Assembly: GCA_977017575.1 (NCBI GenBank)
Contig: CDRNVI010000239.1
Coordinates: forward strand, 1 to 21,942
Origin: Paramoeba atlantica
Taxonomy: Eukaryota > Protista > Discosea
Length of the DNA stretch: 21,942 bases
Direction of reading: 5' to 3'
Part shown: positions 1-21,942 of the stretch, piece after piece
Position numbering within the stretch: the stretch's first letter is position 1
Layout of the letters: each line of letters opens with the position of its first letter
Made by a program: the position numbers and the translations under genes
Notes under the pieces: generated by a model
Database searches by the model: none
What the model was told of the DNA's origin: nothing
Seen by the model: only the letters and a program-made list of their open reading frames with translations

Positions 1-931
1 CCTAAACCCTAAACCCTAAACCCTAAACCCTAAACCCTAAACCCTAAACCCTAAACCCTAAACCCTAAACCCTAAACCCTAAACCCTAAACCCTAAACCC
101 TAAACCCTTAAACCCTAAACCCTAAACCCTAAACCCTAAACCCTAAACCCTAAACCCTAAACCCTAAACCCTAAACCCTAAACCCTAAACCCTAAACCCT
201 AAACCCTAAACCCTAAACCCTAAACCCTAAACCCTAAACCCTAAACCCTAAACCCTAAACCCTAAACCCTAAACCCTAAACCCTAAACCCTAAACCCTAA
301 ACCCTAAACCCTAAACCCTAAACCCTAAACCCTAAACCCTAAACCCTAAACCCTAAACCCTAAACCCTAAACCCTAAACCCTAAACCCTAAACCCTAAAC
401 CCTAAACCCTAAACCCTAAACCCTAAACCCTAAACCCTAAACCCTAAACCCTAAACCCTAAACCCTAAACCCTAAACCCTAAACCCTAAACCCTAAACCC
501 TAAACCCTAAACCCTAAACCCTAAACCCTAAACCCTAAACCCTAAACCCTAAACCCTAAACCCTAAACCCTAAACCCTAAACCCTAAACCCTAAACCCTA
601 AACCCTAAACCCTAAACCCTAAACCCTAAACCCTAAACCCTAAACCCTAAACCCTAAACCCTAAACCCTAAACCCTAAACCCTAAACCCTAAACCCTAAA
701 CCCTAAACCCTAAACCCTAAACCCTAAACCCTAAACCCTAAACCCTAAACCCTAAACCCTAAACCCTAAACCCTAAACCCTAAACCCTAAACCCTAAACC
801 CTAAACCCTAAACCCTAAACCCTAAACCCTAAACCCTAAACCCTAAACCCTAAACCCTAAACCCTAAACCCTAAACCCTAAACCCTAAACCCTAAACCCT
901 AAACCCTAAACCCTAAACCCTAAACCCTAAA
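1..931 (+). repeat. Telomeric array (CCCTAAA)n, i.e. TTTAGGG-type telomere, about 133 units
   Basis: Uninterrupted 7-mer array from base 1 to 931, with a single CCCTTAAA variant at 105-112. The C-rich strand at the 5' end is the orientation expected for a left chromosome end. Confidence 0.99.
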
Positions 932-1076
932 AAAAAATGGATTTATAACTAATTAAACTCAACATATACAAGGAAAAAACCAAAAAAAAGTTGAGTCCTC
1001 TATGGAATAGTATGGAAATAGAGACAAGAATAAAGAACAAGAACAAAAAACAAAGAAAGAACAAACTTGGTTCAAT

Positions 1077-1108
1077 GGGGAGTTTCCAAACCAGCCAATT
1101 TAAATGGT
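1077..1108 (+). repeat. Left TIR of element A
   Basis: Aligns without gaps to B's left end (GGG.A..T...AAACCAG.CAA...AAATGGT.CC) and imperfectly to the reverse complement of 6342-6373. Confidence 0.7.
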
Positions 1109-1155
1109 TCCAAATTTGGAATAGCACAGAAAACGTTCTTTTTTGTGTTTTGTGA

Positions 1156-2091
1156 ATAGCCTTCATTCCTTGTTTGCCTTCCAACTTTTCTAAGGATTCT
1201 GTTGCTCTTTTCGTGAGTGGTTTTCAAAATTTTCAAAAAAGAAAAAATATAATAGCTTGTGGGGATGTGAGGAAACTTCAGTTCCTCCAAGAAACTCCGA
1301 ACCAGTGGAATTATGAGGGGTTTGTTCATGCTGAGAAAACTGCCAACAAGAACTATCTGGTTCAAACTTTGCTTACTCCTTCTAGAATATTTTCATCATC
1401 TTGTCCTTGCCAAAGTGGGCGAAACGCTCATAATAAATGTAAGCATGTTGCTGCATTATTGTTGAATCTCTTTTTTCTCACAAATCATTTGAATTCTCTA
1501 CTGAAGTGGATTATGAATTGAAAGAAGAAACTTGCTCACTTTTCTTGTCCTCCTGATTGGCCACTTTACCAGAAAATCAGATTTGATTTGAATTGGAATG
1601 GGATCAAAAAAGGATTCTTTGAAGACATCCCAAGGCACAATGACAAGCGACCAATTCTTATTACATCCCCTGTGGTTTCAAAGAGAAAAAAAAAACAAAA
1701 AGAGAATGGAAAAAAGAAAATAGAAGTAATAGGAAAGAAAGATGAAAAGAAAGATGAGAAAGAAAAAAAGAAAGAGAAAGAGAAAGGGAAAGATGAAAAA
1801 GAAAAAGAGAAAAAGAAAGAGGAACAGGAGGAAGGGAAAAGAAAGCAGAAAGTGAGAGGGAAAAAGAAAGCAAAAGAAAAAGGAAAGAAAAAAGAAAAAG
1901 AAAAAAAAGATAAGGAAGGAAAAGAAGACAAAGAGAGAAAAAGAAAACAACAAGAACAAAGTTTGGAAACTTCCTTTGGCCCACCAAAAAGAAAAAAATC
2001 TCCAATTGGTTACCCAGAATACTTAAAAGGTGCAAGTCAATCAGCAAAAGAAAAGTGGAGAGTTTCTCAAATTCAATTGAAAGAAAAATAA
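1156..2091 (+). pseudogene. Element A ORF2: SWIM zinc finger + Lys/Glu-rich protein (312 codons, disrupted)
   Basis: SWIM motif CPCQSGRNAHNKCKHVAALL. ORFs 1174-1521 and 1588-2091 share one frame, split by TGA at 1519-1521. The start codon is mutated to ATA at 1156 (IAFIP versus MAFVP in B). Confidence 0.85.
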
Positions 2092-2101
2092 ATATTTATT
2101 T

Positions 2102-2992
2102 TTAAATTTGTTAAATGTTGTTATTCAAAAGAAACCAATTCACAAGACCACAAGAGAACATAATCATTTTGTAAGTTCTCATTACATTAGAGCAACAGGT
2201 TGGGTTATGAAAAATTGGCCAACTTTTGATTCACTGGATTGTCCTCTCAACAACACCTTGCAAATGAGCAATCGCAGGGTCAAATTCAATATCTCACAGT
2301 TTGGAATCTTTGGCTTTCTCTCCAACTTCCTCACCTTTCTCATTCACTTCCTTTGTTTCTTCCACTGTCTTCATCACTCACACAACCCATCCATCAGGTT
2401 TTGAAGCATAAGAATATGCTTTGTCTCCTCCAATCTTTTTCTTGTACTTCTTTTCATCAACTTCTGTCTCACAGTTCAAATACTTTTGTGCAAGTTTTTC
2501 AGCCATCTTCTCATTTTCCCAGTGGGTTTTATCATGGATCAATCCTCTTTCAAATTTTTTGGAAACATATACAATCTGTCCATGAGGTGAGATAACAACA
2601 AAAAAAACAATGGCTTGAACTGAGTGCTTTCCATTCTGAAAAGTCCACGATGTGAGAGGGCACTGTGTATTGTTCACTTCAACAACCATTCCATCCACAA
2701 AATAAAACAGGGTGTTCCAAAACTTCTGGTATTTTTCTTGAGAGTAAATTTTCCATGAATTATCAATCCATTCTTTATCAAAGAGAAAGTAGATTTGCTC
2801 CTTTGCCCAGGGCAGAAGGTCATCCAAGATCTTATCAAACCATCTTGTCAGTGTTGTGTTTGATATTGTTGTGTCATTCACATAAAAAGACTTTGCAATT
2901 GTTTCCATTGGAAGGCCTGTTGAAAAAGTGAAAAAGAGTAAATCCAATAAATTTTCAGGAGTAAATTTAACTGATGGGCAATTGCTTGGCAT
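2102..2992 (-). pseudogene. Element A transposase, C-terminal half (HTH-like + DDE_Tnp_4-type catalytic domain)
   Basis: Catalytic-type motifs YFVDG (D1), GGDKAY (D2) and GVVERTIQ*IKSW (E), typical of IS5/ISL2/Harbinger transposases. In-frame stops at 2378, about 2293, about 2231 and 2111; no frameshift. Confidence 0.85.
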
Positions 2993-3024
2993 GGGCAAAT
3001 AAAAAACCAGTCAAAAAAAATGGT
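2993..3024 (+). repeat. Left TIR of element B
   Basis: GGGCAAATAAAAAACCAGTCAAAAAAAATGGT, an imperfect inverted copy of 5545-5574 whose first 8 nt match perfectly. Confidence 0.85.
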
Positions 3025-3071
3025 CCCTACTTTTAGATAAGCTTTTTTTGTTTTTTTGTTTTTGTTTGAGA

Positions 3072-3875
3072 ATGGCGTTTGTTCCTGCGATGTCTGATGC
3101 ATTTTCTGAAGACACAATCTTGCTTTATGTTGTGGGAAAGCAGAATTTCAACAGAGTCAAAGTGATGATTGCTTGTGGTGATGTTCATGATCTTCATTTC
3201 TCTGAATCAGAAGCTGGTCAATGGAACTACGAAGCATTTGTCCATGCAGAGATGGTTGCCAACAAGAATTACCTTGTTTGTGTTTCACTTGCTTGTTCTT
3301 CAATTCTGACCACAAAATGTGTTTGCAAGGCCTTCAAGAACAAGCATAACAAGTGTAAGCATGTTGCTGCTTTATTGTTGACTCTTTTTCTTCTTGCAAA
3401 ATGTCCAAACTCTCCACCGAAGTGGATCACAAATTGAAGAAGAAAGTTTGTGTCAATGAAATGTCCTTCTGATTGGGCAATTTATAAAAAAATCAAATTT
3501 GATTTGGATTGGGATGGAATTAAATGAGGATTTTTTGAGAAAGTCCCAAAACACAATGATAAAGCTCCAGTCCTTATCACTTCCCCAGAGGTAAAGAAGA
3601 GAAAGAAAAAAGATCCAGAAAAGAAACAAACAAACAAAAAAGAAAGTCAAGAAAAAAAAAGTTAGAAAAAGAAAGAATCAAAGATAAAAGAAAGGGAAGA
3701 GGAAGGGGTGGAGAAGAAGAAGAAAAGAAAAAGAGAATGTGAAAAACCCCTTCAGTTTGGGCCAACAAAAAGAAAGAGAACACCAATCTCATACCCAAAA
3801 GAATTGGAAGGAACAAGTCAATCAAAAAAAGAAGAATGGTGACTTGCTTAAGTTTTGGAAGAAGTAAAAAAATAA
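3072..3875 (+). pseudogene. Element B ORF2: SWIM zinc finger + Lys/Glu-rich protein (268 codons, disrupted)
   Basis: ATG at 3072; CVCKAFKNKHNKCKHVAALL. Collinear with A's ORF2 through FGPxKRKxxPIxYP...GxSQS. In-frame stops at 3435, 3525, 3663, 3840 and 3849. Confidence 0.85.
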
Positions 3876-3896
3876 AATCAAAAATATTATTAGTAT

Positions 3897-5454
3897 TTAA
3901 ATTTGTTTAATATTACATTTTTCAAGAAACCAATTCATCAAAGCAGCAGAAAACAAAATCATTTTGTATGTTCACATCAAGTTGTTACAATGGCTTGGTT
4001 GTTGGAATATTGGCCAGCATTTAATTTGTTGGATCGTTTGTTTGACAACACCTTGCAATCGTGCAATTGCAGGATCAAAGACAACATCCTTCAACTGAGC
4101 ATTCTTTGCCTTCTCCCCCACCTCCTCTCCTTCTTTGTCCAGATTTCAAGTTTCCTCACCAGATTTTGTAATTCTTATGCCCCACCCTTCAGGTTTGTTG
4201 ATGTAAGGATATGCTTTGTCCCCCCCAATCTCTCTCTTAAAGGTTTCCCCATTGATACAAGTTTCGTGGCTCAAATACATGTGAGTGAGTTCTTTCACCA
4301 CAGAAGCCTCATTCCAATGGGTTTTGTCATGAACTGATCCATCTTAAAGGTTGTTTGAAAGATAAACAATTCATCCACAAGGAGAAACAACAACAAAAAA
4401 CACATATGCTGGGATTGTATGTTTTCCATTTCGAATTGCACAGGAGATTAAAGGGTCACCACTATTTTGTCATTCCACCACAGTTCCATCAGCAAAATAG
4501 AAAAGGGTTTTCCAATATTGTTGATACTCATGTGTTTCACAAATTTTCCAGGAATCACAAATCCACTCTTCATCAGAAAGAAAGAAGATTTGAGATTTTG
4601 TCCATGGGAGAAGATCTTCCAATGCTCCATCAAACCAATTTATCAATGTTTTTGAACAAATCAGTTGATCATCCACATAAAATGATTTTGCAATTGTCTC
4701 AAAAGGGAGTCCTGTTGAAAATGTAAAAAAAAGTAAATCTAAAAGGAGACTTGGGGTTTTTTTTACAACTGAGGAAGTTGGATCAATTTTGAGATATCCA
4801 GTGAGTTCAGAGAAAAGCTCATTGTGGATTCTTGGATCCTTTATTCAAAACCATGATACCTTATCTTCAATCTCACTAAGGTTCAAATGAATTCCTGCTT
4901 TTTGTTTCATTAGTCTTCTTTTCATGTGGTGGAAATTTCTTTCAACTTCCATTTTCTGTTGGTCCAGAACAGAAACACGGAACTGTAATTCCTCATTTTT
5001 TTCCTCCACTTCTTCTTGCTTCTTTTCCACTTCTTCTTGCTTCTTTTTCAAATTCACAATTTCTTCTTTCAACTGGGAAACCAAATTGAGTTTTGGTCTT
5101 TGAGAAGAGACAAACTCTCAGGGGTACAGAGCCTTTTGTTTTGAGTTTCTACTGGAGATTCATGAGAAACTTTCAAATCCCTGTTTTTTTTTCAAGTGAG
5201 TTCAATGGACACAAAAGAAATTAAAATAGAGAGGCTACATTGATTTTTTTTATCCCAGGGTAGGTTCTCCTTGTGTATCGAACCACCTCCTCATGATCAT
5301 GATCATTGAAGTGATCACAACATAAATATACATGTTTGGATGGTGTTTCTTTTTGGTGGATTTGACAAAGCCATTCAAGGTCATCTCTAGGTAAGGTTTT
5401 ACTCATGTGTGTTGTCTTGACAACTTGTTCACAAAGATAACATTTCAATCCCAT
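3897..5454 (-). pseudogene. Element B THAP-DDE transposase (500 codons after splicing, disrupted)
   Basis: MGLKCYLC...W...LCCDHF (THAP-like); intron 5238-5181; coiled coil; YFADG and GGDKAY. The third catalytic Glu is mutated to Lys (GTC AAA). Eight premature stops and no frameshift. Confidence 0.85.
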
Positions 5455-5544
5455 TTTCAGAGACAAACCACAGGAAATGCACAAAAAGAAAAAACAGGCA
5501 AAAAGCTTATTTCAAATATGGGTAATAGACCCTATTATTTAAAC

Positions 5545-5574
5545 ACCTAAATTTTGGCTATTTTTCATTTGCCC
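5545..5574 (-). repeat. Right TIR of element B
   Basis: Reverse complement GGGCAAATGAAAAATAGCCAAAATTTAGGT. Confidence 0.85.
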
Positions 5575-6242
5575 ATGACAAGTCTTCCAGAGAGTTCTGC
5601 AAAAAGTTGTTGATGGAGGGCAACATTCTTTGTCCAAAACCAACAAACTTTCTCTTCAATATCACCAAGTGAGATACAAATTCCTGATTTTCTTTTTCAA
5701 ATTCTTTTTTCTTCTTCTTCTTCATCAATTCTCTTTGATTGTTCACTGTTTTGTTGTTGGAGCACACAAATCTGAAAATCTGAGTTGGTTTTGTTTCTCT
5801 CTAACTCTTGATTCTTTCTCTCTAACTCTTCAATTCTTGCTGTTAAAGAAGAAATTTGATCTCTTTCAATCTTTTTCTTCTTTGGTGGAGGTTTGTCTTG
5901 GGGGGTCAGAGACTTTTGTTTTGATGGACGAGAAAAATTTTCGAATTCCTGATGAAAAGTTTAATAATGAGAAGAAGAAGAAAGAAAGAATAACATAGTT
6001 TTTACCTCCATTTTTTTAATCCCAGGAAATATTTTCTTTTCAAATCAAAAGATGCCTTCATGGGCATTAAAATGCGTACAACAAACACAGTGAGTGGTAG
6101 AGTGAGTGGGAGAGTGAGGGACAGTTTTCGAATAGATCTTGCATAAAAACACAAAATCATTTGTTGGAATTGAAGTTATTGTATGTTGGTGGGCACTGGT
6201 TTCAAGATCACAACCACAAAGGAAACATTTTTTCATTCCCAT
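5575..6242 (-). pseudogene. Element A transposase, N-terminal half (THAP-like C2CH zinc finger + coiled coil)
   Basis: MGMKKCFLCGC...CVCCTHF. GT-AG intron 6005-5949. Collinear with B's N-terminus (FPGIKK/YPGIKK, SKQKSL/SKQKAL, IEEKVCWF/IEDKVSWF, ELSG/ELTG). Confidence 0.8.
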
Positions 6243-6341
6243 TCTGAAAATGAAGACTGAGAAAACGCACCATCTTTCACTCCAACAGCTTTCCACGGAA
6301 AAATATTATTTAAAAATAGGGGCACCCCCCCTATTTTTTTA

Positions 6342-6373
6342 AACACCCAAATTTGACTTTATGGGAATTGCCC
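6342..6373 (-). repeat. Right TIR of element A
   Basis: Ends ...AATTGCCC followed by AT. Similar to B's right end (AAACACC.AAATTT..G.CT...TTGCCC). Confidence 0.75.
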
Positions 6374-7059
6374 ATGTCTTTTATCATATGTGTCCCAAAA
6401 GCCAAAAAGAACAAAAGAAAGTTTACGCTCTTTCACCCACAAATGGGTCCAAAGAACAAAACCTCTTTTGTACAAAAAAGGGCAACAAATAATTTACAAT
6501 TATTCACAATTGGAAAACACACACAAAACAGTTCAGTGTTTCTGCTCACCAACAAAACGACAAAGTCAACAAAACCAACTATGACAACCCAACACACAGG
6601 AGCAACAAGGTTTATTAATAATAAATAAAAGCAAACCAAAACTAGTTTGAACAAAGATTCCCAAAATCAAATAACCACAAGGGGAAAAAAAGAAACAGGC
6701 AGGAAATGGGCCTTTGCACACTTCTACTCAACGAAACTGATGATCGACAAACAGTGATCAGGAAACAATATCAACATCTCCCTGAGAAGTTTCTCAAGGA
6801 AGGCAGACCTGCACCTCATTCTTCTTTTTTTCTTCCTCTTCTTCTTGTTCCTCCTCTTCTCATTCCTTTCATTCTCTTTCTTCTTCCGTCTCTTCTCTCT
6901 TCTTCTTCTCTTTTCTCTTCTTTCTCTCTTCTTCTCTGCTCAGAGAGAAAAAGTCAACACTCTCAATCCTCCTTCTCCTCTCAACCCTCTTCTCCCCTTC
7001 TTTTTCTACCAACTTCCTCTCTTCAATCAATTACCTCAAAAGATATTTTCCAATCTTTT

Positions 7060-7932
7060 CTACTTTGCTGATTTGATGTTAATAATCCCTTCGTGAGAGA
7101 GCTCCTTCGCCACAAAATCAAACACTTCAGCAACCCCGATATCATCTTTTGCACTTGTTTCAAAATAATGACATTGATTCCCTTCAAAATGAGATAAACA
7201 CCATTCTCGACCTTCTTGCTCACTCACTTGCCTCTCTTTTACCAAATCAACCTTTGAACCAACAACAATAAAGAGAGGAGAGTTTTGGGGAGTGAATGCA
7301 TGTGTCATACATTCTTTTTCCCAATGTTCAAGACGATCAAAAGAATTTCGATTTGCCAAATCAAAGACCAAGAAAACTGCATCACTTCCACGGTAGAACA
7401 CTGGACCAATACTGTGATATCTTTCTTGTCCAGCTGTATCCCAAAACTAGAATTGACAGGAAAGAAGACAGAATTATCAAAAGAAAAAACACATTGTTCC
7501 CACTCAATCTCTTTCTTTCTCTTCTTTTTTCTTTCTCTTCCTTTCTCTTCTTTTCCTTATTGGTTCTCTGTGTCAATAAGTTTCTTTCACAACACACACG
7601 TCGTGTTTGATGAAAGACAAACCTCAAGGGTGATTTTTCGATCATCAGGTAAATCAATTTTTGCTGTTAAAAAACTCACCCCAATAGTCGAGACTGGGAT
7701 GGGATCAAATCTTTTATACATGTACCGTGTAATCAAAGAAGATTTTCCAACTCTAAAAAAGAGGTTGTTTGAAAGAGAAACAATTTTTGCTCTCACCCAC
7801 TCTTTTTTTTTATCAAAAACAAAAAACAAACCCAGGTTCTCCAACAAAAGTAACTTTAACTTTCTCTTTAATTTTTTGGGGGATGAGACAATCCAATTCT
7901 TGTTCTGTTTCTTCACCAGAACAACATGCCAT
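7060..7932 (-). CDS. Rab-family small GTPase (3 exons: 7932-7832, 7752-7623, 7446-7060)
   Basis: Spliced model gives G1 GEPGVGKSS, switch I STIGVSF, G3 FWDTAGQERY, G4 GSKVD and G5 ETSAK. Both introns are GT-AG and in phase. Subfamily not assignable by eye. Confidence 0.9.
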
Positions 7933-8155
7933 GTTGTCTGCTGTTTCTGCAAGAAATTCAAAAAAAAAAAACGAAAATTGGAAAATTGGGTCGTTTTATC
8001 GATTTTGTTATTATTTTGAAATGTTGTTCTCTTTTTGTGTTTGTGTGGAAAATAATCAAACTTTGATTTCACTATGAAATTTCATTCCAATATTTTGGTT
8101 TTGGTTTATTCCCATAAAATATTTAATAAAAAAGATAAAACAAGTTTTTTTCCCC

Positions 8156-8990
8156 TTATTTCAAGCTTGGTGATGATATTGAACACAACGCCTTGCTCAA
8201 CAACCCTGACCTTTTTTTCTTCTCTTTCTTCTCTTTCTTTTCCATCCCGCGGCAATTTTTTAATTGTTTGTTGATTGAGTTACTTGGGCGCAGAAATTGG
8301 TGGGCCAAATCTAACTGAACAATATCGTGGGCCCCTGCACGGCAGCCGAGACAACCCGCGAGCGCTCTTTCTTGTTCCAGTGACAAGGGGTATTGAATGT
8401 AATCAACGATCGTAGCGCTCAGCTAAAAAAAGAGAGAGAAGAAGAAAATAATCATTTAGGTGTTTGAAAAAAAAAATTGAAATTCAGCCCCAAAGTTTTG
8501 TTATTACCTGAGTGGAAAGAACCCGAAAACGATCTCCCTGCAAGATGATCATTGTTTGGCCATTCCCTGCTGGGAATTCGTAGGTAGTGTGTTTGTTTAA
8601 CCGAATAGTCCCCACTCCTCCACCCTGAGAGAACTTGCCACTCACATCTGACATTGCAAGAAGAGGGGTATCCTCCAAGACTGTGAGGGAACAGTGAATC
8701 CCAGCAGGGCCGGTGGAGTTGTCAATGGTAATCACCGATTCAGAACTGAGGAGAGGAGTCCCCCCAATGTCGGTAATATGGCCGTCATCGTTGGTGTTGG
8801 CATCCATGATATAGTAGGTGGCAATGACCAATCCGAACGTGGCGAGCAACACGAGCATGATGACGATAAAGAAGATAATCAAGAGGTTTTTCAGGTCCAC
8901 GATTTGGTTCCCACCCTCATCGATTTTCGTTTCAATCATGGTCCATGATCGACTACTCGAGTTTTTCATCGCAGATCGAGGCGATTCCAT
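8156..8990 (-). CDS. Predicted membrane-anchored protein of unknown function (exons 8990-8508 and 8422-8156; about 249 aa)
   Basis: Long hydrophobic segment LLIIFFIVIMLVLLATFGLVIATYYIM. A phase-0 GT-AG intron (8507-8423) joins two open frames. The start and 3' end are uncertain. Confidence 0.6.
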
Positions 8991-9275
8991 CTTGGAGAAA
9001 TTTTTGACCCAGAGTCTCAAACAACAAAAGATCAAGAACCAGAAAAACAACTTAAAAACCAAAAAGACCCGATGAAGATACGAACGAAAGGTGGTCTGGT
9101 AGGGACAATCCCGTTCAAAAATAGTGCGGGGGTCGGGAAAACGAGATTTCTGCGTCACAGTTTCTGACGTGGCGGCCTCTCATTGGACAATCGAGTGAAA
9201 GTTTTTCGGTAACATTTTGGAACAACGCCAATTTTTTTGTTTTTTTTGTTTTTGCACACCACTGAACCACCGAAG
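8991..9275. promoter_or_regulatory. Putative bidirectional promoter
   Basis: 285 bp between divergent ATGs at 8990 (-) and 9276 (+). CpG-rich, with inverted CGTCA-N7-TGACG (CRE-like half sites, 9153-9169) and an ATTGG/CCAAT-like box near 9182. Confidence 0.4.
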
Positions 9276-10514
9276 ATGGCCAATCTCGTTTTCTCGCTCT
9301 TCCTTCTTCCCTTCCTCCTTTTCTTTCGTTCATCTACTTGTTATGTTTGCGGGACTGATTACTCAGGAGAAACATTGCGCATGGTAGGTCCAGACCAATA
9401 CATCTGTATGTTTTCCTCCTATAGTTTTTTAAACCAACAAGCCTATTACGGTGTTCCTTTCACCCAGTATCAAGCTGACCGGAACGCTATCGAGTTCATC
9501 TTGCCCACAGATGAATTCACTTCTGGGGCTTTCGACATTGGTGGGAGTACCCTGGCGATTACCCATTCCTTTGACTACCATTACAGTTGCCACGAATGGT
9601 CTTTTTCAATTGATTGGACAATTCCGGTTTCTAAGAGTTTTGACGATCTCATGGAACGTGCGAATGGAGAGAGCACCTTCACCTGGTACCCCACCCAAGA
9701 CGATTTAAGCCAACCTCCCTGGTCTTTCCTGCCTGCCGACCTCCGCTCGAAATTCGAAAATATGCTCTACCTTGGCTGGGCTATGAATGACGAAGGTACT
9801 GATGTAGAAAGTTGTTTATTGATCATCGAACTCCCCGAAATTCCAACATCGCTCGATCGTTACGGCATCCTTTGGGTAGACGAATCTGCGGAAGAACACC
9901 GCTTAGCCACCAATCTGCCAGTGGATGGGTATGGCACTCCCGACTTCACCTTCAATTTTCCTGCGGCTGTTTACACCGACCAAGGATATGAGGAGTACTC
10001 CATTCAAGCCTGTACTGGTTCCCTTCCAATCTGCTGGTGTTTTACTCCCAACCCAAGCTCCTCTTCATCCACCCCACTGATGCAACTAAGCGCATTATAC
10101 AAGAATGGAGCGATCGTCTCTGGTCAGCTCCTTCAACTCTCCGAAGCAAACACCCCTTCTTGCTACTCCAGTGTCTACATTTCGTGGAGCTACCCCACTG
10201 GGGCACGAACATATTTCCGAAAGACATCAGACTCGAGTTGCAGTAGTAATGACATTCAGGAGGACCAGACATGCGTGGGAGATCAATTCGCCAATGCCAT
10301 CAGCAGTTGCACTGAACCAGCCGATCATTACCCTATGACAGATTATCATTTTAATGATCCAGAAGCTACTTGTTGTGGGAGGTTGAGTGGAGAAACCGAG
10401 AACACTGATAGAGAACGAGTGATGAATCAACAAATGAAAGTCACTTCCATTGATGTTGATTGGGCCTCCCCAGATTGGTCCTCTTATGTGACATGGTGTT
10501 CCAGGGTTGGTTAA
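9276..10514 (+). CDS. Intronless Cys-rich secreted protein of unknown function (412 aa)
   Basis: 1239-nt single ORF. Signal-peptide-like N-terminus MANLVFSLFLLPFLLFFRSSTC; about 15 Cys; no recognisable domain. Confidence 0.8.
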   Translation: MANLVFSLFLLPFLLFFRSSTCYVCGTDYSGETLRMVGPDQYICMFSSYSFLNQQAYYGVPFTQYQADRNAIEFILPTDEFTSGAFDIGGSTLAITHSFDYHYSCHEWSFSIDWTIPVSKSFDDLMERANGESTFTWYPTQDDLSQPPWSFLPADLRSKFENMLYLGWAMNDEGTDVESCLLIIELPEIPTSLDRYGILWVDESAEEHRLATNLPVDGYGTPDFTFNFPAAVYTDQGYEEYSIQACTGSLPICWCFTPNPSSSSSTPLMQLSALYKNGAIVSGQLLQLSEANTPSCYSSVYISWSYPTGARTYFRKTSDSSCSSNDIQEDQTCVGDQFANAISSCTEPADHYPMTDYHFNDPEATCCGRLSGETENTDRERVMNQQMKVTSIDVDWASPDWSSYVTWCSRVG

Positions 10515-10602
10515 AACCTGTATTTAAAAATATTTTATTTCATAAAACAATCTTCTTTTTTGATCTTGAGCTCTTTGAAGAGAAATTTATTTTTTTAGAA
10601 TT

Positions 10603-13600
10603 TTAGTAGCGAGTTGAAAGAAATTGTCCATGTTCAACTCCACGACTCAAAAAAACATCAGACATTCCAATGTCATAAGGTTTCTCTTCTTGTTTTTCTT
10701 TTGCCATTCCAACCTTTTTGAAAAAAAAAAAAAAGTCAACCAACCACCAAGAAAAATGAAATTGAAAAATGAAAAAAAAAGAGAGAGAAAAACCTTGAGA
10801 AATTGACGAGTGGAACATTTGCGGCAAGGATCTTTTGGGTAAGCTCTTTGATAAGTGTGTGTCCTCAAACCGCACTCTACACATTTGAAGAATCTTTTTT
10901 TCACTTTGATCTAAGATATTGAATATTATTTTTGGAAGGATTATATTTTCTTAAGATAAAAATAAGAGAAAATGAAATCAAATGGAAACATTATGTTGAA
11001 GTTCATGCTTTAAGCTGTGGCACAATTTTGCAGGTTTTTGATCCATATATCCACAAGTTAGACATTTGACAACATTTGTATCTATCTCATGGGTTTGTTG
11101 TAATTCTTCAGCTCTCTCTTCTTTCTCAATAAGGTTCTGATTTTTTTTTCAAAAAGAAAATTACAAAAAACTGCACTCCCACCCCTTCTTTAAAAAAAAA
11201 AAACCTCAAGTTTATCGAGTTCAGCTTGAAATTCACTCTGAGAAGCACTATCATTAAATTGAGACTTTTGGTTCAATAGCTTCTTTCTCTCCTCTTCACT
11301 CAAAACAAATTTCTCTTTTGATGGTGGTGTTGATATTTTCGCGGTTACTTTTGAACGGATTTGTGTTGTTGTTGTTGGTTGAACTGGAGAGCCCTTCTTG
11401 AGTAAATCAAGGACATTAAATAATGGAGAGTTTGTTGAAGGAGAGTTTGTGGAAGTGTTGGAGACAGTCGTAGGCGAAATGGAAGAAGAAGTCGCTGGCA
11501 AAGCAGAAGAGGAAAGAATTTCATTTTTTTCCGCAAGAGCTTTTTCGAGCTTCTTTTTTGTAGCTTCATTTCTTTTTTCATCCTTTGAGAGTGGTCTATC
11601 AAAAAGATCTTGTTTTTAGAAAAGATGAATCATCTTTTTCTTCTCCAAATGTGATTTGTCTTACCTCGTTTCAGGGTCTTCTTGATAGATATTGAGTGAA
11701 ATCAATGATCCAGCATCTCTTCCAAGTTTTGGCACTTTGTTCAACTCCTATAAAACAAAAGAGAGAGAGAGAGAGTAAATCAGATTTTCTATCCTTTCAA
11801 CAACAAACAAAAGAAAGAAAGGGGAACTTGTGAGGAATGAGAAGGTAATTTTGGTAACGGCATATTTGGGTGCAAAAATCCACCTGATGATGCAATTCTC
11901 CTTTGTAATACCTATGAAGAATATTCTTGAATATTTCAACTCTTCCTTTTTTTCAACCTACCTTTTTTTTTTCAAGAAAAACAAAAAAGAAAGTTCCAAC
12001 CTTTTTTCCAAGAACATCATTCTCCATTTTTTCTTTCTCTGTTTCAAACCCTCCAATTCGCCTCAGATTTCTTGCTCCTTGGGAACCTTTGGTGAGTGTA
12101 CTGCAGAGTGTATCTATGGCTGGAGTATTTTATGGTGTCAGTATTTATATCATACAAGTTCAGGAGAATATATATTTTTTTACAAAATTACCATTGCTTC
12201 GAGTTGGAATTGTTTGGCTCCGAGACAACCCAAAAGATCCTGAACCAGGTCCCTTTTTCACGACTGCTTTCGAAGGATCAGAGTTTAATTTTTCGACTGC
12301 CTTTTGTAACAAAGTTGGGCCCTTCGATGGAGAAATAATGTGGGACAGCTTGGGTCTTTTTGTTGGGAATTCTTGGTTTGGAGGCGTCATCATTGTTCTC
12401 TTTGTTCCACTAAAGGCGTGTCCAGCAAGTGCCATACGATTGCTCTGTACAAAATGAAATGTAAATTATTTTTTTCTCGTATGAAAATAAATGAAATGGA
12501 TAAAGAGAGAGAAAAATGAAATCCCCAAACCTTGAGAGAGTCTATTTTGGTTTGATAATGAAAATGACAATATTGAGAGACTTTCGTGTGAACATACATT
12601 GAACATTTCCCTCCATCTCTTTTTTCACCCTTAAATCAAGAAAATGAGAAAAAAGAAAAAACAAAAGAAGAACAAGAAAATAATAATTGTATGTTTGTGT
12701 TAAAAAAAGTAAAAGCCACCAAAACCAAACCTGGCAAATCCCATAATAAAAAGAAGTCCCAATTTTAAGAAGAGAATATTTTCCATTTGCAATTAATGAG
12801 ACTCTAAAATGTGTTATTTTTACAATTAACATGTTGAAGAAATTTATTATGAATAAACCAAATCAAATTAGAAAAAGAAAAGATTCAAAGAAAGATTCTT
12901 TGATACAAACCCGTGACTACGTGAAGAACTGACACGAGGAGAGAGAACACCAAGAACCAATCCACAATTCTCCTTCCAAAATTCGTCCAAGACATCAGAA
13001 TAAAGAAAAAGAGAAATCTCAGTTTGTTTTTCTCGACTTTTTCCTTCAAATGAAGAAAGAGTCCAAATCATATATTTCTTTCCTGTACAATCAGGGGAAA
13101 AAGAAATAAAAAACATCATAAATTAAATTGAATTGAATGAAAAATGAAACAAGAAAACAGAAATTTGTTTTTGTTGAAAAAAGTAGAACCTGATGAAGAA
13201 TGAAGAGGTTGTGATTTTTTGACGAGAACTCCAACAGTAAACCAACTTTCAGAAAATTTCATTTCAACTTCTTTTCTATCTGCTCCCTCTTTTATTTTTT
13301 TCAAAATTCAATGAGAATGAAATGGAAAGATTGAAACAAAAGAAAGAGAGAGAAGAAAAAAAAAACTTGCAGAATCCAAATGGCAATTTTGATCAATATT
13401 TCCAATTTTCAAAAACTTTTTACCATTCAAAAACTCATCAACAGTTTTCTCTGCCAAAATTCGATCTCTTAAAACAATTTCTGTGTTTTTTTCTTTACTT
13501 TTGATCTCGTCAATCTTTGGTTCCGTTTTCTATCAGAGGAAAAGAGAAAGAGAGAGAAGAAGAAGAGATGAGAAAGAAAGAAAAATAATTCACACAACAA

Positions 13601-14533
13601 ACAATTTTTGAAAAAAAAAAAAACCCAAATTGATGGCGGTGGAGTAGGGGAAGGGGAAGAAGAAGAAGAAGAAGAAGAAGAATGAGAAGAATATCCTTTT
13701 GTTTTTCGAAGTAATTTTTTCAAATCATTTTCTGGAGGATAATTCTTTTTCATTCCTTTTCCTCTTCCTCCTCCCTCTTGTCTTTTCCTCTCTCTTTCTC
13801 TTCGAACTTTCTCTTCTCTCTTTATTTCTTTTTGTTCTGTCTTTTTCTCGATTCGTTGTTCTTTTGTTTTCTCTCCTGTATCTTTTGAAGAAGAGAGAAT
13901 TTGGCGAATTTTGAGGCGATGGCCAAGTGGGATTTGAAGATCAGTTTTCAAATCTTCATCTGTTAGCTCTTTGAACAATTCCTTGTTTTTTGAATCAGGA
14001 AAAATGAAACAAAGAGAAATGAAAAAGAAAAAGAGAAAGAAAAAAAGAAAAAAAGAGAAAAGAGAAAGAAAAAAAAGAGAAAAAAAAAACCAGAGAATCA
14101 ACACAAAGAGAAAGAAGACGATTTGTATATCCAATGGCATAATCAGAAGGAATGCCAACTTCCATCATCTTTTTATAAATCTCTAATTATCAGGAAAAAA
14201 AAAGATTTATTATTTTTATATTATCTTATTTCAATAATCAAATAATATTAAGAATCTTTCTCTTTTCTTTTTTTTTATCTCTTCTTTGGAATCTTCTTTC
14301 TTTCTTTCTTTCTCTCTTTTCAGTTTTTTTATCGAAAAAATAATCATACCTGAATTCAAAATTTTCTCATTCTCTCCATTTTTCTTTTCTTCTTGAAGAT
14401 TGCTTTCTCCGTTGCCCTCTTCCCCTTCTCCTTCCCCTTCTTCTCCTTCTTCTCCTTCTTTCTCTTTCTCTTCTCCTTCTTGATCAAAATCAAGCAAAGA
14501 TAAAAGAAGATCTTCATCAGTTTCTTCTTCCAT
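10603..14533 (-). CDS. MCM10: DNA replication factor MCM10, about 16 exons, with an N-terminal SAM-like insert
   Basis: Motifs appear in Mcm10 order: MEEETDEDLLLSLL; OB fold (WFTVGVLVKK, YMIWTL, SLFLY...WKE); CCCH finger (GICQ|GEKRDGGKC...YCHFH); SNRM; GARNL; PKLGR; C-terminal zinc domain (KCLTCGY...LC...H, KRFFKCVECG...CRKC, VGMAKEK...RGVEHGQFL). Most GT-AG junctions were checked for phase. Confidence 0.92.
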
Positions 14534-14960
14534 TTTTTTTTTTTTCAAAACCCTTCTTTTCCAAAAATTATTCTTCTCTTTTCAAAATAATTCCCTTTTT
14601 TTCTCTGTAGAAGAAGAAAAAATCAAAAGGAAAAAAAGAAAGGAAAAAAAGAAAACCATTTTCAAAAAATCAAAAAATCAAAAAAAAAAAACGGACAAAA
14701 ATCTGAAAAGATTCTCTGATTTTGGAGTTTTTTTTGTTTGTCTCTTTTTCTTTTCCGTGGTTCTCCGAAAGAGAAAAGGGCTGGCCTTCTTCGATTGGAT
14801 TTTATTCTTATTCTTTTTCATGATAAACTTGAATCACGAAAAAGAATAAGGGAAAAAAGAAAAAGAAAAAGAGATGAAGAGAGAAAAAGATATTTTTTGG
14901 GTTGACTCCCACCACACGTTGTGTCGAGGGGACTGATATTTCGCCACACATTTAGAACCC

Positions 14961-16069
14961 CTACACAACGAAAATAGGTCGGAGATTTTGGTCAAAAATG
15001 TATCTCTCCGAAGTATAATTCGAACGAATGAGAGTAGTCCCAGATGGAGAGAGTTGGAGGTCAGAATATTGATTTGCTGCACCATTTGAATGGTTTGTTC
15101 TTGTCATCTTCTTGTTTTTCAGGTCGAGCTTGACGTTGAAACAGATGCGAGTCCCTCCAGCTGAACGACAATCAACATATGCATCAATGACTTTGTTTTT
15201 AAGATCACACCGGATGTTGCTCAACGTCCCCTACCAATTCAAAAATCATTGATTGTATATTCAGCTTAAACTAAAACTTTTGGATCTCTTCTCTTTTTTG
15301 GAAGTAAAAAAAAAACCTTCCAATTGCTGGCGTCATTGTTGAGAAACTCCCCTTTCAACACAGGAACAATCTCACTTGCCCCTTTTGTAGAGAGCTTGAG
15401 TGGTTTCACATTCTTAATTGTGGTTGAAACTGACCATTGGAGCGCGGTTGCAAACACTTGTGGGTTGATAAGTGGTTGAAGAATCTCTTCTGGGGTTATC
15501 TGACGAATAATAACAAAAATTGGAATGTAATGAACTTTTGTCTCATTGTCGAAGGTAATCGCTTGGCAAGTGGTCTGTGAGACAACAAGGCTTTGGGAGT
15601 TGGGGGGGAAGTATCGTTGTGAATTGGTCTTGGAGAAGGATTGGTGGAATGAATCCCCCACAACGTTCATGATGGTGTGAGAGGTCGTTTTCTCAAGTGC
15701 ATAACTGAGTGTTGATTGTACTTCGTATATTCCTTTAAAAGTACCTTTCGCAGTGACTGAAAGGGACCCGAGCCTGAAGATGGAAAAAAATTTATCAATG
15801 GAAAAATATTTTTCTTTTGAAAGTATCAAAATTTCACTCATTCAAAAATATTGGAACTTACTTCTTCCAGGTGGTGTTGTCTGTCACGCTGTTGACAACT
15901 TTTTTCGCTGCAGATAAAGGTTTCATTCAGAAAGAAAGAAAAAGGAAAAAAAAAAAGGAAAGAAAAACTCACCTTCATCAGTAGCGTGGGTCTCTGAGAA
16001 CGTAAACTCACCAGGTCCGATATGAAGAATTGAATAGAAGTAACACAATCCAGTCTGGTGATCTGCCAT
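14961..16069 (-). CDS. Ser/Thr-rich beta-type protein, possibly aerolysin/ETX-MTX2-like (4 exons: 16069-15973, 15907-15862, 15773-15317, 15230-14961; 289 aa)
   Basis: Three phase-consistent GT-AG introns give one open 870-nt CDS. The gene model is solid; the family call is only a pattern-level inference. Confidence 0.7.
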
Positions 16070-16237
16070 CTTTCAATGATCTGGTTTGTTGAAAAAAAAA
16101 AACCAAACTCCACCTCATTTTTTCGATGATGGGAAATTTCTGCCAAATTTCGGTGATTTTTAGAGGAAATTCGAAAAACTTTTCAGGGAAATGGCTTTTT
16201 TGTTTTCCAAAATTATTTTTTTATTTCTCAAAAAACA

Positions 16238-17207
16238 ATGTCGTTGGACTTTGGAAAACAAGAAGATCTATTGGGTGTTGATGAAATCCTGATTGGGAAA
16301 CCTTCCTCACAAACCAACCCCCCCTTCCGCCCTCCTTCTTCGGGGGTTCCATCACCAACACCAACACCAACACCAACACCAACAATAACACCGACACCGA
16401 CACCAACACCAACATTAACACTAACAGAGACAGAGCGATTGATTGGAGTTCCTGACTTTAGCCAACCACCCAACTTTTGCAACCCCCCTTATCGACCCAC
16501 TGACACATGTTTCTCAACAACACCAACACCGACACCAACACCAACACCAACACCAACACCGACACCAACAGGAGCCTATCCTCATTACTCCCCATCTCCA
16601 ATCTCTCCAACTGGGGATGTGAGTTTAACAACTGGCCGAGTGGATGTTGGTTTATGTCATCAAGTGGATGCTCGGACAACCAACTGCACCACCGTTGGTG
16701 TGGATCCAACTGCAATTCACCACAAAGTGGCAATCACAAAGCACCCTGATGGAAGCAAACCAGGTATTTTTTTCTTTCCTTTCCCTCTTTTCAGGCCTTC
16801 CCTTTTTCAACTTTAAAAAAATAGGGAATGGACCATCTTACACAGCCTCATCCGGACCGATCAACAACAAGGGTGATGTTACAAAGTGCAAGACCGTCCA
16901 GGACACACTCTTCACAAGAGTGGATCTGTGCACAACCCAATCACCAGACGGAAGCACCACAAACGCGGTTGACACGGCTTACAAAGTGGGACCTATGGCT
17001 GCAGCTGTGGGTGCTGCTGTTGCTGTTGGTGGTGCAGTGGTGGTTGGTGGTCCTGCTGTTGCTACTGGGCTTGCTACTGCGGCCACAGCTTTCGCTCCAG
17101 CTTTTGGAGGGGAAAATCCACACCCAGTGGAGTTGCCTTCGAAAACTTCTTTTACTTGTCCTGAACCCACTCCTGTTTCGCTTCCTCCTCCAACTGGACT
17201 GAAATAA
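16238..17207 (+). CDS. Pro-Thr repeat protein with a C-terminal Ala/Gly/Val hydrophobic segment (exons 16238-16763 and 16825-17207; 302 aa)
   Basis: A phase-1 GT-AG intron (16764-16824) joins two long open frames. Two (PT)n tracts; segment MAAAVGAAVAVGGAVVVGGPAVATGLATAATAF. Confidence 0.75.
16352..16569 (+). repeat. Two coding hexamer tracts (CCAACA/CCGACA)n encoding PT repeats
   Basis: Tracts at about 16352-16420 and 16519-16569. Confidence 0.9.
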
Positions 17208-17877
17208 ATTCTTTCAAAAAAAAAAAAACGTTACCAACGCCATCTAATCAATCCCTCATCTCCTTGTGGAGTGGAGATGCAGGTCCTTCTCCAGGAGGTT
17301 TTGGATGTTCCCAACAAAAATTTTTCAAGAAAGCAAGAAACAATCAACCAGAGAAAAAAGACTCAATCCAGGAAGGAACCAATCAACCAATCAAGAGGAA
17401 CAACAGACACTTAAACTCATCACCTTGTCCGATTCTCTTGGAGACGTTCTCTTTCTTCCTGTAACCTCCTCCCCAGGTCAAGTCTGTCACTTCCTTCTTT
17501 CATTCAATTGTTGCAAAGAAGATATCAAGTGAAGGTCCCTCGGCTTTCCTTCTCTTCCTGTCTTGACTTTGATGATCTCTCAAAACCTCCATCTTCCTTA
17601 CCTAGAATTGAACCAGGGACCAACACACACTTTGATATCTCTGCTGCCTCTGAATCCCACTCTCCTTTCTTTGAAAACCCATTACCCTCAAATCTTTCCC
17701 AGTTTGAACTGAAAAAAGAAAAAAAAGAATGTTTTGCTTCTCAGCTCAGCGTCCCCAGATTTTAGCCCTGGCGTTCAACCCACAAAAAAGTCCTTTTTCT
17801 TCGAATTTTTTCTTTTTTTTTCTTCGAATTGTGCTGTTTGTTTGTTTTTCTTTTTTTTGGTTTTGTGTTTTCAAAAG

Positions 17878-18694
17878 ATGGTGAGTCGTATCGGAGTTTG
17901 TTGGGGGATTGAATTTGTATCTTGTTTTTCAAGAAGAACTCCCTTTCGAGGATTCGCCAGTCTTGTCAATGGACGATTTTCTCCTCTTCGTGGAATAGAA
18001 CCCAAAACAACAATGATCAGAATGCAACAACAACAACAACATTTTCAAAATCAAGATGAACTGTTCAAATCACTTCGTTATTCTCTTTTTGATGAACAAG
18101 CTCGATGGATGTCCACTTCGGCTCCAAAGGAAGAACCAAAGATGATGGCTTCATTTGTTTGCAACGTAAACTTTTTTCTTGCAAATATAAAGAGGAAAGG
18201 AAGAAGAAAAGAGGAGAGGTTAGAAAATGAAAAAAAAAAAATATCAAAACAATTCTCCCACTAACCTTCTCTCTTTTCCAAAACAAAAAAAGGTTTGCCA
18301 AACAAGAAACTCACACTCATTTGCAAAGAGCAGTTATGAAAAAGGAGTTGTTCTTGCTCGTTGTCCAGGTTGTCAAAATCTTCATCTTGTTGCTGATAAT
18401 CTTGGTTGGTTTAGTAAACAGAAGAAGAATCTTGAGACTATGTTGAAGGAGAGAGGAGAAGACTATTTGAAGTTTTGTGTTTTATTTCTTTTTTATTATA
18501 ATTCTTCTTTTTTATTCTTCTTTTTTATTATCATCCTTTTTTATTCTTCTTTTTATTCTTTTTGATTTCAACTCTTTTGTTTTAATCCTTTTTCTTTTTC
18601 CTAAAAAAATAGGTTTAATGATGAAGGAACCTTTGAAGCAGCTTTAAATGACAAAATTGTCCAAGAAAGTTCAAATCAAAAAGAGGAAGAGTGA
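17878..18694 (+). CDS. DNLZ: Mitochondrial DNL-type zinc finger protein (Zim17/Tim15/Hep1); exons 17878-18165, 18293-18471, 18613-18694
   Basis: FVCN|VCQTRNSHSFAKSSYEKGVVLARCPGCQNLHLVADNLGWF matches the zf-DNL signature. Arg/Ser-rich presequence-like N-terminus. Introns are in phase; the gene ends in TGA. Confidence 0.92.
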
Positions 18695-18729
18695 AAAAAA
18701 AAAGTGTTCACTCTCTTGTTAAAAAGAAA

Positions 18730-19330
18730 AAGAAGGAAGAAATAATCTTCTTTTTTAAATTGAGGATTTCTCTTCCTCAAAAGTCGAGAGTTTCGATAGA
18801 GTTTTGTCAAAAGACATTGACCCAAAAAACATTCAACTAAAAATGGTGATGAAACAAAATCAAATCAAAACAAAAAAGAAATCTCATCTCATTTTTTTTC
18901 AAAATGAAAATGATTCAAAACAAAACCTCTTTACAAAAAAATGGAAACATCTCTAACTCCCCCAATCTCCCTCCCAATGCTCGTTTGATGTTCAGATACC
19001 TCATTGATTGTTCGACCGAAACAATCACATCAGGCCTATTTTTTTTTGATTGTACAACTTTCACGATACACTCCATTCCACTCTCCAATGAATCATTGAC
19101 CACGTGGGAGTTGTCAAAAAAATTCACAATTATTAAATCAATTGAATTTTCGGTTCAACAAAGAATTTCATCAAAATTCTGAAAATTTTCTTCGTTTCAT
19201 GTTTAATCCTTGAAGAAAAGCAGATTTTGGTGAGATATCATTGCTTGCTACTAAACCATACTCCCTCTTTCAAAACAAAACTCGACAGAGAATTTTGCTT
19301 TTGAAAATGGGGGTGCTGTGAGTCTCTGCG
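18730..19330 (-). other. Unresolved coding fragments with weak S1/OB-like character
   Basis: ORF 19127-18935 (SLESGMECIVKVVQSKKNRPDVIVSVE) splices in phase through intron 18934-18837 to another open frame. The 5' part could not be assembled without stops. Confidence 0.3.
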
Positions 19331-19512
19331 AAATCAAAAAAAATAAAATCTTTTTCAAATTTTTATTTTGTGTGTGACTCATCCAATTTTGATGAAAACT
19401 TCTTCGAAAAAAAAACATTTTTGAAGGAATCTTTTTCCTTTCTCTTTCTTTTTTCTCTTATTTTTTTGTCTCTTTTTTTTTGTTTTTGAGGGGACAGAAA
19501 AAGTTGGGAACA

Positions 19513-21942
<2,430 letters not shown>

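Follow-up and report, generated by a model that had tools for sequence, protein, structure and literature searches.

The ISL2EU group of PHIS transposons, formerly IS4EU, reportedly is the subject of work by Kapitonov and Jurka in 2007 and by Han et al. in 2014 and 2015. PIF/Harbinger elements, like those described here, pair a PHIS-type DDE transposase with a separate small partner gene, but they generate a 3-bp TWA duplication in place of AT, possess a Myb/SANT partner in place of a SWIM protein, and lack a THAP finger. The Harbinger partner protein binds both DNA and the transposase, and is required for nuclear import of the latter. Spy and PHISTA elements share with the present elements a related DDE core, compactness, and target-site behavior that is unusual among PHIS transposons. 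However, Spy elements produce no duplication and carry a single gene, PHISTA elements make a TA duplication and can include a TET/JBP gene, and neither has a SWIM partner. The CxC..CxH zinc-binding signature of SWIM domains occurs in ZSWIM8 and in MuDR/Zisupton-type proteins where it lies inside a ubiquitin-ligase adaptor or a transposase, whereas here a small accessory protein, encoded apart from the transposase, is built around it. SWIM modules also serve in contacts between proteins; ZSWIM8, a substrate adaptor of a ubiquitin ligase, is an example. ISL2EU elements as published display an AT duplication, GG termini, a THAP transposase and a YqaJ second ORF (PMC4482050, PMC4122938), as the preliminary description of the locus had correctly stated, and IS4EU is the older name of the group (PMC3673617). 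The elements examined here resemble ISL2EU in the AT duplication, an AT-rich target preference, termini that start with GG, a two-gene organization, and a DDE_Tnp_4-type transposase with an N-terminal C2CH finger that is probably THAP-like. They differ in that the second gene specifies a SWIM zinc-finger protein rather than a YqaJ exonuclease-domain protein, in the size of the SWIM-partnered elements (2.6-3.1 kb versus a mean of ~4.8 kb), in hosts (an amoeba-like protist and environmental eukaryotes, as opposed to animals only in the 2015 survey), in a longer D-to-E spacer, and in the lack of HTH_Tnp_4 detection by Pfam.

The window analyzed is a stretch of 21,942 nucleotides of Paramoeba atlantica DNA (CDRNVI010000239.1:1-21942). 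It opens with a (CCCTAAA)n telomere tract at positions 1-927 that was read directly from the sequence, and GC skew is -0.97 across the first kb. The elements start ~150 bp inward of this tract in an intron-bearing, amoeba-like nuclear genome. What the region contains is very probably a compact cut-and-paste transposon of the PHIS kind (2.6-2.7 kb, two genes) in two copies, both dead, one of which interrupts the transposase gene of the second. The outer element (1077-2990 plus 5577-6373) measures 2713 bp minus the insert. The transposase gene is divided between its two parts: the left one, 1077-2990 (+), contains the 3' two-thirds together with ORF2 and the left terminus (GGGGAGTTTCC...), and the right one, 5577-6373 (+), the 5' third and the right terminus (...GAATTGCCC). 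The inner element (2993-5574, +; 2582 bp) represents a second subfamily with termini GGGCAAAT...ATTTGCCC. Each element consists of two convergent genes, the transposase on the minus strand and ORF2 on the plus strand, whose stop codons are separated by 10 bp in the outer element and 21 bp in the inner element. All parts of the common layout that had been proposed for two copies of ~2.6-2.7 kb were recovered, including stops ~10-20 bp apart, except that the arrangement is nested, not tandem: the inner element was inserted at an AT in the outer transposase gene.

The outer element is flanked by AT at 1075-1076 and 6374-6375, and the inner element by AT at 2991-2992 and 5575-5576, with termini that read AT/GGGG...GCCC/AT and AT/GGGC...GCCC/AT, respectively. 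Only short, imperfect inverted repeats mark the ends: the arms of the inner element agree at 13 of the first 14 bases, and over 40 bases the matches number 20 (inner) and 23 (outer). An uninterrupted, 95-97% identical copy of the outer element in another assembly (L076) has one AT (L076:6190-6191) at the site of the inner insertion, and therefore the AT is a true 2-bp target duplication. Excision of 2582+2 bp from the window brings back the outer reading frame; retention of exactly one AT is required for the frame and for a spacing of 17 residues. Eight more termini, from the P. atlantica genome and from distant relatives (L078, L079, L080 and L082), conform to AT/GG...CC/AT. Within the P. atlantica genome, AT-flanked termini were seen at five sites, and AT-flanked left ends like that of the outer element also occur on contigs C137 and C170. 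The elements start with GGGG or GGGC in the window, GGGGG in L078, and GGAC in L079, L080 and L082. The GGG termini put forward for the window copies are present, and the AT duplication is borne out by the empty site, by restoration of the frame, and by AT flanks at every other terminus examined, further genomic copies included.

More copies are present on six other contigs of the P. atlantica genome, none of the copies in this genome being intact. The uninterrupted outer-type copy (L076:5392-8105; 2714 bp) aligns with the left part of the outer element at 95% identity (L076:8105-6192) and with the right part at 97% (L076:6189-5392). It is the best copy found, and still bears two TGA stops in the transposase. 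A copy of the inner type, 96% identical, is located at C218:5541-7930 plus 9083-9292, and a solo right end on C140. Together with the dN/dS values given below, these additional copies speak against chance as the source of the layout.

The outer transposase gene, on the minus strand, encodes 497 codons. Exon 1 (6236-6006) specifies the THAP-like finger and is followed by a 57-nt GT..AG intron (6005-5949) which also is present at L076:5761-5817. Exon 2 (5948-5577 plus AT plus 2990-2105) is split by the insertion into a proximal section that specifies a coiled coil and a distal section with an HTH-like region and the DDE_Tnp_4 core. In the inner transposase gene (499 codons, minus strand), the C2CH zinc finger, also THAP-like, is specified by exon 1 (5454-5239) and the coiled coil, HTH-like region and DDE core by exon 2 (5180-3900). 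The GT..AG intron between them (5238-5181) occupies a homologous position in both subfamilies; as the introns are 57 and 58 nt long, the frame is kept in the outer gene and shifted by one in the inner gene. The DDE pieces of the two copies are 55% identical. Matches to DDE_Tnp_4 (PF13359) scored 24.9 bits in the window, in the distal section of the outer gene, and 32.7 bits in L076 against a Pfam cut-off of 24.8, and relatives scored 43-77 bits. The FVDG, HDKTHW, GGDKAY and VVER motifs are kept in the transposase alignment. The spacer between the second catalytic D and the E, counted on the L076 translation, is 58 residues which exceeds the 34-52 obtained by summing the published spacing formula (PMC4122938). 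A transcript of a related transposase is contained in the transcriptome of Paramoeba aestuarina.

The finger pattern C-x2-C-x44-C-x2-H-F and a conserved Pro are invariant in the transposase alignment. Pfam THAP matches were weak at 21.2 bits (E 5e-4; inner) and 14.3 bits, both under the 23.9 cut-off. A fold model of the finger (pLDDT 70) matched the THAP structures 3kde (Z 3.0) and 2jm3 (Z 2.3) and ZAD domains (Z 3.5), with THAP and ZAD tied among only 11 matches. The N-terminal C2CH finger is, judged from sequence and model, probably THAP-like, an assignment that is weakly supported. The spliced THAP/coiled-coil/DDE transposase of the preliminary description stands with respect to DDE_Tnp_4, the intron and the coiled coil, whereas the THAP component is weak (Pfam below cut-off; fold Z 3.0). 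A Pfam check for HTH_Tnp_4 (PF13613) that had been suggested on the transposase returned no match at E<=1; a helical block (LLDLLFFTFSTGL...TL.RWFD) is conserved where the HTH would be expected.

The outer ORF2 (1156-2091, +; 311 codons) is composed of an N-terminal SWIM domain, a Lys/Glu-rich middle and a conserved C-terminal tail (KRKR..YP..L.G.S...KEKWR), and an intact 311-aa version is available at L076:7091-8026(-). The inner ORF2 (3072-3875, +) has 267 codons and a Pfam SWIM score of 21.7 bits; the SWIM match of the outer ORF2 is weak. The blocks DWxxYxKIxFD, FGPxKRK and YPxxLxG, noted previously, are found in both window ORF2s and across the wider family. Three residues (C84, C94 and H96) do not vary among 32 ORF2-family sequences and a fourth, C82, is conserved in at least 90%; these four correspond to the SWIM CxC..CxH signature. 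Pfam recognized SWIM in 13 of these members (best E 1.4e-6), PHD in 11 and SAP in five. The AlphaFold model of ORF2 has a mean pLDDT of 84.8, with values >90 across residues 10-170. ZSWIM8 was the sole standout in the fold searches with this model (Foldseek probability 1.00), residues 4-108 superimposing on ZSWIM8 110-211 (PDB 9rwz) with a VIA Z of 9.1 and an rmsd of 2.2 A over 95 residues at 20% identity. ORF2 can be assigned from sequence and model as a SWIM zinc-finger protein, in keeping with the convergent SWIM plus Lys/Glu-rich ORF recognized initially. The earlier failure to discern a nuclease also holds: Pfam detected YqaJ (PF09588) neither in ORF2 nor in any of the 32 homologs, and neither of two fold searches with ORF2 returned YqaJ or lambda-exonuclease chains. 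No Myb/SANT match was detected by Pfam in ORF2 or family members. Sequence relatives of ORF2 in the PDB were confined to PHD-finger matches that are owed to other family members.

At E<=1e-3, an ORF2 profile search recovered 120 clusters, of which 35 remained at E<=1e-10; the majority are 260-330 aa in length and share the same architecture. The family was found in metagenomes, as many environmental eukaryote sequences, and in Paramoeba. ORF2 is tail-to-tail with a DDE_Tnp_4 gene in every context examined, with weaker evidence in some contexts, and the convergent stops are 0-21 bp apart or overlap. This pairing extends to relatives with transposase identity as low as ~34%, on contigs with GC contents from 38% to 60%, and represents an architecture that has been conserved rather than a single occurrence. 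Between the two subfamilies, dN/dS values are 0.15-0.18 for the N-terminal domain of ORF2 and 0.18 for transposase exon 2. Thus, both genes were under purifying selection between subfamilies and once encoded working proteins.

The IS5-related DDE transposase with DDE_Tnp_4 that typifies PHIS transposons is present, as are the AT duplication and GG-starting repeats of ISL2EU, whereas the second ORF is not of the YqaJ type. Membership of PIF/Harbinger is ruled against by the AT duplication and an ORF2 without a Myb/SANT match, and membership of Spy by the 2-bp duplication and the possession of two genes. By comparison with published descriptions, the family most likely is an undescribed PHIS lineage. 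It is unlikely that the family belongs elsewhere among PHIS transposons, whether with Harbinger, Nuwa, Pangu or the TA-duplicating PHISTA, and that its ends converged on those of ISL2EU. GGG termini are typical also of NuwaI (PMC4482050), PHISTA too has a 2-bp duplication (PMC12730594), and HTH_Tnp_4 was undetected by Pfam, but the duplication is AT and not TA, TWA, CWG or ANT, the partner protein is not Myb/SANT, and an N-terminal C2CH finger has been reported for ISL2EU and not for other groups (PMC4482050).

Decidedly improbable is a reading in which an ordinary ISL2EU member lost its YqaJ gene, or in which a host SWIM gene was captured a single time, such that a lineage of its own would not exist. 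In favor of it, the published definition of ISL2EU (PMC4482050) is matched by the AT duplication, by the GG termini and by the THAP-like N-terminus, and the transposase has among its language-model neighbors an 'IS4EU-1_DR' cluster (score 0.91) and a cnidarian THAP+HTH_Tnp_4+DDE_Tnp_4 cluster, which is a lead only. However, the SWIM ORF2 accompanies the transposase in all of the divergent relatives examined and was under purifying selection alongside it. Moreover, no YqaJ domain occurs in or near the copies, the only two YqaJ matches in the assembly being on contigs C53 and C15 in which no copies were found, and none of the 62 clusters from clade profile searches has a precomputed THAP, HTH_Tnp_4 or YqaJ annotation.

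Both window copies are dead. The outer ORF2 contains two breaks, a start ATG changed to ATA and a former CGA changed to TGA at 1519-1521. In the outer transposase gene, TGA codons are located in exon 1 (6045-6047) and in exon 2 (5697-5699, 2378-2380, 2294-2296 and 2231-2233); the exon 1 codon is Arg in L076, and the last three are Arg, Gln and Arg, respectively. A former CAA is TAA at 2111-2113. The outer copy totals six TGA and one TAA as internal in-frame stops. The inner ORF2 is interrupted by TGA (3435, 3525 and 3840), TAG (3663) and TAA (3849), and inner transposase exon 2 by seven TGA codons and one TAA. A TGA is shared at an identical ORF2 position by both window copies; this codon is CGA on C137, C170, C222 and C200, and CAA on C187. 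The remaining window TGAs that were checked are Arg or Gln in L076 and P0001. Comparison of the inner copy with its relative on C218 revealed transitions and transversions in a ratio of 88:1, and the outer copy carries T or A at 43 of the 46 transitions that distinguish it from the C137 copy. CpG observed/expected ratios of 0.12-0.14 were obtained for the two larger pieces in the window and 0.25 for the outer right arm, compared with 0.5-1.05 for host sequence. Hypermutation by C-to-T transitions, which was strongest at CpG and converted CGA codons to TGA, disabled both window copies. Because CGA or CAA stands at the checked sites in other copies, the in-frame TGAs are scars of C-to-T decay and not recoding, and the genetic code is standard as judged by 16 of 17 full-length HSP70 matches that are without in-frame TGA. 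That TGA is decoded or read through in functional copies, with the shared ORF2 TGA as a conserved recoding site, is scarcely tenable: TGA predominates among the outer stops and one position is common to both subfamilies, but sense codons occupy this and the other checked TGA positions elsewhere, the HSP70 matches argue against reassignment, the outer ORF2 start is lost, the inner copy has TAA and TAG stops too, and the C-to-T bias is general in the same copies.

In intact elements, the transposase would bind subterminal sites via its N-terminal finger and may oligomerize through the coiled coil. Cleavage would occur at the GGG ends, and integration would use AT sites with a stagger of 2 bp, as in ISL2EU elements. 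By analogy with the Myb-like protein of Harbinger, ORF2 might bind DNA or chromatin as a partner of the transposase and deliver it to the ends of the element or into the nucleus. The basic linker of ORF2 is swapped for PHD or SAP in other family members which fits a chromatin- or DNA-tethering role.

Whether the SWIM-partnered elements constitute a distinct, undescribed PHIS group that is sister to or within ISL2EU and widespread in protists and environmental eukaryotes, in which a SWIM protein (with or without PHD or SAP) took the accessory role played by the Myb-like proteins of Harbinger and the YqaJ proteins of ISL2EU, is judged evenly balanced. If this proposal is true, PHIS transposons would have replaced their partner gene three or more times and retained the DDE core throughout.

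The two transposon copies in the window are nested. Reading in all frames places the outer element at positions 1077-2990 and 5577-6373, with its transposase gene interrupted by the inner element at 2993-5574; a tandem layout of the two copies was rejected in favor of nesting. The copies, which represent two subfamilies, follow a common plan in which plus-strand ORF2 and a minus-strand transposase gene converge, in that order, between an AT/GGG left end and a CCC/AT right end. The transposase gene contains a single GT..AG intron, which follows GIKK[MI][EN] at homologous positions of the two copies. This intron is 57 nt and preserves the frame in the outer element, and is 58 nt and shifts the frame by one in the inner element; the frames seen in both copies agree with these lengths, and the same intron is present in a related copy on L076, a contig from another assembly. 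The spliced transposase genes comprise 497 (outer) and 499 (inner) codons, and the ORF2 genes 311 and 267 codons, respectively. The convergent stop codons, which the preliminary description placed ~10-20 bp apart, are separated by 10 bp in the outer element and 21 bp in the inner.

Three lines of evidence agree that AT is a target duplication, as had been proposed, rather than part of the element end. First, the reading frame of the outer element is regained when the inner element is excised together with exactly one AT (2584 bp in all), which also leaves a spacing of 17 residues between EL[ST]G and LLDLLFF that is equal to that in the inner protein. Second, L076 (ENA contig, ERZ24900291) bears an uninterrupted outer-family copy of 2714 bp, 95-97% identical, in which a single AT (L076:6190-6191) occupies the position of the inner insertion and is a true empty site. 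Third, the remaining termini that were examined all are AT/GG or CC/AT: both ends on contig C218, the left end on C137/C170 and a solo right end on C140 in this genome, as well as the termini of diverged relatives on L078, L082, L079, and L080. One and the same element on L081, L082, and L083 has three different left flanks. A 3-bp duplication of CAT or ATG was ruled out, as AT alone is common to all sites.

Protein searches were performed with stop-free pieces and with the naturally intact ORF2 of L076. Pfam detected DDE_Tnp_4 in the transposases of the window and L076, and more strongly in relatives. The motifs FVDG, G..HDKTHW, GGDKAY, and VVER..G..K.W are conserved in the transposase alignment and lie downstream of a coiled coil and of a helical block that is likewise conserved. 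The D-to-E spacer counted on the L076 translation is 58 residues; the published spacing formula sums to 34-52 residues (PMC4122938). The N-terminal exon encodes an invariant C-x2-C-x44-C-x2-H-F arrangement plus a conserved proline, which constitutes a THAP signature. Pfam THAP scores of 21.2 and 14.3 bits were both under the cut-off, and a fold search with the finger produced weak matches to the THAP domains of the P-element (Z 3.0) and CtBP (Z 2.3) that were tied with ZAD domains (Z 3.5). The N-terminal finger probably is THAP-like. No sequence relatives of the transposase were found in the PDB, and no cluster among the 62 retrieved by a profile search from the clade has a name or a precomputed THAP, HTH_Tnp_4 or YqaJ annotation. 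An 'IS4EU-1_DR' cluster is among the language-model neighbors of the transposase and serves solely as a lead.

The intact ORF2 protein of L076 is 311 aa in length. Its AlphaFold model has a mean pLDDT of 84.8, exceeding 90 for residues 10-170, and the sole outstanding fold match is to the SWIM module of ZSWIM8 (Foldseek probability 1.00; Z 9.1, rmsd 2.2 Å over 95 residues); the matches that follow score Z 5 and each consist of a single helix. The assignment of ORF2 as a SWIM protein in the preliminary description is thereby upheld. When 1.84 billion representatives were searched with a profile covering the N-terminal 143 positions, 120 clusters matched at E ≤ 1e-3, including 35 at E ≤ 1e-10. 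The bulk of the homologs are 260-330 aa and share one plan: an N-terminal domain of ~170 residues, in which C84, C94, and H96 are invariant, then a basic/acidic linker of low complexity, and a C-terminal tail, KRKR..YP..L.G.S...KEKWR. In 11 of 32 members a PHD finger, and in five a SAP motif, takes the place of the linker or stands beside it. None of the 32 possesses YqaJ, in line with the earlier observation that this domain is missing, and ORF2 is too small to house a nuclease domain, of which there is no trace. The whole assembly yielded just two YqaJ matches, on C53 and C15, neither of which is a contig on which any copy was found. Separately, positions ~8-45 of the ORF2 profile, a '..E.I..Y..G.QNF.KG' helix pair, are the only part matched by repeats that occur 3-11 times in tandem in proteins of 800-1900 aa (P0052, P0075, P0080, P0093, and others). 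Thus, this ORF2 sub-motif also is a repeat unit of unrelated large proteins.

Wherever the context was visible, ORF2 homologs lie tail-to-tail with a DDE_Tnp_4 gene, with stop codons 0-14 bp apart or overlapping. These contexts comprise L076, L077, two Logan contigs, L078, and L081-L083. On one further ENA contig, the convergent gene is unannotated. Convergent downstream ORFs also are present on L079 and L080, which were reached from transposases that are 34-35% identical; these ORFs display weak SWIM-N similarity (hhalign probabilities of 18 and 81%) and a SAP motif. The GC content of the pairing contigs ranges from 38 to 60% and several of the genes are intron-split, indicating that the hosts are several different eukaryotes. 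Elements whose proteins are just ~40% identical share an imperfectly palindromic subterminal motif, AATAGACCCTATT: the inner element (window 5525-5537), L078 (1905-1921 and 4505-4523), and L077 (205-223). As a candidate binding site, it may be recognized by the finger or the SWIM protein.

The family is low-copy; further copies lie on C188 and C202, and those examined elsewhere in the assembly all are damaged. Outside the window, the inner subfamily has a single copy, 96% identical, on C218. This copy harbors a 1152-bp insertion (L047:7931-9082, on a piece of C218) that starts with poly-T and has a 14-bp direct repeat, ACAAAGCCATTCAA, on both sides, and that looks from these sequence features like a poly(A) retroposon inserted via target-primed reverse transcription. 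The outer subfamily is represented by truncated copies on C137/C170, C222/C200, C187, and C176. The L076 copy with intact ORF2 is surrounded by Ty3/gypsy-type fragments (rve, Chromo, RT_RNaseH; L076:1-5400 and 8166-8870), which marks a transposon-rich region.

Internal stop codons in the window copies are nearly all TGA, one of which occupies the identical ORF2 codon in both subfamilies. Recoding or readthrough of UGA was ruled out: the codon shared by the subfamilies is CGA in C137, C170, C222, and C200 and CAA in C187, implying that the ancestral codon specified Arg; the remaining TGAs of the window correspond to Arg or Gln in L076 and protein P0001; and 16 of 17 full-length HSP70 matches have no in-frame TGA. 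A mini-intron of 18-19 nt over the shared TGA was likewise rejected, since it would give unlike frames in the two copies and other copies have plain CGA at this place. The stops are scars of decay, not recoding. Mutations in repeat copies were compared between window 1077-6373 and fragments L047, L069, and L050. The inner copy differs from that on C218 by 88 transitions and one transversion, with more than half of CpG sites altered compared to 6-9% of other cytosines. Of the 46 transitions that separate the outer copy from C137, it is the window that has the T or A in 43. The two larger window pieces have CpG observed/expected ratios of 0.12-0.14 and the outer right arm 0.25, versus 0.5-1.05 in host sequence. 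Repeats in this genome undergo strong C-to-T mutation, at CpG most of all. As non-CpG cytosines also are mutated, the pattern suggests that, beyond plain CpG decay, repeats are targeted by cytosine deamination or methylation. Between subfamilies, dN/dS is 0.15-0.18 in the N-terminal domain of ORF2 and 0.18 in transposase exon 2, with dS saturated; these low values indicate that the two genes still encoded functional proteins during the divergence of the subfamilies. The window copies are ordinary dead relics. Overall, the initial interpretation is supported and the finding is real, with a nested layout and dead window copies.

The elements are located at a chromosome end. Positions 1-927 are a nearly perfect (CCCTAAA)n telomere tract of 927 bp and the nested transposons start ~150 bp internal to it, so that the chromosome end is capped directly by dead mobile elements. 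The first host gene beyond them is a Rab-type small GTPase gene (7060-8072, minus strand) with at least one GT..AG intron of ~165 nt between ...KITLE and WDTAGQERY.... The assembly (45.7 Mb, 248 contigs, of which the window is C239) appears to hold two nuclear genomes, one kinetoplastid-looking and one intron-bearing and amoeba-like. Some of the low-numbered contigs (C19, C43, C46, and C71) carry intronless HSP70 genes in tandem arrays and look kinetoplastid; HSP70 on C144, C177, and C182 matches in separate pieces, as if intron-split. All copies of the present family reside on contigs within C137-C239, and, given the clear intron in the adjoining Rab gene, the window is attributed to the amoeba-like nucleus with introns. 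In the EukProt set of Paramoeba aestuarina, a transposase fragment with 52% identity to the family occurs as a transcript.

Han et al. described ISL2EU elements, formerly designated IS4EU (PMC3673617), as having AT duplications, GG termini, a THAP+HTH+DDE transposase, a YqaJ exonuclease domain in the second ORF, a mean length of ~4.8 kb and animal hosts (PMC4482050, PMC4122938). The present family resembles ISL2EU in target site and termini, and probably in THAP, but differs in lacking YqaJ. In contrast, Harbinger elements have a TWA duplication and a Myb partner, Spy has no duplication and a single gene, Pangu and Nuwa have ANT and CWG duplications, and PHISTA duplicates TA (PMC12730594). Full-text literature searches revealed no description of a SWIM partner in ISL2EU or other elements of the PIF/Harbinger-ISL2EU-Spy (PHIS) superfamily. 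The family thus differs from each of the named groups as described and constitutes an ISL2EU-like lineage within PHIS, possibly undescribed, whose partner protein is of the SWIM type.

PHIS members are classic cut-and-paste elements that require a second, non-catalytic protein. Beyond what is established here, namely the anatomy, the AT duplication of 2 bp, earlier selection acting on the two genes and inactivation through C-to-T changes, a mechanism may be proposed in which the DDE enzyme catalyzes cut-and-paste transposition with a 2-bp staggered cut at AT, the N-terminal finger would recognize the element ends and the coiled coil would mediate transposase oligomerization. By analogy with the Myb-like protein of Harbinger, ORF2 may be a DNA- or chromatin-binding and nuclear-targeting partner (PMC9179366). 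The PHD and SAP variants of ORF2 fit such a role.

The present elements retain an ISL2EU-like target site and ends and use a SWIM partner, which means that the partner slot is modular, and in some relatives this partner also bears PHD or SAP chromatin- or DNA-binding modules. As the elements are small (2.6-3.1 kb), partner function is directly testable. Moreover, the range of ISL2EU-like transposons is widened from animals to an amoebozoan-type protist and many environmental eukaryotes.

Follow-up and report, generated by a model that had tools for sequence, protein, structure and literature searches.

Two nested transposons beside a telomere in an AT-rich protist genome (Paramoeba atlantica) have been degraded by a cytosine-directed process that turns C into T on both strands and acts fastest at CpG. 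The evidence supports a decay that runs far ahead of indels and other substitutions, and it also supports the retention of CpG by neighboring single-copy genes. The cause may well be cytosine methylation targeted to repeats or heterochromatin, followed by deamination, a leading reading to which we give about an even chance. Mobile DNA is known to be killed by cytosine-directed mutation in fungi, through RIP, and in plants and animals as a side effect of methylation. With a clean, polarized case in an amoeba-type genome, this form of decay extends to a poorly studied branch, and the question arises which enzyme is involved, since none of the familiar candidates could be seen.

The window (the whole 21,942-nt stretch analyzed) begins at the contig start with a telomere array, identified by direct reading of the sequence. 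Contig C218, which holds a sister copy of one element, starts with a (CCCTAAA)n array as well. The elements, A and B, are PIF/Harbinger-type DNA transposons that adjoin the array and together occupy 1078-6372. The features of the region are as follows.

1..927, no strand: (CCCTAAA)n telomere array that opens the contig, GC skew -1.0
About 1078-6372: element A, whole, interrupted by element B inside the A transposase gene
1078..2989, plus strand: left part of A: its left end, a SWIM-type ORF1 and the transposase gene's 3′ part
1156-2091, plus strand: A ORF1, SWIM-type, from its translation
2096-2989, minus strand: 3′ part of the A transposase gene, with a DDE_Tnp_4 match
2990..5578, plus strand: element B, complete, inserted in the A transposase gene; borders defined by homology
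3072-3875, plus strand: B ORF1, with a SWIM match
3897-5180, minus strand: B transposase exon 2
5181-5238, minus strand: B transposase intron, GT-AG
5239-5454, minus strand: B transposase exon 1, with a THAP match
5579..6372, minus strand: right part of A: the transposase gene's 5′ part and the right terminus (about 6360-6372)
5579-5948, minus strand: start of A transposase exon 2
5949-6005, minus strand: A transposase intron, GT-AG
6006-6242, minus strand: A transposase exon 1, THAP
8484-9158, minus strand: ORF of an orphan gene for a membrane-type protein; single-copy, CpG-retaining
9276-10514, plus strand: ORF of an orphan gene for a Cys-rich protein with a signal peptide; single-copy, CpG-retaining

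The borders of B are the exact ends of its homology with C218:5538-9296. CATG flanks the element at 2990-2993 and 5574-5577, and terminal inverted repeats of ~16 nt bound it from 2994 to 5573. When B and one CATG are excised in silico, the transposase frame of A is restored to 502 codons, collinear with the B transposase (500 codons) at 49% amino-acid identity. Element A itself is flanked by CAATG on the left (1073-1077) and CATG on the right (6373-6376), and homology to its sister fragment on C137/C170 starts at 1074. A model of separate tandem copies (2.5 copies) was dropped in favor of nested insertion, in view of the borders of B and the restoration of the A frame upon its excision.

With one GT-AG intron allowed per transposase gene, the four element ORFs contain no frameshift and 19 premature stops, close to an earlier count of about 20. 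The excess of TGA among them (16 of 19, against an expectation of one third) has P=7e-6. The stops lie as follows.

1519, plus strand: TGA in A ORF1
6047, 5699, 2380, 2296 and 2233, minus strand: TGA in the A transposase
3435, 3525 and 3840, plus strand: TGA in B ORF1; also TAG at 3663 and TAA at 3849
5162, 5120, 4847, 4472, 4373, 4148 and 3974, minus strand: TGA in the B transposase; also TAA at 4346

The sister copies reveal the earlier state of many of these codons. In C137/C170, TGA 1519 reads CGA, and the ATA that occupies the start of A ORF1 (1156) reads ATG. In the C218 copy of B, five TGAs are CGA and one is CAA, TAG 3663 is CAG and TAA 3849 is CAA; one TGA has turned into TAA in a sister. 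The CGN ancestry deduced previously from A and B is thus seen directly, as are the changes at 1156 and 3849. CGA to TGA change accounts for most of the stops. The aligned examples given in the initial annotation are also present: H-G-Q in A faces C-G-stop in B, Q-stop faces Q-Q, and the third catalytic residue of the transposase, E in A, is mutated to K in B.

Element B was compared with its 96% sister on C218 over 2389 aligned bases, which differ by 88 transitions, one transversion and 4 gap columns. The 88:1 ratio has P=5.5e-8 against the baseline of about 4:1 between C137 and C170, which also differ by many indels. Inferred CpG sites account for 46 of the 89 differences, and other transitions for 42. 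At ten sites TG in one copy faces CA in its sister, as results from two-strand decay of a single ancestral CpG. Both copies have mutated, with 56 events in B and 32 in the sister. For A, the direction of change is clear from the C137/C170 sister: 43 C>T or G>A changes have occurred in A vs. 3 in reverse (P=5e-10), together with 4 transversions. In A, 40% of CpG cytosines and 7-11% of other cytosines have changed, vs. about 1% for T>C. CpG cytosines mutate at ~5 to 14 times the rate of other cytosines, which in turn change at least 10 times as often as T>C or transversions occur. Decay faster than indel accumulation, proposed initially, is borne out by these comparisons, and so are the enrichment at CpG and the hint of a broader context. 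The description as CpG-specific is not, as about half of the changes are non-CpG (42/89 in B, and in A only 16/43 C>T events are at CpG). Of the targeted CpG methylation or mutational silencing suggested at the time, there remain the both-strand C>T decay and the sparing of genes.

The only context preference found was for CpG. The base at -1 had no effect (T 0.41, C 0.45, G 0.46, A 0.29), and neither CHG over CHH, nor TCG, nor CpA, the target of RIP in Neurospora, was preferred. The runs test for strand-coordinated changes was non-significant in three lineages, and clustering of the APOBEC or kataegis type was rejected on this ground. The lack of strand runs and of -1 or CHG preference fits slow decay on duplex DNA. 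The pattern is general: it recurs in an HSP70 family of four copies located on other AT-rich contigs (42-46 transitions to 3-4 transversions), with three TGAs at invariant Arg positions in one gene.

The elements are correspondingly poor in CpG. The observed/expected ratio is 0.15 over 1074-6378, where TpG+CpA is in excess at 1.30, vs. 0.77 over the genes at 8280-10514, which serve as the contrast and had been singled out as such before. The ORFs at 8484-9158 and 9276-10514 have no Pfam match in a profile search, and no further copy of the genes at 8484-10514 was found in the genome. The adjacent single-copy flank has a ratio of 0.42, within the range of 0.42-0.45 that covers it together with the remainder of the window. 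Thus, depletion of CpG with excess of TpG and CpA is confined to the repeats, as in decay by 5mC deamination. Of 39 CpGs inferred for the ancestor, at least 29 have been lost from B and 15 from the C218 sister. The internal fragment on C137/C170 is unmutated (observed/expected 0.60). Decay therefore appears to depend on locus, which we count in favor of methylation.

Several other explanations were considered. The elements could be ordinary pseudogenes decaying neutrally under an AT-biased spectrum, with no targeting. The genome is indeed AT-rich and CpG-poor, with 0.42-0.45 in non-genic stretches of the window outside the elements, but ratios of 88:1 and 46:4 are far from the roughly 4:1, with frequent indels, of C137 vs. 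C170. The 43:3 asymmetry of direction and a non-coding flank with three times more CpG than the adjoining elements also argue against neutrality, and we regard it as quite improbable. Somewhat more improbable still is the proposal that single-stranded transposition intermediates were edited by an APOBEC-like enzyme, or that base calling failed on modified DNA. The changes are of C>T type only, and subtelomeric DNA can carry modified bases; however, both strands are equally affected, and neither strand-coordinated runs nor a -1 context are seen. Editing is further at odds with the cut-and-paste DNA type of the elements and with the involvement of a cellular gene family. As for artifact, the long A-rich ORFs are free of frameshifts, which indicates good assembly quality, and double sites of TG and CA are not an error pattern. 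There is next to no chance that TGA codes for an amino acid (e.g., Arg) here, leaving the elements intact. In favor of this, TGA faces Arg, Lys or Gln when the copies are aligned, one TGA is common to A and B, and an HSP70 gene has three at invariant Arg. Yet close sisters differ by TGA vs. CGA and by numerous amino-acid-changing C>T substitutions (R>C, R>H, R>Q), a start codon and a catalytic glutamate (E>K) have been lost, TAA and TAG stops occur too, and one TGA has become TAA in a sister. In-frame TGA is absent from other HSP70 and EF2 genes of this contig set. The CGA codons in sister copies and the many damaging C>T changes refute reassignment. Annotators should accordingly read an in-frame TGA in this genome's repeats as a sign of decay and not of an altered code.

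In methylated repeats of vertebrates and plants, CpG decays to TpG or CpA on both strands, with CGA>TGA nonsense changes. The elements share with them the low CpG observed/expected ratio, the excess of TpG+CpA, the involvement of both strands and the CGA>TGA changes. They differ in that non-CpG cytosines here change at no less than 10 times the rate of other bases, and in that other substitutions and indels are almost absent. The copies show that, after the two elements had inserted, a cytosine-acting process changed C to T on both strands of double-stranded DNA. CGA became TGA (or CAA), CAA and CAG became TAA and TAG, and the genes died without frameshifts. By the methylation reading, the cause would be a repressive cytosine methylation directed at mobile or heterochromatic DNA, heavy on CpG and sparser in other contexts, and the methylated bases would then deaminate. 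The copies differ mainly by CpG to TpG or CpA on both strands, as such decay predicts, though about half of the events are non-CpG.

Among protists, repressive 5mC on repeats is described in the amoebozoan Acanthamoeba castellanii, which has DNMT1 and DNMT3 and methylates CpG only, and in the heterolobosean Naegleria gruberi, which methylates all contexts (PMC12344493). Common to these systems and ours is that repeats, transposons and silent heterochromatic DNA are targeted and genes are spared. The methylation of Naegleria would explain the non-CpG changes here; that of Acanthamoeba, being CpG-only, counts against the methylation reading, as about half of the present changes are non-CpG. DNA transposons of Acanthamoeba are not generally enriched in methylation (PMC12344493). 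The likeness to our elements would lie in the mutation pattern, and no mutational outcome like our ratio of up to 88:1 is noted in the parts of that study consulted (PMC12344493).

With transition:transversion ratios of 12 to 88, the decay resembles fungal RIP more than it does the usual fate of methylated repeats, which counts against methylation. In a RIP-like defence, an enzyme would sense repeats and deaminate their cytosines (or methylate and then deaminate them) in bursts, with a CpG preference and in a non-fungal protist. This is the chief rival to methylation, possible but in our view rather unlikely. The spectra are nearly pure C>T/G>A with hardly any indels (88:1; 46:4, of which 43 are polarized C>T; 42-46:3-4 in HSP70), premature stops form while reading frames are kept, and duplicated genes of host type (HSP70) are affected besides transposons, all features shared with fungal RIP. 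Unique flanks are spared. Both partners of the B pair carry mutations (56 events in B, 32 in the C218 copy). In contrast, A has 43 changes and its C137/C170 partner, which may be younger, only 3; a reciprocal outcome is expected under homology-triggered RIP. CpG is part of the target in the basidiomycete form, the RIP-like TCG hypermutation of Pucciniomycotina (PMC3318451), but the present elements have neither TCG nor CpA as a fixed target and lie in a genome with TTTAGGG telomeres. According to one report, RIP signatures occur in fungi only, chiefly in ascomycetes (PMC12543289). A more specific proposal, that an amoeba-type protist has a DNMT-independent defence of RIP-like kind, actively converting C to T in repeated or heterochromatic DNA in all contexts and fastest at CpG, seems to us more doubtful still. 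If true, defences of this type would not be confined to fungi, and an enzyme yet to be recognized would be at work here.

Searches for enzymes bear weakly on the choice. Profiles PF00145 and TIGR00675 gave 0 candidates for a C5 methyltransferase in the 45.7-Mb assembly, but the search also misses housekeeping genes; an SRA domain (PF02182) was likewise not found by the same method, whose sensitivity or completeness on AT-rich contigs is poor. These blanks count against methylation, weakly. The RID and DIM-2-type methyltransferases of fungal RIP were not found by PF00145 and TIGR00675 either, an equally weak blank given the poor coverage of AT-rich contigs. PF12851 and PF00383 match only GC-richer, kinetoplastid-like contigs. 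No PF00383 deaminase was detected on the AT-rich contigs, where GTP_EFTU genes are also almost missing; to our knowledge, both are present in every eukaryote. The AT-rich set thus looks like a partial or intron-split, repeat-rich sample, which makes enzyme absence an unreliable statement. The elements have no nucleotide similarity to the many DDE_Tnp_4 genes on contigs C1-C100. The two contig sets are therefore different genomes and not two compartments of one.

Finally, the elements depart from their class in some respects. PIF/Harbinger transposons have a 3-bp TWA target-site duplication and a second ORF with a Myb/SANT DNA-binding domain. A and B share with them the DDE_Tnp_4 transposase (PF13359, with the catalytic triad, its third residue mutated in B), terminal inverted repeats of short length and an additional ORF read from the other strand. 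The flanking duplication, however, is CATG (4 bp) in all three insertions (CAATG at the left of A), and the profile search of ORF1 gave no Myb match but a SWIM zinc finger. The transposase also differs in having an N-terminal THAP finger and one intron.

The two dead PIF/Harbinger-type transposons of the window, element A (~1078-6372) and element B (2990-5578), carry C>T mutations that are cytosine-directed, fall on two strands and occur in all contexts with CpG preferred. The process is restricted to the elements and other repeats. The initial annotation had claimed CpG-specific hypermutation of the transposon genes, and its counts and codon examples are correct. Gene models with two introns have intact frames (0 frameshifts) but are interrupted by 19 premature stops, of which TGA makes up 16 (P=7e-6 against an expectation of one third). 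CpG was said to be scarce in the elements and abundant in the genes at 8280-10514; the observed/expected values are indeed 0.15 vs. 0.77, with TpG+CpA at 1.30 in the elements. The single-copy flank adjoining the elements has 0.42 and the remainder of the window 0.45; another genomic copy of this remainder was found for only one 170-bp piece. The CpG-retaining genes are two subtelomeric orphans, with no Pfam family and no second copy in the genome, listed here with the telomere:

1-927: telomere, (CCCTAAA)n, at the contig start
8484-9158, minus strand: orphan gene, membrane-anchored, subtelomeric, CpG-retaining
9276-10514, plus strand: orphan gene with signal peptide, Cys-rich, subtelomeric, CpG-retaining

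Elsewhere in the window, 12-nt repeats of the ACACCA or ACACCG type (16330-16580) encode Thr-Pro runs in an ORF (16238-16816) that had no match in a Pfam search.

In the elements, Pfam recognises a transposase of the DDE_Tnp_4 family together with THAP and SWIM fingers. An arrangement of 2.5 tandem copies was considered and rejected; B is nested within the transposase gene of A. B has inverted ends of ~16 nt, and the homology it shares with a copy on another telomeric contig (C218:5538-9296, 96% identity) ends precisely there. When B is excised with a single copy of its flanking CATG, 5579-6242 and 2096-2989 connect into a frame of 502 codons, collinear over its full length with the 500 codons of B. 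The transposase combines a THAP finger at its N-terminus with a coiled coil; its gene has a single GT-AG intron (57-58 nt), placed identically after the THAP exon in A and B. A second ORF (1156-2091 in A; 3072-3875 in B) encodes a SWIM zinc finger plus a long tract rich in Lys and Glu, whereas the usual second ORF of PIF/Harbinger elements has a Myb/SANT domain. The target duplication also differs: CATG borders all three family insertions seen (A, B and the C218 copy), a 4-bp duplication in place of the textbook TWA. The THAP exon of the C218 copy is interrupted by 1153 bp of inserted sequence (C218:7931-9082), absent from the window copy.

The direction of change in A can be read from a comparison of 1074-2004 with a sister fragment on contigs C137/C170. 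Their differences comprise 46 transitions and 4 transversions; 43 of the transitions put T or A in A at a C or G of the sister, and only 3 are the reverse (P=5e-10). CpG cytosines changed in A at 40% of sites, other cytosines at 7-11% and thymines at ~1%. The proposal that CGN codons were ancestral to the TGA stops is borne out: the TGA at 1519 is CGA in the sister, and TGT, CAC or CAA codons of A are CGT, CGC or CGA there. The ATA at 1156 is ATG in the sister.

Between B and its C218 sister, 2389 bases contain 88 transitions, a single transversion and 4 gap columns; as had been suggested, C>T decay far outpaces indels. CG vs. TG or CA accounts for 26 differences and ten TG-vs.-CA double sites for another 20, leaving 42 other transitions. 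CpG is thus the preferred target, but with these 42 and the changes at non-CpG cytosines of A, the mutation cannot be called CpG-specific, and the interpretation given in the initial annotation is upheld in part. The ancestral sequence had at least 39 CpGs, of which 29 are gone from B and 15 from the sister. Eight of the 13 stops in B remain sense in the sister (CGA five times, CAA twice, CAG once), and two further sites have TGA in one copy and TAA in the other, through a second hit. From the ten double sites one expects about as many parallel losses on the same strand that leave no visible trace, so the three TGA common to both copies need not predate copying.

As a baseline, C137 and C170 were compared over two internal stretches, duplicated or allelic, which show transitions and transversions at ~4:1 and many indels. 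An HSP70 family with four copies, located on other AT-rich contigs, has 42-46 transitions to 3-4 transversions:

C181:7025-8842: cytosolic HSP70 segment, 4 copies (paralogues on C177, C182 and C144), 95-97% identity within the HSP70 part

In the C181 copy, TGA replaces three invariant Arg, and R>H and E>K changes are present as well; this is the same C>T decay as in the elements, here in a cellular gene family. The process is therefore general for the repeated DNA of this organism.

Reassignment of TGA as a sense codon is excluded by the sister codons, by the many non-synonymous C>T changes with damaging effect and by the presence of TAA and TAG stops. Single-strand editing is unlikely: both strands are affected, runs tests gave no strand-coordinated clusters, and preferences for the -1 base, CHG and TCG are all absent. 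An assembly artefact is unlikely as well, since long A-rich ORFs are perfectly in frame and the TG/CA double sites are unlike any error pattern.

The cause we favour, if on an evenly balanced judgment, is cytosine methylation targeted to repeats or heterochromatin: the methylated cytosines would then deaminate, giving C>T. PMC12344493 describes DNMT1/DNMT3, CpG methylation on repeats and H3K9-marked regions in Acanthamoeba, and cytosine methylation in all contexts in Naegleria. The repeat-targeted methylation of Acanthamoeba is the state proposed here, where the mark is putative. The main rival, an active RIP-like process that we consider less likely, fits the near-pure transition spectrum well, but RIP has so far been reported as fungal (PMC3318451, PMC12543289). 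The repeat fragment that stayed unmutated at its internal locus (C137/C170) points to targeting by locus or chromatin over reciprocal, homology-triggered action.

Searches for the enzyme must be read against the assembly (45.7 Mb in 248 contigs, the window being all of C239), which mixes at least two sets of eukaryote contigs. Those numbered up to ~C136, the kinetoplastid-like set, have GC 43-53%, CpG observed/expected near 1, TpA near 0.7-0.9, intronless genes that often form tandem arrays and occur in two near-identical copies, and Tet_JBP genes of JBP1/JBP2 size. From C137 upward, the AT-rich set with C239 included, GC is 33-41%, CpG 0.2-0.65 and TpA 0.2-0.5, with introns and TTTAGGG telomeres; among the matches listed, the earliest telomere is on C138. 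No contig of the assembly has TTAGGG arrays. C233 looks bacterial (IF2 and TruB, GC 55%).

Two C5-methyltransferase profiles and one SRA profile gave no candidates in the whole assembly, by a method that recovers few universal genes on the AT-rich contigs. Tet_JBP and cytidine/dCMP-deaminase matches were confined to the kinetoplastid-like contigs, with none on the AT-rich contigs, where the same poor recovery applies. To our knowledge, tRNA adenosine deaminases of the PF00383 fold are universal in eukaryotes, and the PF00383 profile found no gene on the AT-rich contigs. The GTP_EFTU profile found a single true gene there (EF2 on C186), and the sole non-repeat HSP70-like gene (C156) is split into exons of ~25-130 residues. 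The AT-rich set is therefore a partial, repeat-rich genome remnant, or has genes too split by introns for profile searches in six frames, or both. Hence the missing methyltransferase match, which the initial annotation named as a ground for refutation, cannot count as refuting methylation, and such searches are unsafe ground for claiming that the enzyme is absent. This caveat is one contribution of the window, beside the nested-insertion structure, the exclusion of codon reassignment, and a clean, polarised example of C>T decay with ancestry at the codon level.

Two side observations may be added. TpA is far below expectation (observed/expected 0.3-0.35) in 931-21942 and across all AT-rich contigs, the mutated elements being no higher. 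The kinetoplastid-like contigs C2-C100 have >90 DDE_Tnp_4 matches, the majority in stop-free open frames of 330-400 residues whose CpG observed/expected is close to 1; such a load of Harbinger-type genes is unexpected in a kinetoplastid.
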